Below, in pieces: positions 1 through 64,000 of a DNA stretch of 64,000 nucleotides; positions within the stretch are counted from its first letter, which is position 1; the number at the start of each line of letters is the position of its first letter. The notes beneath the pieces are model-generated. The model was not told the DNA's origin and did not search any database. It worked only from the letters and a program-made list of their open reading frames with translations. Origin of the DNA: Escherichia phage EC6. Location of the stretch: the sequence record JX560968, one strand, 5' to 3'. The position numbers and the translations under genes were made by a program.

Positions 1-676
1 CTACGCAACCTTCACAGGTTTTGTAGCTGAATCTCGTAATCTCTCTGAAGAAGCTGTAAAGAATACTGAGGCGAATGTTTATTCTGCTCAGGAAGCTCTT
101 GAACTTGGTTTAATTAACTCAATCATGTCTCAAGATGATTTCTTAAATTACTTACAAGGTTCTGAAGAGGCTCCTGTAAGTTTAAACGTTAACAATTCAG
201 GTGAAGAAATGACTGAACAAGAAAAGCAAGAACTAGAAGCTTTGCGTCTTCAGGTTGCTCAAATGAAAGCTAAAGAACAGGAAGCTGCTTTGTCAGATTT
301 GACTAATAAGATTTCTGCTTCTGCTGAAGCTTTTGGATTTGATGCAAAAGAAGCTGCAACGACTATTTTAGGTGCTGGTCTTGATAACCCTCTGAGTGTT
401 CTGTTTATGAATGCTATGGAAGGTGCTAACCAGAAACTTAATGAAACTATCGCATCCCATGCTTCTGCAATGGAAGAAAAAGAATCAGAAATTACCAAGC
501 TGAAAGAAACTGCTGGTGCTGTTCTTGAACATTCCAATGCTATGGAAGAAGTGGGTAATGACGGCGAAGCTGATTTGGTTGAAGAAGAAAAAGAACCAGC
601 TAAGAATGCTTCCGAAGACACCGCTGAACAACGCAAACTGGCTCTCCAGAACGCTCTAAAATCTCTTATCAAATAA
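1..676 (+). CDS. prohead protease C-terminal part fused in frame to an acidic scaffold-like domain (5' end outside window)
   Basis: Frame of ORF 125..676 stays open back to position 2; upstream part reads ...EANVYSAQEALELGLIN (S49/ClpP-type peptidase C-terminal signature); downstream part is Ala/Glu-rich and coiled-coil-like; lies directly upstream of decoration and capsid genes. Confidence 0.5.
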   Translation, partial: YATFTGFVAESRNLSEEAVKNTEANVYSAQEALELGLINSIMSQDDFLNYLQGSEEAPVSLNVNNSGEEMTEQEKQELEALRLQVAQMKAKEQEAALSDLTNKISASAEAFGFDAKEAATTILGAGLDNPLSVLFMNAMEGANQKLNETIASHASAMEEKESEITKLKETAGAVLEHSNAMEEVGNDGEADLVEEEKEPAKNASEDTAEQRKLALQNALKSLIK

Positions 677-687
677 GGAACACAATA

Positions 688-1065
688 ATGGCATATCAAG
701 GTTTTACTAAGTTAGGTAAAAGAGAACCTCTGAATGATATCATTCTTTGGGAACAGATTACCCCAACAGGCCACTCTCGTAAAGAGTACACACCGGTTGC
801 TTCAACAGAATACCGTGTAGGTGAAGTTCTGAAAGCAGATGGTACTAAGGTTACAGCAGGGCAAGAAGCTCAGGCTGACTCTGTATGTATCGTTAACTTT
901 TATGCAGACTCACAACTGTCTTATCACGGTCAGTTGAAAGTTGTAGGTATCTACCGCGATGCAGAACTGAAAGACATGCTGACTCTTGAGTCTGGTGTTG
1001 ATGCTGCCGCAGTCAAGACAGCTCTGGCTGCTAAAGGTATTGATTTCGTACCAACTGGCCTGTAA
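688..1065 (+). CDS. head decoration-like protein (putative)
   Basis: 125-aa ORF with strong RBS between scaffold and major capsid genes; position and size typical of decoration proteins. Confidence 0.35.
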   Translation: MAYQGFTKLGKREPLNDIILWEQITPTGHSRKEYTPVASTEYRVGEVLKADGTKVTAGQEAQADSVCIVNFYADSQLSYHGQLKVVGIYRDAELKDMLTLESGVDAAAVKTALAAKGIDFVPTGL

Positions 1066-1098
1066 TAACAATAATAAGACATTCTGGAGAATTTTACA

Positions 1099-2202
1099 AT
1101 GTTGACTAATTCTGAAAAAAGCAGATTTTTCCTTGCTGACCTGACTGGTGAAGTCCAGTCTATCCCAAATACTTATGGGTATATTTCCAACTTAGGTCTG
1201 TTCCGTTCAGCACCAATCACCCAAACTACTTTCCTTATGGACTTGACTGATTGGGATGTTAGCTTGCTTGATGCGGTAGACCGTGATAGCCGTAAAGCAG
1301 AGACTAGCGCACCTGAGCGTGTTCGTCAAATCAGCTTCCCAATGATGTACTTCAAAGAAGTTGAAAGCATCACTCCTGATGAAATTCAGGGTGTACGTCA
1401 GCCAGGCACTGCAAACGAGCTTACTACTGAAGCTGTAGTACGTGCTAAGAAGCTGATGAAGATTCGTACCAAGTTCGATATTACTCGTGAGTTCCTGTTT
1501 ATGCAAGCTCTGAAGGGTAAAGTTGTTGATGCTCGTGGTACTCTGTACGCTGACCTGTACAAGCAGTTCGATGTTGAGAAGAAGACTGTTTACTTCGACC
1601 TTGACAACCCTAATGCTGATATCGACGCTTCTATTGAAGAACTGCGTATGCACATGGAAGATGAAGCTAAGACTGGCACTGTAATCAACGGTGAAGAAAT
1701 TCACGTAGTTGTTGACCGTGTGTTCTTCAGCAAGCTGACTAAACATCCTAAGATTCGTGACGCTTATCTTGCACAGCAGACTCCGCTGGCTTGGCAACAG
1801 ATTACTGGTTCTCTGAGAACTGGTGGTACTGACGGCGTTCAGGCTCACATGAACACTTTCTACTACGGTGGTGTTAAGTTTGTCCAGTACAACGGTAAGT
1901 TCAAGGACAAGCGTGGTAAGGTTCACACTCTGGTGAGTATTGATAGTGTAGCAGCAACTGTTGGTGTAGGTCACGCTTTCCCTAACGTTTCTATGCTGGG
2001 TGAAGCAAACAACATCTTCGAAGTGGCTTATGGTCCATGTCCTAAGATGGGTTATGCAAATACACTTGGTCAGGAACTGTATGTATTCGAATACGAAAAA
2101 GACCGTGACGAAGGTATTGACTTTGAAGCTCACTCTTACATGCTGCCATACTGTACTCGTCCTCAGTTGCTGGTAGATGTTCGTGCTGACGCTAAAGGCT
2201 AA
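1099..2202 (+). CDS. major capsid protein (lambda gpE-like family, putative)
   Basis: 367-aa ORF after protease/scaffold/decoration genes; size and order typical of E-like major capsid proteins. Confidence 0.6.
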   Translation: MLTNSEKSRFFLADLTGEVQSIPNTYGYISNLGLFRSAPITQTTFLMDLTDWDVSLLDAVDRDSRKAETSAPERVRQISFPMMYFKEVESITPDEIQGVRQPGTANELTTEAVVRAKKLMKIRTKFDITREFLFMQALKGKVVDARGTLYADLYKQFDVEKKTVYFDLDNPNADIDASIEELRMHMEDEAKTGTVINGEEIHVVVDRVFFSKLTKHPKIRDAYLAQQTPLAWQQITGSLRTGGTDGVQAHMNTFYYGGVKFVQYNGKFKDKRGKVHTLVSIDSVAATVGVGHAFPNVSMLGEANNIFEVAYGPCPKMGYANTLGQELYVFEYEKDRDEGIDFEAHSYMLPYCTRPQLLVDVRADAKG

Positions 2203-2223
2203 TATTCTTAAGGAGGGTTATGA

Positions 2224-2673
2224 ATGTGTTATACAGGCGACCCAGCCAATAACCCTCTTGATAGAGTAAGAATCCTCTGCACAGACACCAATAATGATGA
2301 AATTCTTATTGAACAGTCTGTGCTAGAGTGGTTCTATCTAGAATCTGGAAAGGATGAAAAGAAAGCAGCCATCAAAGCTCTTAAATATTTACTCTTTCAA
2401 GTAGCCAAGATGGGAGATGAGAAAGTTGGTGGTGTTTATTTACGTAACTCTTCCAGATTCAAATCTCTGAAAGCTGTTTATGACGACCTTGTTAAAAGCT
2501 CTGTTTCAGGACTACCCTATGCAGGTGGTATTAATCAGTGTGATATTGACATGCGTCGTCATAATCCTTGCTCTGTCAAGAAATACACAGAATATGGTGA
2601 TGCTGCCAGATACGAAGGCAGAGATTACTGCAACCGTGTTAATGGCGTATTTATTATCGAGCGAGATGAATAA
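2224..2673 (+). CDS. hypothetical head-tail joining/neck protein
   Basis: ORF with AAGGAGGG RBS 8 nt upstream; between capsid and sheath genes. Confidence 0.3.
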   Translation: MCYTGDPANNPLDRVRILCTDTNNDEILIEQSVLEWFYLESGKDEKKAAIKALKYLLFQVAKMGDEKVGGVYLRNSSRFKSLKAVYDDLVKSSVSGLPYAGGINQCDIDMRRHNPCSVKKYTEYGDAARYEGRDYCNRVNGVFIIERDE

Positions 2674-3155
2674 TGGTTAAAAGGGTTATTCACCCCGCTA
2701 GAGCAAAATTAGTCGGGGCTATGAAGAACTTGCAAACGGCTAATGCTCAAGTTGGGTATTTTCAAGAACAAGGTCAACATAGCTCTGGTTTTTCTTATCC
2801 TGCTTTAATGTATTTACAAGAAGTTATTGGGGTTCCTTCAGCTTCTGGTAAAGTATATCGTAGGTTGTTTGAAATCACTATGATGCTAAACAAACAGACC
2901 TTGTTAGAGCAGACTAAGAAGAATCTATATAAGCAACTTAGCAGTCTCAACACAGACCCTTCAAATACCTTAGAAGCATTTGCAAAGAATACTCAAAAGG
3001 CAATTAAAAGGGGTTTTGGTAATTCTGCTATCCTCCCTCCTAACGCACCTTCCACAGTCAAGAAAAAAGGCTTTAACGCACCTCTTGTTGAGACAGGTGA
3101 CTTAAGAGATAACCTTGCTTATAAAATTTCTACTAAGAAGGGTATTAAGAAATGA
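2673..3155 (+). CDS. hypothetical head-tail joining/neck protein
   Basis: Start overlaps stop of upstream ORF (translational coupling); morphogenesis module. Confidence 0.3.
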   Translation: MVKRVIHPARAKLVGAMKNLQTANAQVGYFQEQGQHSSGFSYPALMYLQEVIGVPSASGKVYRRLFEITMMLNKQTLLEQTKKNLYKQLSSLNTDPSNTLEAFAKNTQKAIKRGFGNSAILPPNAPSTVKKKGFNAPLVETGDLRDNLAYKISTKKGIKK

Positions 3156-3553
3156 GACTCTTAAACAGACACAGCTTTGTAGTAAAGCGTAAAGTCTCTG
3201 AAGACGGTTATTATAATGATGATGGTGATTGGGTAGCTTCACAAGATATTGTAGAGGTTAACTGTAAAGGTAATATCCAGCCGTATATCAAAGGTTCTGT
3301 AAAGAATGGTACACAGATTGCTTTACCGGAAGGTATTAGACTTACTGATACAAGAATCCTGTATACCACATATAAACTTAGAACTTCAGATGATGTAGAG
3401 TGGAATGAGTCTGATATTGTTATGATTGATGGTCATGAGTATGAAGTATTTATGACTATGGATTGGTCACAGCAATTAGCCCATACATCCCATTATGAGT
3501 ATATCATTATTAGAAGGGATAAAATGAATGCAGTTAGAAACAGCAGAACTTGA
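3152..3553 (+). CDS. hypothetical virion assembly protein
   Basis: Overlapping start/stop with neighbours in structural module. Confidence 0.3.
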   Translation: MRLLNRHSFVVKRKVSEDGYYNDDGDWVASQDIVEVNCKGNIQPYIKGSVKNGTQIALPEGIRLTDTRILYTTYKLRTSDDVEWNESDIVMIDGHEYEVFMTMDWSQQLAHTSHYEYIIIRRDKMNAVRNSRT

Positions 3554-4127
3554 AAAAGGTCTAGTTAGAACCTTAGTGGATGTTATTGGTCACAGACTAG
3601 CTCGTGATAAAAATAATAGACCAAATGTAATTAGAGCTTACCCTTCTGATAACTCAAATGACAAAGGTTTAAAACCTGACCAGCCATTTATTACCGTATA
3701 TTGTCAAGACGCTGCAACACCTTATGGTTGGGTTCTTGATAAGTTTGTTGAGGATGATGTAGTTTGCTACAGAATTGCTTTTCAGATTCCAGTATTAATT
3801 ACGGTAAATGGTAAAGGTGCTCACAGTATTATGCTTGAGCTTAAACAACGATTAGAGATGAGTTCAGTCAGAGATTTAATTCTTGAAGAGACAGGAGCTA
3901 CAGTTTTAGACACTGGAGCTATCCCAAATGACTACACTTATCTTAATACAGATTTCGAAAATTCTGCACCTCTTGTTGTAACTCTTGTAAAAAATTCAGT
4001 CCTGAAAGATGAACGTGGAAGTATTATTGAGCGTGTCATTGTTGATGGTGAATTAGTTTACGAAGAAGGACAAGAGCCACCAGAATATACTATCCATCTA
4101 GATGTAGACTCCAAAGGGGTAAAATAA
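3528..4127 (+). CDS. hypothetical tail completion/terminator-like protein
   Basis: 199-aa ORF immediately upstream of sheath gene. Confidence 0.3.
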   Translation: MQLETAELEKGLVRTLVDVIGHRLARDKNNRPNVIRAYPSDNSNDKGLKPDQPFITVYCQDAATPYGWVLDKFVEDDVVCYRIAFQIPVLITVNGKGAHSIMLELKQRLEMSSVRDLILEETGATVLDTGAIPNDYTYLNTDFENSAPLVVTLVKNSVLKDERGSIIERVIVDGELVYEEGQEPPEYTIHLDVDSKGVK

Positions 4128-5480
4128 ATGTGGAATCCAATTGTTAATGTAGATATTACATTGAACACCGCAGGAACTACAAGAGAAGGTTTTGGGCTGC
4201 CACTATTTTTAGCTTCAACAGATAACTTTGAAGAAAGAGTCCGTGGTTACACTTCCTTAACTGAAGTTGCTGAAGATTTCGATGAAAATTCTGCTGCATA
4301 TAAGGCTGCTAAACAACTTTGGAGTCAGACTCCTAAAGTAACTCAGCTTTATATTGGTAGACGTGCTATGCAGTACACTGTATCAATTCCTGATGAGGTT
4401 ACTGAGAGCACCGACTATTCTTTAACTGTAGCTGTGAGCGGTGGAGTTTCTCAGCCATTCCAGTACACTTCACAGTCAGAAGATACTGCTGAGAAGGTGC
4501 TACAGCAGCTTAAAACTCAGATTGAAGCAGAACCTTCTGTAAAAGACCTTGTTACTGTCAATGTAACTGGTGCTGGCGGTTCAGCAACAATGGTAATCAC
4601 CAAAGCTGGTGTCAACGACTTCGTGAAGGTTACTACTACAGCACAAACAGTGTCAATTGCAAGCACAACTGCTGACACAGCATCGACTGCTCTGGCAGCT
4701 ATTGAAGCGTATTCAACTGACTGGTATTTCATTGCAGCAGAAGACAGAACTCAACAGTTTGTCTTAGCAATGGCTTCTGAGATTCAAGCTCGTAAGAAGA
4801 TTTTCTTTACAGCTAACTCCGATGTAGCAGCACTGCAAGGTACAGAATTAGCGAGTGCAAATGATGTTCCAGCACAGCTTGCTAAGAATCAGTACACTCG
4901 TACAGTTTGCTTGTGGCATCACACAGCAGCAGAAGACTATCCAGAAATGGCTTATATTGCTTATGGTGCTCCGTATGATGCAGGTTCAATTGCTTGGGGT
5001 AACGCACAGCTAACTGGCGTAGCTGCTTCTCTACAGCCATCTAATCAGAGACCTCTGACAAGTATTCAGAAGTCAGCTTTAGATGCACGTCACTGTAACT
5101 TTATTGACCTTGATGGTGGTGTTCCAGTGGTTCGTAGAGGGATTACTTCTGGTGGGGAATGGATTGATATCATCCGTGGTGTTGACTGGTTAGAATCAGA
5201 CCTGAAAACTTCTCTGAGAGACTTGCTAATTAACCAGAAGGGTGGTAAGATTACTTATGATGATACTGGTATTACCCGTATTCGTCAAGTCATTGAAACC
5301 TCTCTGCAAAGAGCAGTCAACAGAAACTTCCTGTCATCTTACACAGTTAATGTTCCTAAAGCCTCTCAAGTTGCTTTGGCAGACAAGAAAGCTCGTATCC
5401 TGAAAGATGTTACCTTCGCAGGTATCTTGGCAGGGGCTATCTTGGATGTTGACTTGAAAGGTACAGTGGCTTACGAATAA
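4128..5480 (+). CDS. tail sheath protein (putative)
   Basis: 450-aa ORF followed by a 148-aa tube-sized ORF, chaperone pair and tape measure: canonical contractile-tail order. Confidence 0.5.
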   Translation: MWNPIVNVDITLNTAGTTREGFGLPLFLASTDNFEERVRGYTSLTEVAEDFDENSAAYKAAKQLWSQTPKVTQLYIGRRAMQYTVSIPDEVTESTDYSLTVAVSGGVSQPFQYTSQSEDTAEKVLQQLKTQIEAEPSVKDLVTVNVTGAGGSATMVITKAGVNDFVKVTTTAQTVSIASTTADTASTALAAIEAYSTDWYFIAAEDRTQQFVLAMASEIQARKKIFFTANSDVAALQGTELASANDVPAQLAKNQYTRTVCLWHHTAAEDYPEMAYIAYGAPYDAGSIAWGNAQLTGVAASLQPSNQRPLTSIQKSALDARHCNFIDLDGGVPVVRRGITSGGEWIDIIRGVDWLESDLKTSLRDLLINQKGGKITYDDTGITRIRQVIETSLQRAVNRNFLSSYTVNVPKASQVALADKKARILKDVTFAGILAGAILDVDLKGTVAYE

Positions 5481-5495
5481 TAGAGGTAAATTGGA

Positions 5496-5942
5496 ATGGC
5501 TATGTATCAGCAATATTCCCCTAAAGACGTTGTGTGTAGCTGGAATGGTATTGCCATTGAAGGCTTTGCCCCAGACTCATTCTTACGTCTACAGAGAACA
5601 TCACCACTTGTGACACCAGTTGTAGGTGCAGGTGGTCAGGTTGCTCTGACAAGAAGTGCAGACAAGACAGGTACTATTGAGATTGAGCTAATGCAGACTT
5701 CTCTCTCTAATCAGATGCTTTCTGCAATTCAAGCTAAACAAGACAATATGGAACTTGAAGAAGATATCTCTTCTAACTTCGTAATCTACGACCCATCAGG
5801 CTCTGTTCTGGCAACTGGTATTAATGCTTGGTTGCAGGAATTACCACAGATTGAACTTGGTCGTGACCAGAACTCTAAAACTTGGATTTTTGGTTGTGAG
5901 AAGCTAGACTACACTTCTACAATTCCAGCGTCAAGTGTTTAA
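5496..5942 (+). CDS. tail tube protein (putative)
   Basis: 148-aa ORF between sheath and chaperone genes. Confidence 0.45.
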   Translation: MAMYQQYSPKDVVCSWNGIAIEGFAPDSFLRLQRTSPLVTPVVGAGGQVALTRSADKTGTIEIELMQTSLSNQMLSAIQAKQDNMELEEDISSNFVIYDPSGSVLATGINAWLQELPQIELGRDQNSKTWIFGCEKLDYTSTIPASSV

Positions 5943-5954
5943 TAAATCCTATAA

Positions 5955-5994
5955 GGGGGAGACTTTAAAAGGTCTTCCCCTTTTTGTTTCTTTT
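5955..5994 (+). terminator. rho-independent terminator
   Basis: GGGGGAGAC...GTCTTCCCC stem (9 bp with one G-U) followed by TTTTTGTTTCTTTT. Confidence 0.6.
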
Positions 5995-6014
5995 AAAAGT
6001 ATTAAGGAATCACA

Positions 6015-6413
6015 ATGAAAACAGAATCTAGAGTAATTAACGGTAAGAAAGTAAATATCGTTCTGCTTGGGGCAAGAGATGGTATTAAGATGTCTATGAA
6101 GTTGGGTAAAATTGTTGTTCCAACATTTGCACAGATGCTGTCAAGCCTGACTGATAAAGATAAGAAAGAAGCTCCAATGGTTCCATTTAAAGAACTTGTT
6201 GAAGCTTGTTTTGACAGAATTGAAGAAATTAACCTTGAAGAAATGGCTACCCTGTTATTTCAAGGTGCAACTGTTGATGACTTCCCACTTAATATTGATA
6301 CATACTTCCAAGCAAACTACGGTGAATTTATTGATTACTTAGCATTTGCGCTGGAGGCAAACTTCGGAAGTTTTTTCGAAGCAAGCATTTTCAAAAGCCT
6401 AACTTCTCAGTAA
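6015..6413 (+). CDS. tail assembly chaperone (gpG/E-like)
   Basis: 132-aa acidic ORF immediately upstream of tape measure gene; followed by -1 frame ORF. Confidence 0.5.
   Translation: MKTESRVINGKKVNIVLLGARDGIKMSMKLGKIVVPTFAQMLSSLTDKDKKEAPMVPFKELVEACFDRIEEINLEEMATLLFQGATVDDFPLNIDTYFQANYGEFIDYLAFALEANFGSFFEASIFKSLTSQ
6371..6377 (+). other. putative -1 programmed ribosomal frameshift slippery heptamer T TTT TTC
   Basis: Heptamer X XXY YYZ in frame of ORF 6015..6413, 12 codons before its stop; -1 frame is open from here through ORF 6416..6655. Confidence 0.45.
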
Positions 6414-6415
6414 AC

Positions 6416-6654
6416 ATGGGTAACACTCTACAGACACCACTGACTGATGCTGCTGTAGAGGCAACCTATGAAGAAGCAGACGAGATGAAATTTGTGCTTG
6501 CTATTTATGGTATGGAAGGGTGTAAAGAAACACTTGACCAACTCTTTGCTATGACATTCTCTGATTTATTATCATTGAGACAATTTCTTGAGATTCAGAG
6601 GTCGTATAAAGAGGAAATTGCTTACAACGAACTTAGAAGAGCAGGAAAAATGTA

Positions 6655-6655
<1 letters not shown>
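6416..6655 (+). CDS. tail assembly chaperone frameshift extension (gpGT/E'-like)
   Basis: 79-aa ORF in -1 frame relative to 6015..6413, ends at tape measure start. Confidence 0.45.
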
Positions 6656-12054
<5,399 letters not shown>

Positions 12055-12055
<1 letters not shown>

Positions 12056-13524
12056 TGGCAGGACTAACTACAACAGGATTACAAACTCTAAGATATCAGG
12101 AGATTTTTGATAATATCAAATCAAGACTTCTTAGAGATATTTCACCAAACCTTGACGTTTCTGAAGATAGTCAATTAGGACTCTTCCTAGCTTCAATTGC
12201 AAGGTCTTTAGCAGATACCCATGAGATTCTATCAGAAGTCTATGACGGTGGAACAATTGACAAGGCCGAAGGCTTTAACCTTGATGATATTACAGCTTTA
12301 AATGCTGTATATAGATATGTTGCTCAGGCAACAAGAGGTCAGGTAGAGTTTACTGGAACGACTGGTGCTACCATTCCTTCAACAACAAGACTAAGAAGTA
12401 CTGCCGGAAATATCTTTTATCCAGTTAACAACATTACCCTAACCCCATCATATTGTGTTGAAGCTGTCCTTGAAGTTAACTCTTTACGAACTGATGCAGA
12501 TTATGTTATTATTATTGATAACGTCATTTTCTCATATAAACCAACCTCATCAGACACAATCACCACACTTCTAACAAAATTAGCAGAAGCTATTAATGGT
12601 GGTATTGTAGCAAAGGCAGAAGTCATTAATGATGGAGCATCATTAAGAGTCTATAAAGATGAGGGTGATATCATTGCCAGAACAAACCCTATGGTTGTCA
12701 CTGCGACAACGTTTCTGACCTTTACAAAAATTACAACTATTTCAGATGTAGTAGCTGAAGAGGTGGGTGCTACTCCTGCTTTGGCTGGTACACTTATTGA
12801 GATTGAGACAACTGTTGATGGTCTTGACAGTATTTATAACAGGTATGACTTAACAACTGGTAGAAACGAAGAAACTGACACAGAACTTAGACAGAGATAT
12901 TTAGAATCCTTAGCAGTTACTGGTGTAGGGACTTTAGATGCAATTGTAGCTGCTGTTAAAAGAGTTCAAGGTGTCTCAGATGCTTCAGGTGTTGAAAATG
13001 ATACTGAAGAGACAAACTCAGAAGGTCTTCCACCAAAATCTTTTAAGATTGTCGTAGTTGGTGGTCAAAATGATAATGTAGCTCAGGCAATCTGGGATAC
13101 AAAACCTGCTGGTATTAGGGCTTATGGCTCAATTTTTGGTACAGCCTATGATTTAGGTGGTTTGGCACATAATATCTATTTTAGCAGACCAACACCAAAA
13201 TACGCATTTGTTAAGGTGTCTTACTCACTATATGATGAAGAAAGCTTGACAATCCCTGAAGAGGATATCAGAGACAGTATTGTACAAGGTATTAATGCCT
13301 ACGGAAGAACTCTTAAGGTTGGTAATGACGTTATCCCTAACAGAATCTATGGATATATCTATGACGTAATTAAAGGTATTGAGATTAATGAAGTTAAAGT
13401 AGCATTATCAAACAGTCAATCAGTTCCACCTAGTGACGGACAATATACTACAGCAAGAATTACTGTTGACGGTGACCAATATACTGTTTGGGAAAGCAGC
13501 CAGTATACCATCACTAAGGAGTAA
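12055..13524 (+). CDS. baseplate J-like protein (putative)
   Basis: 489-aa ORF following W-like ORF. Confidence 0.35.
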
Positions 13525-13526
13525 TA

Positions 13527-14381
13527 ATGTTTGAAAAGATTGATAGTGTTTATTACAAAACACTTGATGAACGAACTGTAACACAGTTTAAAGATAAGTT
13601 TATCTACACAAGCATCTTGAAAGCAATCACTGATGAGTTACAAACACTAGAGGATGTTTGCTGGCAGATGCACACAGAGAGAAATATCAGGACATCAGTA
13701 GGTCAACAACTTGATAATATTGGCTCACTGATTAAAGTTCCTAGACCTTTAGGTGCTGATGATGAAACATATAGAGCTATGCTTTATATCCAAATCTTCC
13801 TAAGACGCTCTGACACTACTCCAACATTCTTGCAAAAAGCAATTATGACACTGTATGGTGCAACTTTCTCTCAGATTTTTGAGCATATTACCCCTAAGAC
13901 TGGGGGTATCGTTATCCGTATCAACACTAGGAAAAGTGTTCTAGATGCTGCATATACACTGTCAAAGATTTCTGCAACAACTACTGGCTCCGCTGTTATC
14001 TTAAGAGATGTTACTTTAAAAGGAACTGCTTGGACTCCTGTAGAGGTTGCTGATTCATCACTTGCTATTGTTGATGATAAAGAGAACTGGTTTGTAACTG
14101 ACGCTAACAGAGGTCTTGTCACAAATAACACTGGTGGCTCTCTGGAGTCCAACATAGTAGGGAGCCTTGCAGATGCTGGTGTTATTGATGGTTACTTTAA
14201 GGTTGACAGAACAGCAAACTCACAGAGTGATGATTATATGACTGTAGATAGGTCTAATAACAGTGGATATTTCATCGTTGGTAAAGAAGCTATCGCAGGT
14301 GGTGCATACGGAATCATGGCTGAGGTTGCACAAATTGTCAAAGGCAGAAAAGATAAATCACAACAAGAAGGAAATTCTTAA
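13527..14381 (+). CDS. baseplate/tail fiber attachment protein (putative)
   Basis: 284-aa ORF between J-like and fiber genes. Confidence 0.3.
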
Positions 14382-14683
14382 TGGCAGTTTTAAATTGGTC
14401 TACAAATGAAGTAGATACTGATGGTAATCAGTTAAAAGTTTTACCACCACCGGAAATTCAAGAGACAGGTCTTTTAAAGGGTGAGCCTATGGGTAGACAG
14501 TGGTTCAACTATATTATCAACTACCTGCTGAATAAAGTAAACGGCACTGTCGGTGAAGTTCGCTCATATGCAACTGAGCAACCAGATTTAGTGGCTAATG
14601 GCTGGAATCTGATTAAGTCTGAGACAGGGACTGCATCAACAAGTACAAGAAACCTTTACACATATGAATATGTAGGAGCTTAA
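14381..14683 (+). CDS. hypothetical tail protein
   Basis: 100-aa ORF with overlapping start. Confidence 0.25.
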
Positions 14684-14685
14684 TA

Positions 14686-15861
14686 ATGGCAGTAGGTGAA
14701 ATTCAAATTAGTGCCTTGCCACAAGCGGCCTTACCAGTTGATTTAAGTGATATCTTCCACCTTAAGCAAGGTGTTGAAGATAAAAGATGTACGCTTGAAC
14801 AGTTGTTAGCACCTCACGCATCTCTGAGGAATAACCCTCATGGTGTAACTAAATCACAAGTTGGTCTTGATAATGTTATTAACTCTCTTCAATTAGTTGC
14901 AGCTAATAACTTATCAGACATTGTGAATGTTGCTGAGGCAAGAGCAAATCTACAAATTATGTCGTCAGAGGAAGTGAATAACTTAATTCAGCAACATATT
15001 GACGACAAAAGTAACCCACACAATACAACGAAAGCACAGGTTGGTTTAAGTAATGTTCAGAACTGGACAACATCTAATCTGTACAATGAAGATGCTGATA
15101 AGTATGCTACCGCGAGAGCAGTGAATAATTTATACAAAGCTATCCAAACATCATATCCAGTAGGGACTATTCATCTATCTGTTAACTCTGCTAACCCGTC
15201 CACTTACTTGCTTTGTGGAGGTACTTGGGAGTTAGTTTCTAAAGGTAGGGCGCTTGTTGGTTATGATACAGAAGCTAGACCTGTTGGTTCAACGTTCGGT
15301 TCTCAGACTGTAGCATTAACAAATAATAATTTACCAGCACACACCCACTCTATCTATTTAACAGGTGGTGGTCATACACACTCTGCAAGTGTATCTATCT
15401 CTAGTTTTGATTATGGTTCAAAGAGTACATCAACTTTTGACTACGGTACGAAGGCAACTAACAGTGCTGGTGCTCACACCCACACATTTAGTGGAACGAC
15501 AAGTAATGAGGGTAACCACAACCATAGAGTACCTCTGAGGGGTAATGATAGAAGTGGGTTAAATGCTATTACCGCATCTGCTGATGCTGGGGTTGGTAAT
15601 GCTTCGTATACTGATTTAGCTGGTGCTCACACCCATAGCTTCTCAGGTACAACTGCATCATCTGGTGCTCATAGTCATACTGTTGCAATTGGTGCTCACA
15701 GCCACACTGTTAATATTGGTTCACACAGTCATACGGGCACTGTTACTGTTTCTAGCTCTGAGCATACACACTCAGGGACATCTGGTTCTGTTGGTGGTGG
15801 TCAAGCTTTCAGTGTTGAGCAGCCATCTTTTGTAGTATATGTGTGGCAGAGAACAGCTTAA
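14686..15861 (+). CDS. tail fiber protein with His-x-His-rich C-terminal tip
   Basis: Repeated NPH(G/N)xTK(S/A)QVGL motifs; C-terminal AHTHSFSGTT, AHSHTVAIGAHSHTVNIGSHSHTG repeats (HxH boxes as in metal-binding fiber tips); ends ...AFSVEQPSFVVYVWQRTA. Confidence 0.5.
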   Translation: MAVGEIQISALPQAALPVDLSDIFHLKQGVEDKRCTLEQLLAPHASLRNNPHGVTKSQVGLDNVINSLQLVAANNLSDIVNVAEARANLQIMSSEEVNNLIQQHIDDKSNPHNTTKAQVGLSNVQNWTTSNLYNEDADKYATARAVNNLYKAIQTSYPVGTIHLSVNSANPSTYLLCGGTWELVSKGRALVGYDTEARPVGSTFGSQTVALTNNNLPAHTHSIYLTGGGHTHSASVSISSFDYGSKSTSTFDYGTKATNSAGAHTHTFSGTTSNEGNHNHRVPLRGNDRSGLNAITASADAGVGNASYTDLAGAHTHSFSGTTASSGAHSHTVAIGAHSHTVNIGSHSHTGTVTVSSSEHTHSGTSGSVGGGQAFSVEQPSFVVYVWQRTA

Positions 15862-15870
15862 TTTCTTTAC

Positions 15871-15893
15871 AGGGGCTTTATAGCCCCTTTTAA
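15871..15893 (+). terminator. rho-independent terminator
   Basis: AGGGGCTTTATAGCCCCTTTT hairpin plus T-tract. Confidence 0.55.
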
Positions 15894-15907
15894 GAGGAAA
15901 ATTTATA

Positions 15908-17533
15908 ATGGCAGATTACAAATTGAGTCAATTAAACTCAATCGACACAATTCGTTCAGAAGACCTATTGCACATCAGAGTTAAGAAAAGACCTGAAATG
16001 TTGGGTGACGAAGACCGTAGAATGACCTATCAAGACTTCTTAGCTTCTTTCAAACTAGAAAGGTTTGTTCAGATTGCTGGGAGCACTATGACGGGGGATT
16101 TAGGTATTGTCAAGTTACTTTACGGTGGTAAGGTAGTATTTGACCCTACAGATTCTTCTGAGATTACTCTTGGGGATATTTTAAAGACTTTTAAAATCAA
16201 CTCAAATGGGCTTAAACTCACTATTGCAGATGCCACAAGGTCAGCAACTGTTTATCATACTTTGAATAAACCAAGTCCTAATGAACTTGGCATGAGAACT
16301 AATGAAGAGAATGATGCAAGATATTCAAGGCTTGCTGTTACAAATAACTTCAGTATTAGGCAAGCAATTGTAACTGATGGTGAGCAGTTAACTCTTAAGA
16401 AGGCAACCAATACAGGTGCTTCATATATTCAAGGTAGAGATGCTAATAACCAGCAAACTTGGTATGTTGGACAGGGAAATGCAAACAGTACTAATGTTTA
16501 TTTGTACAATCATGCTACTGGTGCAATGTTAACCCTTGATGCAACAGCAGCATTTAACAAGTCACTTAGAATCGTTGGTCAAGTTCAACCTTCGGATTTC
16601 TCTAACTTAGATGCTAGATACTTCACTCAGACAGTCGCTAATCAGAGATTTGCACAGTTAGCTGGCAATAATACTTTTACAGGTGCTAATACATTTAATA
16701 ACTATATCAGTGTGAACTCTAATGCTGCTGCTATCGTGCTAAAAAATAAGTCTGCTAATGAGTCTTTGTACATCCTAGCAAAAGATGTTGAAAACAATAA
16801 TCTGTGGTTTATTGGTAAAGGTAGTGCAAATGACAATATCACATTTTATGATTACAAGGGCAATACTTCTATTGTATTAAACTCGTCTGGTGCTGCATTC
16901 AGCAAGACTGTAAAAATCACTGGTCAAGTCCAACCTTCAGATTGGACTAACATTGACTCTAGATATATTCCGGCAGCTACTTTGAGCAATCTTGCTAAAA
17001 TTAATGTAGCTAACACATTTACCTCCCAGCAAATTATCCAAGCAAATGGTGAAGCTATTAGGCTAAAAAACTCTTCTGAGAACTCACCATTGTATATCAG
17101 AGCACAGGACAACACTGGTGCTTATAGGTGGTATGTAGGTAATGGCTCGGGGGGTGATGATGTCACCATCCGCAATCACAAGACAGATTGTGAGGTTATC
17201 CTATCTAGTGTCGTTGCTATTAATAAAACATTAAGCATCACTGGTCAAGTTAAACCCTCAGATTTCTCTAACTTAGATGCTAGATATTACACGCAATCTA
17301 CCGCAAACTCTAGGTATATGCTTGCTTACTCTTCTGGCAGTGGTACAGAGGTGGGTGAGAGTGATGGTATTGTTTGGAATGCTAAAACTGGTCTGTATAA
17401 TGTGTATGATAAATCTGGTGGCGCAACACAGCTAGTCTACCATATGTATCAGGGTGCAAGTTCTACACCATCTGCACAGTTTAAGTTTATCTACAGGAAT
17501 GGTGGTAGTTTTTTACAGGACAGCACGAGATAG
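15908..17533 (+). CDS. tail fiber protein with three internal ~110-aa repeats
   Basis: Each repeat ends ITGQV(Q/K)PSD(F/W)(S/T)N(L/I)D(A/S)RY; near-identical DNA copies at 16576-16620 and 17243-17287. Confidence 0.55.
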   Translation: MADYKLSQLNSIDTIRSEDLLHIRVKKRPEMLGDEDRRMTYQDFLASFKLERFVQIAGSTMTGDLGIVKLLYGGKVVFDPTDSSEITLGDILKTFKINSNGLKLTIADATRSATVYHTLNKPSPNELGMRTNEENDARYSRLAVTNNFSIRQAIVTDGEQLTLKKATNTGASYIQGRDANNQQTWYVGQGNANSTNVYLYNHATGAMLTLDATAAFNKSLRIVGQVQPSDFSNLDARYFTQTVANQRFAQLAGNNTFTGANTFNNYISVNSNAAAIVLKNKSANESLYILAKDVENNNLWFIGKGSANDNITFYDYKGNTSIVLNSSGAAFSKTVKITGQVQPSDWTNIDSRYIPAATLSNLAKINVANTFTSQQIIQANGEAIRLKNSSENSPLYIRAQDNTGAYRWYVGNGSGGDDVTIRNHKTDCEVILSSVVAINKTLSITGQVKPSDFSNLDARYYTQSTANSRYMLAYSSGSGTEVGESDGIVWNAKTGLYNVYDKSGGATQLVYHMYQGASSTPSAQFKFIYRNGGSFLQDSTR

Positions 17534-18278
17534 GTATGGTTTTGAGCAGGCATGGGCTAAAATCTATACAGACCAAGATAAACCAACCCCTTCAGAGATT
17601 GGTGCATACACTAAAGCTGAAACTGACCAGAAGATTGCAGAAGCAATCAGTGACTCTACAGACTTGAATAAAATCTATCCAGTAGGTATTGTAACGTGGT
17701 TTAACAGTAATGTTAACCCTAATACAGCACTTCCTGGTCTAACTTGGACGTACCTGAATAATGGTGTTGGTAGAACTATCAGAATTGCAGCAGCAAATGG
17801 TTCAGATGTTGCTACAACTGGTGGTTCAGACTCTGTAACGTTATCTGTTGGTAACTTACCTTCACATACGCATAGCTTCTCTGCTACCACTTCATCATTT
17901 GATTATGGTACTAAGACTTCTAGTACAACTGGTAACCATAACCATAACAGAGGTACTATGGAAATCTCAGGTGCATTTGGTTGGTTCAGAAGTGACAATA
18001 GTTCATTCTACACTGCGAGTGGAGCATTCGTGATGGGGAGCAGTCAGGCTTCGCATGGCTTCACAGGCTCTAACTTCACTTATGGTGCTCCTGTTGATTT
18101 CCACGCGTCAAGAACTTGGACAGGTGCAACCAACACAACAGGTAACCATAGCCATACTGTAGGTATTGGTGCTCACAGCCACACAGTTAGTGGTAACACA
18201 GGTGGTACTGGTTCTGGTTCAGCATTTAGTGTTACTAACCAGTTCTACAAGTTAATGGCTTGGGTAAGAACTGCTTAA
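17454..18278 (+). CDS. tail fiber C-terminal tip domain (separate ORF, or 3' part of 15908 gene after a +1 frame change at T6 run 17509-17514)
   Basis: HxH boxes (SHTHSFSATT, NHNHNRGT, NHSHTVGIGAHSHTVSG) and C-terminus ...AFSVTNQFYKLMAWVRTA paralogous to tip of 14686..15861; no convincing own RBS/start. Confidence 0.45.
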   Translation: MQVLHHLHSLSLSTGMVVVFYRTARDRYGFEQAWAKIYTDQDKPTPSEIGAYTKAETDQKIAEAISDSTDLNKIYPVGIVTWFNSNVNPNTALPGLTWTYLNNGVGRTIRIAAANGSDVATTGGSDSVTLSVGNLPSHTHSFSATTSSFDYGTKTSSTTGNHNHNRGTMEISGAFGWFRSDNSSFYTASGAFVMGSSQASHGFTGSNFTYGAPVDFHASRTWTGATNTTGNHSHTVGIGAHSHTVSGNTGGTGSGSAFSVTNQFYKLMAWVRTA

Positions 18279-18357
18279 TCCCTTGTTGACTGATTGTTAA
18301 GATGGTGTTAATATTCTTTATGGGTATTCTCACCATCTTGGCTGATGAGGTGATTAA

Positions 18358-18555
18358 ATGCCTACAATCCTAGCAATTCTTCTAAAAAATCTAGGTAGCT
18401 TCTTCTGGAAACTCATTTTATCCCTTCTAAGTGAATACATGATTGAGAAAGTGTTCTTTAGACTTGCAAGATACCTTGCGAGTAAAACAGACACACCTAT
18501 TGATGATGAGTTCGTAGATAACTTAGAAAAAGCTTTTAAGGGGGAGAATAAATGA
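18358..18555 (+). CDS. small hydrophobic protein (possible holin-class or fiber-associated)
   Basis: 65 aa, hydrophobic N-terminus, charged C-terminus. Confidence 0.25.
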   Translation: MPTILAILLKNLGSFFWKLILSLLSEYMIEKVFFRLARYLASKTDTPIDDEFVDNLEKAFKGENK

Positions 18556-18923
18556 AGTGGCTAGAGGAAGCTTTTAAAAATAATATTGGTGCAATTGTAG
18601 TTGGTATTTTTAGTGTTATTGGGATGTATACCACCATGCAAGTTTCGGATGGTAAACAAGAAGTGTCTATCACAACAAAGTTACAGCAGTTAGATAATTA
18701 TTCCAAAAGTAATTATTCAGCTATTCGTGATTTACAGTCTGATATGAGGCTGCTTCAGCTAGGGATGGAGAACCAGAAAGTCCAGTTAGAGAATGTTAAG
18801 GGTGAGAACGCAAAACTTACTAAGACTCTTGATAAATTCTCTGATAGTGTAAACAATCTGGCTCAATCAGTATCAGCCCTCCAAGCTATTACTGAAAAGA
18901 ACACAAAGAATACTGAAAAGTAA
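18552..18923 (+). CDS. membrane-anchored coiled-coil protein
   Basis: 123 aa, one N-terminal TM segment (IGAIVVGIFSVIGMY) then coiled coil. Confidence 0.25.
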   Translation: MKWLEEAFKNNIGAIVVGIFSVIGMYTTMQVSDGKQEVSITTKLQQLDNYSKSNYSAIRDLQSDMRLLQLGMENQKVQLENVKGENAKLTKTLDKFSDSVNNLAQSVSALQAITEKNTKNTEK

Positions 18924-18928
18924 AGTTT

Positions 18929-18960
18929 AAGGCTCCTTTTTACGGGAGCCTTTTTGTTTT
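18929..18960. terminator. terminator hairpin at convergence of plus and minus transcription units
   Basis: GGCTCC-TTTTTAC-GGGAGCC hairpin followed by TTTTTGTTTT; next genes are on minus strand. Confidence 0.55.
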
Positions 18961-19858
18961 ATTTACCTACTGACAAAGGTGCTTCAATCTTTCCTGCATG
19001 TTGATAGTTGCTAATACCACCAATAAAGTCACTTGCAGTGAGATGTTTTAAGTCACTTAAAGTGTTAAGTGGGATACCAATCTCAAAAGTTGGTGCATGG
19101 AACTCTTCATTGTTCATCAGTTCATAAACCTGCTTCATGTGGTTCTGATAAATCTGAGTATCTCCAAAGACACCTATCAAATATCGTGGAGTGTATCCAG
19201 TCATCTTACAAAGAACTTCCAGAATAAAACCATAAGATGCAATATTAAACGGAAGTCCTAAAAAGGTGTCTACAGAACGCTGATACCATTGTAAGTCAAC
19301 TTCACCCTCGTTAGTGATATAAATCTGAAACAGAACATGACAAGGTGCTAGAGCCATTGAGTTTGCTGCAATATCTGCTGCATTCCAAGCATTAACAAGC
19401 ATGTAACGGTCTGTGATATCACCCTTCATCTTCGTTACTAAGGTCTCTAACTGGTCTACAACACAACCATTATGACCTTCAAAGTTTCTCCACTGAACTC
19501 CATAGATTCTTCCACCTGCATCTTCTAACCAATCTTGTTCAGAAGAATAATTAGAGCTTAACCAACGTTTAAAATCATCTGACCAGATAGTCCAGCGTTC
19601 CCCATCATTTTCACTCCAAGTACGATAACGGAGTTCACCCAGTTTATTCTCACCGTTCAGGAACCATAAAGCTTCCCCAATAACTTGCCGTGTAAACACC
19701 TGCTTAGATGTTAAGAGCGGGAAACCAGTTCGCATATCAAAACGAAACTGAGGTGGAGCAAATGCAGAGATAACATCTCCAGTTCGTGTAGTACGTAGTT
19801 CACCAACTGATAAAACATGGTTCAGGATATTTTTGTAACTTGAATCTGCTTGTGACAT
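18959..19858 (-). CDS. thyA: thymidylate synthase
   Basis: 299 aa; ThyA signatures incl. ...LAPCHVLFQIY... (active-site Cys), FPLLT, IWSDD. Confidence 0.85.
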   Translation of the reverse strand: MSQADSSYKNILNHVLSVGELRTTRTGDVISAFAPPQFRFDMRTGFPLLTSKQVFTRQVIGEALWFLNGENKLGELRYRTWSENDGERWTIWSDDFKRWLSSNYSSEQDWLEDAGGRIYGVQWRNFEGHNGCVVDQLETLVTKMKGDITDRYMLVNAWNAADIAANSMALAPCHVLFQIYITNEGEVDLQWYQRSVDTFLGLPFNIASYGFILEVLCKMTGYTPRYLIGVFGDTQIYQNHMKQVYELMNNEEFHAPTFEIGIPLNTLSDLKHLTASDFIGGISNYQHAGKIEAPLSVGK

Positions 19859-19859
19859 A

Positions 19860-20405
19860 TCAAAAGTGTCCTTTTACTTGTGGAACATAAATTTCAAAGG
19901 TTGCTTTACCATCCTCTGATGGTTTTGACTGTACCTTTGTAAATACACGACCATCATACAACTTCTCGAAGAAGTTTTCAAAAGGTAAATGCACAGTGAC
20001 CTCTTCAGTAACTTTATGAAAGACTGTATGGAACACTACATCAGCATACGGTAAAGCATTGACAAGGACACCTGCACCACCAATTACAAAGACATCTTCA
20101 TCAATAGAGCTATCAAGATACTTCAAAAATGCTCCAAATGACTCTTTACTGGCTTTAGCATACATTACACCATCTTTGCCAAAGTCTATGCCTAAGTATG
20201 GTACAGAGTTTGTTAAGATGAGGTTTGCACGTTCTGGTAAAGGTTTACTACCCAGAGTCTTAAAAGTCTCATTACCCATTACCACTAAGTTGTTTTTAGT
20301 GAGTCTCTTAAACTCTTGCATGTCCTGTTTATGTCGAGGCCACGGCATACCAGTTGGAGTACCAAACTCACCATTTTCACCACTTGCAAAGATTAATTTA
20401 ATCAT
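19860..20405 (-). CDS. frd: dihydrofolate reductase
   Basis: 181 aa; MIKLIFASGENGEFG...MPWP, VVMGNETF, LPERANLILT motifs; adjacent to thyA. Confidence 0.8.
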   Translation of the reverse strand: MIKLIFASGENGEFGTPTGMPWPRHKQDMQEFKRLTKNNLVVMGNETFKTLGSKPLPERANLILTNSVPYLGIDFGKDGVMYAKASKESFGAFLKYLDSSIDEDVFVIGGAGVLVNALPYADVVFHTVFHKVTEEVTVHLPFENFFEKLYDGRVFTKVQSKPSEDGKATFEIYVPQVKGHF

Positions 20406-20662
20406 TTTGTAAACCCTCTCTTAATGAACCAGTTGATAACAGTCTTCACAGCTTTATTACTATGGTAGATTAAGTGTGGTGTAGGTTGGTATGAACCATA
20501 AGCCCAGAAAGCAATGATTTCACTACACCCTGTACACCTTGTACTCTCTTCAGCAATATGACCGTTGACTATCTCACTCACCTCACCTTGCAAGTCTGTA
20601 CACCCACAATGTGGACAACGTATAGGTGTTCCATCAGACTCATAGCAGTGTTCAATTTTCAT
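20402..20662 (-). CDS. small zinc-ribbon protein
   Basis: CPHCGC...CTGC cysteine pairs. Confidence 0.3.
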   Translation of the reverse strand: MKIEHCYESDGTPIRCPHCGCTDLQGEVSEIVNGHIAEESTRCTGCSEIIAFWAYGSYQPTPHLIYHSNKAVKTVINWFIKRGFTK

Positions 20663-21178
20663 TTATTTAACCTCAAAAACTGGCTCAAGAGCCAATATAA
20701 AGTCTACACAGTCATCTTCTTCATCCAGAATACCATCAAAGTTTTTAGGAACGAAGTCGAAGAGGCTCATAACAAAACAGTCAGAAGTAACCCTAATAGT
20801 TCCTCCCATATTCTCTACAGTCAACACTGTACGACTTTCTTTTACCTCTCGCAGAAGATTGCTCACAAAGTCATCTAAGAAGTACTTCATCAGTGACTTA
20901 AAACCTTTAGGGTAATCTGTACCAGAGTATGTTTCAATCTGAGGTACAAGCTTAACATTTATACTAGTCTTTGTTAAGAACGTGCTAGAGAACATGCTAT
21001 CAGGTAATTTACAAACAATCTTTCCAGTGCCTTCATGCTCAATCTCAACAAAACCAGCTTCATCGCCACACGTAACTATTTTAAAAGATGCTTCATTCTC
21101 ATACTGTGAAGCCATAAACTTTTTAAGCATTTCTTTAAGGAAATCTGCATGAGCATCTTGTAAGTAGATATCAATCAT
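20663..21178 (-). CDS. hypothetical protein
   Basis: 171-aa ORF co-oriented in minus-strand block. Confidence 0.3.
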   Translation of the reverse strand: MIDIYLQDAHADFLKEMLKKFMASQYENEASFKIVTCGDEAGFVEIEHEGTGKIVCKLPDSMFSSTFLTKTSINVKLVPQIETYSGTDYPKGFKSLMKYFLDDFVSNLLREVKESRTVLTVENMGGTIRVTSDCFVMSLFDFVPKNFDGILDEEDDCVDFILALEPVFEVK

Positions 21179-21191
21179 AATTCATCACCTA

Positions 21192-21551
21192 TTATGGGAA
21201 CAGACACTTAATGTCATCGTTTTTGAAAACGAAGCTTGTGTAGTTGTGACCGTCAACATCCAGCCAAACAGCCTGAACATCTACACCATCAAGATTGTGG
21301 TAAAGCTCTTTGATGAAGAGGTCTTTCACAATCTGGCTGCTAGTTGTTTCCAGCTTAATGTTTGAGATTGCTGAACCTACAGCCATATAACCCATTACAC
21401 GTTTCTTCTCAGTATTCTTAATCTTACCATCTTTGTAAGTCATAATGAGATTGGAAAGAATCTTCACACCATAATACTTCTCAAGGTGAGTAGGTGCACC
21501 ATAAAAGCCTAATGCGAAGTTTTCAGAGTGGATAATGTTTTCACGTTTCAT
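21192..21551 (-). CDS. hypothetical protein
   Basis: 119-aa ORF. Confidence 0.3.
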   Translation of the reverse strand: MKRENIIHSENFALGFYGAPTHLEKYYGVKILSNLIMTYKDGKIKNTEKKRVMGYMAVGSAISNIKLETTSSQIVKDLFIKELYHNLDGVDVQAVWLDVDGHNYTSFVFKNDDIKCLFP

Positions 21552-21552
21552 A

Positions 21553-21882
21553 TTAATCTGCCAACCTTAAGTTAAAATTAACACCAAATTTTTCGCATAC
21601 TTCCAACATAAACTCAAGAGAGACATTACCAGTGAGATTGATTATGTTGGATACACGAGCCTGAGAGATACCACAAATTTTAGCAACTTGCTCTTGAGAA
21701 AGACCTCTGGATTTAATCTCTCTCTTAAAACGATGTGCAACGAAATCTCTCATTTCGTCTACATCCATTGGACAAATATAACTCTCCATTTCAGCTTCTC
21801 TGTCAGCCTCCCAATCATCTTGTGGAGCATAAGGGTCAAAAACCTCATTCATCTTTCTTCTTCCGTTTGCGTGAAGTGTCAA
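21553..21882 (-). CDS. helix-turn-helix DNA-binding protein (putative regulator)
   Basis: LSQEQVAKICGISQARVSNII resembles XRE-type HTH. Confidence 0.4.
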   Translation of the reverse strand: MTLHANGRRKMNEVFDPYAPQDDWEADREAEMESYICPMDVDEMRDFVAHRFKREIKSRGLSQEQVAKICGISQARVSNIINLTGNVSLEFMLEVCEKFGVNFNLRLAD

Positions 21883-22057
21883 TCAATGAATCTATGCTTG
21901 TAGCCCTAACCTTTTCACGTTCATCGTTAAGATAATCATCAAGAGCCTTTTCAATCTGTGAATCATCTTGGCAGATAACTGTAAAGACTGTAAAGCCGTC
22001 TGTATCATCAATTATCTTACCATAACCGCTTCTGGGATGTAACTTTTTAAGAGCCAT
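21845..22057 (-). CDS. hypothetical protein
   Basis: 70-aa ORF, overlapping neighbours. Confidence 0.25.
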   Translation of the reverse strand: MALKKLHPRSGYGKIIDDTDGFTVFTVICQDDSQIEKALDDYLNDEREKVRATSIDSLIDTSRKRKKKDE

Positions 22058-22058
22058 A

Positions 22059-22442
22059 TCAAATACCTGTGCAGCTTCTGTTTTCTAAGAAATACTCAAC
22101 GCCATACATAGCTTTTTGCATCAAATCTTCTTTAAACTGGATGCGATGATTGAGCATAGCCTGTACATCAATATCATCATGGTGCTTCTCTTTAATATTT
22201 GCAGATTGCAGGAAATACTCTGCAAGAACACGATACTGATAGTCAGTCACCTTATCAGTCATCTCTGTCAAAGACTCTTCAGAGATTGGTTTAAGTAACT
22301 CACCATTAGCTAAAGCAACACCTTTAACAATCTGGCAAGTGTCTTCTGGAACACCTGATAAGTCCACATTTGGGAGTTCTGTTGCATTGACTGGTAAATT
22401 CATTGCCATAACCATTGCAGCAGCTAATAAAATCTTTTTCAT
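22059..22442 (-). CDS. secreted/periplasmic protein with signal peptide
   Basis: N-terminus MKKILLAAAMVMAMNLPVNA-TE; GAGGT RBS. Confidence 0.4.
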   Translation of the reverse strand: MKKILLAAAMVMAMNLPVNATELPNVDLSGVPEDTCQIVKGVALANGELLKPISEESLTEMTDKVTDYQYRVLAEYFLQSANIKEKHHDDIDVQAMLNHRIQFKEDLMQKAMYGVEYFLENRSCTGI

Positions 22443-22487
22443 AATGACCTCAAAGCTATATTAAATTTTGTATTACGTTGAGTATAA

Positions 22488-22534
22488 AAATAAGCTATAA
22501 CACCTGACTTGTCAACAGATTTTATAGCTTATTT
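22488..22534. repeat. 13-bp perfect inverted repeat (AAATAAGCTATAA / TTATAGCTTATTT) flanking a minus-strand TTGACA element
   Basis: Arms at 22488-22500 and 22522-22534; loop contains TGTCAA (TTGACA on minus strand). Confidence 0.5.
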
Positions 22535-22680
22535 GGCAGATTTTTTATAAGGCTACTGCCATCCTTCCATACCTTACACTACAAGACCCAACAGCACCGA
22601 GCCACACACTACCTCACTTAAAAACCCTCTTAGAAGACTCTTAAGTGATGCTGGTGAGTACCCGTTGGTTTATGCTGCTC

Positions 22681-22708
22681 AGTATACTCACCAAATTATC
22701 TATGTCAA
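22681..22708 (-). promoter_or_regulatory. sigma70-like promoter (TTGACA-N16-TATACT) on minus strand
   Basis: Minus-strand TTGACA at 22708-22703 and TATACT at 22686-22681, just downstream of ligase stop. Confidence 0.35.
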
Positions 22709-22715
22709 CAACTTT

Positions 22716-23855
22716 TTATTCATAATCCCTAATAACTAGCCCAACAGGGAACTGTAAAGAACCCTTACGAGTCATCTTCTGGAACTGAACCGTTAGAGGT
22801 TTCCCGATAAACTCTTCAGGATGCTCAGCAAGATACTGTTTCTTCTCATGAGTAGTCTTCCATGAGACATCTACAAAGACGTTAGGAAGAGTCTCTACAA
22901 CGAACTTGCCATGACCACGCTTATCAGTCTTTACACCAGTCACTTTAAACTCTTCAGTGTGCATCTTCTTGTGCTTAATCAAGAAGTATGAACGGTGACA
23001 ACACTCATAGAAGGAGTCTTCAGAGATTGAACGGTACATTGCACCTTCAAACTTAGCTTCAACCCACTTATCATGAGCTTCATCAAACTCTTCCCAAGAA
23101 TTTACACGACGAGACTTAACAGGAACAACTTTACAGCCGTCTCTGAAGTCATTCAATGGTGAAGTCTCAATGATATCTCTACGCTCAGGCCACGTCTTAG
23201 TACTATCACAGATATCGTACCAGTAAAACTTGAGTAGGTGTCGGTCAGGATTGTCTTCATTTTTAATCATAGAGACAATATCTTCTAAGTCCCACCCATG
23301 AGCATAAATCTCACCATCAAACTCATCAACATCTTTGTGGAGCCTTAACATTGCCATAATGTCAGGTATTAGTTCAGTAGGGATTTTGTAAACAGTATTC
23401 TCACGAGAGTATGCTGTAAATACACTGCCAATGCTCAAGTTCCTTGAAATCCTACAACGTACACCATCAAGTTTCGGTTGAGCATCAGCAGGGAACTTCA
23501 GATACTTTGTATGGCTAACCTTTGCAGCATCATGAGCAAGCTGTACACCTACCTTCTCAGTATTCTGTGCAGACTCTTTTGTGTAAGCATAACCTTTGCG
23601 GTCAACCTGCTTTTTATACTTTGCAGCAACTTCAAAGAGAGCTTGCTGTTCAGCGTTACGCTCATTCTTTTTACCAATGTTTTTAGGTTCTGCTGTATAC
23701 TCTTCAAACATCATCTTGCCATTTTCTTTACCGTAGGTTGTAATAACTTTGTCACCTACAGCAACGCATGACCAGACGTTGAAAGAGCCATCTTTATTTT
23801 GTTTGTACAGTATTGTCATTTTATTCCTCTGAGTGATACCAAGTATTGCAAGCAT
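22716..23855 (-). CDS. ATP-dependent DNA ligase (nucleotidyltransferase family)
   Basis: KLDGVRC (motif I KxDGxR), DGEIYAHG (motif III-like), EGAMYRS, LIKHKK (motif V-like); true start may be the downstream Met. Confidence 0.6.
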   Translation of the reverse strand: MLAILGITQRNKMTILYKQNKDGSFNVWSCVAVGDKVITTYGKENGKMMFEEYTAEPKNIGKKNERNAEQQALFEVAAKYKKQVDRKGYAYTKESAQNTEKVGVQLAHDAAKVSHTKYLKFPADAQPKLDGVRCRISRNLSIGSVFTAYSRENTVYKIPTELIPDIMAMLRLHKDVDEFDGEIYAHGWDLEDIVSMIKNEDNPDRHLLKFYWYDICDSTKTWPERRDIIETSPLNDFRDGCKVVPVKSRRVNSWEEFDEAHDKWVEAKFEGAMYRSISEDSFYECCHRSYFLIKHKKMHTEEFKVTGVKTDKRGHGKFVVETLPNVFVDVSWKTTHEKKQYLAEHPEEFIGKPLTVQFQKMTRKGSLQFPVGLVIRDYE

Positions 23856-24012
23856 TACATGCGTAAAGCTCTAAGTCATTTTTATCTGGTTTATGGAAAC
23901 AGTTTGCTCCGCAGTGGCAACGAAACGGCTTTCCACCAACTGTCAGGATGAAGGATTGAACCTTTCCATCAGGAGTTCGTACAGCATTTTTATGCTTATC
24001 TTCTTTGTTCAT
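23821..24012 (-). CDS. small zinc-ribbon protein, paralog A
   Basis: FRCHCGANCFHKPD...YACNACN; paralogous to 24337..24540. Confidence 0.35.
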   Translation of the reverse strand: MNKEDKHKNAVRTPDGKVQSFILTVGGKPFRCHCGANCFHKPDKNDLELYACNACNTWYHSEE

Positions 24013-24091
24013 TTATCTCTTGCCTCACAAGCTATGCAGCCTTTTGAGTAGAAGGAGTGCCAAGCGTGTACACCAAAGTCTTCTTTGATAA

Positions 24092-24340
24092 TTAAATTGA
24101 ATTTATAGCTTCCATGTGTTTTTCGTAGAAATCTAAACATTTTTCATCTTGCTCCTTTATGTAACTATCATAAAATTCAGGTGATTCTGGTCTTTCGCCA
24201 AAAGAAATAACCTTCAGGTAGTACTTCCCATATGTGGAGTTATCTAACCAAGAGTCAAATAGTAATTTCTTAGTATTAGTCTTTGGAGGGATTACCAAGC
24301 TTTTCTCATACAATTCCTTCATCTCTTGAGTTATCTTCAT
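24092..24340 (-). CDS. hypothetical protein
   Basis: 82-aa ORF between the two paralogs. Confidence 0.3.
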   Translation of the reverse strand: MKITQEMKELYEKSLVIPPKTNTKKLLFDSWLDNSTYGKYYLKVISFGERPESPEFYDSYIKEQDEKCLDFYEKHMEAINSI

Positions 24341-24540
24341 TGCATATCCTTAATCTTACCTAAGAACCTTACACCACAACTATTACACTCGTATATGTCT
24401 AAATTTGTGTTATCAGGTTTATGGAAACAGTTTGACCCACAACGACACCGGAATAGTTTACCATCAACACGGAGAATGAATGTTTCAAGCTCACCATCTT
24501 CTGTAAGAACTGCATTCTTAAATTTATCTTCTACAGTCAT
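24337..24540 (-). CDS. small zinc-ribbon protein, paralog B
   Basis: FRCRCGSNCFHKPD...YECNSCG; shares (E)DK.KNAV...FIL.V.GK.FRC.CG.NCFHKPD with 23821..24012. Confidence 0.35.
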   Translation of the reverse strand: MTVEDKFKNAVLTEDGELETFILRVDGKLFRCRCGSNCFHKPDNTNLDIYECNSCGVRFLGKIKDMQ

Positions 24541-24743
24541 TTTCTCTTACCACCAATCTCTACGTCGATAACTTGAACATCACCAGCAACATCAAACTTA
24601 TGAATGATGCTTCCCACAGTGTAAGTCCAACCCTCTATGCGAACCAACTCACCTTCTCGTGGGACGATTGGATTACGTTGAGCTACGGTTGTAGTGGAGT
24701 GAACAACATCATAACAATAGATATAGTTTACTAGGACTTCCAT
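24537..24743 (-). CDS. hypothetical protein
   Basis: 68-aa ORF. Confidence 0.3.
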   Translation of the reverse strand: MEVLVNYIYCYDVVHSTTTVAQRNPIVPREGELVRIEGWTYTVGSIIHKFDVAGDVQVIDVEIGGKRK

Positions 24744-24752
24744 ATCTTCACC

Positions 24753-25007
24753 TTAAAAGAATAAGTCAGATGCTTTTGGGTTGATTAAACTCATGCAGTT
24801 TTGAAGCATGGCTTCATTGTATCCATCTTGGCAAACTGCGTAGAGTTTATCGAAAGTTTCTTTTGATACGGGGGAGACTGATAACTCTTGGCATACACTA
24901 AGATACCATTCGTAATCTAAGCCTCTGCTCCAAGCGTCAGCGATTATGGCTGTAGCTTTGTCTTTGCTTCTGATAACTTCATCAGACTTTCCAATTTTAC
25001 TGTTCAC
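24753..25007 (-). CDS. hypothetical protein
   Basis: 84-aa ORF. Confidence 0.3.
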   Translation of the reverse strand: MNSKIGKSDEVIRSKDKATAIIADAWSRGLDYEWYLSVCQELSVSPVSKETFDKLYAVCQDGYNEAMLQNCMSLINPKASDLFF

Positions 25008-25169
25008 GATGTTCTACCTCTCTGTACGTTCGTCGATAGTTTATAATAAGCTGTGCTAACTCGTTACTTTTAACATCTGAACGTAGCAGTTGCCAATCAA
25101 AACCTTTACCGACTCTCCCATATAAACTAAATAATTTTACTTTGCGTTTCATTTTGATGTTTCCAATAC

Positions 25170-25382
25170 TCAGAGGTCAATACTAATACGTTCACCCTTA
25201 AGAACACCTGTGCGGTCTCTTGCAATCTTTCCGTCAATGATAATGATATGCGCAGACATTAAGGAATCACGATTAAAACCTTTTACGAACTTACTAGGCA
25301 TCACCACAATAAGCATCTCTTGAATCAACTCTGGAGTGTAGCAGTTGTTGTGAAGTTGCTGAATAACGTCTGAAAGTGTCAT
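25170..25382 (-). CDS. hypothetical protein
   Basis: 70-aa ORF. Confidence 0.3.
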   Translation of the reverse strand: MTLSDVIQQLHNNCYTPELIQEMLIVVMPSKFVKGFNRDSLMSAHIIIIDGKIARDRTGVLKGERISIDL

Positions 25383-25443
25383 ATAACCTCCTATATAAGA
25401 TATTGTATAAGGTACTCTTCCATGAGCACCTTGTCAATACTAA

Positions 25444-26000
25444 TTAGTGTACTTCAAGCCAGCTTTTACCAACCTTACCAGTACCTGTAACAAGCGTTTC
25501 TTTCTTAAGACCTAAGTTTTTAGAAGCTTGCCCATAATACCAGTCAGTAACTGCTTTCACTTCTGCCGTCATACTTTCTGGACATTCCCAACTCGTCTCG
25601 TCGTGATAGGAGCACAATAAACGAGCACCTATAGCTGGTTTGCGACCGTTCAACTTCATCAAACCTTCGTCAATCATACGACGGCAAGCAAGGTTAATTG
25701 CTTCATTCTGAACCTGCGCCTCACTACCCATTAGGGTATAGTTTAATAGTTTATGCGGTGATTTACACCATAACCACGCCCCAGCGACCTGAATGTACCC
25801 ACCCTTAGCGATTGCAGCACTCTTGCCGAAAACCTCTTCTAATGCCTTCTTAGTGGCCTTAAAATCGGCTTCTAAGTTATCAAGTAGTTTCTTAATCTTT
25901 GGTAGACGCATATAGTAGGTCTGCTTAGTTAATGCACCTTCCTCTGTAGAAGCTGCCTTAATGGTCTTGGCAAACTTCTCATCACCTGCACCGAACAATA
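25444..26000 (-). CDS. family A DNA polymerase, exon 2 (C-terminal part incl. motif C)
   Basis: Begins ..LFGAGDEKFAKTIKA (second half of Pol A motif B, cf. T7 ...YGAGDEK) and contains LLCSYHDETSWECP (motif C HDE); track ORF starts at TTG. Confidence 0.7.
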
Positions 26001-26805
26001 CATCTGGTCAATACACTCGCAAGGTGTACCAGTTCTCTTATGAACTTCTCCGCATTTCTACGGAGTGTCGGACTATATCACGCAGTAGTAATACTACCGT
26101 TGCACTTGGGAATGGTCATTAGCTTACCACCCTACTCTACTCAGTTCATACATTAAGTATGCTTTTCGATAGTCTCTGAACGTTTCTCTGTTAGGAACTC
26201 TAAAATACTATTATTTACTAAGGTATGCAATTGCTCTCTTCATGTTCTCTATACTATCTGAGAACAGCCCAAGACCTCTGTTACAGTTGTGACACAGCAT
26301 ACCTCTTACCTGTCCTGTTTTGTGGTCATGGTCAACAACCAGCTTGGCTTTATGTCTTGAACCATCCATGATAAAACCTTCACCACCGCAGATTTGACAC
26401 TTGTGACCACACTTACTTAGTAACTCTTCGACCTCTTCTCTTTCTAAGCCGTAAGTCCTTAAGTAATAGTTCTTTACCCTTCCCTTTTCTCCACAAGCAG
26501 AACTGCAATACGTCTGTCTTGCTGTTCTAGGTGTAAACTGGTTATTGCAGCTTGGACATATTTTCTCTATGACACGACTTGCTGCTCTTCTGTCTACTTC
26601 AAGAACGCAGTTTCTACAACGTTTTTGATTGTACTGATATGGCTTAAACTCTTCGCCACATCTGGAACAAACTCTTTCTTTATAACCTGCCATTGTCTCT
26701 CTCCCATTTCTACTATAGGAGTCCTAACAGAGACTTCGCTGCTGATTACCATATCTTTACAGACTTAGGCTTCCAGCAATTCACAACGTTTTACATGCGC
26801 CACTG
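26001..26805 (-). mobile_element. group I intron (about 805 nt) in DNA polymerase gene, carrying an HNH homing endonuclease ORF
   Basis: Exon 1 ends ...AUCUAUGCGU; intron starts CAGUG-GCGCAU (P1: exon AUGCGU pairs with GCGCAU, U-G at splice site); intron ends ...GACCAGAUG; 3' part has GACUAUCG, GUAGGGU, GAUAUAGUCC elements like T4 td-type introns; joined exons restore ...KAKNGIYA-LLFGAGDEK. Confidence 0.6.
26211..26693 (-). CDS. HNH homing endonuclease (endonuclease VII-like) inside the intron
   Basis: Cys-rich zinc-binding N-terminus and HNH core LVVDHDHKTGQVRGMLCHNCNRGLG. Confidence 0.7.
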   Translation of the reverse strand: MAGYKERVCSRCGEEFKPYQYNQKRCRNCVLEVDRRAASRVIEKICPSCNNQFTPRTARQTYCSSACGEKGRVKNYYLRTYGLEREEVEELLSKCGHKCQICGGEGFIMDGSRHKAKLVVDHDHKTGQVRGMLCHNCNRGLGLFSDSIENMKRAIAYLSK

Positions 26806-28948
26806 ACGCATAGATACCATTCTTAGCCTTCTTACGGCCTTTAGTTATCTCGTGAAGAAGTTCTTCATCCTGAGTTTCTCTACAACGAATAATGTCATCC
26901 TCTTTGTTCAATGCAAAGTAGATGCTGTTAAGCGTATGTGCATCAGTACCTGTATACACCTCATATAAGTCATTATCCATATCGTAACGACAATACTTGT
27001 CAGTCTCTGGATTGAGGTACTTGTCAAGATGTTTGCAGTAGTACCGTCCATCATCCTGTTTAGTGAACTCGACAAACTCTTTACCTTCAGTTACTGCTTT
27101 AGTGAACTCTTTATCACCCATAAAGTTACACAGTAAAACAAGCTGTGCAGAGTTCTGGTCAACTGAAACGATGTTAGTCCCTTCCTCACAAATCCACACC
27201 TCCCTCATAGGTGCTCCATAGACAGCAGCACCAGATGGTACGTTTACAATACCATACTGCGTCATACGTCCAGTTGAAGTACCAAACACCATTGCACCAG
27301 CACTAAGGCGACCATCTGGACGAATCTGGTTCAACCAACCTTTTTCATCATCCTTTGAGTTCTCAATAGTTCTGCGTCGGTGCATCAAAGTATAGTACTT
27401 AGCAATCTTCTGTCCAAGTTCACCTTCAATCGTATCATAAGATGATTCAGTAAGTTTTGGTGAAGTACGGATTAAGCAAGGCTCAAGCAAATCTGTGTAC
27501 TTCTTCACAGACCAGTTATGCTCAATGTACTGTACACCTTCATGTTCAACATAACTCAAACCACACCGCTCAACCATTTCCTGCCACTTAGGATGCTTTG
27601 TAATCATCTTTTTATTGTCTTTGAAACGACAAACTTTGACAGGGTGACCATCTGAGTCTTTCTTGTAGTTCCAGTCATCTGGAATCCAACCAACTGATTT
27701 CAAGTAGTCTTTAACAACTGCTACCTGAGTCATACGAGAAACTTCAAACTCAATTGGTGTATATGGTGCATCAATCAAACCTGTGTAGCGACTTGACTCA
27801 AGTTCAAAGTGGTTAACAACGTGGCTGTTATAGTACTTCACAGTTTTGACTGTTTTTACTGGCTTCCAGTCTTTGCATTTCTTACCAATCTTTGCATTCA
27901 ACTCATTGCAAATTGCACGAGCATCCTTCATTGCTACAAAGCCTTCCTTGTACTCTTCACCAGTTACAGAGTTGGTTGGTGTATAGCAATTTCTCTTTTC
28001 AATGTTAAAAATCTTTGTAGTTGGCTTACCAAATGGCTTGATTTCGTATGTCTGCATCTCACCGTTACGTACCTGCTGACGATACTTTGTCTTAGGATAC
28101 TTGGTAATCCTCTTCAGTCCATCTGCATGACCAAATGTTTCAACATACTCATTCCAAGCTTTTGCAAACTCTTCTCCAGTGACTTTACCTTTGGTCTTAA
28201 TAGTTGGAGGAAGATGTGGTTCAACCTCTGAAGCAAGCTCATTAGTCAACTTGTCAAGTTCCTTTACATGGAACTCCATAAGCTCTTTATCAGCTTTCCA
28301 ACCATTGATAGCTTGTTGACTCATCCAGAAAGATGTTTCTTTAGCTCGCATGTAAGTTTCATAAGTGTCTATACCACACTTCTTAAGCTTGAGATACTCG
28401 TTATCAAGTGCCCGTTTAGTTTTGGCGTTAATACGGATATCTTCTACAACACGAGTGAAGATTTCTGCATTCCACACACCCCAATGTTCAATCTCTGGTT
28501 TACGAACACCAACACGAGCACCCCATGCAGCCAAACCATGAGCACCTTTATAACCCTTTGGAGTTGGTCTATCCATCCACTGAACACGAGACTGGATAAG
28601 AGAATCCTGAAAGAAATTACTCCACGGTTTACACTTTGGATTATCAAAGTTCCATAAATCAGGTGCAATGTGATTGAAAACCCACCAGTCATAACCGAGA
28701 CCGTTGTGGATGCAAAGACGTTTTGCCTTTAACGCAAACTCAATACCTTCACGTAAGCCACCCTTGATGTACTTGGTATACTTGTGACCGAGGATAGGCT
28801 CATCTGTAAAGACCCATACAGGTGGCTCTTCATCATCAGATTTATAGTCTGCGAAAGCCATTACGTGCACTTTAGTGAACTCAAGGAGTAAACCATCAGT
28901 TTCTGTATCACCAACTAAATGTAAGTTTTTAAAATCTACGTTTTCCAT
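26806..28948 (-). CDS. family A DNA polymerase, exon 1 (3'-5' exonuclease and N-terminal polymerase domains)
   Basis: Exo motif LVGDTETDGL (cf. Pol I DTETDSL); ends ...GRKKAKNGIYA (first half of motif B); likely start is ATG at 28948 (GAGGGAG RBS) rather than track start 28978. Confidence 0.75.
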
Positions 28949-28978
28949 TTTTACTCCCTCTAAAATCATTAACCTCAT

Positions 28979-29205
28979 ACATTACTGCAAAAAATTATAA
29001 AAAGCAAGTTGACAATGCACTTGACAAGGTGTTAATCTTTGCGAAGTGGGTTTTTACTTAAAAGGTTACTTAACAGTTTAACTATACAGATACTTTAAAA
29101 CTCTTAAAAGATTATTTAATAGCTTTTAAAAAGCTTTAAAGTATAACGTATAGAATACGTTAAGATAAAAGATTAAAACTTAATAGTTACTTAAAAGAGG
29201 CTTAC
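28979..29205. promoter_or_regulatory. AT-rich divergent control region between minus-strand DNA polymerase and plus-strand gene block
   Basis: Tandem TTGACA elements at 29028-29033 and 29040-29045; palindromes AGCTTTTAAAAAGCT (29121-29135) and TAACGTA-N5-TACGTTA (29144-29162). Confidence 0.35.
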
Positions 29206-29628
29206 ATGCAGAAAATGTTTGCTCACCCAGACATAGCTGACTTTGTTAGAGCTTTGCAGAAGTTGGAAGAACTTGACATTGCTGCTCAACGGGAATATGC
29301 TCACCATCACAGGAGAATGGTTGATATACAACATGAAATAGAGTTGTCTGAAAACTATGAAGATGACTTAAAATGCTCTGTATTTGAGCATATGAAAGAT
29401 GTTGCTACAGCGAGACGCAAAGCTAAAGACACAGTTGCTTTACTAGATTCTCTTAAAAAGAGGTTGCAAAGTGGTACAGACCTGTGTAATCTAGCGTCAC
29501 TGATTAACGATGTTGAAACTTCTTGGGATAGGCACTATTATCCACGTTCTGAAAAGACACTTGACTTTTCTTCATCCGAAAACTTAAAATGTTCTAGAAA
29601 GAAACTTAACCAACTGAGAGAGAAATAA
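29206..29628 (+). CDS. hypothetical protein
   Basis: 140-aa ORF, first gene of plus-strand block. Confidence 0.35.
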   Translation: MQKMFAHPDIADFVRALQKLEELDIAAQREYAHHHRRMVDIQHEIELSENYEDDLKCSVFEHMKDVATARRKAKDTVALLDSLKKRLQSGTDLCNLASLINDVETSWDRHYYPRSEKTLDFSSSENLKCSRKKLNQLREK

Positions 29629-29629
29629 T

Positions 29630-29893
29630 ATGAATATCGATGTAGAAAAGATGCTTGAAGAGAAAGGTGTTGATGAAGCATTCTTAATCAATGCCGTAGA
29701 AAGCATGGCTATGATTCTTCGTGGTAATAACTACACAGAACAGTTTATGCCTGCAAGCTATAACTTGCCTGAAGACAAGTCTGATAACGGTGCTTTTGCA
29801 GAACAGGTTAATATGATGTTGACAGACACTACACTTGCTCTGGCATCTATTGCGGTTGGTGTTGATGCACTTGCTGAGTTCAGTTTTTTATGA
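29630..29893 (+). CDS. hypothetical protein
   Basis: 87-aa ORF. Confidence 0.3.
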   Translation: MNIDVEKMLEEKGVDEAFLINAVESMAMILRGNNYTEQFMPASYNLPEDKSDNGAFAEQVNMMLTDTTLALASIAVGVDALAEFSFL

Positions 29894-29894
29894 A

Positions 29895-30440
29895 ATGCAA
29901 AAGAATGACTATATCAGGATGTCAGACGAAGATAAGGAACTGTTGCTGACTAAGGACACTGATTTCATTATTGATACACTTATCTCATCAACAAGTGCTG
30001 TTATGGCTGTTCTTGAGAAGCGTATGGAAGAGAAACTTTCACGATATGAAAAACTTGATTGGGGCGTAGAAGAATTAAACCCACGAATCAAAGAGATTAT
30101 CCAGCAAACTAAAGAGTCTTTGGAAGAAGCTGTTGAAAATGACTCTGTAGCTGACATTGAACCACTTCAGGTGAAAGTTGCACTGATGATTCCAGCTATC
30201 TCTACGATGATGAATATCGTTGCACTAATCCAACTGTCACAGATGATGGGTGTGAGTATTGAGTTCATTGAGGAAATGACTGGTGGCGTTAGTATGCAAG
30301 CAATCAATGATGTTTTGGTGAACATTGGTGCTTCAATCATTGAAGAGAAACTACGCATTAACTTCGGTGATGATTTTGTGAAGCAAATCTCAGCTATGGC
30401 TGAAAAGAGTCTGCTGAGCAACTGCACTAAGTCTTTATAA
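29895..30440 (+). CDS. hypothetical protein
   Basis: ATG at 29895 overlaps upstream stop (ATGA-type coupling); track ORF 29835 starts further upstream. Confidence 0.3.
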   Translation: MQKNDYIRMSDEDKELLLTKDTDFIIDTLISSTSAVMAVLEKRMEEKLSRYEKLDWGVEELNPRIKEIIQQTKESLEEAVENDSVADIEPLQVKVALMIPAISTMMNIVALIQLSQMMGVSIEFIEEMTGGVSMQAINDVLVNIGASIIEEKLRINFGDDFVKQISAMAEKSLLSNCTKSL

Positions 30441-30447
30441 ATCTTAC

Positions 30448-30473
30448 AAGCCTCCTTAGTTGGGGGCTTTTTA
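30448..30473 (+). terminator. rho-independent terminator
   Basis: AAGCCTCC-TTAGTT-GGGGGCTT hairpin then TTTTT. Confidence 0.5.
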
Positions 30474-30491
30474 GTAATTAAGGGAGATAAA

Positions 30492-31235
30492 ATGAGTAAT
30501 ATTATCGCATTTACTGGAAAGGCACGTTCTGGAAAAGACACCTCATGTTCTATTGTGAAGAACATCTTAGAGGATGAGTATGGCTACAATGTTGCTGTAA
30601 TGGCCTTTGCAGACAACCTTAAACTATCTGCATCAAAGATATTTGACTTGACTTGGAATGACCTGTACGGTGAAACTAAAGAGACTCCACAGGTATTTGA
30701 CTTATCATATTATGAACTGATGTTTAAAGTTACGGAAGCTATGGAGTTCACCTTCAGAGATGAACGTTATCATATGGACTTCAAGCTTATGTCAGAGTTA
30801 ACCGGACGATTAATCATGGAGCTTAAGAAGGTTGCTAAACCTACCATACTAACACGTCTGGGATTTAGTAAAAAGTATAAATTCTCATCAAGACAAATTC
30901 AACAAATTTGGGGTACTGAAGTTGTCCGTAAGGTAATGGGCGACAAGTTCTGGTCTAAAGACCTTGAAAAAAGAATGGTTAGATTCCATGAAATGTGCTC
31001 ACTTAGAAATCAGTATGGTTTTGTCTTAATCAGTGATTTAAGATTTGACTCTGAAGCTGAATGGCTGAGTAGATTTGCACACCAAACTATTGAAGTAAAA
31101 AGAGACAATGTGGACAAAGTTTCATCACATGTTTCAGAAAATGGGATTTCTACAAAATATGAGCGTGACATTATTCATAATAATGGTACTCTTGCAGACC
31201 TTGAGAACAAGCTAAGAGCCATCATTAAAGTTTAA
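30492..31235 (+). CDS. deoxynucleoside monophosphate kinase (T4 gp1-like)
   Basis: N-terminal Walker A IIAFTGKARSGKDT closely resembling T4 gp1; 247 aa. Confidence 0.6.
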   Translation: MSNIIAFTGKARSGKDTSCSIVKNILEDEYGYNVAVMAFADNLKLSASKIFDLTWNDLYGETKETPQVFDLSYYELMFKVTEAMEFTFRDERYHMDFKLMSELTGRLIMELKKVAKPTILTRLGFSKKYKFSSRQIQQIWGTEVVRKVMGDKFWSKDLEKRMVRFHEMCSLRNQYGFVLISDLRFDSEAEWLSRFAHQTIEVKRDNVDKVSSHVSENGISTKYERDIIHNNGTLADLENKLRAIIKV

Positions 31236-31243
31236 AAGAGAGA

Positions 31244-31444
31244 ATGAAGATGAGAGTAAAAGACAATTTTAAAGTTATTGACCACCGTTTAGTGGAACTC
31301 TCATCTCTTTCCAATGAGGTAATGATTGAACGTCTTAAGAGAGTTGAATCACGAAGGAAAGAGATTGCAGATGAAATTCATGAACTGGACAAGATTGAAA
31401 ATGGATTGAAGGCAGAACTACAACGAAGAGGTGCTAATGTCTAA
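31244..31444 (+). CDS. hypothetical coiled-coil protein
   Basis: 66-aa ORF. Confidence 0.3.
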   Translation: MKMRVKDNFKVIDHRLVELSSLSNEVMIERLKRVESRRKEIADEIHELDKIENGLKAELQRRGANV

Positions 31445-33422
31445 AGGTCGTAAATTGAAAGAGGCTGGTCAGTTTGTTGGTCATTGCGCATGTCCACGTT
31501 GTGGTTCATCAGATGCTGGTTCAATCTACCATCATGACGATGATTCTTATTCAATGACTTGCTTTAGCTGTAACAAAGGTTTCCCAGAGTGGGATTTTGA
31601 TAAAGGACAAATCGTGAGCACTTATTCTACTGGTTCAGATAATAAAAACCGTACTTTTCGTGGAATGGATTTAGACGATGTAAAAGAAAACCTAGAAGCG
31701 ATGGACTTGAAAGACAGGAAGATTCCTGCAAAAGTTCTTGAGCGTTTGGGTATTAAGGTTGACATTGACAGTGATGGTGAAATTGACGCGCATTTCTACC
31801 CAACTTACAAACGCAATGAAGATGGCAAGCTAGAGCATGTTGGCTACCGTGTTCGTCACCGTTACCCAGAAGACCATCCAAAAGAGCACCTACGAGGTAA
31901 GTTAAAAGACTTTTCTGGTGGTGTTGGAGACATTAAAGGTGAACTGGCAATGTTCGGTTCATGGATTGCTCCAGAAGGTGGTAACCGTCTATTCATCTGG
32001 GAAGGTGAGATGGAATGTGCGACAGCAATCTATATGACTTCTCTTGCGATTAAGGACAAATCTCGTCGTAAGAATTACTGTCATGTATCTGTTCCGTCAG
32101 GTGCAAACATCAAGTCTATCAAAGATAACTATCAGTACATCACATCATTTGATGAAATTTACTTGTGCTTTGATAACGATGAAGCAGGTGCTAAAGCTAC
32201 CAAAGAGGCTGCTGGTATCTTACCTATTGAGAAAGTTCGTTTATTCCAGTATCCAGAGGGTGTAAAAGACCTTAACGAATGGTGGACAAAGTTCTATAAA
32301 GAGAAAGACACAGTTCTGGAAGGATTTAAGCAGCGTATCTACAACGCACCTCGTTATTGCCCTGCTGGTATCAAGAACTTTGCAGATGGTTTTGAGGCAA
32401 TGAAGAACCGTGGTCAGATTCCATTGATTCCTTTCCCAGAATCTTTCGGGGATTTGAACAGACTGACTTATGGTGGTTACGGTTTAGGCGAGATTACGAC
32501 TATCGCAGCACCATCTTCAGTAGGTAAGTCAGCTTACACTCGTGAGATGATTTATTCAGCTTGGAAAGAAACTGATTATAATATCGGTGTAATTCCTGTA
32601 GAAGATACCTATGAAGAGTTGATGGAGATGCTCTGTGCAATCCACCTAAGCAAGCAGATTTCTGAGATTCCTTATGACGAACGTGATTGGGATGAATTGA
32701 AGGAAGCACACGCAGAGCTATCTAAAGGTCGTCGTATCCATATCGTTGACCATCAAGGGGCAATTGACCAAGATAACCTGCTGGAGTTTGTTGACTATCT
32801 TGTTAATAGCTTAGACTGTAAGATTATTATTCTTGACCCTATTACGTTGGCTCTGTCACGTTCTGATACGGATGAAGAGGAAGTTTTGTCTGAGCTATTG
32901 CGTCGTTGCAAACGCTACCAGTATGCGCAGGTAAACGTATGTCACGTTCGTAAGAGTGCAGGTGGTCAGAAAGCCAACTCTGAAGGTGGAGATATCTCTG
33001 AAGAGGATATTAAGGGTTCTGGTGCATACTTCCAGATTTCTATGAACAACATTCTGTTAATGCGTAACAAGGTTGACCCAGACCCTGTTAAGAAAAACTT
33101 GACAAAAATCAAGTTAACTAAGTGTCGTCGTCATGGTAAGTCAACAGGTATTGCTGGCCATACTTGGTACAATCCAGATACAGGACGTCTCATCAAAGCT
33201 TCTGGATGTGGTGTTGACATTGATGGTGCAGCAGAAAATATTCGGCAACAGTTTGGTATTGGTGAAGCTGAAGACCATTACGATGACTCTTTACCTCATT
33301 ATGAGGATGAAGTGTTTGACCGTGAGACTGGTGAAGTCTATACTGAAGAACAGCGTCAAAGCTCAACGATTCCACCTGTATTAATTGAGGATGCAGATGA
33401 CTGCCCGTTTGAAACTGAGTGA
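31437..33422 (+). CDS. DNA primase-helicase (T7 gp4-like)
   Basis: Zinc-ribbon CPRCGSSD...CFSCN; TOPRIM FIWEGEMECA and LCFDNDEAG; helicase Walker A APSSVGKSAYT; start taken at ATG 31437. Confidence 0.7.
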   Translation: MSKGRKLKEAGQFVGHCACPRCGSSDAGSIYHHDDDSYSMTCFSCNKGFPEWDFDKGQIVSTYSTGSDNKNRTFRGMDLDDVKENLEAMDLKDRKIPAKVLERLGIKVDIDSDGEIDAHFYPTYKRNEDGKLEHVGYRVRHRYPEDHPKEHLRGKLKDFSGGVGDIKGELAMFGSWIAPEGGNRLFIWEGEMECATAIYMTSLAIKDKSRRKNYCHVSVPSGANIKSIKDNYQYITSFDEIYLCFDNDEAGAKATKEAAGILPIEKVRLFQYPEGVKDLNEWWTKFYKEKDTVLEGFKQRIYNAPRYCPAGIKNFADGFEAMKNRGQIPLIPFPESFGDLNRLTYGGYGLGEITTIAAPSSVGKSAYTREMIYSAWKETDYNIGVIPVEDTYEELMEMLCAIHLSKQISEIPYDERDWDELKEAHAELSKGRRIHIVDHQGAIDQDNLLEFVDYLVNSLDCKIIILDPITLALSRSDTDEEEVLSELLRRCKRYQYAQVNVCHVRKSAGGQKANSEGGDISEEDIKGSGAYFQISMNNILLMRNKVDPDPVKKNLTKIKLTKCRRHGKSTGIAGHTWYNPDTGRLIKASGCGVDIDGAAENIRQQFGIGEAEDHYDDSLPHYEDEVFDRETGEVYTEEQRQSSTIPPVLIEDADDCPFETE

Positions 33423-33491
33423 TAGTTATAAAAGAGAGGGGTTCATACCCTTCTTTGAAGAAAAAGTTTAAATGAATTTCAGGAAGAGTGT

Positions 33492-33520
33492 TTGACAAAG
33501 GTTGATAGGTTCTATAGAAT
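33492..33520 (+). promoter_or_regulatory. sigma70-like promoter TTGACA-N17-TAGAAT
   Basis: TTGACA 33492-33497, TAGAAT 33515-33520. Confidence 0.5.
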
Positions 33521-33673
33521 GCTCTACATGAAATGTGATGGAGGCGTTGAGGTAGAAGAAAAGTTCCATCACAGTATAATAACAGTCACTATTACTATAC
33601 CTCGACATAATATTGGTTGGCTGTTTATAATTAAAGAAAATGTGTTTGAATATCAAGTATATCGGAGAATATC

Positions 33674-33823
33674 ATGAAACACTCTAAAGCATTTGAAAAA
33701 GTTTTTGGGGATTCCTTAAAAGCCACTGCTGGTAAACCAGCAAAATACTATGAAGAGAAGCGTGTAAGAACTGGAAAAACTGCACGTAAAGCAGCTTCTA
33801 AAGATAAGCACAACTTCCAGTAA
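33674..33823 (+). CDS. small basic protein (49 aa), not in ORF track
   Basis: ATG with GGAG RBS 9 nt upstream; MKHSKAFEKVFGDSLKATAGKPAKYYEEKRVRTGKTARKAASKDKHNFQ. Confidence 0.3.
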   Translation: MKHSKAFEKVFGDSLKATAGKPAKYYEEKRVRTGKTARKAASKDKHNFQ

Positions 33824-33830
33824 TTAATGT

Positions 33831-33859
33831 TTGACAATAGAGTATCAACAAATTAGAAT
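33831..33859 (+). promoter_or_regulatory. sigma70-like promoter TTGACA-N17-TAGAAT
   Basis: TTGACA 33831-33836, TAGAAT 33854-33859, upstream of 33896 gene. Confidence 0.55.
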
Positions 33860-33895
33860 TGGTACTCTTCATAAATTGAGATAGAGGTTTAAATA

Positions 33896-34753
33896 ATGTC
33901 TAAAGTTGTTAAAATGAAAGCTCCGGTAGAGAAGTACAATGGTACTGAGCGTCAAACTCTGCGTTACCTGTTGAAAGATGTTTGGTTTTATTACCTGAAC
34001 ACTTCACCACGTCCGGCAAAAGGTAAATCCATTGATAAGAAATTCCCAGGAAAAGATTGTAACTACAGTGTTTCAATTCTGGCAGAAGATGGTAACAAAC
34101 TATTTAAAGAGTTTACTAAGTCTAAGAAAAACCCAGAAGGTTGGGATAAAGTTACTACTGAAGCAGTTGATGCAGATGACTTCGAAGAGAAGTTTGGTTG
34201 CAAACCACCATTTGAAGCAGACACTTACCACATCTTGAAAGTAAGTCGTGCAGCAGCTTATAAAGATGGTGCTGTGTGGACAGCTAAACAGTCATTCCCT
34301 GTGATGCTGATTGAAGAAGTAAATGGTAAGCGTGTAGCTGTTAAACAGCCGATGAAGAAAATCAAAGCTCAAGCATCTGACAAACATGAAGATGACAAGA
34401 ACTATGATGTAATTCATCCAGATATTGCAGTTGGTAACGGTTCTTTTGGTAGTGTGATTCTTTCTACTCACTTCTACACTTTTGAGAACAATGTTCTGAC
34501 AAAACCTATTCAGGAACAGTTTATCATTGATACTCTTGTACCTTACACTGGTGGTAACGGTGCTAATGGCGAACCTGAACTGGATGAAGACGAACTGGCT
34601 ATGCTTGGTCTTGATGGTGTTGAAGATAACGGTGAAATCACTGAAGAAGACGCAAAAGACCACAAACCTTCGAATGATTCTGATGATGGTGACGATGAAG
34701 ACTTGCCAGACCCAGATGACGAAGAAGATGAAGACTTCGATACAGAAGACTAA
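33896..34753 (+). CDS. single-stranded DNA-binding protein (putative; acidic C-terminal tail)
   Basis: 285 aa; C-terminus DDGDDEDLPDPDDEEDEDFDTED typical of phage SSBs; strong promoter and RBS; among replication genes. Confidence 0.4.
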   Translation: MSKVVKMKAPVEKYNGTERQTLRYLLKDVWFYYLNTSPRPAKGKSIDKKFPGKDCNYSVSILAEDGNKLFKEFTKSKKNPEGWDKVTTEAVDADDFEEKFGCKPPFEADTYHILKVSRAAAYKDGAVWTAKQSFPVMLIEEVNGKRVAVKQPMKKIKAQASDKHEDDKNYDVIHPDIAVGNGSFGSVILSTHFYTFENNVLTKPIQEQFIIDTLVPYTGGNGANGEPELDEDELAMLGLDGVEDNGEITEEDAKDHKPSNDSDDGDDEDLPDPDDEEDEDFDTED

Positions 34754-34770
34754 TCTCTAAAAGTTACTTT

Positions 34771-34800
34771 AAAGCCCTGTACTTAGTATGGGGCTTTTTC
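34771..34800 (+). terminator. rho-independent terminator
   Basis: AAAGCCC...GGGGCTTT hairpin then TTTTC. Confidence 0.5.
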
Positions 34801-34815
34801 ATATGGAGAGTCACA

Positions 34816-35863
34816 ATGGAGAAGTACACATTAAAAAAACCTTCCCGATTCAGTTACACATGTTTTTATCGACTCTGACAGTATTGCCTATAAAGGGGCT
34901 TGTGTAGTTGAGAAAGCAAAATATAAATACGTCAATAAACTCACAGCAGAAGAGTCTGAACCATTTGATAATGCAAAAGATGCTGCAAGATGGTTAGCAG
35001 ACCAGAGAATCCTTGTGGAAGAGCTTGGCCTAGCATTTGATGAAGATGAATGGGAAAGACAGACTTGGAAAGAAGCTAAGAGTGAAAAAGAAGCTATCAT
35101 GGCTACTCAACAGGTGCTTCAGGAATGGCTTAAGGTTGTTGGTAAAGAAAGAACTTGGGTAGGTTATTTAACAGAGAAAGGTGTGCATAAACATAAAGAC
35201 ATTAAAGGTCTTGAGCACCAATATCAAGGTAACCGCAAAGATGCTGTCACACCAACACACTTAGTTGCTTGTCGTGAATATCTTCTGTCAAGACCAGAGT
35301 TCAAACTAATTCTTGATGGATTTGAAGCTGACTCTATCGTGATTGCTAAAGCTGAAAAGATGGGTAAAAAGGCTGCCTTAATGAGTATTGATAAAGACCT
35401 TCGACAAGCTGAAGGTACTTACTGTATTGATATGACTTATGAAAAGTCGCCTTTGATTTTCATTGCTGATAACAACGTTGGTGAAATTTGGGATTGTCCA
35501 ATAAAATCGACACCAAAAGCTAAGAAGACAGTTGGGGTAGGTTTTAAATTTCTTTGCTATCAAGCCGTGGCTGGTGATAATGCGGATAATTATTTCGGTT
35601 TAAAGGGTGTTGGTAAGGTTACTATAATGAAAGCCCTTGAAGGTAAAACCACTTACAAAGAGTGTCTTGATGCAATTTATGAGCTTTATGCTAAGAAAGA
35701 GTCATACACTTATGTCTCGTGGGATGGTCAAACAATTACCAGAACACCTTTAGAGTTAATGCAGCAACACTTTTTCTTAGCTTATCAGGAAAGAAACAAG
35801 AAAGATGATTTCACTTTTGATAAGTATGGGTGGACACCAAATGTTAACTCAACAAACTCTTAA
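34816..35863 (+). CDS. 5'-3' exonuclease / flap endonuclease (RNase H-like), reading frame interrupted at A7 run 34833-34839
   Basis: ATG 34816 gives MEKYTLKK then stop; +1 frame continues ...VFIDSDSIAYKGAC (FEN N-terminal motif) into track ORF 35015..35863 with H3TH motif AGDNADNYFGLKGVGKVT. Confidence 0.6.
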
Positions 35864-36332
35864 AGAATACCTACACTATGACCCCGAAACAGGGGTCTTT
35901 ACTTGGATTAAGAAGTCTGCTAAGCACACAAAAATTGGTTCTGTTGCAGGTACAAACTTAAAAGGTTACATCCGAATTTACTTGTTTGGTAAAGGGTACT
36001 ATGCGCATTCATTAGCTGTCCTATATATGGATGGTTATCTTCCTGAGTGTGTTGACCACAAGAACCATGTAACTCTAGACAATCGTTGGTTAAATCTGAG
36101 GGCATGTACACTATCAGAGAACCAATGCAATAGGTTGCTTAACAAAAACAATAAATCCGGTGTCAAAGGTGTGTACTACAACAAGAGGTATGGTAAGTGG
36201 TCTACACAGATAACTTTTCAGAAGAGAGTTTACTTCTTCGGCAACTATGACACGATTGAGGAAGCAGCAGAAGTTGTGAATAGAGAACGTCAACGTTTAC
36301 ACAAAGAGTTTGCTAATAAAGGTGATGAATGA
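35841..36332 (+). CDS. free-standing HNH homing endonuclease with AP2 DNA-binding domain
   Basis: HNH core VDHKNHVTLDNRWLNLRACTLSENQCN; AP2-like SGVKGVYYNKRYGKWSTQITFQKRVYFFGNYDTIEEAA. Confidence 0.6.
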   Translation: MLTQQTLKEYLHYDPETGVFTWIKKSAKHTKIGSVAGTNLKGYIRIYLFGKGYYAHSLAVLYMDGYLPECVDHKNHVTLDNRWLNLRACTLSENQCNRLLNKNNKSGVKGVYYNKRYGKWSTQITFQKRVYFFGNYDTIEEAAEVVNRERQRLHKEFANKGDE

Positions 36333-36830
36333 GAAAAATTAAAGGTTTTGGTAATTGCCCTGAGTATGGACATTGGATTTCACTTTGTGGGGAAATTGAC
36401 CCAGCAAAGCATTTTGGTTTTGTCTACCTAGTGTACTGCAAAAAGACTGGGCAGTACTATTTGGGTAAGAAACAGTTTAACAGTGTGACCAAAAGAAAAG
36501 TTGCTGGGAAGACTCGGAAGAAGGTAGTCACTAAGGAGAGTGATTGGATGACTTATGAGACTTCTTCTGAGTATATTAAAAAACGATATTGAGAGCTTTG
36601 GAAAAGAATTTTTTGACTTTTACATTATTCAAACCTACTACACAAAAGGTGGCCTAGTCTATGGTGAAGCAAACCTTCAACATAAATTCGATGTAATGAC
36701 AAAAAGGATTGACTCTAAGCTCAGACTCTTCTACAATGCCAACATTGCAGCAATTAAGTTTATCACTAAAGAAACTTATGAAGATGCTGAAAAAAGAATC
36801 CATAAGGTAATGAAAGCAAATTGTGCTTGA
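36329..36830 (+). CDS. GIY-YIG-like endonuclease, two overlapping ORFs (36329..36592 and 36555..36830) separated by a frame change at A6 run 36578-36583
   Basis: N-terminal GFVYLVYCKKTGQYYLGKK resembles GIY-(10)-YIG motif; second ORF continues in +1 frame. Confidence 0.35.
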
Positions 36831-36851
36831 TAACTATTGAGAGAGAATAAA

Positions 36852-37100
36852 ATGTTTAACAAAAGTAAAGCTGTGAGTCATGTAGCAAAGGTTGACAGCA
36901 AGATTGAAGAACTTGAGCGCATCCTTGCAAATGCCAGAGAGTCAATAATTAAAGAAGTTGAAGCTGTTGAATCTCAAATGCAGCACCTAATGCTTAAACG
37001 CCAAGAGCTACGTGAGCATCTAGAATATATTGAAACACGAGAGCTAAAAGTTAACAGATATTTTAAGGAGTCCGAATGTTTAACTCAAGAGAATCAGTAA
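36852..37100 (+). CDS. hypothetical coiled-coil protein
   Basis: 82 aa from ATG 36852. Confidence 0.3.
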   Translation: MFNKSKAVSHVAKVDSKIEELERILANARESIIKEVEAVESQMQHLMLKRQELREHLEYIETRELKVNRYFKESECLTQENQ

Positions 37101-37831
37101 AAAACTGGAACCTTCGTTGTGGAAACACTCAAAAGCAACCTTACAGTAATGAGTATTGGGAATCTTTAAAATCTCAATCTCTGTGTATGCTTGAAGAAGC
37201 AAAAGAGCTTGTAAAAGCAATTGAAGAGAAAGACCCCATTGAGACACTGGATGCTCAGGCAGATTTGCAATATGTTCTTGACGGTCTGATTTATCTGTCA
37301 CAGCATGACCATAATGGTGCTATGAAAGCTGTTTGCCATAATAATGACCTGAAGTACACAGATGACTATGAAGAAGCTTTAAAACGTCTTGCAGATATTG
37401 AGAAGCGTACTGGTCAAGAGTGTATTATCAGAATGTCAGTGGTTGATGGTAAAGAGTGGTATGCGATTGTCCGTGCAGCCGATGGGAAGATTATGAAGCA
37501 ATCAAATCTCCCTAAAGTACAGCTTGGTGAATACATTGTAGAGCTTGAAAGCCAAGAACTTTTTGTGGTAGTATCTGATACATGCGTTATCTGCAAAGGT
37601 ATTGTAGGTAGCTTAAAGGATTTGGGTGTAGATGGTTTTGTAGAAGTTAATCCAATTACCTCTAAAGCAGATAAAGATTTCTGTAAAGAGAATGGACTAT
37701 GGATTGCAGATATTGTCTACTACGATGGTGAGCAGTTCCATGTAACCTCATACCCGAAACTGAATTATGATGCTAATAACCTGAAGTGCTGGTTAAAAGG
37801 GGTTGGTTATAATGGATTCACAGAACATTAA
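37076..37831 (+). CDS. MazG-like nucleotide pyrophosphohydrolase (putative)
   Basis: EEAKELVKAIEE...LDAQADLQYVLDGL matches the all-alpha NTP-PPase EExxE...D pattern. Confidence 0.35.
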   Translation: MFNSRESVKNWNLRCGNTQKQPYSNEYWESLKSQSLCMLEEAKELVKAIEEKDPIETLDAQADLQYVLDGLIYLSQHDHNGAMKAVCHNNDLKYTDDYEEALKRLADIEKRTGQECIIRMSVVDGKEWYAIVRAADGKIMKQSNLPKVQLGEYIVELESQELFVVVSDTCVICKGIVGSLKDLGVDGFVEVNPITSKADKDFCKENGLWIADIVYYDGEQFHVTSYPKLNYDANNLKCWLKGVGYNGFTEH

Positions 37832-38135
37832 TAAAGAAGGTGTGGCTCAGAAGAGCCACTTCTCAAACTATAATATTTCTATGACGGTGTTTATGTATGA
37901 CCCGTTACTTGAGAAGTATGGTGAGACTCCAGATACACTTCTGGATAATGAACAAGTTTTAAAAGCAGTCCTGTACAAATATGGGATTGATATTGAGAAA
38001 GAGTATTCCTTTGAAATCTGCCAACACAGAAATACTTTTGGTAAGGTTGTGATGGCTCCACTCTTTATGGGTGTAGAAAGGACTGACTACGGTTGGTTAT
38101 ATCTAAAAAGAAACTTGGAGAAATACCGTGTCTAA
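37803..38135 (+). CDS. hypothetical protein
   Basis: 110-aa ORF. Confidence 0.3.
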   Translation: MVIMDSQNINKEGVAQKSHFSNYNISMTVFMYDPLLEKYGETPDTLLDNEQVLKAVLYKYGIDIEKEYSFEICQHRNTFGKVVMAPLFMGVERTDYGWLYLKRNLEKYRV

Positions 38136-38463
38136 AGTAAAAAAGCTATCTTATGATGACATTATCTCAGGTGCTAAGTTAGGTGTTGATAGTATAGGAC
38201 AAGATATCAAGCACGGAGACACAGTTATGTACTGTGATGACCGAAGAGGAAGAAGTGCAATCTTGTTTGGAAGAATTGTTTGCAAGATACGAGGCAATTA
38301 CGTTGTTGCAGACATGTGTGAGAACACTACACAAGAGCTTGAAGCAATTATGAATGGCAACACATCATCGTGGTTCCTGGATTGTATGCACACTTCTTCA
38401 GTCACAAAAGTAAGTGATAAGTTTTACGATATGTGGCAGAATGAGCAAATTTTCAAGATTTAA
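38128..38463 (+). CDS. hypothetical protein
   Basis: 111-aa ORF. Confidence 0.3.
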   Translation: MSKVKKLSYDDIISGAKLGVDSIGQDIKHGDTVMYCDDRRGRSAILFGRIVCKIRGNYVVADMCENTTQELEAIMNGNTSSWFLDCMHTSSVTKVSDKFYDMWQNEQIFKI

Positions 38464-38469
38464 ACTAGG

Positions 38470-38492
38470 GAGCCTCTTCGGAGGCTCTTTTC
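38470..38492 (+). terminator. rho-independent terminator with UUCG tetraloop
   Basis: GAGCCTC-TTCG-GAGGCTC then TTTT. Confidence 0.6.
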
Positions 38493-38509
38493 ACCTGTAG
38501 GATTTAAAA

Positions 38510-40744
38510 ATGATTAAGACAATTAAAAAATCAAACGGTACAGTAGTAAGCTTTGACCCAGAAAGACTGAATAAGTGGGCATCATGGGCAGATAAGCGTG
38601 GTATTATTTGGTCAGAAGTCACTATGGAAGCCATGAAACGTGTCTATGAAGGTTGCACTACAAAAGAGATGCACCAAGCTATGATTGATGTTTGTGTTGA
38701 TAAACAAACTCAAGAGTACTCAGACATGGCTGGACGGCTACTTCTAGGGATTATCTACAAAGAAGCCTTTGGAGGCTTTACTAAGGTTCCTACGCTGGTT
38801 ACCTTCGTTAAAAATATGGAGAGAGCAGGACTTTGGGAGAAGATGGACTATTCTCAGGAAGAGCTTGAATACCTGCAAGGATACATTGTGCACTCAAAAG
38901 ATATCTCTTATGGTTATGCAGTCCTGAAACAGTTCAGAGATAAATATGGAATCCGTGATATTAAAACGGGAAGACTTTTTGAGTCACCACAATTTATGTT
39001 TATGGGTATGGCTATGAAAGCCTTTGAGAAGCAACCAAAGCACCGTAGACTACAAGATGTTATTAAGCTGTACACTTACCTATCTGACCTGAAGATTAAT
39101 GCTCCTACGCCTTATCTGAATGGTTTAAGAGCTACTAAATCAGGTTATGCGTCATGCTGTTTGATTAAAGCGAATGATACTGCTGAATCTCTAGGTATTG
39201 CCGCAAAGGTTGCCTATGACATGACCACAAAGCAAGCTGGTATTGGTATGCTGATGGAGACTCGCACTATTGGTGATGGTATCCGTCAAAATACTATTGA
39301 GCATATGGGTAAACTGCCTTATTACAAGCTTGTACGTTCATCTGTAGAGGCAAACAAACAGAAGAGCCGTGGTGGTTCAGCTAACAACTTCTACACTGCT
39401 CTAGACCCGCAGATTGAAGATTTACTGCGTTTGAAGCACCCTACAACGGTTCCTTCTAAACGTATTAATGAGATGGACTACTCATTCGGTACAAATGATT
39501 ATTTCTGGCAGTGTGTTCAATATGATACAGACTGGTTGCTATTCTCTTACAAGGATGCACCAAAGCTCTATGACATGTTCTACACAGCATCTGCTGATGA
39601 GTTTGCTATGGCAGTTGGTCACGCAGTACATTCAGGTGTTAAGCACAGACGGGTGAAGGCTCGTGAAATTGCTAAACTGTTTATCCAGCAGCGTTATGCA
39701 ACAGGCCGTGTGTACCCATTCTTTACGAATAATGCAAACACACATACACCATTTAAAGAACCTTTGAAGATGTCAAATCTTTGTATGGAAATTGTGTTGC
39801 CAGTGTACGGCTTTGAGAAAGAGACAGACCTTTACAGAGACGCTGCTGTGAAAGAGGATGGTGAGGTAGCTCTTTGCTTCCTAGCTAGTTTGGTTGCAGG
39901 GAGAATTTCAGAAGATGAATACGCTGACGTTGCTTATTATGCTCTTGCAATGGTTGACTCCGTTATTGACCTTATGGATTATCCGTATCCGTCGATGCGC
40001 AACCATGTTCAGAAGCGTCGTTCTGTTGGTATTGGCCTTACAAATGTGGCTCATTACCTTGCAAAAAACTACGTGAACTACTCTTCAAGAGCAGGTAAGA
40101 CGAAGCTTCATGAGCTTGCTGAAATGCACTCTTACTACTTACACGAAGCTTCTTTAAGGCTTGCTAAAGAACGTGGTGTGCCTGAGTATATGCAGTTCAC
40201 TAAGTATCCTGAAGGTTGGGTTCCTCCGAAGACAGCTAACAGGAAGATTGATGAGAAGCATGATGCAAAACTAAGATATGATTGGGATGACTTAGCACAA
40301 CGTATTAAAGAAAATGGTGGAATCCGCAACTCTGTATTAGAAGCTTACATGCCTAATGAGAGTTCTTCACTGGCAACTAATACGACAAACGGCTTGTACC
40401 CAATTCGTGACTTTATTTTAACTAAAAAGTCTGCAACTGGTAACGTGCTGTTTATTGTTCCAGATTATGAAGAGTTGAAGTATGTCTATGAAATTGCTTG
40501 GGGTATTGACACCTTTGACCTGATTGATTGTTATGCAATTGTTCAAAAGTTCACTGGTCAAGCTATCTCTTCAGATTTCTATGTTGACTACGCAAAAGCT
40601 AAGAAGGTATCATTGGCTCAAGCTTTGAAGTACATGATTTATGCCAACTCAGTAGGTATGAAAACCATGTACTACCTTAACAGTCGCATCGGTGTAGGTA
40701 AATCTGCACTGCAAGATGCTTATTGCGAGGGTTGTGGTGTTTAG
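38510..40744 (+). CDS. nrdA: ribonucleotide reductase class Ia large subunit
   Basis: 744 aa; N-terminal ATP-cone; active-site SNLCMEI; C-terminal Cys pair. Confidence 0.85.
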   Translation: MIKTIKKSNGTVVSFDPERLNKWASWADKRGIIWSEVTMEAMKRVYEGCTTKEMHQAMIDVCVDKQTQEYSDMAGRLLLGIIYKEAFGGFTKVPTLVTFVKNMERAGLWEKMDYSQEELEYLQGYIVHSKDISYGYAVLKQFRDKYGIRDIKTGRLFESPQFMFMGMAMKAFEKQPKHRRLQDVIKLYTYLSDLKINAPTPYLNGLRATKSGYASCCLIKANDTAESLGIAAKVAYDMTTKQAGIGMLMETRTIGDGIRQNTIEHMGKLPYYKLVRSSVEANKQKSRGGSANNFYTALDPQIEDLLRLKHPTTVPSKRINEMDYSFGTNDYFWQCVQYDTDWLLFSYKDAPKLYDMFYTASADEFAMAVGHAVHSGVKHRRVKAREIAKLFIQQRYATGRVYPFFTNNANTHTPFKEPLKMSNLCMEIVLPVYGFEKETDLYRDAAVKEDGEVALCFLASLVAGRISEDEYADVAYYALAMVDSVIDLMDYPYPSMRNHVQKRRSVGIGLTNVAHYLAKNYVNYSSRAGKTKLHELAEMHSYYLHEASLRLAKERGVPEYMQFTKYPEGWVPPKTANRKIDEKHDAKLRYDWDDLAQRIKENGGIRNSVLEAYMPNESSSLATNTTNGLYPIRDFILTKKSATGNVLFIVPDYEELKYVYEIAWGIDTFDLIDCYAIVQKFTGQAISSDFYVDYAKAKKVSLAQALKYMIYANSVGMKTMYYLNSRIGVGKSALQDAYCEGCGV

Positions 40745-40799
40745 TTTTAACAACTATGAGGGTCGTAAAAGACCCTCTAAAAATAACTTTGGAGAGACC

Positions 40800-41057
40800 A
40801 TGAAAGATTTAATAGAAAAACATGAGCGACCTATATACTTGCTCCATAAGCCTCGGAAAACGATGTACTATGTGAGTAGCACAGACATGATGATAAAACA
40901 AAATGATGACTCATGGGTTGCTGGTATCTCTTACATCTCTACAGCAGATGGTAAAATCTACGCAAGACCTTATGAGATGTTTAACAAAGAAAACTGGGAA
41001 GTTTTAGACAGAAAACAAGCCTTAGAAATGATAAAGAAAGGAGAAATCACGCTATGA
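40800..41057 (+). CDS. hypothetical protein
   Basis: ATG 40800 with GGAGAGACC RBS; preceded by GAGGGTC-GTAAAA-GACCCTC hairpin. Confidence 0.3.
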   Translation: MKDLIEKHERPIYLLHKPRKTMYYVSSTDMMIKQNDDSWVAGISYISTADGKIYARPYEMFNKENWEVLDRKQALEMIKKGEITL

Positions 41058-42127
41058 TTAACCAGCACCCAATCTTTTTAGGTGGTGAGAGAAAAACTTT
41101 TGACTCACTTAATAAACACTACCCAAAAATCTTTGAGCTTTATAAGCAACAAAAAGCACAAGACTGGTCAGAAGATGAGTTCCCTTTTGAACAATCACGT
41201 CTTGATTTTGAGAGTGTCCCAGCATCAATGTCAGGTGTAATGCTTGAGATTCTTAAGTGGCAATGGGAAGCAGATACCCAAGTTGCTAAGAGCTTGGCAT
41301 TCGCCTTTGCACCATTCATCTCTGATGACATCTATGCAACTGCAATTATGAAGCAGTCTGAGATTGAAAACCTACATGCTCTTACTTACTCAGAGATTGT
41401 AAGGCAATGTATTAAAAATCCTGAAACAATCTTAGATGAGATTAACCAGAATGTTGCTGTGCAAGACCGATTAAAAACTGTGAATCGTGTTCTTGAAGAA
41501 TTACTGGATGAAGGTATAAACTATCGTCTGAGTTATGTGCGTGATTCACTTCTGGACAAAGACCCTTTACACTTCCATAAAGTGATTCTGAAAGGGCTGT
41601 TTGCAGTGACTGCGCTTGAAGGTATATCTTTTATGGCATCCTTTGCATGTACTTTTGCACTTGATGCTCAAGATAAATTTCAGGGTATTGCTCAAGCTGT
41701 CCAGAAAATTATGCTTGACGAAATCCTTCACACTAAAATTGATATTGAAGTTTTAAAAGAAACTTTAAGAGATGATGAGTGGCAGAAAGCTTTTCAACAA
41801 ATTCTTCCAGAGATTAAAGTAATCTTAGATGAAGTAGTTGAAAGTGAAGAGAAATGGTCGTATTATATCTTCTCCGAAGGACGTGCTGTAGTTGGTTTAA
41901 ATACAAAGCTTCTTCATGAGTGGGTTTACTATAATGCTGCCCCACTGTATGATATGTTTGGCATTCAAAGAGACTTTGTAGCTCCTAAAGAACCACCTTT
42001 GAAGTACATGATTAAGAAGATGGAAATTGATAAAGAGCAGAATGCTAATCAGGAGCAACAGAACGGTGCGTACCTATTGAATACTGTTGTAGATGACTTA
42101 AATAGTGGATTTTTAGAGGTTCCTTAA
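41054..42127 (+). CDS. nrdB: ribonucleotide reductase class Ia small subunit
   Basis: 357 aa; ferritin-like motifs incl. VTALEGISFMASFA; directly after nrdA. Confidence 0.75.
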   Translation: MINQHPIFLGGERKTFDSLNKHYPKIFELYKQQKAQDWSEDEFPFEQSRLDFESVPASMSGVMLEILKWQWEADTQVAKSLAFAFAPFISDDIYATAIMKQSEIENLHALTYSEIVRQCIKNPETILDEINQNVAVQDRLKTVNRVLEELLDEGINYRLSYVRDSLLDKDPLHFHKVILKGLFAVTALEGISFMASFACTFALDAQDKFQGIAQAVQKIMLDEILHTKIDIEVLKETLRDDEWQKAFQQILPEIKVILDEVVESEEKWSYYIFSEGRAVVGLNTKLLHEWVYYNAAPLYDMFGIQRDFVAPKEPPLKYMIKKMEIDKEQNANQEQQNGAYLLNTVVDDLNSGFLEVP

Positions 42128-42369
42128 TGACTTATGTAATTTACTCCAAAACTGGATGCCCTCAGTGTGAGACTGCAAAGAATTTTGCAAAAGCTCGTGG
42201 TATTGACCATGTTGTGAGAATGTTAGGGCAGGACTATGAACTATCAGACCTGATTGATATTGCACAGATGCCAGTTCGTCAGATGCCATTCATCATGAAA
42301 ACTGATGGTCAAAATCTAAAACCTGTTGGGACGCTACAGAATTTTATGGCAGAGGTGAATAATGCTTAA
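42127..42369 (+). CDS. glutaredoxin/thioredoxin-like redoxin (NrdC/NrdH-like)
   Basis: 80 aa, N-terminal CPQC active-site motif; adjacent to nrdAB. Confidence 0.55.
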   Translation: MTYVIYSKTGCPQCETAKNFAKARGIDHVVRMLGQDYELSDLIDIAQMPVRQMPFIMKTDGQNLKPVGTLQNFMAEVNNA

Positions 42370-42568
42370 ACGCCTTTGGGAAGGTTTGGTTATTGATGCA
42401 CCAGTTATTGTAATTGGTATGCTTATTGCTAACCTATTTACTGACTTTAAACAAGGTTTGTTGTTTGGAGTCATGTTACTATGGGTTATATTTGAAATTC
42501 TAGAGATACATCTGGGCATCACTGAAAAACTAAGAGAACTCTTTTCTAAGTTTTCTAAAAAGATTTAA
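42362..42568 (+). CDS. small membrane protein
   Basis: 68 aa, two hydrophobic segments. Confidence 0.3.
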   Translation: MLKRLWEGLVIDAPVIVIGMLIANLFTDFKQGLLFGVMLLWVIFEILEIHLGITEKLRELFSKFSKKI

Positions 42569-42575
42569 AATGAAA

Positions 42576-42597
42576 GGGTCTCTTCGGAGACCTTTTT
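42576..42597 (+). terminator. rho-independent terminator with UUCG tetraloop
   Basis: GGGTCTC-TTCG-GAGACC then TTTTT. Confidence 0.6.
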
Positions 42598-42616
42598 AGC
42601 ATGTAAAGGGGCAATA

Positions 42617-43813
42617 ATGAACAAAGTACAAATTATTAAAAAGAATGGCTCACTTGAAGAACCGGATATCAAAAAAGTTTTAGCAGCAGTCACAAAGTCG
42701 GCTAATAGGGTTGGTTATAAAGAGCTTCCACCAGATGTTACTCAAGCTCTTGAGTCAGCATTTATGAGGATTCTGGTAAAATCTACTAAACAGAATAATT
42801 TGCTAATCTCGGTAAATGATATCCACAGTATTGTTGAGGGTGCTTTGGCAGAAGTCAATCATGAGATTTATGAGTCTTACTCAACATATAGAAATTACCG
42901 TAAAGAGGTTGCTCAAAATTGGGATGAGCTTTACCAAAAGACTAAAGACACACTCTTCTTAGGTGACCGTGAAAACGCTAACTTTGACAGTAGTTTAATT
43001 TCTACAAAAGGTTCAATTATTCGTGGTTACCTGACTAAAGAAATCTTTAAACAGTACCATTTAACACCAGAGGAACTTGAAGCCATTGAAAAAGGGTTTA
43101 TCTATATTCATGATTTAAGAGACCTGATTTTTGGTGGTATCAACTGTTGCCTGTTTGACATTGGTAAAGTGCTGAAAGGTGGCTTTGAAATGTCTGGCAT
43201 TGAATACTGTGAACCAAAGTCTGTACTGTCAGCTTTACAGGTTATTGGTGATGTAGTTCTTTCAGCAACTGCACAGCAATTTGGTGGCTTTACTTTAGCA
43301 GAGATTGATAAGGTACTTGTACCGTATGCTAAGAAGTCTCTACGTTACCATGCTGAAAAAGCAACAGCTTATGGTATTCCTAAAGAACATTACCACAACT
43401 ATGTCATGGAGCAGCTACAGATTGAATTAACTCAAGGTTTTCAGTCTCTTGAAATGAAGCTCAATACCGTACCTTGTAGCCGTGGTGATTTTGCATTCAC
43501 AACTTTAACATTTGGTTTACTTGACCCAGACATGTCTAATGAAGACAACCGATTACAATACATGATTGCAAGTACCCTCCTAGATGTTCGTATGAATGGA
43601 CAAGGTAAGAGCAAGAAGCCTGTTGTATTTCCTAAACTGGTTTATATTTATGACCAGAAGAGACACGATGAGAATATCTGTCAAGGACACCTGTACAGTA
43701 AAGCCATTGAGTGTTGCTCTAAAGCAATGTATCCAGATTTCTTAAGTGTATCTGGTCATGGTGCTGTAGCAGAGGCTTTTGAGCGTTCTGGTAAGGTTAT
43801 TTCACCGATGGGT
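42617..43813 (+). CDS. nrdD: anaerobic ribonucleoside-triphosphate reductase, exon 1
   Basis: N-terminal ATP-cone (IIKKNGSLEEPDIKKV); ORF ends ...ISPMG where intron begins with UAA. Confidence 0.75.
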
Positions 43814-44129
43814 TAACAAGCTCTATAGCTCATCTAAAACGTGCCTAAACAGGGAAACTCTACAGATGTAGACAATCCTGTGCTAAATGATGTATGATGT
43901 AAGAAACTATACAACATAGGAGTCTTACATGCCAAATAACTTCGAATATGAGTTTGAATACATCTAAATGCCGAACGACTAACCGTGATGAATGTAGCGG
44001 TGTAGGGTCAAGCGACTCGAAATGGTACGCTACTTAGAAATAAGTAGAAGATATAGTCTGGACTTACTGGCGACAGTAAGCAGCTTGAATAAAGCGGGGT
44101 AAGCTTAGCGAACTTACCTGAACAACAAG
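43814..44129 (+). mobile_element. ORF-less group I intron (about 316 nt) in nrdD
   Basis: Starts UAACAAGCUC right after exon AUGGGU (P1 with intron GCUCAU at 43828-43833); core resembles T4 td-type introns (CUAAACAGGGAAACUCUACAGAUGUAGACAAUCCUGUGCUAAAU; GUAGGGUCAAGCGACUCGAAA; GAUAUAGUCUGG); ends ...CUGAACAACAAG; exon 2 resumes in frame. Confidence 0.7.
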
Positions 44130-45077
44130 TGTAGAGCATTTTTATCACCATACCATAACGAATATGGCGAAGAGTTTTATGTAGGTCGTGCTAACATCGG
44201 TGCTGTTTCTTTGAACTTACCAATGATTTACCAGTATTCTAAAGAGAATGGTTTAGATTTCTGGAAGGAGCTTGATAAGTACCTAGAGATGATTCGCAGC
44301 TTCCACAAGAAACGCTACGAAATGATTGCTAACATGCCAGCAAGTTCTAACCCTCTGGCATTCACACAAGGTGGTCTGTACAAAGGGACTAAGAAACCTA
44401 CTGACAAGGTTGGTTGGGATATCGTGAAGTCCTTCACAGCTTCTTTTGGGGTTACTGCGCTTGATGAACTATCTGTTCTTGCTGAAGGTAAACGACTTCA
44501 TGAAGTTGGAAGTTCTAGTTTTGCATACGATGTTCTGGCATACATTAACATGAAAACTGAAGAGTTTAAGAATGAAGATGGCTTCCTGTATGCAGTATAT
44601 GGCACTCCAGCAGAGTCATTGTGTGGAACTCAGCTAAAACAGTTCAGAGATATGTTTGGCGTTATCAAAGGCGTTTCTGATAAGGAATATTTTACAAACA
44701 GTTTCCATATGAATGTTGCAGCAGATATCTCACCATTTGAGAAGCAGGACTTAGAAGAGCCATTCTTCCATATCTGTAGAGGCGGCAGAATCCAGTATGT
44801 GAGGGTAGCTAACCCAGAAAACTTACCAGCACTTAAAAGTTGTATTACAAGAGGGATGTTGAAAGGCTTTTATCAGGGACTTAACTTTGACTTAGCAATC
44901 TGCGAACATTGTGGCAACAGGCCAAAGGCTGATGTTGAAGAATGTGAGGTTTGCCATTCACATGACATCTCTGTGATTAACAGAGTGTGTGGATATCTTG
45001 GGTGGACTAAGATTAAAGGTGAATCCCGAATGAATGATGCAAAAATTGCTGAGATTCGTGATAGGGTTTCTATGTAA
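44130..45077 (+). CDS. nrdD: anaerobic ribonucleoside-triphosphate reductase, exon 2
   Basis: Begins CRAFLSPYHNEYGEEFYVGRANIGAVSLNLP; C-terminal zinc ribbon CEHCG...CEVCH and glycyl-radical motif RVCGYLG; spliced product about 714 aa. Confidence 0.75.
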   Translation, partial: CRAFLSPYHNEYGEEFYVGRANIGAVSLNLPMIYQYSKENGLDFWKELDKYLEMIRSFHKKRYEMIANMPASSNPLAFTQGGLYKGTKKPTDKVGWDIVKSFTASFGVTALDELSVLAEGKRLHEVGSSSFAYDVLAYINMKTEEFKNEDGFLYAVYGTPAESLCGTQLKQFRDMFGVIKGVSDKEYFTNSFHMNVAADISPFEKQDLEEPFFHICRGGRIQYVRVANPENLPALKSCITRGMLKGFYQGLNFDLAICEHCGNRPKADVEECEVCHSHDISVINRVCGYLGWTKIKGESRMNDAKIAEIRDRVSM

Positions 45078-45087
45078 AACTTGACAA

Positions 45088-45126
45088 GGTGGTGTGAGTC
45101 TTGATAGGCTTACATCACCTTTTTAT
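45088..45126 (+). terminator. rho-independent terminator
   Basis: GGTGGTGTGAG...CTTACATCACC stem (11 bp incl. two G-U) then TTTTTATT. Confidence 0.5.
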
Positions 45127-45230
45127 TGGATGTTAGATATGGCAGAGAGCATCATTGGCCTGTTCATAGGTTCTGTCTTACTGGGGTTCTTTTTAGGACT
45201 CTCTTATTGTGAGTTGAGAGATAAGTTAAA

Positions 45231-45431
45231 ATGTTTAAAATATCAAAAACGTTGATATACATACTTCACATTCTAATCTTCTTCTTTGGAGTTAGCGTTA
45301 TGGTATGGGGTTTTTCAGACCCACAATGGAGTTTCACATATCATGGTCAGATGGATTTATGGTCATGCTTCAAACCATTTTTAGGGTTAGCTATAGCATT
45401 CAGTGCATTGCCAGCTAAGGTGAAATTATGA
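45231..45431 (+). CDS. small membrane protein
   Basis: 66 aa, two hydrophobic segments. Confidence 0.3.
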   Translation: MFKISKTLIYILHILIFFFGVSVMVWGFSDPQWSFTYHGQMDLWSCFKPFLGLAIAFSALPAKVKL

Positions 45432-45537
45432 TTAAGTTGAACAAAAACAGTTAGAGTGGATTAAAGATTACGCCTCAGAGTGTGGCTCTTGCGAAAAGAA
45501 TCACGTAAGATACTCAACATTTCATACGGTCTTCACA

Positions 45538-45822
45538 TTGTACATAGGTGACAACGTTCTAAGTGATTCCGTAGAAGATGGTGTAGCGTTGCCTAAGGAA
45601 TTGCTTGACAAATTAGCTATAGTCACTGGAACTTGGTCTGAAGAAGACGGTCATGAATTATTTGACAATGTTGTCTTCTACAACATTGAAAATATTATGA
45701 ATCCAGAGTACATTATGCTAATGACTTGTGCACAAGACTGTGTGCCATTACAAAACTTCATTAAAGAACACTGTGAAGAATTTATTACTAAACAAGTTCC
45801 TTGTCATGTGGTGTTTGAATGA
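45538..45822 (+). CDS. hypothetical Cys-containing protein (possibly starts at ATG 45428 with a frame change at A5 run 45443-45447)
   Basis: Frame is open upstream to 45433; ATG 45428 overlaps previous stop but is in another frame. Confidence 0.25.
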   Translation: MYIGDNVLSDSVEDGVALPKELLDKLAIVTGTWSEEDGHELFDNVVFYNIENIMNPEYIMLMTCAQDCVPLQNFIKEHCEEFITKQVPCHVVFE

Positions 45823-45857
45823 GTAAAAGGCTTAAATAATATTGGTGAGGTAACTAG

Positions 45858-46342
45858 ATGAATTACATGGAGATTAGACCATTTGACACAGCTAATGGTG
45901 AAGGGGTTCGTGTAAGCCTCTTCGTAGCTGGCTGCAAACATCACTGTGAAGGCTGCTTTAACAGGGAGTCTTGGAAATTTAATGCTGGTAAAGAGTTTAC
46001 TTATGCAAACCTCTATGGCATCATCAAGTTAATGGATGATAATGCTATCAGTGGGCTGTCAATACTTGGTGGGGAGCCTCTGGATGATAGAAACATTCAA
46101 GACGTTACCAATATATGTAAACGTATTAAAACTGTTTACCCAGAAAAATCTATATGGCTTTGGACAGGTTTTCAGTTACACGAAAAATCCACCTCGATGT
46201 GATGAAATATGTTGACGTGGTGATTGATGGTAAGTATGATTCTTCTAAACCAACAGTTAAACCTTATCGTGGTTCTGATAACCAAAACCTCTGGAGAAAA
46301 GAGTATGGATGGCAAGGTGATTGTCAATGGCGAGCAGAATGA
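45858..46342 (+). CDS. nrdG: anaerobic ribonucleotide reductase activating protein (radical SAM), frame interrupted at A5 run 46184-46188
   Basis: N-terminal half has CKHHCEGC (CxxxCxxC) and IWLWTGFQLHE; -1 frame continues KIHLDVMKYVDVVIDGKYD...RGSDNQNLW, matching NrdG C-terminus. Confidence 0.65.
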
Positions 46343-46580
46343 TTATTCTGGTAAGTGGACTTACGACATTAACAAGTTAGATGCTTGGATGATTTATACG
46401 AGAGAAAAATTTGGTGAACGTTCATTATGTGCTCTTGCAACGATGGTGAAGAACGTTACCTTTGTCATAAACGAGTCAGATAAGTTTGGAGACTTCTACA
46501 GGATTCAAAACATCAGAGAAGGTATAACTCCAATCGGTATCACTGAAGAAGAACTTCATAAGTTCTGTATTAAACTTTAA
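46305..46580 (+). CDS. hypothetical protein
   Basis: ATG 46305 with GGAG RBS; 91 aa. Confidence 0.3.
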   Translation: MDGKVIVNGEQNDYSGKWTYDINKLDAWMIYTREKFGERSLCALATMVKNVTFVINESDKFGDFYRIQNIREGITPIGITEEELHKFCIKL

Positions 46581-46595
46581 TGAGAGAGACTAAAA

Positions 46596-46862
46596 ATGGG
46601 AATTTTAGGTAATATGAAAGCTGGCTTTTTGAAGGCACTGGCAAAAGCAGCAGCAATCATTGCTATGACTGGGAAGCAGGTTGGTGTAGATGCTTCAGCA
46701 ATTGCACAAGTTCTTGCAAGCCAAATTGAACAGCAGCCTTACATCCACGTTGGACGTGGTAAAGGTGGTAAAAAACAAGCACATCGACCAACTGGTGCAG
46801 CAGCAATTAAACGTGCAGCTAAAAAAGCTAGTAACCATAAACGTAACAAGAAGGCTAAATAA
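46596..46862 (+). CDS. hypothetical basic protein
   Basis: 88 aa, Lys/Ala-rich C-terminus. Confidence 0.3.
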   Translation: MGILGNMKAGFLKALAKAAAIIAMTGKQVGVDASAIAQVLASQIEQQPYIHVGRGKGGKKQAHRPTGAAAIKRAAKKASNHKRNKKAK

Positions 46863-46864
46863 TC

Positions 46865-47185
46865 ATGAGCAAAGTTTATAACACTCGTAAATTACAGATT
46901 TTCGTACTGTGCCAGTTTATGGCTAAAGAGTATAACTACTACTATTGTGGTACAGGATTCATTAGTGATAATGACGGCTCATATCTACCATTCAAAGAGG
47001 CTGTAAAACTCTTCAATGAAGAGAAAAGCTCTAAGAAAGATATTGAAAAGGTTAAGCTAACCTACAGTAAGAAAGATAAGAAGATTATCTGCCTAGATAA
47101 CTTTGTGAAAGTTACTGGAGAAGCAAAAGAGTTTATGGATGAGAGTGAAATCTCATTCACAAGCATCTTGAAAGTAGCTCAGTAA
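46865..47185 (+). CDS. hypothetical protein
   Basis: 106-aa ORF. Confidence 0.3.
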   Translation: MSKVYNTRKLQIFVLCQFMAKEYNYYYCGTGFISDNDGSYLPFKEAVKLFNEEKSSKKDIEKVKLTYSKKDKKIICLDNFVKVTGEAKEFMDESEISFTSILKVAQ

Positions 47186-47197
47186 ACAGATACTATA

Positions 47198-47230
47198 AGG
47201 GGACTGTAAAGGTTCCCTTTTTATTTTTAT
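47198..47230 (+). terminator. rho-independent terminator
   Basis: AAGGGGAC...GTTCCCTT hairpin then TTTTTATTTTTAT. Confidence 0.5.
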
Positions 47231-47239
47231 GGAGATACT

Positions 47240-47755
47240 ATGTACCTGTCAAACCTGAAACGTTCGGCTGCAATGTCAGTTCTAAGACTCAGCTTTGAGG
47301 AACGTCAAGAGTTCATTGACTCCCACCAATATGACCCTTCCAACTCCAATCACATGATTCTCTGGAATCGTGAGAGTACTCGTGAAAGAGCATTATTCCG
47401 ATATTACCCATACTACACCATAGACAACCTGTATGAATGTTTTGTTGTGAAGAACACCATTACAGTACTCAATAAACTTTGCAGATACACAGGTAGTCAA
47501 TCCTTCACATTAGGCCACCACAAACCTGTTACAAAGGGTGGTGAGCATCACTGTGCAAACTGGTTTATCCAGACTAAACTTGATAATCAGAAGCAAGGAG
47601 ATAGTCTTTTAAGCACCTCTAAGATGACCTATGAAGAGCAAGAGAAATATATCAAAAATAATATGCCAGATGTGCTTGACAACAACTATACAGATTTGGC
47701 AATATCTCTCCTGTTGAAGTTCGAGACAGTTTATAGGGCAACTTATAATGGCTAA
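47240..47755 (+). CDS. HNH-motif nuclease-like protein (putative)
   Basis: LGHHKPVTKGGEHHCANWFIQTKLDNQKQGD resembles an HNH core. Confidence 0.35.
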   Translation: MYLSNLKRSAAMSVLRLSFEERQEFIDSHQYDPSNSNHMILWNRESTRERALFRYYPYYTIDNLYECFVVKNTITVLNKLCRYTGSQSFTLGHHKPVTKGGEHHCANWFIQTKLDNQKQGDSLLSTSKMTYEEQEKYIKNNMPDVLDNNYTDLAISLLLKFETVYRATYNG

Positions 47756-48026
47756 AGAAAAGTGGGAGATTTTACCATTAGTCAGTGAAGGAGGTAATGG
47801 TTGTGAAATGTACATGATACGTGGTCATGTTCCAGAGCCAATTGCACTTGAGATGGTAAACAACTTTACAGATGGTTCTTACAAAGACTTAGGCGAACCA
47901 ACTGTCAAGCAACAATGGGTTAAACCTGTACCAGACAGCACAGGTAACTGTAGTGTACTTTATCACGTTGTAGACCCTGCAAAATGCAAATCTGCAATGG
48001 CAGTAACAAACGTAACTTTTGATTGA
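47748..48026 (+). CDS. hypothetical protein
   Basis: 92-aa ORF. Confidence 0.3.
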   Translation: MAKEKWEILPLVSEGGNGCEMYMIRGHVPEPIALEMVNNFTDGSYKDLGEPTVKQQWVKPVPDSTGNCSVLYHVVDPAKCKSAMAVTNVTFD

Positions 48027-48037
48027 GAGAGAAAACT

Positions 48038-48919
48038 ATGAAAACATCTATCCGTGTTACAGTTCATTCACCAACTAAAGGGACTCATGAAGAAGAGTTT
48101 AACATCGTCCAATTCCCTTCTGGTGAGATTGGTGGACACTTTTCGCCAGAGTTTGTTGATTTTACTGCTTATGCAGCATCATCCATCAACAATGTGATTA
48201 TGATTGTAAAAGGTTATGACAAGGACACATTGTTTGCTGTGGCACTTGCTAAAGAAGCAATTGATGATTTAATTCCTCATGATTATGCTTTAAAGACTGT
48301 CATCTTTTACTACTTACCAAATGCACGATATGACCGTCACATGTTTAAAGGTGACGCAGCAGCTTTAAAGGTTTTTGCTAAACAGATTAATGCAATGGGA
48401 TTTGGCGCAGTCTGTGCAGTTGACCCTCACAGCTATGTACCAGATAACCTGTTTAACTGCTTCCAGAGTATTCCTCAAAAGGAGATTGCAGTTCACTATG
48501 CAAATGACCCACTGGTTGATTACTTAGTAGCCCCAGATGCAGGTGCTGCTAAGAAGGTTGCAGAGACCGCTAAAGAGGTGGATAAACCATATATCACAAT
48601 GTCTAAGGTGCGTAACCTTAAGACTGGTGAAATTACTGGTATGCGAATCCTTGATGATGTTGATTTGACAGATAAAACCGTCATGATTCTGGATGATATC
48701 TGTGATGGTGGTCGAACCTTCATAGAAGCAGCTAAGCATCTCCGTGAAGCAGGTGCAAAACGTGTGGAACTCTATGTAACACATGGTATCTTCTCTAAAG
48801 ATGTTGAAAACCTTCTTGACAATGGCATTGACCACATCTACACTACAAACTCTTTAGGGGAAGCTAAAGACCGTGGCTTAACACATTATAGCCAAGTTAC
48901 TGTAGCAAACCTTGATTAA
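48038..48919 (+). CDS. ribose-phosphate pyrophosphokinase-like protein (Prs-like; candidate ADPR-pyrophosphate synthetase)
   Basis: PRPP-synthetase-type nucleotide-binding loop VMILDDICDGGRT; about 293 aa; directly upstream of NAMPT-like gene. Confidence 0.6.
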   Translation: MKTSIRVTVHSPTKGTHEEEFNIVQFPSGEIGGHFSPEFVDFTAYAASSINNVIMIVKGYDKDTLFAVALAKEAIDDLIPHDYALKTVIFYYLPNARYDRHMFKGDAAALKVFAKQINAMGFGAVCAVDPHSYVPDNLFNCFQSIPQKEIAVHYANDPLVDYLVAPDAGAAKKVAETAKEVDKPYITMSKVRNLKTGEITGMRILDDVDLTDKTVMILDDICDGGRTFIEAAKHLREAGAKRVELYVTHGIFSKDVENLLDNGIDHIYTTNSLGEAKDRGLTHYSQVTVANLD

Positions 48920-48928
48920 AACTTTATA

Positions 48929-48950
48929 GGGGGCTTCAAAGCCCCATTTT
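48929..48950 (+). terminator. hairpin with short U-tract (weak terminator/attenuator) between Prs-like and NAMPT-like genes
   Basis: GGGGC-TTCAAA-GCCCC then ATTTTG. Confidence 0.4.
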
Positions 48951-48965
48951 GAGAGAGATTAAAAG

Positions 48966-50747
48966 ATGACTAAATCACTTTATGCAGTACCAGCAGGTCT
49001 TAATGCAGATGCTTACAAGGCATCACATATATATCAGTATCCAGATGTCACACAGTACCTTATGCTGAACCTGACACCACGTAGTGATAAATGGTTTAAC
49101 AGCCCTTTAGCAATTGATGGTGTAGTAGCTTTTGGTATTCAACGTTTTATTAAAGATTACTTGATAGACCACTGGAATGCCACCTTCTTTGGACGTGACA
49201 AAAAAGAAGTAATTGACGAAATCTTAGAAGTCATGAACGGTGTTCTGGGTAAAGATGCTATTGGTCGAGAACATTGGGAAGCACTTCACGACTTAGGTTA
49301 TCTACCAGTTGAAGTATACGCTGTAGAAGAAGGTACAGTTGTCCCTATGCGTGTACCAATGATTGTCTTCCAGAACACTGTTTCAGGTTTCCATTGGGTA
49401 GCAGGGTATCTAGAAGATGCTTTCTCTGCTGAGATTTGGAAGGCTTGTACCATTGCAACTATTGCATTGCACTACAAACGTATCTGTAAGAAGTGGTCTG
49501 ACCTTACTTGTGATAACGACTTACATTTGCCTTATCAGTGCCATGACTTTGCTATGCGTGGTATGTCCGGCTTTACTGATGACGCATTTAACGCTGTAGG
49601 CCACTTAACCAGCTTTAAAGGTACTGACAGTTTCCCTACTGTGTATACGGCTAAACGAATCTATGGACAGTCCTACCCAATCTCTGATATTGGCAGCTCT
49701 GTACCAGCCACTGAACACTCTGTAATGTGTGCAAACATTGCTTGGGAAGGTGGTAATGAGTTGATTGAAGAAGAAAGACGCTTTAAAGGTGAGTTACAAA
49801 CCTTCCGTCGTTTCTTAACAGAAACTTACCCAACTGGTATTGCAAGTGTTGTTTCAGACACTTATAATTTCTGGAGAACTGTATCAGAAATCTTACCAGC
49901 GCTTCGTAAAGAGATTATGGAACGTGATGGCAAACTGGTCATCCGTCCTGACTCTGGTGACCCTGTACATATTGTCACAGGTTATAAAGCAATCCACTTA
50001 GAGTGTGCTAAAAAGGCTTATTATGAACATCTTAGCAAGCTGGAAGCTAGTGATACAATGCTGAATGCTGTTCTGAACATGAAGCTTGAAAACATCAGCT
50101 ATGGTATTGCTGGATGGCTACTGTCAGAAGGCTACGAAATGGTTGTTGACCGAGAAGACTTTGAAGTTGCTGATACAGTGATGTTGAAAAATGCTTATAT
50201 GGTTGGCTCTGCAAACGTTGTAACACGTCCTGTAGCAGAGATTGATGGAGCTATTAAGACCCTGTACAACATCTTCGGAGGGACTATCAACTCTAAAGGT
50301 TTTAAGGTACTGGATGAGCACATTGGACTTATCTATGGTGACTCTATCACGTTGGAACGTGCAAACGAAATCCTGAAGCGTCTGTATGAAATGGGTTTTG
50401 CAAGCTCTAACGTAGTTTTTGGTGTAGGTTCTTACACTTATCAGTATATGACTCGTGACACCTTTGCATTTGCTGTTAAAGCAACTCTTGCAAGCATCGG
50501 TGGTAAAGAGATTATGCTTGCAAAAGACCCTAAAACAGATAGTGGTGTTAAGAAATCTGCCTTTGGTGGTGTAGCACCTATGTGGGATGGTGATAAGCTG
50601 AAAGCTGTAGATGGCTACGGATTCCAGAGTTTTGCAGATGTACTTGACCACCCAGCTTGTGCTTTACGTTTAGTCTTTAGTGACTCTGAGCAGTTTGGTT
50701 ACACAACTCTTGGTGATATTCGAAATAATATTGACAAGCAGCTTTAA
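48966..50747 (+). CDS. nicotinamide phosphoribosyltransferase-family protein (NAMPT/NadV-like; candidate nicotinamide ADPR transferase)
   Basis: NAMPT signatures IRPDSGDPV, GLIYGDS, NVVFGVGSYTYQ; 593 aa. Confidence 0.65.
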   Translation: MTKSLYAVPAGLNADAYKASHIYQYPDVTQYLMLNLTPRSDKWFNSPLAIDGVVAFGIQRFIKDYLIDHWNATFFGRDKKEVIDEILEVMNGVLGKDAIGREHWEALHDLGYLPVEVYAVEEGTVVPMRVPMIVFQNTVSGFHWVAGYLEDAFSAEIWKACTIATIALHYKRICKKWSDLTCDNDLHLPYQCHDFAMRGMSGFTDDAFNAVGHLTSFKGTDSFPTVYTAKRIYGQSYPISDIGSSVPATEHSVMCANIAWEGGNELIEEERRFKGELQTFRRFLTETYPTGIASVVSDTYNFWRTVSEILPALRKEIMERDGKLVIRPDSGDPVHIVTGYKAIHLECAKKAYYEHLSKLEASDTMLNAVLNMKLENISYGIAGWLLSEGYEMVVDREDFEVADTVMLKNAYMVGSANVVTRPVAEIDGAIKTLYNIFGGTINSKGFKVLDEHIGLIYGDSITLERANEILKRLYEMGFASSNVVFGVGSYTYQYMTRDTFAFAVKATLASIGGKEIMLAKDPKTDSGVKKSAFGGVAPMWDGDKLKAVDGYGFQSFADVLDHPACALRLVFSDSEQFGYTTLGDIRNNIDKQL

Positions 50748-50761
50748 AAGTATATGATAAG

Positions 50762-50784
50762 AGGCTCCTACGGGAGCCTTTTTA
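50762..50784 (+). terminator. rho-independent terminator
   Basis: AGGCTCC-TAC-GGGAGCCT then TTTTAATTT. Confidence 0.6.
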
Positions 50785-50800
50785 ATTTCTGGAGAAGACT

Positions 50801-51136
50801 ATGAAAATCAAAGAGATGAACATTAACATTGTCCTAGAAGAACGCTGGGATAACATCAAGAAGCCTGAAAATGGTCATAAGTTCCTCAACAAAATCTTAG
50901 TAGCAGCTAAAGAAGAACTGACTGGCAAGGTTGCAGCGGCAATCACAATAAAGGTCTGTGTAAAAGGTCTTCCAGATAATCACCAATTTGCACTTGACGA
51001 GTTTAAAGAAAGCTTCTACAATCCAAACAAACAGATGCTTGAAAGTAACTTTGCAGTATCTACAAGTATCGTCCATGACAGAAGCTTTATCCTTTACAAA
51101 AATATGAGAGGTGAGTCATGCAAGCATATTGGATAG
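50801..51136 (+). CDS. hypothetical protein
   Basis: 111-aa ORF. Confidence 0.3.
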   Translation: MKIKEMNINIVLEERWDNIKKPENGHKFLNKILVAAKEELTGKVAAAITIKVCVKGLPDNHQFALDEFKESFYNPNKQMLESNFAVSTSIVHDRSFILYKNMRGESCKHIG

Positions 51137-51294
51137 AAATTTTACTGTCACTTGGTAGTGTAGCAGTATTTGTTTACCTTCTTTGCAAGTACTATGCAGA
51201 GTACAAAAAATGTGACTACTGTAATGGGGAAGGTTATACAAGAGCAGGTTGTTGCCCTATGTGTGGTGGTTCTGGTAAAATGTTTAACAAGTAA
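51118..51294 (+). CDS. small membrane protein with DnaJ-type zinc finger (58 aa), not in ORF track
   Basis: MQAYWIEILLSLGSVAVFVYLLC (TM) followed by CDYCNGEG...CPMCGGSG (CxxCxGxG repeats). Confidence 0.3.
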   Translation: MQAYWIEILLSLGSVAVFVYLLCKYYAEYKKCDYCNGEGYTRAGCCPMCGGSGKMFNK

Positions 51295-51322
51295 TTTAAC
51301 AGTAAACTAAGAGGAAAGTATT

Positions 51323-53690
51323 ATGCGCATGGTAAACGACCACGCAGAAGTGATTAAGAGTTCAACTTCTTTAGAGACGTCTCAGGCACAGATTACAATG
51401 ACACCTGAAATGTTCAGCCTTTTGAGTTCTGGTGTATATACCTTTAAAGAAAGGGCAGTCATTCGTGAACTGTCATGTAACGCAGTAGATGCTCAGAAAG
51501 AAGCTGGAAAAGAGAACATCCCTTTCCATGTGCATTTACCTACTCGTTTTGAGCCTTACTTTGAAGTTCGTGATTTTGGAACTGGATTGACTCATGATAA
51601 AGTTATGAGTTTGTATCTAAACTACGGGGCTTCTACGAAGAATGACTCTAATGACTACATTGGTGCAATGGGTATCGGCTCAAAATCTCCATTTGCAATT
51701 GCTCAGTCATTCACAGTATCTAGCTATGTTGATGGTGTTGTTAATAAGTACTCTGTTTATCTTGAGAATGGTATCCCTCAAGTAACTAAGCTGACTACTA
51801 ACCCAATAAAAGAACCTAATGGTTTAGCTGTACGTGTAGCAGTTGCTGACCATCGTATCTCAAAGTTCTTTGAAGAGGCTGGTCACGTATACTCATACTT
51901 TGCTGTAAAACCAGAAAGTAATATCGAGTATGACGATATATTAGCAGATATGAACGTCATTGCCCGTGAAGAAGGTGTTTATGATGCCATGATTCATAAG
52001 CAAAGCTGGCGTTCTAGTGGTAACAGGACAGAGTTTAATGTGGTGATGGGTAATATTGCCTATCCAGTGAACATGGAAGCATTACTTGGTGATGATTTCT
52101 TCAAAGTATTGCCAGAATTTTTCCGTAGGAGCGTAGACCTTGTAAACATCTACATGCCTATTGGTTCAGTTGCTATTGCAGCTTCTCGTGAAGCATTGCA
52201 GATGAATGACACGACAAAAAACTGTTATCATTGAGGCTACTAAAAAGATAACTGAAGCAATTACAAAGGATGTTATCAAGAAAGTTAACAGTCAACCTAC
52301 ACTTATGGATGCTGCACAGGCTTATGCTGAGTTACGTTTGAACTCACGAGAGATGTTTAATGCTGTGTGTCCAAAGCTAGAGTGGGGTGGTGTTAAGCTT
52401 GATTCTCTGGAAGAAGAATTACTAAACATTCGTCGTGGAATTATCTACGCAGAAGACGGCTCAGTTATCTATGAACGTGATGGTAAAGGTAATATTAAGG
52501 TTGATAGGAACGGAAACAATATCCCTAAAGTAGATTATCTTTATAATCCAGTTGCTTATGTTAAGTTCAACTCTTTAGAAAGTAAGATTCGTGCAACAGC
52601 ACTTTCCTACACTCAAGAGGCAAGTATGTTCAATATCTTTGGCGCAATGCGTAAAAGTCAAATTGAACAGTTTTTGTTTGTTATAAACGACCGTCGCAAT
52701 AAAAATGGTACTGAGAAGACTGTAGGACGCAATCAGATTCTGCGTGGTGCATGTCGAGACTATGCCAGTGAGTCTAGTCTGTTTCACAGATACAACGGTA
52801 TCGTCTTTGTATTCTCGACTGAAAAAGAGTTAGACAACCTAATCAATCTGCACAAACTTGATAAAAGCTTGTTAAAGATTGTGAAGATGTCTGATAAGGA
52901 ACATCATTATCAGCGTAAAGAAGCTGTAAGAGGTGTTGTAAAACTTTGGAAAGCTGTTCCAGCAGAAGGTGTAGCTTCATACAAAGAGGTGTCAGAGGAC
53001 TTAGATACGATTGAAGAACCTCAGCTTTACATTAAGGCAATTGGTGACACAGTTGATGGTGAATGTTTTTGCTCATCTCCAGAAGATGTAGCTAAGTCAG
53101 TTGCTAATGTTACAGGTAAGACAGTCTATGTTTTCCGAAAAGCAAATTGGAAAAAGATACCAGAAGATTGGATTGAAGTAGATGAGAAACTCTTGAACGA
53201 CAGCTTAACTGATGTTCACTGGATTAACCATAACAGATATATGACGCGTATCTATATGAATGGTGTCCTTGACCTTACAAGCAGTTGGATTATTGCCAGA
53301 AACTTTACATTCAATAACAGGAAGATTTCTCGTGGTTATTGCTATTCACGGGATACAAACAAAACTATCTTCCTAGAAGGAAATGAAGAGGCTGTAGAGG
53401 CAATGTTCGGTAAAATCCAATACGTTGCTGCACCGTTTGCATACACTTATACTATTAGTAGATTGCAAACTTTGAAAGAATGTCTTGACAACGATACAAA
53501 GCTGTACAAGAAAATCAAGAAAGCTGGTGACCGTATGGTCATTAAGGTGACAAACTACCTTTCAAAAAGAAAACAAGAAAACTTCTTGCTTTCTCATTTA
53601 GATTGGAATAAAGTGTCACCCATCGAAGTGAGTAAGTTCTTGGGCTTTGATGTGAAGTGTGTTCCAGAAGGGACTACAATTTACGATTAA
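51323..53690 (+). CDS. rIIA: rIIA-like protein with GHKL ATPase N-terminal domain; two overlapping ORFs (51323..52234, 52206..53690) joined by a frame change at A6 run 52216-52221
   Basis: Bergerat-fold motifs ELSCNAVDA, RDFGTGL, GAMGIGSKS; combined about 797 aa; followed by rIIB-like gene as in T4. Confidence 0.5.
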
Positions 53691-53769
53691 AGTATTTGAC
53701 AAGGGGCTTTGAAGCCCCTTAAAATAGCATCACAAAATGATTTATTAACTAACAAGAGAGAGTAATAAG

Positions 53770-54879
53770 ATGACTACTAAAACTAAAGCACAGATTGACG
53801 CAGAAATTTACAAACTGGTTAAAGAAGGTAAGCTGACTAAAACAGCTATTGCACAGAAATTTAATACTTCAACCCGTTCAGTCGGTCGTGCTGTAGAGCG
53901 TCATGAAGCAACCTTAAAAGGGAATAAGAAGGCAACTTCTACACCAGCTACGAAGACTTTGAAACAAGTTGCTAAGACCTTTAAGAAGAAAGCTGGAAAA
54001 CCAGTTGAAAAGGTAGTTAAAGACGCTGTACAGAAAGCTCCAGTAAATAAACTGCACGAAGCTATGCAGAAAGATGACAAGATTGAGTACATGATTACTG
54101 GTGACTCTGTAATTATGACTTACGGTTCAGAATCTGAAATTGTTGAGTCTACTCATCCGAACTATCAAGAGATTGTAGTTCATGTTGTGAAAGGTGAGTT
54201 CAAGAAAGCTTTCGAACTGATGAACATTCGTAAATCTATCGAAAACTTCACTCAGGGTGCTATCACAATCAAAGGTGACAAGTTATTCTACGGTGCTGTT
54301 GAGATGCGTTCTACTCTGGTTGACCGTATTCTTCACATGATGAAGACTGGTGATAAAGGTTTTGAACGACTTGTAATGTTCTTCGAAAAACTGATGGAAA
54401 ACCCATCTAAAGACTCTGTAGAACAACTTTGGGGATTTGTATCTCACCTTGATGTTGAAATTGATGAAGAAGGCTACATCATTGGTTGGAAGAAAGTCTC
54501 TACTCGTGAAGGCAAGCTGGTTGACTCTCACACCTACAAAGTACCTAATGATTTGGGTAACATTGTAGAAATGCCACGTTGGATGGTTGATAACAACCGT
54601 AACGTGACTTGCTCTCAGGGTCTTCATGTTGGTGCTTGGGATTATGTCCGTTGCTTCTCAGGTGATACAATTCTGAAGGTTCGTGTCCATCCACGAGATG
54701 TTGTATCTGTTCCGACTGATTACAACGATATGAAGATGCGTTCATCCCGTTATGAAGTTGCAGCAATCGTTGATAATCAACGTAAAGTGTTGAAAGCATG
54801 GGACGGTAAGACTGACGCTTTGCATGTCATCGTTGGCACTGCTGGTGAACTCATCTCTCAACGTAAACGTGAAATCTAA
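53770..54879 (+). CDS. rIIB: rIIB-like protein
   Basis: 369 aa directly after rIIA-like gene; C-terminal region incl. VHPRDVVSVPTDYNDMKMR recalled as rIIB-like (from memory, unverified). Confidence 0.45.
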   Translation: MTTKTKAQIDAEIYKLVKEGKLTKTAIAQKFNTSTRSVGRAVERHEATLKGNKKATSTPATKTLKQVAKTFKKKAGKPVEKVVKDAVQKAPVNKLHEAMQKDDKIEYMITGDSVIMTYGSESEIVESTHPNYQEIVVHVVKGEFKKAFELMNIRKSIENFTQGAITIKGDKLFYGAVEMRSTLVDRILHMMKTGDKGFERLVMFFEKLMENPSKDSVEQLWGFVSHLDVEIDEEGYIIGWKKVSTREGKLVDSHTYKVPNDLGNIVEMPRWMVDNNRNVTCSQGLHVGAWDYVRCFSGDTILKVRVHPRDVVSVPTDYNDMKMRSSRYEVAAIVDNQRKVLKAWDGKTDALHVIVGTAGELISQRKREI

Positions 54880-54896
54880 TAAGTAATTTCTTAAAA

Positions 54897-54918
54897 GGCT
54901 GCTTCGGCGGCCTTTTTT
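54897..54918 (+). terminator. rho-independent terminator with UUCG tetraloop
   Basis: GGCTGC-TTCG-GCGGCC then TTTTTTATTT. Confidence 0.55.
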
Positions 54919-54979
54919 ATTTGTATTTTGTGCAGAGTGCTGTATAATTGTTGTCACGATAAACTAAACAGGAGAACCA

Positions 54980-55528
54980 ATGAAGAAGTTGATTCTAGGT
55001 TTGTGCTTAATGTTTACAGCACACTTATCTTATGCAGTTGACTGCCCAGAGCTATCAATTAGTCAAAAAGTAAACATGTTAAAAGCTTACCAGTATGGTG
55101 AGAATAATATGGGTAAAGGTTGGGGTATCACTCTAGCTGCTATAGCCTTACAAGAGTCAGAGTTAGGTCTGAAGGTAGAGAATAAAAAGACCCATGACTA
55201 TGGTATCTTCCAGAATCACTTGAAGACTGTTGTAAAGCGTAACAAAATCAGTCCTAATGTGGCTAAAAAGAAACTCTTAAAAGATTTTGACTATGCTGCA
55301 AAGGAAACACACAAAGAGCTTGAGTTTTGGACGAAGGTACATGGTCAACCAAAGTCAAAGAAGACTTTACAAAAAGTTTTAGCATCATATAATGCTGGGT
55401 ATTCGTACAAAATTCCTAAAGCTAAGAAATACTCTCAGGATGTCTATAACAATATGAAAGTTATCGCTCAATGTGAATTTGCAACAAACATTTCTAAGGT
55501 AAATCATGAAAAAATTAAGAAAGTCTGA
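54980..55528 (+). CDS. secreted lytic transglycosylase-like protein (SLT domain; candidate endolysin)
   Basis: Signal peptide MKKLILGLCLMFTAHLSYA; SLT-like AIALQESELG...DYGIFQ. Confidence 0.45.
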   Translation: MKKLILGLCLMFTAHLSYAVDCPELSISQKVNMLKAYQYGENNMGKGWGITLAAIALQESELGLKVENKKTHDYGIFQNHLKTVVKRNKISPNVAKKKLLKDFDYAAKETHKELEFWTKVHGQPKSKKTLQKVLASYNAGYSYKIPKAKKYSQDVYNNMKVIAQCEFATNISKVNHEKIKKV

Positions 55529-56201
55529 TGAAGTACTGTGTCATGCTTATGACTTGCATCCTCATGAGTTAGGTCTTGATTCCTGTGTATGGACTCCAGA
55601 ACAGTGCAGAGATTTTGAAGATACTGCAAGAGAAGTTGTATGTTCACTTGAAGAGTTCCACACGCCAGAAACAATTGTGAACGTTGTGGACAAAGAGACT
55701 GGACAATCTATAGGTGTAAGACGTGACAGTTTAGTTATAGTCAATAAAGACCTTGTAGAAAAAGGTAACCTCATCTTAGCAGATATTGATGGTGTTCTTA
55801 CAAATTTTAATCACGAAGACTGCTCAACGGAACTGATTGATGGGTCATTTTCACAGTACACTAATTTGCTTGACTCTGTAAGTGCAAAACCAACGTATGT
55901 TTTCAATATTATTGATGCAATTGCTAACCATGCTGCCATTGGACTCTTGACAGCGAGGGGTGAATCTCAGAGAATACCTACTGAGATGTTTTTAAGGCAT
56001 TACATAGAGCATGATTACATGCTTTTCATGCGTGGTTTTGGAACTAACTCTATAAGTGCAGAAAGTTTAAAAGTTAGGATGATTCAGTCTTGCATTCTTC
56101 CTTACTTTAATATAGTATGCTTTATAGAAGATACAGAGAAGAATGTTCAGAAGGTAAACAGAATCCTTCCACACATTAAAACCATGTTAGTTAAACATTG
56201 A
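55506..56201 (+). CDS. HAD-superfamily hydrolase-like protein (putative)
   Basis: LILADIDGVLTNF resembles HAD motif I DxDG. Confidence 0.3.
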   Translation: MKKLRKSDEVLCHAYDLHPHELGLDSCVWTPEQCRDFEDTAREVVCSLEEFHTPETIVNVVDKETGQSIGVRRDSLVIVNKDLVEKGNLILADIDGVLTNFNHEDCSTELIDGSFSQYTNLLDSVSAKPTYVFNIIDAIANHAAIGLLTARGESQRIPTEMFLRHYIEHDYMLFMRGFGTNSISAESLKVRMIQSCILPYFNIVCFIEDTEKNVQKVNRILPHIKTMLVKH

Positions 56202-56212
56202 GAGAAAAACTT

Positions 56213-56677
56213 ATGAACAATATCATTACGGTAGCACTGGACGATACGACAAACAAATCTGTAGTAGTTCGTAAATTGATTCAAGGTAACTTTGAAGGTA
56301 AAATTTTTCGTGCTGTCAATGTAAAAGCTGATGGCAGCATTCGTGAATATCGTGCATTGTTGAATGTTAAAAAGCACGTAAAAGGTGCTGGTTCAACGAC
56401 TGCACACAAAGAAAACCTGATGACTATTTATGATATGGGTAAGGCTTCAGAGTTAGGTGCTGAAGGTATCGTTAAAGAAGGTGCTCCGTATCGCTCTTTC
56501 AATCTGGAAACTACTCTTATGCTTTCCTTTACAAGTGGTTCTAAAACAATCACTTACCTCTTTACTGATGCTGCAACGGTATCTGCTATTAAGGATGGCA
56601 CTGTCAAAGCTGGCGTAGTTGCTGCTGCAAAAGCTTCTTCGATGGCTGCGAATATCCTTGCTAAAGTCCTCAGTTAA
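56213..56677 (+). CDS. hypothetical protein
   Basis: ATG 56213; 154 aa. Confidence 0.3.
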   Translation: MNNIITVALDDTTNKSVVVRKLIQGNFEGKIFRAVNVKADGSIREYRALLNVKKHVKGAGSTTAHKENLMTIYDMGKASELGAEGIVKEGAPYRSFNLETTLMLSFTSGSKTITYLFTDAATVSAIKDGTVKAGVVAAAKASSMAANILAKVLS

Positions 56678-56688
56678 GGTTAAGATAC

Positions 56689-56710
56689 AGGCTCCTTCGG
56701 GAGCCTTTTT
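56689..56710 (+). terminator. rho-independent terminator with UUCG tetraloop
   Basis: AGGCTCC-TTCG-GGAGCCT then TTTTTC. Confidence 0.6.
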
Positions 56711-56729
56711 CATTTCAGGAGATTGTTAA

Positions 56730-57077
56730 ATGACATTTAAAGAGTTCTGCCAAGATACTTTCATAATTGTTTTCTTAGTTGGAGCAGGTGTCTGGGGAGG
56801 ATACTCTTACAGAGACTACCAAGTTGCTGAAGCTGAGCTAAATAATGAGAAACTAATAAGTGTTGCTAAAGATGCTTATCAGGAAGGTTTAGCCACACTC
56901 AGCACCAATTACAAAAATGATTTGAAAGACGTGCTTGCTAAGAATAAGCACACAAAAGAGGTACTAACATATGAAAAGACTAAGCCAGAGTTTTATAATG
57001 TTTGTGTTACTGATAATTATGTCAGGGTGTTCAACGAACAAAGTGAACAGTACATTCAAAAACTCCCAAGTAAGTGA
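56730..57077 (+). CDS. i-spanin-like protein (Rz-like)
   Basis: N-terminal TM FIIVFLVGAGVWGGY then coiled-coil periplasmic domain; overlapped by a lipoprotein ORF in another frame. Confidence 0.4.
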   Translation: MTFKEFCQDTFIIVFLVGAGVWGGYSYRDYQVAEAELNNEKLISVAKDAYQEGLATLSTNYKNDLKDVLAKNKHTKEVLTYEKTKPEFYNVCVTDNYVRVFNEQSEQYIQKLPSK

Positions 57078-57240
57078 GAGTGACAAGTACACTCAAGAAG
57101 AGTCAAGATTCACTGTCAAAGGTAATACTGGTAGTGATGTGGCAGCAGCCCTTGAGTTTTATCGTGATGGTTTTTACCAGTGCACAATCAAAGCTAATAA
57201 CCTTATTGACATGATTTTATTAGGGAACAAACAGCAATGA
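56971..57240 (+). CDS. o-spanin-like lipoprotein (Rz1-like), overlapping 3' end of i-spanin gene
   Basis: Signal peptide with lipobox-like IMSGC (MKRLSQSFIMFVLLIIMSGCS); AGAGG RBS; starts inside 56730..57077. Confidence 0.4.
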   Translation: MKRLSQSFIMFVLLIIMSGCSTNKVNSTFKNSQVSESDKYTQEESRFTVKGNTGSDVAAALEFYRDGFYQCTIKANNLIDMILLGNKQQ

Positions 57241-57506
57241 CAGAGAATGAAGACACTTTCTATGTAGAAGGGTACTTACTGCTACCACGACCAAAAGAAA
57301 CTTATATGCGGGTTGATTTCTCACCAACCATTATGGATAATGTGATGTGTCATATCTTTATGCAAGGTGTCACAGCACAGCTTAATCATGTTGGTAAAGA
57401 GTGCAAAATAAAGGTTGACACTCATCCAGAAATCAAAGAGAATCACTACACATGGTTCTTACCAGACTCTAAAGAAATCTTAGCAATTCTTAAAACGAGG
57501 AAATGA
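57237..57506 (+). CDS. hypothetical protein
   Basis: 89-aa ORF. Confidence 0.3.
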   Translation: MTENEDTFYVEGYLLLPRPKETYMRVDFSPTIMDNVMCHIFMQGVTAQLNHVGKECKIKVDTHPEIKENHYTWFLPDSKEILAILKTRK

Positions 57507-57817
57507 TTATGCAATTCCAGCCAACAAATCGTGGATTTTCTTATGCAGAATTTAAAGATGCTAAAGGAGAGATTTGTACTTTACAAGAAAGTTCATCATA
57601 TGAACCATGTATCTGGTTAGGTGCTAAAGAGGTCTCTGTTCAGTACCTAGATGGTGGCTGGAAAACACTTGATATCCCAGCATTAGTAGGCAAAGATTTT
57701 GTAGGTAACCAAAGAATGAAACTCAACCAAGAACAGGTGAAAGAGTTGTTACCGTACCTTCAATACTTTGCTGAAAATGGTGAATTACCAACAGAGGAAC
57801 TTACAAATGCAGATTAA
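57503..57817 (+). CDS. hypothetical protein
   Basis: 104-aa ORF. Confidence 0.3.
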   Translation: MIMQFQPTNRGFSYAEFKDAKGEICTLQESSSYEPCIWLGAKEVSVQYLDGGWKTLDIPALVGKDFVGNQRMKLNQEQVKELLPYLQYFAENGELPTEELTNAD

Positions 57818-58130
57818 TGGAAGAGACTTTGTAGCCGTTTACTACGAGAAAGATAAAGAAGTTGGCGTAGCACAAGTATCTTATGGTAATGGTAAGTGGT
57901 TGTATGGGACAATCGCAGTAGTCGGGGCAAGAAGTGATACAAAAACTTTTAAAGATTGTGTTGACCTTCTTGAAGAATCCATCCACAATCATTGGTGTCT
58001 GATATGGATGACTGACAACGAAGTGGTAGAACGCTTCAAAAAGATTGGTATCAACATTGATAGCATTGAGCATGTTGATTTATATGAACTAACCGAAAAG
58101 GTAAGCTATGAAAGCTCTAGAGGTAATTGA
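57807..58130 (+). CDS. hypothetical protein
   Basis: ATG 57807 overlapping upstream stop. Confidence 0.3.
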   Translation: MQINGRDFVAVYYEKDKEVGVAQVSYGNGKWLYGTIAVVGARSDTKTFKDCVDLLEESIHNHWCLIWMTDNEVVERFKKIGINIDSIEHVDLYELTEKVSYESSRGN

Positions 58131-58335
58131 TAAAGACACTGGAGAAGTCACATCAGCATGTGTTTTCGTTAGTAACGACACAGTGATACCATTTTACAAT
58201 CTCGATAGTTTTAGCTTTACAGGGATAACTCCAGAAGAATACTTTGAAGACCTTACCTTTGCCAGAATTTCTATAGATACATTCTATAAATGCTTCTATG
58301 ATGAAGGTAAAGAATTACGAGAAACTGAACTATAA
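58108..58335 (+). CDS. hypothetical protein
   Basis: 75-aa ORF. Confidence 0.3.
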   Translation: MKALEVIDKDTGEVTSACVFVSNDTVIPFYNLDSFSFTGITPEEYFEDLTFARISIDTFYKCFYDEGKELRETEL

Positions 58336-58347
58336 GGTGTATATTAT

Positions 58348-58548
58348 ATGGCTGACTTCTGCAAAGACTGTTCTATCGAAATGTTCGGACGTGATACAGG
58401 TGACTTAAAAGGTCTTATCACTGAAGATGACTTTAAAGCTGGCTATGCAATGCCAGTAATCTGTGAAGGTTGTGGATGTATCTGGGTAGACCACGAAGGA
58501 CAACGTGTAAAACCTTCAGAAGACAAAGAATCTTGGGAGAGATGTTAA
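58348..58548 (+). CDS. small zinc-ribbon protein
   Basis: CKDC...CEGCGC cysteine pairs. Confidence 0.3.
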   Translation: MADFCKDCSIEMFGRDTGDLKGLITEDDFKAGYAMPVICEGCGCIWVDHEGQRVKPSEDKESWERC

Positions 58549-59334
58549 ATGGGTATTGTAAAAATAATCAATGGTGATATCTTTTCCGCCTTTGATAAAG
58601 GTAAGTTTGACATCATTGGTCACGGCTGCAACTGTATGAACTTAATGGGTGCAGGTATCGCTGACAAGATTTCTAAACTTTACCCAAAAGCATATGAGAC
58701 CGATACAGAAGTTTATTTGTATGCAGGTGGCATAGGCCACAAACCCTGTGAAAATTTACTAGGTAATTTCTCTGTAGCACGTTTAGAACAAGGCCGTATA
58801 GCTAACCTTTACACTCAGCTTAAGACTGGTAAAGATGCCCGATATAGTGCTTTAGAGTCATCTTTGAAACAGCTTAACAGATACTGTGAAGTCAATCAGT
58901 TGAAGAAAGTTGGGTTACCTATGATTGGTGCAGGTATCGGTGGGCTAGACCCTCAAGCAGTCACCGTTATCATTAATCAGGTGATGAAGAGTGTAGATGT
59001 GTATCTGTATGTCTACGAAGGAGAGATGTACCACAAGTTACGCTCAGGTTGGAAGAACTACTGTGAACCAGAATACTTTGCAGGTGTAGTAGTATTCACG
59101 GATGATGCAGTTACCCTCTTCAGACGAAGAAAAGGTAAGATACATCAAAGTAACCCTCCGGTTGAAAAGATGTCTCTAAGTAACGCTCTAGTTACCCACC
59201 TGTCGAAGAGCAATCACAGGATTGCAGTAACATTTGGCAGTGATGCAGATACATATATCTATGCAAGAACTGATGAGGATGTTGAGGAAATTTTCTCTTC
59301 ACAGGAAGTTACCTTCTTAGACGCAAAGAACTAA
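58549..59334 (+). CDS. macro-domain-like protein (ADP-ribose binding/processing, putative)
   Basis: N-terminus INGDIF...FDIIGHGCNCMNLMGAGIADKI aligns by eye with macro motif GDIT...DAIVNAANxxLLGGGGVDGAI. Confidence 0.45.
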   Translation: MGIVKIINGDIFSAFDKGKFDIIGHGCNCMNLMGAGIADKISKLYPKAYETDTEVYLYAGGIGHKPCENLLGNFSVARLEQGRIANLYTQLKTGKDARYSALESSLKQLNRYCEVNQLKKVGLPMIGAGIGGLDPQAVTVIINQVMKSVDVYLYVYEGEMYHKLRSGWKNYCEPEYFAGVVVFTDDAVTLFRRRKGKIHQSNPPVEKMSLSNALVTHLSKSNHRIAVTFGSDADTYIYARTDEDVEEIFSSQEVTFLDAKN

Positions 59335-59365
59335 GATACTCTGTAGAATATTCACAATAGACTAA

Positions 59366-59411
59366 GCCTTTCTTATCTGGGAAATCTTTCAGGTAAGGAG
59401 GGCTTTTTCAT
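59366..59411 (+). terminator. imperfect long hairpin with U-tract (terminator-like)
   Basis: AGCCTTTCTTATCTGG...CAGGTAAGGAGGGCT then TTTTTCATTTC. Confidence 0.35.
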
Positions 59412-59592
59412 TTCAGGATTGTGCAGGTAGAGTTCTGTAGAGAAATCTGTAGAGAAAATTTTGAACTCCAAAGAGAAAATTCATTTTCAAACTGTGCAGG
59501 TAATCTCCAAAGAGCTTTTTCATTTTCAAAACGTGCAGATAAAAATCAGGTCGGGCAAGAAAAATCATTTTAGAATTGTGCAGGTAGGTGGG
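59404..59592 (+). repeat. array of four ~26-nt direct repeats (consensus TCATTTTCAAAAnTGTGCAGGTA)
   Basis: Copies at 59404-59430, 59477-59503, 59516-59543, 59560-59590 with 40-70 nt spacing; extra AGAGAAA sub-repeats. Confidence 0.6.
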
Positions 59593-59763
59593 TGTAGGTG
59601 GGGATGTCGCCATTTCTCACAAGGCTACCACATCTGGAAATAAAAGTCAACAGAAAAATTTGTAGCGGATTGAAAAATAATTCTTGATTGTAGTTCTGTT
59701 TTGTGGTAGTCGCGTGCGCCCGTTTCATTACAGTTTTTTGCAAAAATATTTTTAAAATTTTTC

Positions 59764-59859
59764 TTGACTCCTCGAACGGGTTTTTATAGTATTTGCATCA
59801 GACGGGGAGGGAGTGACCTTCCCCACTAAATAACTAACCTTAAACTAGGAGATTCAAAA
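59764..59859 (+). promoter_or_regulatory. promoter + 5' stem-loop + SD cassette (type I variant)
   Basis: TTGACT-N17-TAGTAT, then GGGGAGGGAGTGACCTTCCCC hairpin, then AACTAGGAGATTCAAAAATG. Confidence 0.55.
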
Positions 59860-60240
59860 ATGGCTTATCGTGCACCTAAATTCATCAATAAAGACAACTT
59901 CCGCAACGCACTGGAAAAATCACTTGATGAGAACTTTACAGGTCAGATTATTATTGTTCACGCATATAATTTTAAGTATGATATTAACGGGAATAAAATC
60001 AATCATTACACGGCAACAATGGTAGATGGTACACTATCAAGTGAAAAAGCCGTACTGAATGCACTTGCAGGACGTGGCAAAAACCTGATAAAATGCAATA
60101 AGAGACGTTATCAAGGCGGCGCATATGGTTATGATGATGCTGTTTACCATCTTGAAAATATGGGCTATCAGGTGGAAAAAGCCGGAATATCTCAAATAAT
60201 TGGCAGTGATGGATATGTGACAATTTTCAAAATTAAATAA
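59860..60240 (+). CDS. early hypothetical protein
   Basis: 126 aa; own promoter/stem-loop cassette and AGGAGA RBS. Confidence 0.45.
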   Translation: MAYRAPKFINKDNFRNALEKSLDENFTGQIIIVHAYNFKYDINGNKINHYTATMVDGTLSSEKAVLNALAGRGKNLIKCNKRRYQGGAYGYDDAVYHLENMGYQVEKAGISQIIGSDGYVTIFKIK

Positions 60241-60247
60241 AAAGTAC

Positions 60248-60329
60248 TTTACAAGGGGCTTATAGTTCGATAAAGTAAGCCCCAGATAAAGAGCTTTACC
60301 ACTAAATCCTTAAACTAGGAGATTCAAAA
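60248..60329 (+). promoter_or_regulatory. promoter-hairpin-SD cassette (type II)
   Basis: TTTACA-N17-TAAAGT with GGGGCTTA...TAAGCCCC hairpin spanning spacer and -10; then CCTTAAACTAGGAGATTCAAAAATG. Confidence 0.5.
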
Positions 60330-60842
60330 ATGAAAACTGTAGACGCTACCTTTGAAGTTGTAAAAGAAAAATTTTCCATCATTTACGAAGCGGTTAACTG
60401 CTACGAAGCAAGTCATAGCCTTGATAATTGGGAATTTACAGATAATCATCAAGGTGGTGTTACTGTTAAAAATCCTAACTATCAGCGTAATGAGTTTAAA
60501 TATGCAATCCCTTTACATTACAGCCTGAAACAGCTTTCGAGTGACTATGCAAAACAAGGACGGGCAAATCCATCAAAAGAGGCTTATATCAGCTTACAGG
60601 AAGAACTAGAAAGGGATTTGGAGGCTTCAGAGTATAATATCTCTGCAAAAGTTGTGGATGTAAACGGGAAAACGGTTTTAGACAGCTTTTACATTGGTTA
60701 CGCTTTCGATTGGTGCTACAGTGACGGCGATGATTTAGATGAAAGACTAAAAGAGGAAGTGAACAACGCAGACGCAGAATCTGAAGTATTAGAACGCTTG
60801 GAAGCCTTAAAAGATTCAGTGATGAATATCTTTAAAAATTAA
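60330..60842 (+). CDS. early acidic hypothetical protein
   Basis: 170 aa, acidic C-terminal half (DGDDLDERLKEEVNNADAESE). Confidence 0.45.
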   Translation: MKTVDATFEVVKEKFSIIYEAVNCYEASHSLDNWEFTDNHQGGVTVKNPNYQRNEFKYAIPLHYSLKQLSSDYAKQGRANPSKEAYISLQEELERDLEASEYNISAKVVDVNGKTVLDSFYIGYAFDWCYSDGDDLDERLKEEVNNADAESEVLERLEALKDSVMNIFKN

Positions 60843-60858
60843 ATTAAGAGGGAACACC

Positions 60859-61191
60859 ATGTTAATGATGGGTATCACTGCAATCATCGCCATTATAGCA
60901 CTTTATAAGGCTTACAGCGCCTATAATCTGGCAAGTAAGGCAATCACGCAACAGGTTAACAATAATCTCGTGATGAGCTTTCTCGAGCGTTTAAGCGATG
61001 AGCAATTGAAACGGTTAGAAATGAGCTTCAGATTTCAATCAAAAACTTATCAAATCAGCGACATTTTCAAAGAGGATTTTCAGCTTGTCGATGATTATAA
61101 CGCACTGATAAATGCTTTAAATATCAGTGACTTAAAAGACTACTATGCTGTAATTGTTCAAGAAATGAGCAAACGAAAAAATTCCTCTTGA
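60859..61191 (+). CDS. early membrane-anchored hypothetical protein
   Basis: 110 aa, N-terminal TM MLMMGITAIIAIIALY. Confidence 0.4.
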   Translation: MLMMGITAIIAIIALYKAYSAYNLASKAITQQVNNNLVMSFLERLSDEQLKRLEMSFRFQSKTYQISDIFKEDFQLVDDYNALINALNISDLKDYYAVIVQEMSKRKNSS

Positions 61192-61281
61192 TTTTGGTTT
61201 TTAAAGCAAGTAAATTACTAATCAACGGGGAGGGGATGACCTTCCCCACTAAGTAAAACCCTTAAACTAGGAGATTCTAAA
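61188..61281 (+). promoter_or_regulatory. promoter + 5' stem-loop + SD cassette (type I)
   Basis: TTGATT-N17-TAAATT, ACTAATCAACGGGGAGGGGATGACCTTCCCCACTAAGTAAAACCCTTAAACTAGGAGATTCTAAAATG. Confidence 0.55.
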
Positions 61282-61554
61282 ATGTATACTACTAACAACG
61301 GTCGCACCTTAAACGTAACCCTTCGCCACTATGTGAACGGTGTAATGCACTTCGAAGATTTACAAGCTGAACAACATATTCTGAATTGGCAACTTGCAGG
61401 ATTCCAAAAAACTGCTACCGGATACGGGAAAAAGATTCCAACTAGTTGGAAAGTATACTACGAAGGACGTTTGCGCAGAATTTATCAGGATGTTTACAGC
61501 AATAGCGCAACAAGTTACATCATGGTAAAAGGTAAAAAATTGCACTTAGTGTAA
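61282..61554 (+). CDS. early hypothetical protein
   Basis: 90 aa. Confidence 0.4.
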   Translation: MYTTNNGRTLNVTLRHYVNGVMHFEDLQAEQHILNWQLAGFQKTATGYGKKIPTSWKVYYEGRLRRIYQDVYSNSATSYIMVKGKKLHLV

Positions 61555-61559
61555 AGTAC

Positions 61560-61641
61560 TTTACAAGGGGCTTATAGTTCGATAAAGTAAGCCCCAGATA
61601 AAGAGCTTTACCGCATTAACCTTAAACTAGGAGATTCAAAA
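61560..61641 (+). promoter_or_regulatory. promoter-hairpin-SD cassette (type II)
   Basis: Near-identical copy of 60248..60329. Confidence 0.5.
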
Positions 61642-62046
61642 ATGGCTATCAATAAACGCGAATTATCAATTTTAAAAGCACGTTTGACCGTTAACCGGAT
61701 TAATGTTATTACGTCATCAGCACCAGACGAGACACTGCAAAACATTATTGGGAAGATTCAAAGTGTTATCTTAGACGTTGAAAGCGTAAAAAACTCACTG
61801 ACTGACGTTGCAGCAGGTATCACCTTAAACGGTGCACAATATGAAATGGCTGACATGTTAGGCAAATCTAAGGTAATGAATAAAGAGCTTGATTTGAAAA
61901 TGTTCAGATTCGCCGTAAAAGTATGGTTATCCGTCGATTATGACGCAAATTTTGCAATCGCTGACTTTTTCGCAACATGGTTACAACGTAATTTGACAAA
62001 TCACGATTTTCGTGATATCTGCGATGCAATTTATGCAGAACTTTAA
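61642..62046 (+). CDS. early hypothetical protein
   Basis: 134 aa. Confidence 0.4.
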   Translation: MAINKRELSILKARLTVNRINVITSSAPDETLQNIIGKIQSVILDVESVKNSLTDVAAGITLNGAQYEMADMLGKSKVMNKELDLKMFRFAVKVWLSVDYDANFAIADFFATWLQRNLTNHDFRDICDAIYAEL

Positions 62047-62061
62047 AAAAAAAAACTTTTG

Positions 62062-62156
62062 TTGACACTGGTTTTTAAATAGATTAAATTGTCAATCAAC
62101 GGGGAGGGAATGACCTCCCCCACTAAGTAAAACCCTTAAACTAGGAGATTCAAAAA
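62062..62156 (+). promoter_or_regulatory. promoter + 5' stem-loop + SD cassette (type I)
   Basis: TTGACA-N17-TAAATT; hairpin GGGGAGGGAATGACCTCCCCC (compensatory T-to-C change gives a perfect stem). Confidence 0.55.
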
Positions 62157-62357
62157 ATGGCTATTATTAACGGTTTAAATATTGAGACTACTCACATCAA
62201 AGACATTAAAGTTGGCGATATAGTCCTTTTTCACGGCGTAGAAAAAACCGTCACCGCAAAGGATATCAAAGAGGATTCATTCATGGGCCGGTCTCTCTTC
62301 GGTGATTCGTATTGCTTAGGTTACCGTGCAGTTTTAAAAGTTGTCAAAAATAACTAA
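62157..62357 (+). CDS. early hypothetical protein
   Basis: 66 aa. Confidence 0.35.
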   Translation: MAIINGLNIETTHIKDIKVGDIVLFHGVEKTVTAKDIKEDSFMGRSLFGDSYCLGYRAVLKVVKNN

Positions 62358-62365
62358 TAAAGTAC

Positions 62366-62447
62366 TTTACAAGGGGCTTATAGTTCGATAAAGTAAGCCC
62401 CAGATAAAGAGCTTTACCACTAAATCCTTAAACTAGGAGATTCAAAA
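62366..62447 (+). promoter_or_regulatory. promoter-hairpin-SD cassette (type II)
   Basis: Third near-identical copy (TTTACAAGGGGCTTATAGTTCGATAAAGTAAGCCCC...). Confidence 0.5.
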
Positions 62448-62990
62448 ATGAAATGCTTTCACGGTACTACTCAAGAAAACTTCACCAACCTGATTAATAA
62501 CGGCGATAAGCCATCAGGTGCATGGAATTGTTCGGATATGGACGGCAATTTTTACGTGTATCCAGAAAATAAAATCTATGGCGACGATGCGGAAGAGATA
62601 GCATCCGAAGGTATCCAGCAAGCTCTGGGCAATGCCACTATCACCGCAGCTTTCCAGATGAAAACTCAAAACATTGTTATCTTGGAACTTGATATTCCAG
62701 AAGACGAGTTAAATGATGATTATTCTTGCGATAATATGTCTGGCGTGGCAAGTTTTACGGAATATTTCGATTTAAACTGGATTAAAAAGGTTTACACCAC
62801 TGAATTTAATGCCATGTTTTCACCATTTTGTCTGCCTTCACTGGATAACCCGAATTTAAACTATATTGATGAGTCTCTGGAACTCCTCGCTAAAAGCGTT
62901 CAACAGTCCGACAGTATTCAGGTTTTTTGTGACATCATGGACACACTGACGGAAAACATCATAGAAAGAGATTTGAAGGGCTTTTTCTGA
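62448..62990 (+). CDS. early acidic hypothetical protein
   Basis: 180 aa, Asp/Glu-rich. Confidence 0.4.
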   Translation: MKCFHGTTQENFTNLINNGDKPSGAWNCSDMDGNFYVYPENKIYGDDAEEIASEGIQQALGNATITAAFQMKTQNIVILELDIPEDELNDDYSCDNMSGVASFTEYFDLNWIKKVYTTEFNAMFSPFCLPSLDNPNLNYIDESLELLAKSVQQSDSIQVFCDIMDTLTENIIERDLKGFF

Positions 62991-63022
62991 AAACCTATAC
63001 AATCACCTTATAAACACTATTC

Positions 63023-63043
63023 AGCCCCTTGCAGGGGCTTTTA
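63023..63043 (+). terminator. rho-independent terminator
   Basis: AGCCCCT-TGC-AGGGGCT then TTTT. Confidence 0.45.
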
Positions 63044-63056
63044 AAGGGCTTTAATC

Positions 63057-63290
63057 ATGCTTACAACCGTTTACCTTATCCTTTCCATCTGTAATGGACA
63101 TTCATGTGATTTTAAAGGTCTCGAGGAGTTTACAGGGAGTAAAGAAAATGCTATTCAGGTTTGCCAGATAGCAAGACAAGACTACCCCGCCAGTGATGAT
63201 ATTCAATGTTACTTTAAGACAGAAGACAGCGACGGCGTTTATTTTGACAGCGTTGATGGTCAATATGAAATTATCATTGATAAAGACTAG
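63057..63290 (+). CDS. early hypothetical protein with hydrophobic N-terminus
   Basis: 77 aa; MLTTVYLILSICNG. Confidence 0.35.
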   Translation: MLTTVYLILSICNGHSCDFKGLEEFTGSKENAIQVCQIARQDYPASDDIQCYFKTEDSDGVYFDSVDGQYEIIIDKD

Positions 63291-63380
63291 ACAAGCCGGA
63301 TAAAAGTCTGTAAATTACTAATCAACGGGGAGGGGATGAACTTCCCCACTAAGTAAAACCCTTAAACTAGGAGATTCAAA
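63288..63380 (+). promoter_or_regulatory. promoter + 5' stem-loop + SD cassette (type I)
   Basis: TAGACA-N17-TAAATT overlapping upstream stop; GGGGAGGGGATGAACTTCCCC hairpin. Confidence 0.5.
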
Positions 63381-63722
63381 ATGGCTTATGTAACTGTAAT
63401 TACTGATAAAGCTGATTCATCTTGGCCAACTCAAGTAAGCGATAAGATGACACCTATGCAGTGCCTAAAATACTTTGAGCAATGGAATAAAGGAGAAGGT
63501 GTCAGCCCCTTTCAAGTGATGCAGGTTATCCATGTAAGCGATAAAGGGATTAAAACAGTTTTAAACAGTGAACACTATACAACACGATTTGAAACGAGAT
63601 GTAAAACGATGAAACTGTTACGCGAATCCGGTTATTCTCATATTGCCGCGCTAATCTGGGATGACTTGCTAAAAAATCAGCGTATCAGCTACGTAAAACC
63701 TGAAAAAATATTCATCAGTTAA
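63381..63722 (+). CDS. early hypothetical protein
   Basis: 113 aa. Confidence 0.4.
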   Translation: MAYVTVITDKADSSWPTQVSDKMTPMQCLKYFEQWNKGEGVSPFQVMQVIHVSDKGIKTVLNSEHYTTRFETRCKTMKLLRESGYSHIAALIWDDLLKNQRISYVKPEKIFIS

Positions 63723-63754
63723 TCAATAACTTACAAAAAACTTCTAAAAAAGTG

Positions 63755-63783
63755 TTGACAATACCCCTTGACATTGGTAACTT
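63755..63783 (+). promoter_or_regulatory. sigma70-like promoter TTGACA-N17-TAACTT
   Basis: TTGACA 63755-63760; second overlapping TTGACA at 63768-63773. Confidence 0.35.
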
Positions 63784-63852
63784 TGTTCGAGGGGGTTTAT
63801 CTTAAAGGGATTCACTTAAAAGATTTCTTTAAAGATAAACTTAAAAAATTGC

Positions 63853-63946
63853 TTGCAATCAGATATCAAAACAAGTAAATTACTAATCAACGGGGAGGGA
63901 ATGACCTTCCCCACTAAGTAAAACCCTTAAACTAGGAGATTCTAAA
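63853..63946 (+). promoter_or_regulatory. promoter + 5' stem-loop + SD cassette (type I)
   Basis: TTGCAA-N17-TAAATT; GGGGAGGGAATGACCTTCCCC hairpin; AGGAGATTCTAAAATG. Confidence 0.5.
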
Positions 63947-64000
63947 ATGAACAAATTTCAAGCTATCAACTATATTCGTTCCGTCAATGTCATGTCTAAA
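63947..64000 (+). CDS. early hypothetical protein (3' end outside window)
   Basis: ATG after type I cassette; reads MNKFQAINYIRSVNVMSK to window end. Confidence 0.35.
   Translation, partial: MNKFQAINYIRSVNVMSK

Follow-up and report, generated by a model that had tools for sequence, protein, structure and literature searches.

Results

A hairpin fills the spacer of a promoter-like sequence between rIIA and rIIB

The window, i.e. the whole stretch of 64,000 nucleotides of Escherichia phage EC6 (JX560968) analysed here, belongs to a Felix O1-like myovirus (Felixounavirus) and is 96-98% identical to phage NBEco005 and many others. The element under study is placed in the 79-nt gap between two genes that the NBEco005 annotation identifies as rIIA (ORF 52206..53690, plus strand) and rIIB (ORF 53770..54879). 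The rIIA stop codon TAA (53688-53690) is embedded in an AT-rich cassette lead-in, TTAAAGTAT, and at the other end of the gap an SD-like AAGAGAGAG (53754-53762) precedes the rIIB ATG at 53770, the two together covering 53754-53772 on the plus strand. This intergenic succession of upstream stop codon, lead-in AAGTAT, SD and ATG is characteristic of PeSLs, a published class of promoter-plus-hairpin elements. The AAAGTR lead-in is common to the rIIB element and the type II cassettes described below, and resembles the AAAGTTG/AAAGTG of the PeSLs of phage phi1.

Within the gap, the 30-mer TTGACAAGGGGCTTTGAAGCCCCTTAAAAT has its single occurrence at 53696-53725 on the plus strand. An earlier note on this DNA had described the same sequence, which is real, with coordinates shifted by +1 (53697-53726). 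It comprises a -35 box TTGACA (53696-53701) and, 18 nt further on, a -10 box TAAAAT (53720-53725), in agreement with the sigma-70 consensus at 11 of 12 positions and among the top three such sites of the 44-64 kb region. The hairpin, AAGGGGCT-TTGA-AGCCCCTT (53701-53720, plus strand), combines an 8-bp stem with a 4-nt loop and begins on the final base of the -35 box and ends on the initial base of the -10 box, so that it fills the gap between the boxes exactly; the note, too, had placed it in the promoter spacer. As RNA it is predicted to fold with -13.8 kcal/mol (z = -3.1 relative to dinucleotide shuffles). We note that the 18-nt spacer of this promoter is slightly above the optimum. From standard sigma-70 geometry, transcription is predicted to start at the A at 53732 (plus strand), 7 nt past the -10 box.

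Downstream of the stem the DNA continues with TTAAAAT (UUAAAAU in RNA) and holds no U-tract. The defining feature of an intrinsic terminator, a hairpin followed directly by a U-tract, is found neither at the rIIB element nor at the type II cassettes, and canonical intrinsic termination is therefore not expected at either. In line with this, a terminator scan did not include the rIIB hairpin in its list. A search of Rfam covariance models, with hits accepted up to E <= 1, gave no match for 53.6-53.8 kb and none for the type II cassettes.

Type II cassettes repeat the arrangement among small genes

Three type II cassettes lie on the plus strand of the window. The one at 60241-60329 has TTTACA at 60248-60253, a hairpin at 60255-60283 and a -10 box TAAAGT at 60271-60276, ahead of an ATG at 60330, and folds with -18.2 kcal/mol (z = -4.2). 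The corresponding features are at 61560-61565, 61567-61595, 61583-61588 and 61642 in the cassette at 61555-61641, and at 62366-62371, 62373-62401, 62389-62394 and 62448 in that at 62358-62447. The hairpin arms, GGGGCTTA and TAAGCCCC, enclose a 13-nt loop in which the -10 box TAAAGT is located, 17 nt past TTTACA; the RNA stem is followed by AGAUAAAG, again without a U-tract, and the DNA after the stem reads AGATAAAG. Hence both the rIIB element and the type II cassettes carry sigma-70-like boxes about 17 nt apart, with a stable stem-loop of G-run and C-run arms between or overlapping the boxes, two further characteristics of PeSLs.

The resemblance to the cassettes at 60248, 61560 and 62366 that the note had pointed out is borne out, as TTTACAAGGGGCT is present at all three positions, a 21-nt lead, AAAGTAYTTKACAAGGGGCTT, is common to the rIIB element and the three cassettes, and the repeat finder grouped 53678-53709 with the three type II sites (family D5). 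Altogether, the 59.7-64 kb region holds three type II and five type I cassettes, which have one SD block in common, and the genes flanking the cassettes are all annotated as 'hypothetical' in NBEco005, consistent with the repetition of PeSLs among small genes. Compared to the window, NBEco005 contains three extra single ORFs (81215-81421, 81980-82237 and 82930-83226), two of which have a cassette at either end and the third at one boundary, as expected for PeSLs, which are found at the borders of indels. The rIIB copy is solitary and lies in a conserved core region, where gene order is kept among the relatives and no indel was found at the element.

Other composites, related hairpins and chance expectation

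Promoter-like boxes are combined with unrelated stems at further sites of the window. At 18286-18339 (plus strand), TTGACT and TAATAT are separated by 17 nt, and a 9-bp stem, AAGATGGTG/CACCATCTT, brackets the -10 box (-19.2 kcal/mol, z = -4.5). At 33831-33868 (plus strand), TTGACA is followed after 17 nt by TAGAAT, and the stem AGAGTATCAA/TTGGTACTCT, with one G·U-type pair, encloses most of the -10 box, the last base of which pairs in the 3' arm. A minus-strand composite at 25443-25383, located after the DNA polymerase gene, consists of AGTATTGACAAGGTGCTC-ATGGAAG-AGTACCTT (-16.4 kcal/mol, z = -3.0) and has the lead-in AGTATTGACAAGGTGCT, the same as that of the rIIB element. At every composite site the hairpin is found 10-15 nt past the upstream stop codon, about 10 nt in the case of the rIIB element. 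Across promoter-like sites in general, the mean fold z is -1.45 for intergenic sites vs -0.15 for coding ones.

The stem of the rIIB hairpin also recurs by itself. Exact GGGGCT-N4-AGCCCC hairpins are present at 15872, 48930 and 53703, and with at most two mismatches there are 5 matches vs 0.43 expected. The hairpin AGGGGCT-TTAT-AGCCCCT at 15871-15892 is followed by TTTT and the hairpin GGGGCT-TCAA-AGCCCC at 48930-48950 by ATTTT (both plus strand); both are terminator-like and without a -10 box. We considered the TTTACA and TTTATA that precede the hairpins at 15872 and 48930, respectively, as -35 boxes and rejected them, since neither site has a -10 box; the TTTATA is moreover not retained upstream of the NAMPT gene in relatives of 74-75% identity. 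The hairpins at 15872 and 48930 thus look like ordinary intrinsic terminators that share the stem, rather than promoters. The note had listed them, at 15871 and 48929, as relatives of the rIIB element; this applies to the stem and not to the promoter-like element, considering their T-runs and lack of a -10 box.

Enrichment of the motif, which the note had suggested as a check, is evident within the window: GGGGCTT occurs 12 times vs 2.0 expected, and 10 of the 12 occurrences are intergenic, where intergenic DNA makes up 8.5% of the window. Likewise, TTKAYANGGGGCT has 9 matches vs 0.70 expected. A stricter test, which requires a perfect hairpin of at least 6 bp entirely within the spacer of a good promoter, returned 2 sites in the window vs 0.2 per shuffle, with at least one site in 19 of 100 shuffles. 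The single rIIB site is for this reason only mildly unusual, and the weight of the argument is carried by recurrence and conservation. Promoter-like words as such, with at least 9 of 12 matching positions, number 78 vs 54 expected in 20 kb.

Boxes and stem are kept at the rIIB junction of relatives

The rIIB loci of relatives were taken from viral contigs, yielding 28 loci down to 76% rIIB protein identity. All 28 retain TTGAC(A/T), the GGGGCT...AGCCCC stem and TA(G/A)AAT, and the sequences outside the two boxes diverge on either side. The -35 box is TTGACA throughout, except for TTGACT in one of these relatives of at least 76% identity, and the -10 box is TAGAAT in most. In the more distant group of these loci the promoter spacer has the optimal length of 17 nt. 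Together with the type II variants described below, this pattern of conservation shows selection on both the -35 and -10 boxes and the stem.

The hairpin loops among the relatives are TTGA, TCAA, GCAA and GAAA, of which GCAA and GAAA are GNRA-like. In close relatives the loop centre reads either TTTGAA or TTCAAA, which are reverse complements of each other. Two relatives (L002 and L029) have a C·A mismatch in the stem, and the GGGGCT/AGCCCC core never displays a two-sided change. The case for the rIIB hairpin hence rests on conservation, loop variation and distant relatives, and not on classical covariation. In those distant relatives, another stem, AAGTGGTC/GGCCACTT, surrounds the -10 region of the rIIB junction at 60% identity, and at 53-58% identity the hairpin GGGGCTG-GAAA-CAGCCC, with one added G-C pair, is present without recognisable hexamers. 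The latter indicates that the promoter and hairpin halves are separable, and it follows from the distant-relative hairpins that the junction hairpin is the older feature, around which the promoter boxes were wrapped within Felixounavirus.

Natural type II variants vary as a -10 box and an RNA stem would

A pattern scan of related phage contigs yielded 109 type II copies; about 25 contigs contributed, each recovered stretch with between 1 and 9. Every copy has TTTACA, which was an extraction criterion, and the pattern of this first scan also fixed the 3' arm. The -10 region was free to vary, and a TAnnnT is found 17-18 nt past TTTACA in 108 of the 109 copies, represented by ten different hexamers including TAAAGT, TATCTT, TAAGAT, TAGTAT, TACCTT and TATGAT. 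A -10 box that is in use, within a loop that is otherwise free, would be expected to vary in just this way, as TAnnnT at fixed spacing.

Stem pairs were counted by a script anchored on both stem ends, as the MAFFT alignment misplaced the 3' ends of shorter copies. Each of the 45 distinct variants keeps a stem of 7-11 bp. At pair 5, 26 variants have C-G and 19 have T·G; at pair 7, 37 have T-A and 8 have A-T; at pair 8, 35 have A-T, 6 have T-A and 1 has G·T; and pair 9 occurs as five pair types. In a second scan, anchored downstream of the stem and with chance matches filtered by the TTTACA requirement, the 3'-arm changes among the matches listed are C-to-T only, giving G·U-type pairs. Such pairs hold on the sense strand only, as the complement is A·C, which points to a hairpin in the RNA transcribed from the upstream gene. 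The selected structure is accordingly most simply read as a sense-strand RNA hairpin, rather than as a two-strand cruciform or a symmetric protein site. The natural variants, more than 100 in number, show that a single short sequence is under constraint as promoter and as sense-strand RNA hairpin at once.

Discussion

Comparison to known hairpin-containing promoters

The closest known counterparts are the PeSLs of the T4-like phages RB49 and phi1 (Arbiol et al. 2010, PMC2839356), which lie in the interval from the stop codon of one gene to the SD of the next, cluster where small genes of unknown function are found, and mediate the shuffling of genes (PMC2839356, PMC4122927). The parts follow each other in the same order, namely stop codon, AT-rich lead-in, TTGACA, stem-loop, TAnnnT, SD and ATG. 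Also shared are a stem-loop that fills the spacer or overlaps the -10 box, the lack of a T-run behind the stem, and repetition in a region of small uncharacterised genes, with copies that border single-gene indels between close relatives. Reading the phi1 sequence directly, we find TTGACA-GGGGATCACCGATCCCC-TATACT without a T-run, in one element with its lead-in as AAAAGTTGTTGACA-GGGGATCACCGATCCCC-TATACT, a further element TTGACAGGGGATCGGGAGATCCCCTATAAT, and a form with the -10 box in the loop, GGGAGTA-gtaaga-TACTCCC. In RB49/phi1, whole cassettes are very strong promoters, the drop in downstream lacZ caused by one stem-loop was close to that caused by rrnB T1, and in RB49 one crossover was mapped within the loop (PMC2839356).

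The differences concern lineage, stem sequence and setting. The window belongs to Ounavirinae, Felixounavirus, and not to Straboviridae, the stem is GGGGCTT/AAGCCCC compared to GGGGATC/GATCCCC in those PeSLs, and the rIIB copy is single and positionally conserved in the core instead of in a hyperplastic region. The reported distribution of PeSLs is confined to T4-like myoviruses, which is not a mechanistic criterion, and the window as a Felixounavirus falls outside it. In the literature searched, PeSLs have not been linked to Felix O1-like phages, as the PeSL papers concern T4-likes, and the Felix O1 paper gives the 57-bp repeats as direct repeats only (PMC3185647). Among the T4/PST PeSLs (Comeau et al. 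2014, PMC4122927), the promoter consensus TTTACW-N17-TAYWAT resembles the type II TTTACA-N17-TAnnnT. However, the PST stem-loops are found just upstream of the promoter and not inside it as here, and the stem consensus sequences of that work, AGNA...TCNT and A3-4G3...C3T3-4, differ from the present stem. The same paper, on T4/PST and KVP40/nt-1, also reports degraded 'half' elements that have the -35 box and the stem and lack the -10 box (PMC4122927), which the hairpin at 15872 resembles.

Canonical intrinsic terminators of the window, e.g. AGGCTCC-TTCG-GGAGCC-TTTTT, are found at 50762, 54896 and 56689. They share with the rIIB and type II hairpins a GC-rich stem, a tetraloop and a position few bases past a stop codon, but have UUCG loops and T-runs of 4-6, in contrast to the TT or lack of T and the flanking promoter hexamers of the rIIB and type II hairpins.

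Inverted repeats inside promoters are known from other systems as well. The early promoters of the N4 virion RNA polymerase contain hairpins that are recognised as extruded DNA by this phage-encoded polymerase, without sigma-70 boxes, and Horwitz and Loeb reportedly described a cruciform-regulated E. coli promoter. Both have an inverted repeat within the promoter, as is the case here. An N4-type hairpin promoter was rejected, considering that sigma-70 consensus boxes are present and that Felix O1 is reported to be without an RNA polymerase (PMC3185647). The wobble asymmetry of the present elements argues against a two-strand cruciform.

Proposed role of the rIIB element

Based on the anatomy of the element, the conservation of both boxes, the covariation of the type II stem and the indels bounded by cassettes, we consider it likely that the rIIB element is a PeSL-type cassette, i.e. 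a host sigma-70 promoter combined with a read-through RNA hairpin that serves as an attenuator or 3' barrier. The sigma-70 promoter TTGACA, 18 nt, TAAAAT, presumably active, would give rIIB its own transcript with a start near 53732, and rIIB expression would be set independently by this promoter. As the predicted start lies downstream of the hairpin, hairpin RNA would be formed only in read-through from rIIA. There, presumably acting at the RNA level, the hairpin would insulate the rIIA-rIIB junction by attenuating or ending read-through and/or by shielding the upstream message as a 3' hairpin, and thus either termination or stabilisation may be its principal task. The terminating function is carried over by analogy from the RB49 reporter experiment. 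Type II cassettes would be the same device with the -10 box placed in the loop, and, being repeated, may also serve as recombination points for the gain and loss of small early genes.

Published transcription timing lends modest support to independent promoters. In end-point RT-PCR of Felix O1, the peak comes at 5 min for ORFs 16 and 20, which directly follow the 57-bp repeats (type II), at 10 min for ORF2 (rIIB), and at 25 min for both ORF1 (rIIA) and ORF19, the latter just upstream of ORF20 (PMC3185647). In the part of the Felix O1 terminator table that was consulted, no terminator is given between rIIA and rIIB (PMC3185647). Neither transcript 5' or 3' ends nor RNA-seq for this phage group were found in the literature searched; further genome papers on Felix O1-like phages provide BPROM/TransTerm predictions only.

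The note had proposed that one element both terminates upstream transcription and starts a new transcript, or else is a phage-specific signal. The dual nature holds insofar as the promoter and hairpin halves both appear selected and fit the published PeSL model. Efficient termination does not follow, because the stem is continued by UU or no U and canonical intrinsic termination is not predicted. A phage-specific signal is not supported either, since the boxes are plain sigma-70 consensus and Felix O1 is reported to have no RNA polymerase gene of its own and, apparently, none for a protein altering the promoter specificity of the host polymerase (PMC3185647). The composite promoter-plus-hairpin reading is right and matches the published PeSL class, and the element is not a new kind of signal.

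Alternative explanations

Several other accounts of the junction were weighed. The hairpin might function only as an RNA 3'-end barrier or stabiliser for rIIA or an upstream early message after processing, with the polymerase reading through and the overlap with the promoter resulting merely from the short intergenic space. The missing U-tract past the stem, the position 10-15 nt beyond the stop codon at every site, the G·U-type variants and GNRA-like loops that point to RNA, and the persistence of the hairpin without promoter hexamers in distant relatives are all in agreement with such a role. We nevertheless regard it as rather unlikely, given that an RB49 stem-loop without a T-run reduced a reporter approximately as rrnB T1 does, which is more than passive (PMC2839356). 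The reverse simplification, in which the hexamers are fortuitous, the hairpin is an inter-cistronic one in AT-rich DNA and rIIB is transcribed only from upstream, draws on the frequency of promoter-like words in this AT-rich genome (the 78 vs 54 expected in 20 kb), on the strict composite test with at least one match in 19 of 100 shuffles, and on the same distant relatives with hairpin and without hexamers. It is quite improbable: 28 relatives preserve TTGACA and TA[G/A]AAT at the right distance amid diverged neighbouring bases, the type II -10 box varies in ten ways and is still TAnnnT at 17-18 nt in 108 of 109 copies, and in Felix O1 both rIIB and the genes following type II repeats peak before the genes upstream of each (PMC3185647).

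Alternatively, the inverted repeat may act in DNA, either through cruciform or hairpin extrusion as a supercoil-sensitive promoter switch or mainly as a recombination site. As the repeat is inside the promoter, extrusion would destroy or expose the boxes; the TTTGAA/TTCAAA flip of the loop centre is the product expected of strand switching at a DNA palindrome, the RB49 crossover was within a loop (PMC2839356), and the cassettes bound indels. Yet T·G pairs on the top strand in 19 of 45 type II variants correspond to A·C on the bottom strand, where a cruciform needs both strands, and extrusion would be costly with loops of 7-15 nt in type II cassettes and as long as 23 nt in other composites. 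A part in recombination can coexist with the PeSL reading without replacing it. We therefore judge a primarily DNA-level function to be improbable. The GGGGCTT/AAGCCCC palindrome could finally be an operator, bound by a dimeric phage or host protein that shuts the promoters after the early phase, in accordance with the same half-site being present at several promoters, the strong conservation of the core without two-sided changes, and symmetric changes at outer positions, which would likewise preserve a dyad. However, the gap between half-sites is 2 nt at rIIB and 7-15 nt in type II variants, which one dimer could not span alike, one-sided C-to-T changes break the dyad and keep RNA pairing, unrelated stems occupy the same place at other promoters, and the same stem is found as plain terminators at 15872 and 48930, rendering an operator highly improbable.

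Implications

Read as PeSL-type cassettes, these elements would extend the PeSL idea to a second myovirus lineage. According to the Felix O1 paper, the timing of transcription and the passage beyond many terminators are not known (PMC3185647), and the cassette reading would allow early transcription units to be mapped concretely in phages that are in wide use for Salmonella and E. coli typing and biocontrol. It would also explain the whole-small-gene differences among close relatives in the 59-64 kb region. The 109 copies moreover represent a natural mutational series from which the effect of a spacer hairpin on sigma-70 promoters could be read.

More tentatively, hairpin-in-promoter cassettes may, rather than being peculiar to T4-like phages, form a generally used and perhaps exchangeable junction module in virulent enterobacterial phages, a possibility that we rate somewhat below even. 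If so, the same approximately 30 nt would be selected in three ways, namely in DNA as a sigma-70 promoter, in sense-strand RNA as a hairpin with G·U-tolerant covariation over more than 100 copies, and as a handle for recombination by which small early genes are moved; the TG/CA flip of the loop centre would then record strand switching at the palindrome. An identical composite, TTGACA-AGGGGCT-N4-AGCCCC-TAYAAT, is present in two uncultivated phage contigs that have no megablast match to any GenBank phage, which hints at a spread beyond Felixounavirus.

Hairpins and predicted promoters at gene junctions

Apart from the rIIB element, the sigma-70-type promoter with a spacer-filling hairpin between rIIA and rIIB, the window holds a second promoter-like site with a hairpin-filled spacer, TTGAAA-ACTTCTTCGAGAAGTTG-TATGAT (19952-19981, minus strand), in which the spacer hairpin reads AACTTCT-TCG-AGAAGTT and which lies within the final codons of the gene preceding that for dihydrofolate reductase. 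The same composite as that of the rIIB element was found in two uncultivated phage contigs, L116 (87 kb; rc position ~5495) and L122 (61 kb; rc position ~3063), as TTGACA-AGGGGCTGCAAAGCCCC-TACAAT and TTGACA-AGGGGCTGTGAAGCCCC-TATAAT, respectively, in both cases with a stop codon on the 5' side and an SD and ATG on the 3' side. Megablast of these contigs against GenBank phages returned no match.

In the early region, five 'type I' cassettes (59764-59859, 61192-61281, 62047-62156, 63291-63380 and 63850-63949) combine a predicted sigma-70 promoter, e.g. TTGACA, 17 nt, TAAATT, preceded by an A-rich tract, with a leader hairpin, GGGGAGGG-AATGA-CCTCCCCC, located in the 5' leader ~10 nt past the -10 box. 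The SD block CCTTAAACTAGGAGATTCAAAAATG is common to these and to the type II cassettes, where the hairpin carries the -10 box in its loop, and in type I it follows 3' of the hairpin. With the type I hairpin behind the promoter, and given the type II layout, each early-gene junction thus has one G/C-run hairpin, directly before or directly after the predicted start.

Variation at the hairpins

Among close relatives (loci L002-L029), the rIIB hairpin (centre at window 53709-53712) reads either GGGGCTT-TG-AAGCCCC or GGGGCTT-CA-AAGCCCC, each form being the exact reverse complement of the other; the CA form is also present in the window's own 48930 hairpin, the terminator-like structure upstream of the nicotinamide phosphoribosyltransferase gene. 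As judged from the sequences, the pair resembles the product of inversion or strand switching at the centre of the palindrome. Compared to the window (48920-48965), some relatives (loci L035-L038, L053 and L054) have a different gene preceding nicotinamide phosphoribosyltransferase, and the GGGGCT hairpin is missing, a further indel with a border coinciding with a hairpin junction.

The rIIA reading frame

rIIA of the window is made up of two ORFs, 51323..52234 and 52206..53690, overlapping at 52206-52234. Sequence comparison with the close relative NBEco005 attributes the frameshift to one additional C behind an A6 run at ~52221 (window ACAAAAAACTG, NBEco005 ACAAAAAATG). This is either a genuine mutation of rIIA, in which case the rIIB promoter would maintain rIIB expression without dependence on rIIA translation, or an error in the sequencing.

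Other non-coding features

Directly before the early cassette region, a ~525-nt non-coding stretch (59335-59859) contains four spaced copies of a ~31-38 nt unit ending CATTTTCAAANYGTGCAGGTA (59399-59587), and a related sequence, TTTTGTGCAGAGTG, is located near 54925, 3' of the rIIB terminator. Possible identities for these repeats are iterons, an origin, a genome-end feature or a further class of promoter. Elsewhere, in the region of nrdD (anaerobic ribonucleotide reductase), a non-coding gap of 394 nt holds a group I intron (43756-44080, plus strand; Rfam RF00028, E = 2.7e-12, score 53.6 bits where the gathering score is 50).

Follow-up and report, generated by a model that had tools for sequence, protein, structure and literature searches.

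The region 54980-57240 of this Felix O1-like myophage carries, with a probability that we put at about 0.75, two independent envelope-directed functions rather than a single lysis cassette, i.e., an overlapped spanin pair and a predicted Sec-exported lytic transglycosylase-like protein of the T4 Vs.1 family. In the nucleotide comparison, the window as a whole, meaning the entire stretch of 64,000 nt that was analysed, is Felixounavirus, with 99.9% identity to phage NBEco005 and 250 Felixounavirus-type records at a query coverage of at least 80%. The three open reading frames singled out in the earlier note (54980-55528, 56730-57077 and 56971-57240) were all found at these positions.

Overlapped spanin pair

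A true two-component spanin of the overlapped type is encoded at 56730-57240. The i-spanin gene (56730..57077, plus strand, 115 aa) has an AGGAG ribosome-binding site, and its product matches phrog_1152 'Rz-like spanin' with E 1.4e-41. The single hydrophobic segment of the protein, TFIIVFLVGAGVWGG (aa ~10-24, 56757-56801, KD15 1.97), is followed by nothing hydrophobic and is kept as a transmembrane (TM) segment in relatives, in accord with a type II topology. The predicted periplasmic domain of 91 aa contains one conserved cysteine, C92; a single-sequence AF2 model suggested helices at 27-72, at a pLDDT of only 48.7, which is too poor to use. The o-spanin gene (56971..57240, plus strand, 89 aa) lies in the +1 frame, overlaps the i-spanin gene by 107 nt and has its own GAGG ribosome-binding site. 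Read by rule, its leader MKRLSQSFIMFVLLIIMSG|C ends in the lipobox M-S-G-C (57019-57030) with Cys20 and serine at +2, leaving a mature protein of 70 aa that has one more conserved cysteine (C71) and no proline. The protein matches the PHROG profiles phrog_4180/456. Homologous genes in GenBank relatives bear the i- and o-spanin labels, the latter in JN01, Mijalis, C600M2 and others. Some records are without the o-spanin or have its start truncated (AYO145A).

The overlapping lipoprotein frame, its lipobox cysteine and its second cysteine are kept in Mijalis, Hafnia phage SarahDanielle, phiEco32 and Erwinia phage M7, and the overlapping frame with the C-terminal N-x-L-I-D motif of the o-spanin is retained down to 28-34% i-spanin identity. 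Across five diverged phages the lipobox reads MSGC, ISGC, MSAC or TASC, and position +2 is always serine. Outside the overlap, substitutions relative to Mijalis mostly hit the third codon position of the frame concerned, and their density drops 2.5-fold, from ~25 per 100 nt outside to 10 per 100 nt within the overlap. This shows that the overlap is under dual-coding constraint and that both frames are under selection. The pair is thus more than a chance arrangement, since the lipoprotein frame and its cysteines are conserved and the substitutions in the overlap are reduced. The proposal of a type II membrane protein overlapped by a lipoprotein with its own ribosome-binding site was therefore borne out by the profile match, the lipobox, the conserved overlap, the annotation of relatives and the survey of Kongari et al. 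2018; of the 'embedded/overlapping' architecture suggested in the same place, overlapped is correct and embedded is not.

The window pair is a direct orthologue of the overlapped spanins of Felix O1 and phiEco32 (the 'JH2' i-spanin family of Kongari et al. 2018; phrog_1152), from which it shows no material difference. With Felixounavirus spanin loci it shares 93-100% DNA identity, the sizes of 115 aa and 89 aa, the 107-nt +1 overlap, the lipobox position and the conserved cysteines. Kongari et al. 2018 grouped Felix01, FO1a, wV8, Moogle and phiEco32 as a single i-spanin family and listed (Felix01, FO1a, UAB_phi87) among the groups with overlapped architecture. Like lambda Rz/Rz1, the pair combines a type II inner-membrane protein with an outer-membrane lipoprotein in the +1 frame, has a periplasmic cysteine in both subunits and presumably acts in membrane fusion. 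In contrast to lambda, where the second gene is embedded, the two genes overlap, no sequence similarity to the lambda proteins was detected, and the pair lies outside any holin-endolysin cassette; lambda Rz1 is short and proline-rich, whereas the mature o-spanin has 70 aa and lacks proline. By analogy with the lambda paradigm, the i-spanin would be anchored in the inner membrane through its N-terminal TM segment, and the o-spanin, after export and lipidation at Cys20, would go to the outer membrane in line with the serine at +2. Through the mesh of the peptidoglycan, the two periplasmic domains would bind to one another; when the wall has been degraded by the endolysin, they would complete lysis by fusing the inner membrane with the outer one. 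The pair is already listed in SpaninDB-type catalogues and annotated in many GenBank records, and as a finding it is largely ordinary and adds little that is new.

Family, leader and fold of the SLT-like protein

The SLT-like gene (54980..55528, plus strand), with AGGAG 6 nt 5' of its ATG, encodes a protein of 182 aa that, judged by sequence comparison, is a member of the T4 Vs.1 family. Both this protein and T2 Vs.1 match phrog_600 from end to end (E 1e-57 and 3e-68, respectively), the homologues from Hafnia, Erwinia and Ackermannviridae phages do so at full length, and BLASTP aligns the protein to T2 Vs.1 with 31% identity over ~170 aa (E 4e-16). The family occurs in more than 2000 phage records, and ORF3 of Felix O1 has been listed with a Vs.1 homologue. 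The window protein and T4/T2 Vs.1 have the same length, an N-terminal leader, the E-S, G-x-F-Q and Y-N-x-G motifs and the same PHROG. The T-even proteins differ in having no Cys22/Cys165 pair, and T-even vs.1 sits between regB and vs, whereas the window gene follows rIIB.

The N-terminus, MKK-LILGLCLMFTAHL-SYA|VD, consists of a positively charged n-region and an h-region of 13 residues, with small residues at -3 and -1. From these rules and from conservation we infer that aa 1-19 (54980-55036) form a cleavable Sec signal peptide cut at SYA|VD. All of the full-length homologues that were examined (25) have a leader peptide, another sequence (P0013) being N-terminally truncated; the likely -1 position is alanine in the homologues that carry both cysteines, and the Ounavirinae-type homologues have a small residue at -3 and alanine at that position. 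Cys22 and Cys165 co-vary: 19 homologues have both, six have neither, and no full-length sequence has one alone, a pattern suggesting that the two are probably joined by a disulfide. We rejected a lipoprotein reading of the leader, since C9 has leucine at -1 and is not a lipobox cysteine.

The motifs E59-S60, G75-I-F-Q78 and S136-Y-N-A-G140 are those of GH23 enzymes, and in the family alignment E59, Q78 and Y137-N138-x-G140 are invariant and S60 and G75 nearly so. The window protein itself scores 18.8 bits against Pfam SLT (PF01464), below the gathering cutoff of 21.3, and 14 of 15 family members match the same model at E<=0.01, with a best E of 8e-12. The AF2 model (pLDDT 84.8) finds its best Foldseek matches in g-type lysozyme, a GH23 chitinase, EtgA, Cj0843, MltF, Slt70 and phiKZ gp144, and superposes on phage 'SLT domain' proteins with TM ~0.7. 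A single-sequence phmmer search of the PDB gave no match; the family profile reached EtgA best (E 7e-4) and also goose lysozyme, and an NCBIfam search with all lysis candidates returned only noise. On the predicted model, the frame thus encodes a real GH23-fold protein, and the part of the earlier note that described an SLT-like protein with a signal peptide holds through the fold, the conserved catalytic motifs, the Pfam matches of the family and the conserved leader.

The protein resembles the 'specialised' lytic transglycosylases of the EtgA/IpgF/VirB1 type (GH23) in being small (~150-190 aa), Sec-exported by prediction and built of a single GH23 domain. EtgA is its best sequence match of solved structure, yet the identity is only ~17%; a secretion-system partner is not known for the window protein, in contrast to these enzymes, and we do not claim membership. 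The idea that distant homologues are bacterial secretion-system enzymes was discarded: the contig of the 'Campylobacter coli' match also encodes chimallin, suggesting a jumbo phage, and the two other distant homologues whose contexts were examined are on phage-like contigs. As regards Vs.1-family function, our literature search found no enzymatic or localisation study and only a comparative-genomics remark of 2006 on the weak SLT similarity of the family.

Endolysin, holin and transcription units

The main endolysin of the phage is the T4-lysozyme-type (PF00959) lysin known as gp35 of Felix O1 and also annotated 'lysin' in JN01. A search of the window for a lysin of this type gave no match; its gene lies ~7 kb beyond the window end, and so the first reading of the window could not see it. 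That reading took the SLT-like protein for a secreted or signal-anchored endolysin forming a lysis cluster with the downstream spanins, which we now consider improbable. A signal peptide combined with a GH23 catalytic domain would suit such an enzyme, and some homologues are named 'Lysin' in UniRef. The gene also lies near rIIA/rIIB and 1.2 kb from the spanins (the distance from its end, given earlier as 2 kb) in an arrangement conserved across the Ounavirinae. A precedent would be Tgl of the staphylococcal kayviruses, which according to the abstract describing it is Sec-secreted, is called 'an additional endolysin' and bears a distant resemblance to the staphylococcal autolysins IsaA and SceD. 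By that description, Tgl is like the window protein a signal-peptide-bearing, lytic-transglycosylase-like protein that exists besides a main endolysin and has a host-type promoter, and differs in its Gram-positive host and in being experimentally characterised.

Against an endolysin stands, above all, the separate PF00959-type lysin of the genus, by which the SLT-like protein is not the principal muralytic enzyme. Nor is it a canonical cytoplasmic endolysin, which would have no export signal, as it carries the conserved Sec-type leader. A SAR endolysin, taken as a protein with an uncleaved, weakly hydrophobic, Gly/Ala-rich N-terminal TM segment of ~16-22 residues, was considered and, judged by rule, rejected: the h-region has ~13 residues with ~31% Gly/Ala/Ser/Thr, and in the Ounavirinae-type homologues a small residue at -3 and alanine at the likely -1 position come next. 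The leader is thus neither SAR-like nor anchor-like, because of this short h-region and the conserved SPase I site. T-even phages likewise carry Vs.1 besides gene e; T4 e mutants fail to lyse, and hence Vs.1 does not suffice for lysis. In the close relatives C600M2 and CL1, the lysin has been characterised experimentally and computationally, according to the abstract of PMC9156722.

The gene order also speaks against one cluster. An intrinsic terminator after rIIB (54893..54926, plus strand, a 10-bp GC-rich stem with a T-run, annotated there in AYO145A and Mijalis) marks the start of a unit of the SLT-like, polynucleotide kinase-like and hypothetical genes. It is followed by a sigma-70-like promoter candidate (54921..54948, plus strand; TTGTAT, 16-nt spacer, TATAAT) with a perfect -10 element and a -35 element matching at 3/6 positions; the AYO145A record has a promoter 'with 3bp mismatch' at the equivalent place. 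The polynucleotide kinase/HAD-phosphatase-like gene (55506..56201, plus strand; phrog_3970, E 7e-134) is annotated as polynucleotide kinase in relatives. The hypothetical gene (56213..56677, plus strand; phrog_2267, with a weak WYL_2/Sm-like match) starts at ATG 56213, which fits the annotated 154-aa homologues, the mechanical frame beginning at TTG 56198. Neither of the two is a lysis gene. A strong intrinsic terminator (56689..56716, plus strand; AGGCTCC-TTCG-GGAGCCT plus a T-run, annotated in AYO145A and Mijalis) ends 14 nt 5' of the i-spanin start and splits the SLT unit from the spanins, so that the proposed lysis cluster is interrupted by two genes and a terminator.

No holin was established: the two-TM candidates put forward at 18358, 42362 and 45231, as well as the 'holin' of relatives at 18552, match only PHROGs that have no assigned function or bear the generic label 'membrane protein', leaving the three candidates without family support. 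Relatives label the frame 18552-18923, a neighbour of the 18358 candidate, as putative holin. The announcement of phage Moogle credits Felix O1-like phages with a soluble lysozyme, an i-spanin, an o-spanin and a putative holin whose genes are scattered around the genome.

Possible roles of Vs.1-family proteins

We regard the SLT-like protein as most likely an accessory, holin-independent periplasmic muralytic enzyme, as its leader and motifs suggest. Its predicted cleavable Sec signal peptide should take it to the periplasm independently of a holin, and there it would cleave MurNAc-GlcNAc bonds via Glu59, presumably below the level that lyses the cell alone, and so remodel or weaken the wall. 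Expression timing does not separate the gene from the lysis genes, since in published RT-PCR the SLT-like ORF3 of Felix O1 and ORF6 share the 25-min class with the lysin ORF35, a common peak that would also suit an endolysin. The order rIIB - Vs.1-like - PNK - ... - spanin is kept across the Ounavirinae, and therefore some functional link to lysis may exist.

An active periplasmic lytic transglycosylase with a role apart from lysis (envelope conditioning, an effect on superinfection or on lysis inhibition, or anhydromuropeptide release) is a possibility that we raise tentatively. The predicted holin-independent export, the host-type -10 element upstream and the position next to rIIA/rIIB in the Ounavirinae are consistent with it, as is the closest solved relative, EtgA, a 'specialised' transglycosylase that opens the wall locally and does not lyse the cell. 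The Vs.1-like homologues of T-even phages, Ackermannviridae and Vibrio phages, which also argue against an endolysin, point the same way, lying among early or DNA/nucleotide-metabolism genes in genomes with their own lysozymes. However, no partner gene is conserved across families. A general linkage of rII and Vs.1 was rejected, the Ackermannviridae context being gp46-like/NrdA.1 and that of the Vibrio phage nrdB/topoisomerase, so that the rIIB linkage is confined to the Ounavirinae.

It is highly improbable that the protein is an inactive peptidoglycan binder or a virion-associated, wall-degrading entry enzyme. The score under the Pfam threshold and the many phage SLT domains that are virion proteins, tape-measure and tail lysozymes among the structural matches, would agree with this, but the catalytic glutamate and the G-x-x-Q and Y-N-x-G motifs do not vary within the family, virion assembly in the cytoplasm cannot be reconciled with a cleavable export signal, and gp3 was not detected in the published virion proteome of Felix O1.

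The main yield of the analysis is corrective. The label of the SLT-like gene should become 'Vs.1-family secreted lytic transglycosylase-like protein' instead of endolysin or hypothetical protein, the o-spanin is absent or shortened in several database records, and the true endolysin of the phage is encoded beyond the window. By prediction, the Vs.1 family consists of Sec-exported GH23 proteins, which large virulent phages of the T-even, Vi1-like, Felix O1-like and other types retain beside their normal endolysins. We would suggest, with considerable doubt, that Vs.1-family proteins are conserved, holin-independent, Sec-exported effectors cutting peptidoglycan during infection, and perhaps no lysis enzymes at all; possible purposes would be lysis timing or inhibition, a superinfection block, and peptidoglycan recycling or envelope stress signalling. 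If true, a gene that more than 2000 sequenced virulent phages carry, T4 included, would thereby gain a function.

The overlapping spanin pair

The 2.7-kb region around the genes considered here shares 99.9% identity with phage NBEco005 and 90-99% identity with over 200 myophages of the Felix O1 type (Felixounavirus) from Escherichia, Salmonella, Shigella and Citrobacter. When its ends are placed on Escherichia phage JN01, the window begins in the head genes (45.9 kb), passes the genome end and stops near 22.8 kb. All three ORFs that the earlier note had linked to lysis are present, i.e., the gene for an SLT-like protein (54980-55528, 182 aa, AGGAG 6 nt upstream), the i-spanin gene (56730-57077, 115 aa, with a single N-terminal hydrophobic segment, TFIIVFLVGAGVWGG) and the o-spanin gene (56971-57240, 89 aa), which lies in the +1 frame, overlaps the i-spanin ORF by 107 nt and has its own GAGG. 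The o-spanin has a lipoprotein-type leader, whose terminal lipobox M-S-G-C is followed by Ser at +2, and the mature protein is long (70 aa) and without proline compared with lambda Rz1. The i-spanin matches phrog_1152 'Rz-like spanin' (E 1.4e-41), and the o-spanin falls in phrog_4180 with a weaker match to spanin PHROG 456; for the i-spanin, a putative coiled-coil protein in the earlier note, the single-sequence structure model was poor (pLDDT 48.7).

Spanin loci were extracted from four diverged phages, in which i-spanin identity was 76% (Citrobacter phage Mijalis), 39% (Hafnia phage SarahDanielle), 34% (phiEco32) and 28% (Erwinia phage M7). All four have a +1-frame ORF starting within the i-spanin gene, and their o-spanins keep a lipobox (ISGC, MSGC, MSAC or TASC, Ser at +2 throughout), a second conserved Cys (FYQC, FYEC, YTEC or YFTC) and the C-terminal N-x-L-I-D motif, with one periplasmic Cys of the i-spanin also retained. 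Against Mijalis, 37 of 62 substitutions in the i-only part and 26 of 39 in the o-only part fall at third positions of the i-frame and o-frame, respectively, and substitution density drops from about 25 per 100 nt outside the overlap to 10 inside, as expected from dual coding; both spanin frames are under selection. The only stretch with DNA similarity to the phiEco32-like podophages (Kuravirus, 80-85% identity) is 56970-57037, 68 nt covering the C-terminal part of the i-spanin and the signal and lipobox of the o-spanin. Similarity is confined to the overlap because of the dual-coding constraint, and this conservation is consistent with a common spanin family under double constraint.

The spanin pair is thus real, and it is already known. 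Many GenBank relatives carry i-spanin/o-spanin labels, the Moogle genome announcement describes a soluble lysozyme endolysin, i-spanin, o-spanin and putative holin scattered in Felix O1-like genomes, and Kongari et al. (2018) assign Felix01, FO1a, wV8, Moogle and phiEco32 to a single i-spanin family and count (Felix01, FO1a, UAB_phi87) among the groups of overlapped architecture. In RefSeq NC_028825 (AYO145A, 5143-5340), the o-spanin homologue is called hypothetical with a start 72 nt too late, which drops the signal peptide and lipobox present in the window. In a 2021 Felixounavirus comparison, one phage is said to have 'only the i-spanin'; its o-spanin was probably overlooked in a similar way. 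By analogy with lambda Rz/Rz1, the inner-membrane-anchored i-spanin and the outer-membrane lipoprotein o-spanin would very probably form a periplasm-spanning complex that fuses the inner and outer membranes after peptidoglycan removal.

The SLT-like protein, its family and its export

The window protein is sub-threshold for Pfam SLT (E 0.0012; 18.8 bits, cutoff 21.3) and matches PHROG 600, a family without assigned function. The SLT domain had nevertheless been recognized correctly, as Pfam SLT is matched by 14 of 15 family members (best E 8e-12), and both the catalytic motifs and the modelled fold agree. In the family alignment, E59, Q78 and Y137-N138-x-G140 are invariant and S60 and G75 nearly so; E59-S60, G75/Q78 and Y137-N138-x-G140 correspond to the three motifs by which family-1 lytic transglycosylases are recognized. 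Among solved structures, the family profile matched EtgA (E 7e-4) and goose lysozyme, while the AlphaFold model (pLDDT 84.8, core >90) resembles g-type lysozymes, GH23 chitinase, EtgA, Cj0843, MltF, Slt70 and phiKZ gp144, as well as phage 'SLT domain' proteins (TM ~0.7).

The protein almost certainly belongs to the T4 Vs.1 family. In a supplementary table to the Felix O1 genome paper, its orthologue ORF3 (182 aa) has 'Vs.1' from Aeromonas phage Aeh1 entered as homologue, BLASTP against T2 Vs.1 gives 31% identity (E 4e-16), and T2 Vs.1 and homologues from Hafnia, Erwinia and Ackermannviridae phages match phrog_600 end to end. With tblastn the family was detected in 2127 phage records, among them T-even phages, Klebsiella, Acinetobacter, Vibrio and Aeromonas T4-likes, Vi1-like phages and Ounavirinae. 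Earlier literature on the family includes Nolan et al.; no functional study was found in the literature searched. A 100% identical protein is encoded in MG065668.1 ('Campylobacter phage A126', 43 kb), which suggests a mislabelled or contaminating contig of Felixounavirus sequence. A distant homologue at 8001-8582 of a 215-kb 'Campylobacter coli' contig (GCA_053226485.1) lies 1.4 kb from a gene for chimallin, the PhiKZ-type phage nucleus shell, so that this bacterial entry probably represents a jumbo phage of the nucleus-forming kind.

The proposed signal peptide is also supported. The N-terminus, MKK-LILGLCLMFTAHL-SYA/VD, carries two positive charges ahead of a hydrophobic core of 13 residues, with small residues at -3/-1, and a positive start followed by a hydrophobic run was seen in 25 of 25 full-length homologues examined, the N-terminally truncated P0013 lying outside this set. 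One Cys at the mature N-terminus and one near the C-terminus occur together in 19 homologues and are both absent in 6, no full-length homologue having a single one; where both are present, Ala occupies the likely -1 position. This pattern suggests a structural disulfide, which would therefore imply an oxidising (periplasmic) location. A SAR or anchor domain, which would need a longer h-region with more Gly/Ala, was rejected, as was a lipoprotein, since C9 lies outside any lipobox.

Genomic context and the endolysin question

Whereas the spanins, SLT domain and signal peptide of the earlier interpretation hold, its 'cluster' and 'endolysin' do not find support. The SLT-like gene lies apart from the spanins, in its own unit with a PNK-like and a hypothetical gene, bracketed by strong intrinsic terminators at 54893-54916 and 56689-56706, the latter 14 nt upstream of the ribosome-binding site of the i-spanin gene. 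Ahead of the SLT-like gene there is a perfect TATAAT, combined with a weak -35. The order rIIB, Vs.1-like, PNK, one to three genes, i/o-spanin is kept across Ounavirinae, not beyond; elsewhere, members of the family are surrounded by early genes or genes of nucleotide metabolism (regB-vs.1-vs in T2, gp46-like/NrdA.1 in an Ackermannviridae phage, nrdB/topoisomerase II in a Vibrio phage). The window also carries a macro-domain/'phosphatase' gene (58549-59334), whose Felix O1 orthologue, gp13, is given as Tk.4-like. In phiEco32 the spanins are followed by a macro or Appr-1-p gene, and in T2 tk.4 is found two genes past vs.1. Genes for Vs.1, spanins and macro domains show a loose, recurrent association. 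An 86-aa antisense ORF (56453-56713, minus strand; JN01 CDS QHJ72550.1) across the hypothetical gene and terminator is probably a spurious call. The rIIA gene (51323-53690) is split into ORFs of 303 and 494 aa by a +1 frameshift near 52222, where an extra C follows an A6 run relative to JN01 (GACAAAAAACTG versus GACAAAAAA-TG); the homopolymer may have been misread in sequencing, or the phage is a true rIIA mutant.

Felix O1-like phages have a separate lysozyme (Felix O1 gp35, PF00959/cd00737). Its JN01 equivalent, a 154-aa 'lysin' at 30.2 kb, had no tblastn match in the window, whose right end falls short of the gene, and was therefore invisible to a reading of the window alone. T-even phages carry Vs.1 besides gene e, and T4 e mutants are known not to lyse, so Vs.1 is insufficient for lysis; other Vs.1-family carriers have separate lysozymes too. 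The lysin of C600M2 and CL1, two close relatives, is reported to have been characterised by experiment and computation (PMC9156722). As to holins, the 123-aa product of 18552-18923 (N-terminal transmembrane segment, long helical C-terminal part; phrog_4038, function unassigned) is 98% identical to the JN01 'holin' and so named in relatives, but an i-spanin or T4-T-like protein would have a similar topology. It is preceded by a 65-aa hydrophobic ORF (18358-18555, phrog_402) with an ATGA stop/start overlap; PHROG assignment gave no family-level holin support for either.

We propose, with a probability of about 0.5, that the Vs.1-like protein is an accessory periplasmic muralytic enzyme. It would be exported by Sec, cleaved after A19, possibly disulfide-bonded, and would cut glycan strands in a Glu59-dependent manner, sub-lytic on its own. 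Precedents are Kayvirus Tgl, an additional lytic enzyme that is secreted by Sec and has a host-type promoter, and EtgA, a 'specialised' transglycosylase. A non-lysis role, e.g., envelope conditioning, superinfection control or muropeptide signalling, is possible. In Felix O1, gp3 was not detected in the virion proteome, and RT-PCR assigns a single class, '25 min', to ORFs 1, 3, 4, 6 and 35; as ORF3 shares it with the lysin ORF35, timing does not discriminate.

Follow-up and report, generated by a model that had tools for sequence, protein, structure and literature searches.

NARP1 was discovered in Felixounaviruses, among them Felix O1, Bas63 and many therapeutic phages of E. coli and Salmonella. 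In Bas63, a relative of the phage studied here, its two enzymes, Adps (g79) and Namat (g80), counter NAD+ depletion, and in Bas63-infected SIR2-HerA cells ADPR-cyclic-phosphate (ADPR-cP) builds up as a breakdown product of ADPR-PP. Of the NARP1 operons, 15% contain the gene of a macro protein, Adpp (Osterman et al., bioRxiv 10.64898/2026.01.28.702374). The RES-domain defence aRES yields ADPR-1''-phosphate, which purified Adpp from Vibrio phage Gary (KNV71_gp137) turns into ADPR, and this activity lets NARP1 (Adps plus Namat) rebuild NAD+ against aRES (10.64898/2026.01.28.702374). T4 possesses a macro protein as well, Tk.4, now renamed AdfM as an anti-DarT factor. Transposon screening, together with a clean knockout, shows that T4 depends on it for resistance to DarTG2, and in the same HIDEN-SEQ preprint its de-ADP-ribosylation chemistry is inferred (10.1101/2025.11.20.689424). 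For gp104 of PhiKZ, also named AdfM, removal of DarT2 ADP-ribose from DNA has been demonstrated (Cell Rep 2026, PMC13309987). The Poa1p family, to which these proteins may be compared, clears Appr-1''p after tRNA splicing as its native role in yeast.

We describe here a gene of Escherichia phage EC6 whose product, judged by homology, appears to be a two-domain version of this recently characterised anti-defence enzyme family. The protein is a member of the Adpp/AdfM macro family and is set apart from DarG, from TARG1 and from the canonical NARP1-AP component. What is new is an orphan C-terminal domain and a replacement allele; no new category of biology is opened. A literature search turned up no paper on this gene for Felixounavirus or VpaE1.

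The macro gene and its surroundings

The window, that is, the whole stretch of 64,000 nucleotides that was analysed (JX560968), is a Felixounavirus (Ounavirinae) genome, and the region of interest is 93-95% identical to many FelixO1-like phages of Salmonella and E. coli. As read from the sequence, the macro gene (58549-59334, plus strand) runs from an ATG at 58549 to a TAA at 59332-59334 and encodes 261 amino acids plus the stop. A Shine-Dalgarno sequence, GGGAGAG (58535-58541, plus strand), lies 7 nt ahead of the ATG, and the start codon is directly adjoined by the TAA (58546-58548) of the preceding ORF. The latter (58348-58548, plus strand) encodes a small Cys4 protein of 66 amino acids (CxxC...CxxC). 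The two genes are kept together in Felixounavirus-like loci, and the Cys4 protein is a possible partner of the macro protein.

The macro gene is the last in a tightly packed plus-strand run that includes rIIA, rIIB, a vs.1-like gene, the spanins and several small ORFs, and this gene context suggests that it belongs to the early region. Downstream, an intrinsic-terminator hairpin with a 19-bp stem and a 4-nt loop, followed by UUUUUCAUUU, occupies 59364-59405 on the plus strand. It folds with -27.4 kcal/mol (z -4.28) and, as a strong terminator, ends the transcription unit. Beyond the terminator there is a repeat-bearing spacer of 525 bp, and a search of the intergenic region downstream of the macro gene against Rfam returned nothing significant. 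Plus-strand genes then resume from 59860. The original prediction had placed the macro gene at the end of the plus-strand block, and this must be corrected, since only the packed gene run ends here, at the terminator.

A full-length copy of the gene is present in 256 phage records. Given these copies and the low dN/dS described below, the gene is not a chance ORF. The closest named counterpart is Shy_0012 of vB_EcoM_Shy (99.6% amino acid identity), annotated 'putative phosphatase'. The counterpart in Bas63, identified by annotation and position via the PhageMaP supplement, is gene 95 (g95), which carries the same annotation. No megablast match was obtained in 5,426 complete E. coli genomes, and the macro gene is therefore not a prophage or host gene. 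The names in existing records, 'O-acetyl-ADP-ribose deacetylase' and 'phosphatase', are transferred annotations.

The macro domain and its predicted active site

Residues 1-157 (58549-59019, plus strand) make up an N-terminal macro domain of the Poa1p/Tk.4 type, recognised by Pfam, by alignment, by structure prediction with Foldseek and by profile comparison with the PDB. Pfam Macro (PF01661, curated gathering cut-off 22 bits) scores 32.1 bits (E=1.2e-7) over residues 25-141, which span positions 2-117 of the 118 in the profile, and PHROG_335 'phosphatase' matches the whole protein with E=5.5e-113. An AlphaFold2 model built on 31 homologues reached a pLDDT of 90.2 and a pTM of 0.89. Foldseek returned 237 PDB matches at E<=0.001, and macrodomains account for all but five of the 50 that were listed. 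The top match is TARG1 (E 4.5e-10, TM 0.81-0.85), and further macrodomains include DarG of T. aquaticus and M. tuberculosis (TM ~0.8) and yeast Poa1p (TM 0.75). The three-layer alpha/beta/alpha macro fold of residues 1-157 is confirmed in this predicted structure. Thus, the HMM search and the structure prediction that had been proposed as checks on a macro-domain-like protein both return a macrodomain. The description fits residues ~1-157, but residues 158-261 form a separate domain that was missed earlier. The ADP-ribose-binding motif that had been seen at the N-terminus is borne out as well: H25-G-C-N28-C...M33-G-A-G36-I-A aligns to 'HSCNCNGSWGGGIA' of Poa1p, with H23 and N26 opposite H25 and N28, and, in the profile comparison with the PDB, to 'HCISEDCRMGAGIA' of TARG1.

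An alignment of the family shows that H25, G26, N28, C29, M33, G36, A38, N86, L87, T89, Q90, P124, G127 and G129 are invariant, and the window protein carries the family motifs HGCNC, NLYTQ (N86-L-Y-T89-Q90) and P-IGAGIG (P124-x-I-G127-A-G129). By sequence and motifs it belongs to the phage Poa1p/Tk.4-type macro family (PHROG_335), which includes Adpp and T4 AdfM and comprises 2,804 phage records at E<=1e-5. From 19 distinct alleles the dN/dS of the macro part was determined to be 0.03-0.07, indicating strong purifying selection. Such values are typical for an enzyme core.

The active site may be compared with those of three characterised macrodomains. TARG1/OARD1 (PDB 4J5Q/R/S) is the best overall match in both profile (E 4e-17) and structure, but in the window protein Gln90 and Gly131 stand in place of its catalytic Lys84 and Asp125. 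The position of K84, which is also that of the DarG lysine and was assigned by the profile comparison with TARG1, is occupied by this Gln in 31/31 family members of the alignment. By these residues, a TARG1/DarG-type mechanism is excluded. The His/Asn site of Poa1p (PDB 6LFQ; profile E 4e-15), on the other hand, appears to be retained. Two other catalytic residues of that enzyme, Ser30 and Gly33, are Leu32 and Ala35 in the window protein, and the active phage Adpp also lacks both. Poa1p further differs in being a eukaryotic housekeeping enzyme of tRNA splicing, with no extra domain. We propose that the macro domain would bind ADP-ribose and hydrolyse a substituent on C1'' of the distal ribose, as an accessory enzyme, and that catalysis would depend on a Poa1p-type His25/Asn28 plus Thr89-Gln90 site, not on the Lys/Asp pair of TARG1 and DarG.

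Many macrodomains bind without catalysis, and one may ask whether the window protein is likewise a non-catalytic binder of ADP-ribose or of a derivative, serving as a reader or sponge, or whether the C-terminal domain does the main work with the macro domain as a sensor. The missing TARG1-type residues, and a name that one record gives to an alternative allele (see below), would be consistent with this. However, the His, the Asn, the Thr-Gln pair and the Gly-rich loops shared with Gary Adpp and Poa1p are invariant, and the dN/dS is that of an enzyme core. We regard non-catalytic binding as very improbable.

The best curated-family matches of the protein are to DarG (NCBIfam NF048014, E 1.3e-12; PADLOC DarG, E 4e-13). 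DarG was considered as an identity and rejected: the NF048014 score of 47.7 bits is far under the equivalog cut-off of 250, and the match extends over no more than positions 4-153 of the 338 in the model. Moreover, the window protein has no homology to the C-terminal DarT-binding domain of DarG, and there is no adjacent DarT. It shares with DarG2 and PhiKZ AdfM (PDB 5M31, 5M3E, 5M3I) the TARG1/DarG/Poa1p (ALC1-like) macro fold (TM ~0.8) and with DarG2 a two-domain layout overall, in this case a macro domain plus ~100 amino acids.

Linkage to NARP1 and the choice between two possible roles

Among the characterised homologues T4 Tk.4 comes closest (34% identity, residues 3-157 against 2-152, E 7e-24). 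The HGCNC, NLYTQ and IGAGIG motifs are identical in the two proteins, and in both phages the gene has an early-region neighbourhood with a vs.1-like gene nearby. Unlike the window protein, Tk.4 consists of a macro domain only (155 amino acids), and T4 is without NARP1. BLASTP also matches the protein to Gary Adpp (27% identity, E 3e-13) and to the NARP1-associated macro protein of JG004 (30% identity, E 3e-22). The His-x-x-Asn-Cys, N-x-Y-x-Q and P-x-I-G-x-G motifs are common to the window protein and Adpp; more broadly, H-x-C/A-N-C...G-x-G-I/V-A, N-x-Y/H-x-Q and P-x-I-G-x-G are found in the window protein, in Gary Adpp and in other macro proteins of NARP1 operons (Table S1, 10.64898/2026.01.28.702374). 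Because Tk.4 and Gary Adpp are 34% identical to each other, all three proteins may be placed in one family. Their homology supports the original prediction that an ADP-ribose-processing enzyme could act in anti-defence. The version of that idea in which ADP-ribosylation is removed agrees with the homology to T4 Tk.4/AdfM, which at 34% identity resists the DNA ADP-ribosylating DarTG2. The other version, processing of ADPR-derived signals, has a characterised homologue as well, the 27% identical Gary Adpp, which handles ADPR-1''P, although nothing points specifically to the degradation of ADPR-derived signalling molecules.

The same prediction had drawn attention to a Prs-like/NAMPT-like pair, and Pfam supports both assignments. 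The Prs-like gene (48023-48919, plus strand; Pribosyltran, Pribosyl_synth) is a homologue of Bas63 g79 and probably encodes the Adps of NARP1, which makes it a candidate for functional partnership with the macro protein; the NAMPT-like gene (48966-50747, plus strand; NAPRTase, NAMPT_N) is a homologue of g80 and probably encodes Namat. Thus, as in the genomes that encode Adpp, both enzymes are present, and the macro gene lies 7.8 kb downstream of them, with ~12-14 genes between, including rIIA and rIIB. In a survey of 10-kb flanks, Adps and Namat were found 7.5-9.6 kb upstream on the same strand in every Ounavirinae-type locus with a flank long enough to include them. The order NAMPT-like...rIIA-rIIB...macro is kept in distant relatives with a macro identity of only 33-46%. 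In unrelated phages, members of the macro family occur inside NARP1 itself: in one (K412) the macro gene lies between Adps and Namat, and in another (L069) the start of the macro gene and the stop of Namat overlap. This genomic association modestly favours a link to NARP1.

We therefore consider first the possibility that the macro protein acts as an Adpp, an ADPR-1''P phosphatase, in a phage that encodes NARP1. According to this scheme, a RES-type NADase (aRES) would split NAD+ into nicotinamide and ADPR-1''-phosphate, and the macro domain would remove the 1''-phosphate to give free ADPR. The Prs-like Adps would then pyrophosphorylate ADPR, and the NAMPT-like Namat would join nicotinamide to restore NAD+. 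This would amount to the 'NARP1-AP' pathway with its phosphatase encoded 7.8 kb away from the operon. In addition, this active site may strip ADP-ribose from DarT2-modified thymidines, as has been proposed for T4 Tk.4/AdfM. The motif set, the Poa1p-type His/Asn residues, the BLASTP matches, the NARP1 genes and their linkage, the low omega and the dispensability discussed below all speak for the phosphatase role, as does the presence of aRES in E. coli, Klebsiella and Enterobacter, bacteria that these phages infect or that are closely related to those they infect. Several points speak against it. The window gene is neither inside the NARP1 operon nor within two genes of it; its product has 261 amino acids and an orphan domain, whereas known Adpp proteins are single-domain, with ~150-170 amino acids; and the motif variants differ, HGCNC/YTQ in the window protein as opposed to HQCNC/YGQ in Adpp. 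In addition, the closest characterised relative by identity and motifs, T4 Tk.4, works in a phage without NARP1, T4-type phages retain the macro gene although NARP1 is absent, and the co-occurrence with NARP1 throughout the subfamily could reflect vertical inheritance. The list of NARP1-AP phages in Table S1 contains no Escherichia, Salmonella or Felix-type phage (10.64898/2026.01.28.702374). The conserved Felixounavirus macro gene was missed by that survey for NARP1 phosphatases because it looked only within two genes.

The second possibility is that the protein resembles AdfM and is a DNA de-ADP-ribosylase, which removes the ADP-ribose placed by DarT2 on thymidine in phage ssDNA and so restores replication and packaging. 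Its nearest characterised homologue, Tk.4, has the same motifs, and knockout of Tk.4 sensitises T4 to DarTG2; furthermore, DarG is not only the best curated-family match but is also among the top structural matches. Against this, the catalytic Lys of TARG1 and DarG is replaced by the invariant Q90 and the Asp125 of TARG1 by Gly, the DarG match is subject to the low score and to the limit at model position 153 noted above, and the Tk.4 mechanism is itself inferred. Removal of ADP-ribose from DNA has been demonstrated for one phage macro protein only, PhiKZ AdfM, which shares just 24% identity with the window protein (E 8e-4) and has retained the catalytic Lys ('FPTK').

Three comparisons bear on the choice between these roles. 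In a neighbour-joining tree of 75 macro domains, which is star-like, the two-domain Ounavirinae clade groups with neither the Tk.4 nor the Adpp cluster, and this too counts against the phosphatase role. The motif variants do not separate the roles, as the NARP1-linked genes include both HQ/YGQ and HGCNC/YTQ types. Nor do the best PDB matches, as the validated Adpp itself matches TARG1 better than Poa1p. Sequence, tree and motifs thus do not tell which of the two roles applies. We rank the Adpp-like role first, while giving it somewhat less than an even chance, and the AdfM-like role second, as a serious but less probable candidate. Each of the two reactions splits off a group attached to C1'' of ADP-ribose; one enzyme may carry out both, and the roles are not exclusive. 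If the protein is an Adpp acting in trans, NARP1-AP would be much commoner than the reported 15%, and Felixounaviruses should already resist aRES. If it is an AdfM, anti-DarTG2 counter-defence would extend to a second major phage group.

PhageMaP provides fitness data for Bas63 g95. In the laboratory hosts and defence strains shown, the values were ~0.6-1.1, compared with -1 to -4 for essential genes; the defence panel used for Bas63 contained neither aRES nor DarTG. Its loss is thus tolerated under laboratory conditions, which is what one would expect of a counter-defence gene needed only conditionally.

This dispensability also bears on a third explanation, that of metabolite repair or housekeeping, in which the enzyme would recycle 1''-substituted ADP-ribose by-products to ADPR or reverse the ADP-ribosylation of protein or RNA. 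Candidate substrates are ADPR-cyclic-phosphate, which arises spontaneously from the NARP1 intermediate ADPR-PP, the Tpt1-type products Appr>p and Appr-1''p, and O-acetyl-ADPR. The accumulation of ADPR-cP in Bas63-infected SIR2-HerA cells and the clearance of Appr-1''p by the Poa1p family in yeast are consistent with such a role. Bas63 gp107 is slightly Tpt1-like, and the neighbouring ORF at 55506-56201, for which no Pfam match was obtained in the window, has counterparts in related loci (L083/L084) whose HAD_PNKP matches are weak or faint. The existing annotations 'O-acetyl-ADP-ribose deacetylase' and 'phosphatase' would also agree with repair, but these are transferred names. Moreover, the neighbourhood yielded no cyclic phosphodiesterase, laboratory growth does not require the gene, and allele replacement together with a variable C-terminal domain fits host conflict better than housekeeping. 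We consider metabolite repair quite unlikely, and the Adpp-like role remains the preferred one.

The C-terminal domain and a replacement allele

The orphan domain (residues 158-261; 59020-59331, plus strand) is beta-rich, with six strands and two helices. Its conserved motif consists of P174-x-x-F-x-G179 plus Y236, and the AlphaFold2 model has a pLDDT of 80 over this part. When the domain was used as query, BFVD returned the SUSP2 orthologue only, and both phmmer (1.8 billion representatives) and a profile search returned only its own family. Residues 158-261 are therefore without a detectable sequence or fold relative outside their own protein family, which is a new point. The inhibitor of aRES, aRad1, shows no similarity to the domain and has no homologue in the window. 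With the same 19 distinct alleles, dN/dS was 0.19 for the C-terminal domain as against 0.03-0.07 for the macro part, so that the former is constrained yet faster evolving. A similar disparity is seen between the window and its Mooglevirus/Suspvirus-like relatives, with identities of 74-79% in the macro part and of 48-56% in the C-terminal part. Comparison by hhalign shows that the C-terminal domains of the window type, of the 41% identical allele described below and of one further group (P0010-19), which represent three Ounavirinae lineages, are homologous (96-97% probability). On the same macro core, the Erwinia-type (L033) and L064 proteins carry unrelated C-extensions, and the architecture is therefore modular. 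The domain was also considered as a DNA binder or DNA mimic and this was rejected, as it shows no clear signature and its net charge is inconsistent over the alleles, varying from -5 to +2.

At the same locus, ~5% of Felixounaviruses (13 records, including Si3, BPS17L1, finno and ECML-1) possess a replacement allele whose product is 41% identical. The DNA of these phages is 93-100% identical to the window up to the start codon, falls to 40-60% identity over the gene and the downstream spacer, and then recovers. The locus thus shows a clean cassette replacement amid otherwise near-identical neighbour genes. A rapidly evolving C-terminal domain combined with an allele swap is expected for a protein directly engaged in a conflict with variable factors of the host, and we infer that the domain is a module for specificity or partner binding.

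These features may be set against the readings of the macro domain. Were the protein AdfM-like, the C-terminal domain might act like the second domain of DarG, which binds the toxin, or might anchor the enzyme on DNA or at the replisome. The parallel between a macro domain plus ~100 amino acids and DarG2, whose second domain binds DarT2, argues for this, as do the fast evolution of the domain and the 41% allele swap, a pattern typical of proteins in contact with variable factors of the host; the net charge of -5 to +2, on the other hand, does not clearly suggest binding to DNA or mimicry of it. A broader DarG-like analogue can also be envisaged, in which the macro hydrolase would undo the chemistry of a DarT2-type or RES-type effector while the new domain fused to it would bind and block the effector directly or recruit the enzyme to its substrate. 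We think this unlikely. If it were true, the exchange of 41% identical alleles would record an arms race between phage and variable effectors of the host. The way in which enzymes of this kind gain specificity could be approached through the orphan domain and the allele swap. One record labels the alternative allele 'high-affinity ADP-ribose binding module'.

Allele replacement at the macro locus

In the Felixounavirus loci L030 and L031, the macro gene (10001-10780) is only 41% identical to that of the window, based on a comparison with window positions 58549-59800. These phages and the window are otherwise near-identical: the three ORFs immediately upstream of the macro gene share 92-100% identity at the protein level, the ORFs downstream are 85-93% identical, and Namat, the NAMPT-like protein, is 98% identical. 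The start codon marks the 5' breakpoint of the swap. The difference in the macro gene between L030/L031 and the window is a cassette-like allele replacement, and the alternative allele was found in 13 phage records. LR699048, whose name marks it as a derivative (VpaE1_ev035), carries the alternative allele, with 95.7% identity to P0009, whereas KM657822 (VpaE1, the parental name) carries the window-type allele. This difference, of which no published description was found in the literature, suggests that the macro locus is exchangeable by recombination between co-cultured phages.

Directly past the macro-gene terminator, the spacer contains four copies of a direct repeat (59399-59587), with a unit of approximately 31-38 nt that ends 3' in ...TCATTTT-nn-AA-nn-GTGCAGGTA. 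These repeats fall where identity to the alternative-allele phages collapses. Within the 64-kb window the motif is confined to 59399-59587, and it has no match in Rfam. The repeats may represent a repeated promoter or protein-binding site.

Gene order around the macro gene

In Vibrio phage K412 (L003, 3169-6122) the homologous macro gene is flanked by the Prs-like and NAMPT-like genes, and in an IMG/VR contig (L069) the start of the homologous macro gene overlaps the NAMPT-like stop codon. These loci are natural instances of the three-gene NARP1-AP layout, in which the macro phosphatase is added to the NAD+ reconstitution pair.

In the window, the macro ATG is abutted by the stop codon of an ORF (58348-58548) encoding a 66-aa, zinc-ribbon-like protein with two CxxC pairs. 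This protein is kept alongside the macro gene in Felixounavirus-like loci, and in a distant relative (L083) the same position is filled by an unrelated 63-aa CxxC...CxxC ORF. Further upstream, an ORF of 182 aa (54980-55528) has a weak SLT match and 30-32% identity to T4-type vs.1. In T4, the macro homologue tk.4 lies two genes downstream of vs.1, and the window ORF looks like a relic of a vs.1...macro synteny common to T4-like and FelixO1-like phages.

rIIA and spanin genes

In the window, rIIA (51323-53690) is not a single reading frame: its first part is an ORF at 51323..52234, which overlaps a second ORF at 52206..53690. Sequence comparison with vB_EcoM_Shy revealed one additional C in the window at 52222, 3' of an A6 run, reflecting either a true rIIA frameshift mutant or a sequencing error. 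Overlapping plus-strand ORFs at 56730..57077 and 56971..57240 are the counterparts of an i-spanin/o-spanin pair annotated in vB_EcoM_Shy, so that lysis genes are set within a region of otherwise early-type genes.

Follow-up and report, generated by a model that had tools for sequence, protein, structure and literature searches.

Genomic setting of the array

Within the window, the whole 64,000-nucleotide stretch of Escherichia phage EC6 (JX560968) that was analysed, a non-coding gap of 525 nt (59335-59859) separates the gene of a macro-domain protein (58549-59334) from the next gene (59860-60240). The macro gene closes an operon (54980-59334) which also encodes an SLT-like lipoprotein, a kinase-like protein, spanins and small ORFs, and the gene at 59860-60240 is the first of a cluster of small genes with a strong sigma-70 promoter. 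The gap contains an array of direct repeats, which extends from the T-tract of the macro gene's terminator to approximately 180 nt upstream of this promoter. The original prediction was right in describing the stretch as non-coding and gave its length as about 450 nt, which is too short.

The region is matched by 221 phage records, nearly all of them Felix O1-like myoviruses, with identities of up to about 96%, and the window DNA corresponds to a segment of a Felixounavirus genome (subfamily Ounavirinae, about 86-89 kb). The complete relative vB_EcoM_D4 (PP886228), the ends of which are defined, was used as the reference map. Its left end is formed by a minus-strand block (1-8.4 kb), followed by tRNAs and structural genes on the + strand; further to the right lie a minus-strand block with the genes of thymidylate synthase, ligase and DNA polymerase, after which a single long block on the + strand has the order primase/helicase, ribonucleotide reductases, rIIA/B, polynucleotide kinase and the macro-domain 'phosphatase'. 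The array is positioned 3' of the macro gene, on the inner edge of the small-gene cluster, which occupies ~6.5 kb up to the right end; in D4 the distance between the array and that end is 7.3-7.5 kb (8.2-8.4%).

The direct terminal repeat (DTR) of D4 is 581 bp in length, is identical at both ends of the record and has been typed experimentally; DTRs of 581 bp and 608 bp have been reported for the felixounaviruses Pr103Blw and UAB_Phi87 (PMC8303462, PMC4837284). As some 6.8 kb separate the array from the start of the D4 repeat, which lies to its right and outside the window, the array was rejected as a terminal repeat or packaging site. Short YTGTTAR / TTAACA repeats occur at high density in the terminal repeat (at the ends of PP886228) and in the ~1.9 kb of non-coding DNA around it, and a TTAACA-rich stretch is located directly 3' of the array in a divergent 88-kb lineage (L173). 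A link between the array and the YTGTTAR repeats was also rejected, TGTAG-type words not being specifically enriched at the array.

The macro-domain protein possesses a C-terminal extension of ~100 aa that is kept in Felixounavirus, Mooglevirus and the Erwinia phage and is absent from L173 (148 aa) and from T4-type homologues. GGTGCAGGTA, which corresponds to the right half and tail of the repeat, occurs twice within the macro gene (58648-58657 and 58927-58936), where it is read as Gly-Ala-Gly; coding sequence probably produced this match by chance.

Organisation of the array and its flanking elements

The following elements were identified in the gap:

59364-59405, + strand: intrinsic terminator of the macro-gene operon (terminator scan), a 19-pair hairpin with several G-U pairs, its T-tract being the 5' flank of copy 1
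59403-59429, + strand: copy 1, CTTTT-TCATTT-CAGGATT-GTGCA-GGTA (core 59408-59425)
59430-59481, + strand: sub-repeats (G)TTCTGTAGAGAAAT / 'CTGTAGAGAAA', three 19-nt copies at 59430, 59442 and 59463 (repeat search)
59476-59502, + strand: copy 2, AAAAT-TCATTT-TCAAACT-GTGCA-GGTA (core 59481-59498), with ACTCCAAAGAG before it
59515-59541, + strand: copy 3, CTTTT-TCATTT-TCAAAAC-GTGCA-GATA (core 59520-59537), with TCTCCAAAGAG before it
59560-59586, + strand: copy 4, AAAAA-TCATTT-TAGAATT-GTGCA-GGTA (core 59565-59582), with GGTCGGGCAAG before it
59587-59640, no strand assigned: variable patch of 54 nt, G-rich on the + strand here (conservation 0.67)
59641-59735, no strand assigned: conserved non-coding block of 95 nt (conservation 0.88)
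59736-59792, + strand: A/T-rich UP-like tract and sigma-70 promoter TTGACT-N17-TAGTAT of the first small gene, 59860-60240 (promoter scan)

Each unit consists of five A or five T followed by TCATTT-N7-GTGCA-(GGTA). The motif can be written as W5-TCATTT-N7-GTGCA(G)(G)TA, with an 18-base two-part core, and its four copies lie on the same strand (59408-59586). The sequence TCATTTYNNRANYGTGCAGRTA was matched four times on the + strand with no mismatches (59408-59429, 59481-59502, 59520-59541 and 59565-59586), compared with a mean of 0.02 matches expected by chance, and four copies were reached in none of 100 shuffles of the window. A repeat search recovered the same four copies as a 31-nt family with a start-to-start spacing of 73/39/45, copies 2-4 being only 61-74% identical to copy 1. 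Both the four direct repeats and the AGAGAAA sub-repeats of the original prediction are therefore real, the latter forming the 19-nt family that occupies the 73-nt interval separating copies 1 and 2.

The ORFs lying over the array had been regarded as artefacts of the repeats. Among related phages their frame, start codon and ends vary, and none is present on the + strand in the Erwinia phage; being inconsistent between phages, they are artefacts, and a coding role was rejected. A structured RNA was rejected as well, for the fold of the whole gap (z -4.4) weakened to z -1.6 for 59409-59640 alone, with the terminator and the downstream part (59641-59860) left out, and single units fold less well than their own shuffles (z-scores mostly positive, from a tool which does not predict pseudoknots). 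No Rfam model was matched at threshold (e.g. CRISPR-DR43, 17 bits vs 35), and a known RNA family or CRISPR-like mini-array was discarded.

With its several G-U pairs, the terminator hairpin is specific to the RNA of the + strand. It is annotated as a rho-independent terminator in the ASO1B and AYO145A records, and the promoter of 59860-60240 is annotated in ASO1B; the repeats are unannotated in both records.

The patch that follows copy 4 exists as two unrelated alleles, one G-rich (window, Bas63 and DE7) and the other C-rich with CCCCTCTCCCCCTCTTACTCCCC (Felix O1, Suspvirus and Mooglevirus); both have a propensity to form G-quadruplexes, which would lie on opposite strands. The break in GenBank record ON210138 (EC106) falls within this patch, and the start of the EC106 record just after copy 4 was rejected as a genome end and attributed to an assembly break in the C-rich patch. 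The conserved block includes AGTCAA (59645-59650) and TTGATT-N17-TAGTCG (59684-59712), and a weak fifth member of the array is found at 59716-59746 as the degenerate copy TCATTACAGTTTTTTGCA (59722-59739). A possible leftward promoter on the minus strand (59622-59668; reverse complement CAAATTTTTCTG-TTGACT-N17-TAGCCT) would drive antisense transcription across the array. Its TTGACT, next to a UP-like tract, is the reverse complement of the AGTCAA in the conserved block. In the UP/-35 part it differs very little from the rightward early promoter (AAAATTTTTC-TTGACT, 59753-59769); the -35 is kept in all lineages, and the -10 lies inside the variable patch (TAAGAG in the Felix O1 allele).

Within the small-gene cluster, three cassettes (60248-60276, 61560-61588 and 62366-62394) possess a promoter-like TTTACA-N17-TAAAGT within a GGGGCTTA...TAAGCCCC hairpin and resemble the promoter-stem-loop cassettes carried by T4-type phages. 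They are the 57-bp repeats of the Felix O1 genome paper.

Conservation and distribution

The array is common to the Ounavirinae, being found at the same place and in the same orientation in Felixounavirus, Suspvirus, Mooglevirus, Erwinia Kolesnikvirus and L173. The macro protein beside it is only 37-65% identical in the last four of these, and its terminator hairpin is kept in most lineages. Array spacing is 75/41/45 in Mooglevirus and 37/37/39 in the four-unit array of Erwinia Kolesnikvirus (macro protein only 43% identical); L173 has a 2+2 arrangement (macro protein about 37-50% identical), and spacings of 75/45 and 36/148/38 were also seen among relatives.

When 15 distinct sequences were aligned, conservation was 0.998 over the 44 positions of the half-sites, compared with 0.911 at codon position 2 and 0.781 at codon position 3 of the macro gene. 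The N7 positions, which are free between copies, reached 0.836 and the spacers 0.873 in the same alignment. Orthologous copies resemble one another more closely than do the members of a single array, which indicates that the array is old and that each position is under selection. Copies differ in having either A5 or T5 as their 5' flank, an interchange that is equivalent on duplex DNA and very different in RNA. Judged by sequence comparison, the array is the strongest-conserved non-coding element found around the early-region boundary, and a real, deeply conserved and previously unannotated cis-element of the Ounavirinae.

Pattern scans of IMG/VR and metagenomes gave array matches solely on Ounavirinae-sized contigs; matches of a relaxed pattern to other viral and metagenome contigs were rejected as tandem repeats within coding sequence, with whole-codon periods (multiples of 3). 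Two adjacent copies of the motif were not detected in bacterial genomes of 185,579 species, and blastn of the array against plasmids returned noise only. The array was found in no bacterial genome and in no phage group outside the Ounavirinae. A host binding-site family was rejected, single exact copies being present in random taxa at chance level with no enrichment in Enterobacterales, which is weak evidence as the pattern fixed part of N7. No description of the array was found in the literature, nor was an origin or transcription-start map for the Ounavirinae.

A related site at the promoter of the upstream operon

When as many as 3 mismatches were allowed, neither the rest of the window nor the remainder of the complete D4 genome gave another match to the motif. 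The search for further copies that had been proposed did, with looser half-sites, yield one extra site, located behind rIIB:

54897-54916, + strand: intrinsic terminator after rIIB, GGCTGCTTCGGCGGCC and then a T-tract (read from sequence)
54917-54948, + strand: solitary site TTATTT-GTATTTT-GTGCA (54917-54934), 8 nt, and a perfect -10 TATAAT (54943-54948) (half-site search)

Since TATAAT follows 8 nt past the site, the -35/spacer of the promoter that serves operon 54980-59334 coincides in part with the motif. Felixounavirus, Mooglevirus and two other lineages (L182 and L183) have retained the site, and in all four TTATTT is fixed, N7 free, TGTGCAG fixed, the next 8 bases free and TATAAT fixed, the same signature as that of the array. 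Most lineages thus possess one operon with the motif at its promoter and four copies behind its terminator. A site of this type was not found in Erwinia-type phages, so the promoter link is not universal.

The suggestion that the repeats are phage-specific promoters was not supported: the full motif is limited to one locus in the window and D4, which is not the distribution of a dispersed promoter motif, and none of the four copies is followed at 8 nt by a -10-like hexamer, as is the site at 54917 (read from sequence).

Copy 1 and the solitary site share the order terminator hairpin, T-tract, T(C/T)ATTT, N7, GTGCAG, and in Si3-type phages copy 1 is followed by CTGTATAGG, resembling CTGTATAAT. 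On these grounds the array might have no function and be left over from duplications of terminator-promoter junctions of the kind found downstream of rIIB, its -10 elements having decayed. This appears extremely improbable, as a relic would itself have decayed, whereas the half-sites are 99.8% conserved across genera while spacers and neighbouring genes diverge, and lineages with proteins <50% identical retain the number and order of the copies.

The array as putative operator-like sites

Because the motif surpasses the neighbouring genes in conservation across the subfamily, the array is probably a docking site for a DNA-binding protein, and the confinement of the motif to the Ounavirinae makes it most likely that the binding protein is phage-encoded. 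The reading preferred here, which is held tentatively and falls a little short of being probable, is that the copies are operator-like sites for a sequence-specific, probably phage-encoded DNA-binding protein at an operon boundary. One such protein would bind the sites on double-stranded DNA, reading the fixed halves TCATTT and GTGCA, the centres of which are ~12 bp apart, in two successive major grooves beside the five-base A-tract or T-tract that flanks each site 5'. This geometry would suit a monomer with two DNA-reading heads, or head-to-tail subunits, and not a symmetric dimer. The bound protein may control the promoter downstream of rIIB (~54.95 kb), and the array may act as a nucleoprotein block or insulator between the operon and the small-gene cluster that would prevent read-through from one side or from both. 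We infer this binding, the identity of the protein and the direction of its regulatory effect from sequence features.

An operator array is expected to consist of conserved specific sites with at least one over a promoter core, and here the half-sites are 0.998 conserved and site 54917-54934 lies over a -35/spacer. Some observations speak against operators: at 180-350 bp, the distance from the array to the early promoter is long by the standard of classical operators; the motif is missing from the remaining promoters of the small-gene cluster; and the spacings of 36-45 and 73-77 bp are not in helical phase.

The comparison class for such sites comprises asymmetric phage-regulator operators and the marboxes of the two-headed monomeric regulators MarA, SoxS and Rob. 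As in marboxes, the site is non-palindromic and in two parts, with short fixed elements approximately one helical turn apart, and one site of the array type lies over a -35; the reverse strand of the motif, GCAC...AAAT, also resembles the marbox consensus GCAC...AAAY. Compared with that consensus, GCAC and AAA are separated by one base fewer, only ~9 of 13 specified positions agree on comparison by hand, and the orientation of the site at the 54917 promoter does not fit class II marbox promoters. Sites for IHF, Fis, CRP, sigma-54, sigma-E, boxA, TorR, OmpR, marbox and Ter were rejected, since none fits all copies (hand check against the consensus sequences).

No Rep or other DNA-binding family was detected among the flanking proteins using Pfam and PHROGs, many of these proteins being of unknown function. 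The only clear HTH protein in the window (21553-21882) is of the HTH_3 type, which usually binds palindromes. Two products of the upstream operon were rejected as binders. The zinc-ribbon-like p66 (58348-58548; CxxC...CxxCxC), encoded directly upstream of the macro gene, is absent from Erwinia-type phages and L173. p159 (56198-56677) gave only a sub-threshold hit to WYL_2 (Sm-like SH3 barrel); it is the best-conserved protein of the operon upstream of the array, being 60% identical in the Erwinia-type phage.

Comparison with iteron-type replication origins

Iterons of a replication origin were another of the three options of the original prediction, and a site of this type, or for replisome loading, would work by an initiator that binds the repeats, bends the DNA and opens an A/T-rich stretch, helped by transcription from the promoter and redundant with other origins. 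Multiple direct repeats of ~17-22 bp in one orientation at one locus are indeed present, as four + strand copies. The likeness to the iterons of lambda ori, P1 oriR, F, pSC101 and R6K (~18-22 bp) extends to three to four asymmetric repeats in the same orientation, a single non-coding locus and flanking A/T tracts. An A/T-rich tract and a strong promoter are found within 200 bp, the tract (59736-59763) doubling as the UP-like element of that promoter. Furthermore, the solitary 54917 site at the promoter of the upstream operon recalls the autoregulated Rep genes of the plasmids pSC101, F and P1, and the Erwinia lineage possesses four DnaA boxes with one mismatch each.

Several features of the array differ from those of iterons. 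Its spacing (36-45 or 73-77 bp) is irregular, lineage-dependent and unphased where helically phased spacing is expected, its copies differ mutually in the central 7 bp, and no Rep-like initiator, nor any initiator-like gene of the flanking operon, was identified. DnaA boxes with at most one mismatch are confined to the Erwinia lineage and L173 (one box), and none was detected in Felixounavirus and Mooglevirus. The GC-skew check proposed for the origin idea gave no support for it: the skew makes no turn at the array, where it keeps its sign, and falls to the right of it; the cumulative minimum (about 29 kb) falls in an A/T-rich region (28950-29207) flanked by the divergent polymerase and primase genes. 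Insertions into the array of phage Bas63 carry no fitness cost (see below), which argues against a sole essential origin. On balance an iteron-type origin is considered unlikely. Among the three options offered at the outset, binding sites for a regulator fit best, as a putative assignment, the promoter family is set aside, and origin iterons are an unlikely alternative.

The region at 28950-29207 is very A/T-rich and lies between the divergent DNA polymerase gene (- strand) and primase operon (+ strand), with CTTAAAAG-type repeats and a 27-nt near-palindrome (29090-29144). These sequence features make it a more conventional origin candidate than the array.

Dispensability, transcription and possible roles during infection

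In a PhageMaP screen of phage Bas63, barcodes were inserted by Cas9-directed targeting and scored per gene (bioRxiv 10.1101/2024.10.10.617714). 'Gene 96' of this phage (bas63_0096, 64142-64297) is a spurious ORF over the array, copies of which lie at 64137, 64210, 64249 and 64294, and it spans from within copy 1 to the start of copy 4. Its insertions scored +0.24 to +0.98 in every host sheet examined, like those of non-essential genes, and the scores in the defence-strain sheets examined were also like those of a non-essential gene (bioRxiv 10.1101/2024.10.10.617714). The intact array is thus dispensable under laboratory conditions, which suits an accessory regulatory element as proposed in the operator-like reading.

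'ORF14' of Felix O1 (8042-8254) is likewise a spurious ORF, lying over copies 2-4. Its RNA, assayed by an RT-PCR that is not strand-resolving, was at its maximum at 25 min, and that of the flanking ORF13 and ORF16 peaked at 5 min (PMC3185647). A role at the RNA level is therefore possible. Placing the array upstream of the early gene cluster was reasonable, as Felix O1 ORFs 16 and 20-22 downstream of it peak at 5 min; the macro gene upstream (ORF13) is also early.

The position of the array recalls the injection stop of phage T5 (bioRxiv 10.1101/866236), a signal at 7.9% of the genome in a repeat-rich non-coding region with DnaA boxes. By analogy, the end carrying the small early genes would enter the cell first, and transfer would pause at the array, acting as a checkpoint or membrane anchor, until early proteins are made. 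The array is similarly a repeat-rich non-coding region at the inner border of an early block, at 8.2-8.4% from the right end in D4, and units of the Erwinia phage contain near-consensus DnaA boxes. However, the paired DnaA boxes within large inverted repeats that characterise the T5 region were not found: the array is without such inverted repeats and palindromes, the similarity to DnaA boxes is missing in most lineages, and the array is not part of the terminal repeat. For Felix O1-like phages, no publication describing DNA transfer in two steps was found, and insertions are tolerated. A DNA-entry stop is thus rated as highly improbable.

Dispensability in laboratory strains combined with very strong purifying selection is typical of counter-defence elements, and the array could be a decoy against host or prophage defence, either as DNA that titrates a defence protein, as aba does for BstA (PMC8585504), or as repeat RNA that mimics a type III antitoxin, as pseudo-ToxI does (PMC3475682, PMC5086642). 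Like pseudo-ToxI, the array consists of short tandem-like repeats in a virulent myovirus. The region is transcribed in Felix O1, the array of the Erwinia phage has a 37-nt period, and ToxI arrays are common on small plasmids of E. coli and Salmonella. Arrays at least 95% identical to that of pECA1039 (Pectobacterium) were present on 64 of 76 matching plasmids, mostly small and mobilizable, from E. coli, Salmonella, Klebsiella and others, which indicates that the natural hosts of these phages often carry ToxIN.

The ToxI sequence used was confirmed against pECA1039, and a local match of 17/20 was found in the window; this similarity is confined to one non-conserved spacer of this allele, and pseudo-ToxI was rejected. 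The ToxI score was reached by 10 of 500 shuffles for the window, vs 187/500 for Felix O1, 433/500 for the Erwinia phage and 47/500 for Mooglevirus phage SFPB. Near-identical tandem repeats of 34-45 nt, as in pseudo-ToxI, are not what the array contains, its units being irregularly spaced and diverged from one another (61-74% identity to copy 1), nor are folded units with their own promoter, the units being unstructured as RNA and the array lying behind a strong terminator. As regards decoys more generally, no bacterial locus with the paired motif was detected, and the defence-strain sheets examined give gene 96 of Bas63 the profile of a non-essential gene. A decoy is accordingly regarded as very unlikely. 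The broader claim, that the array is a subfamily-wide non-coding element of either counter-defence (DNA or unstructured-RNA decoy) or an infection checkpoint (T5-like stop or anchor holding the first 8% of the genome at the cell envelope), seems quite unlikely; if true, the decoy or the stop would explain the extreme conservation of the array together with its dispensability in defence-poor laboratory strains.

Significance for the Ounavirinae

As a direct-repeat protein-docking array, the element is familiar in kind; its motif, partner and role are new. The motif ties a promoter to the end of the same operon, and the 18-bp two-part site can be used directly as bait for the binding protein. 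In addition, the array is a tolerated insertion site, which is useful for phage engineering. Felix O1-like phages are widely used in the typing of Salmonella and E. coli, in biocontrol and in therapy, and the Felix O1 genome paper states that the timing of their transcription and the start of their replication are not known. The identity of the binder would provide a first handle on gene regulation, or on the control of origin or entry, in the Ounavirinae.
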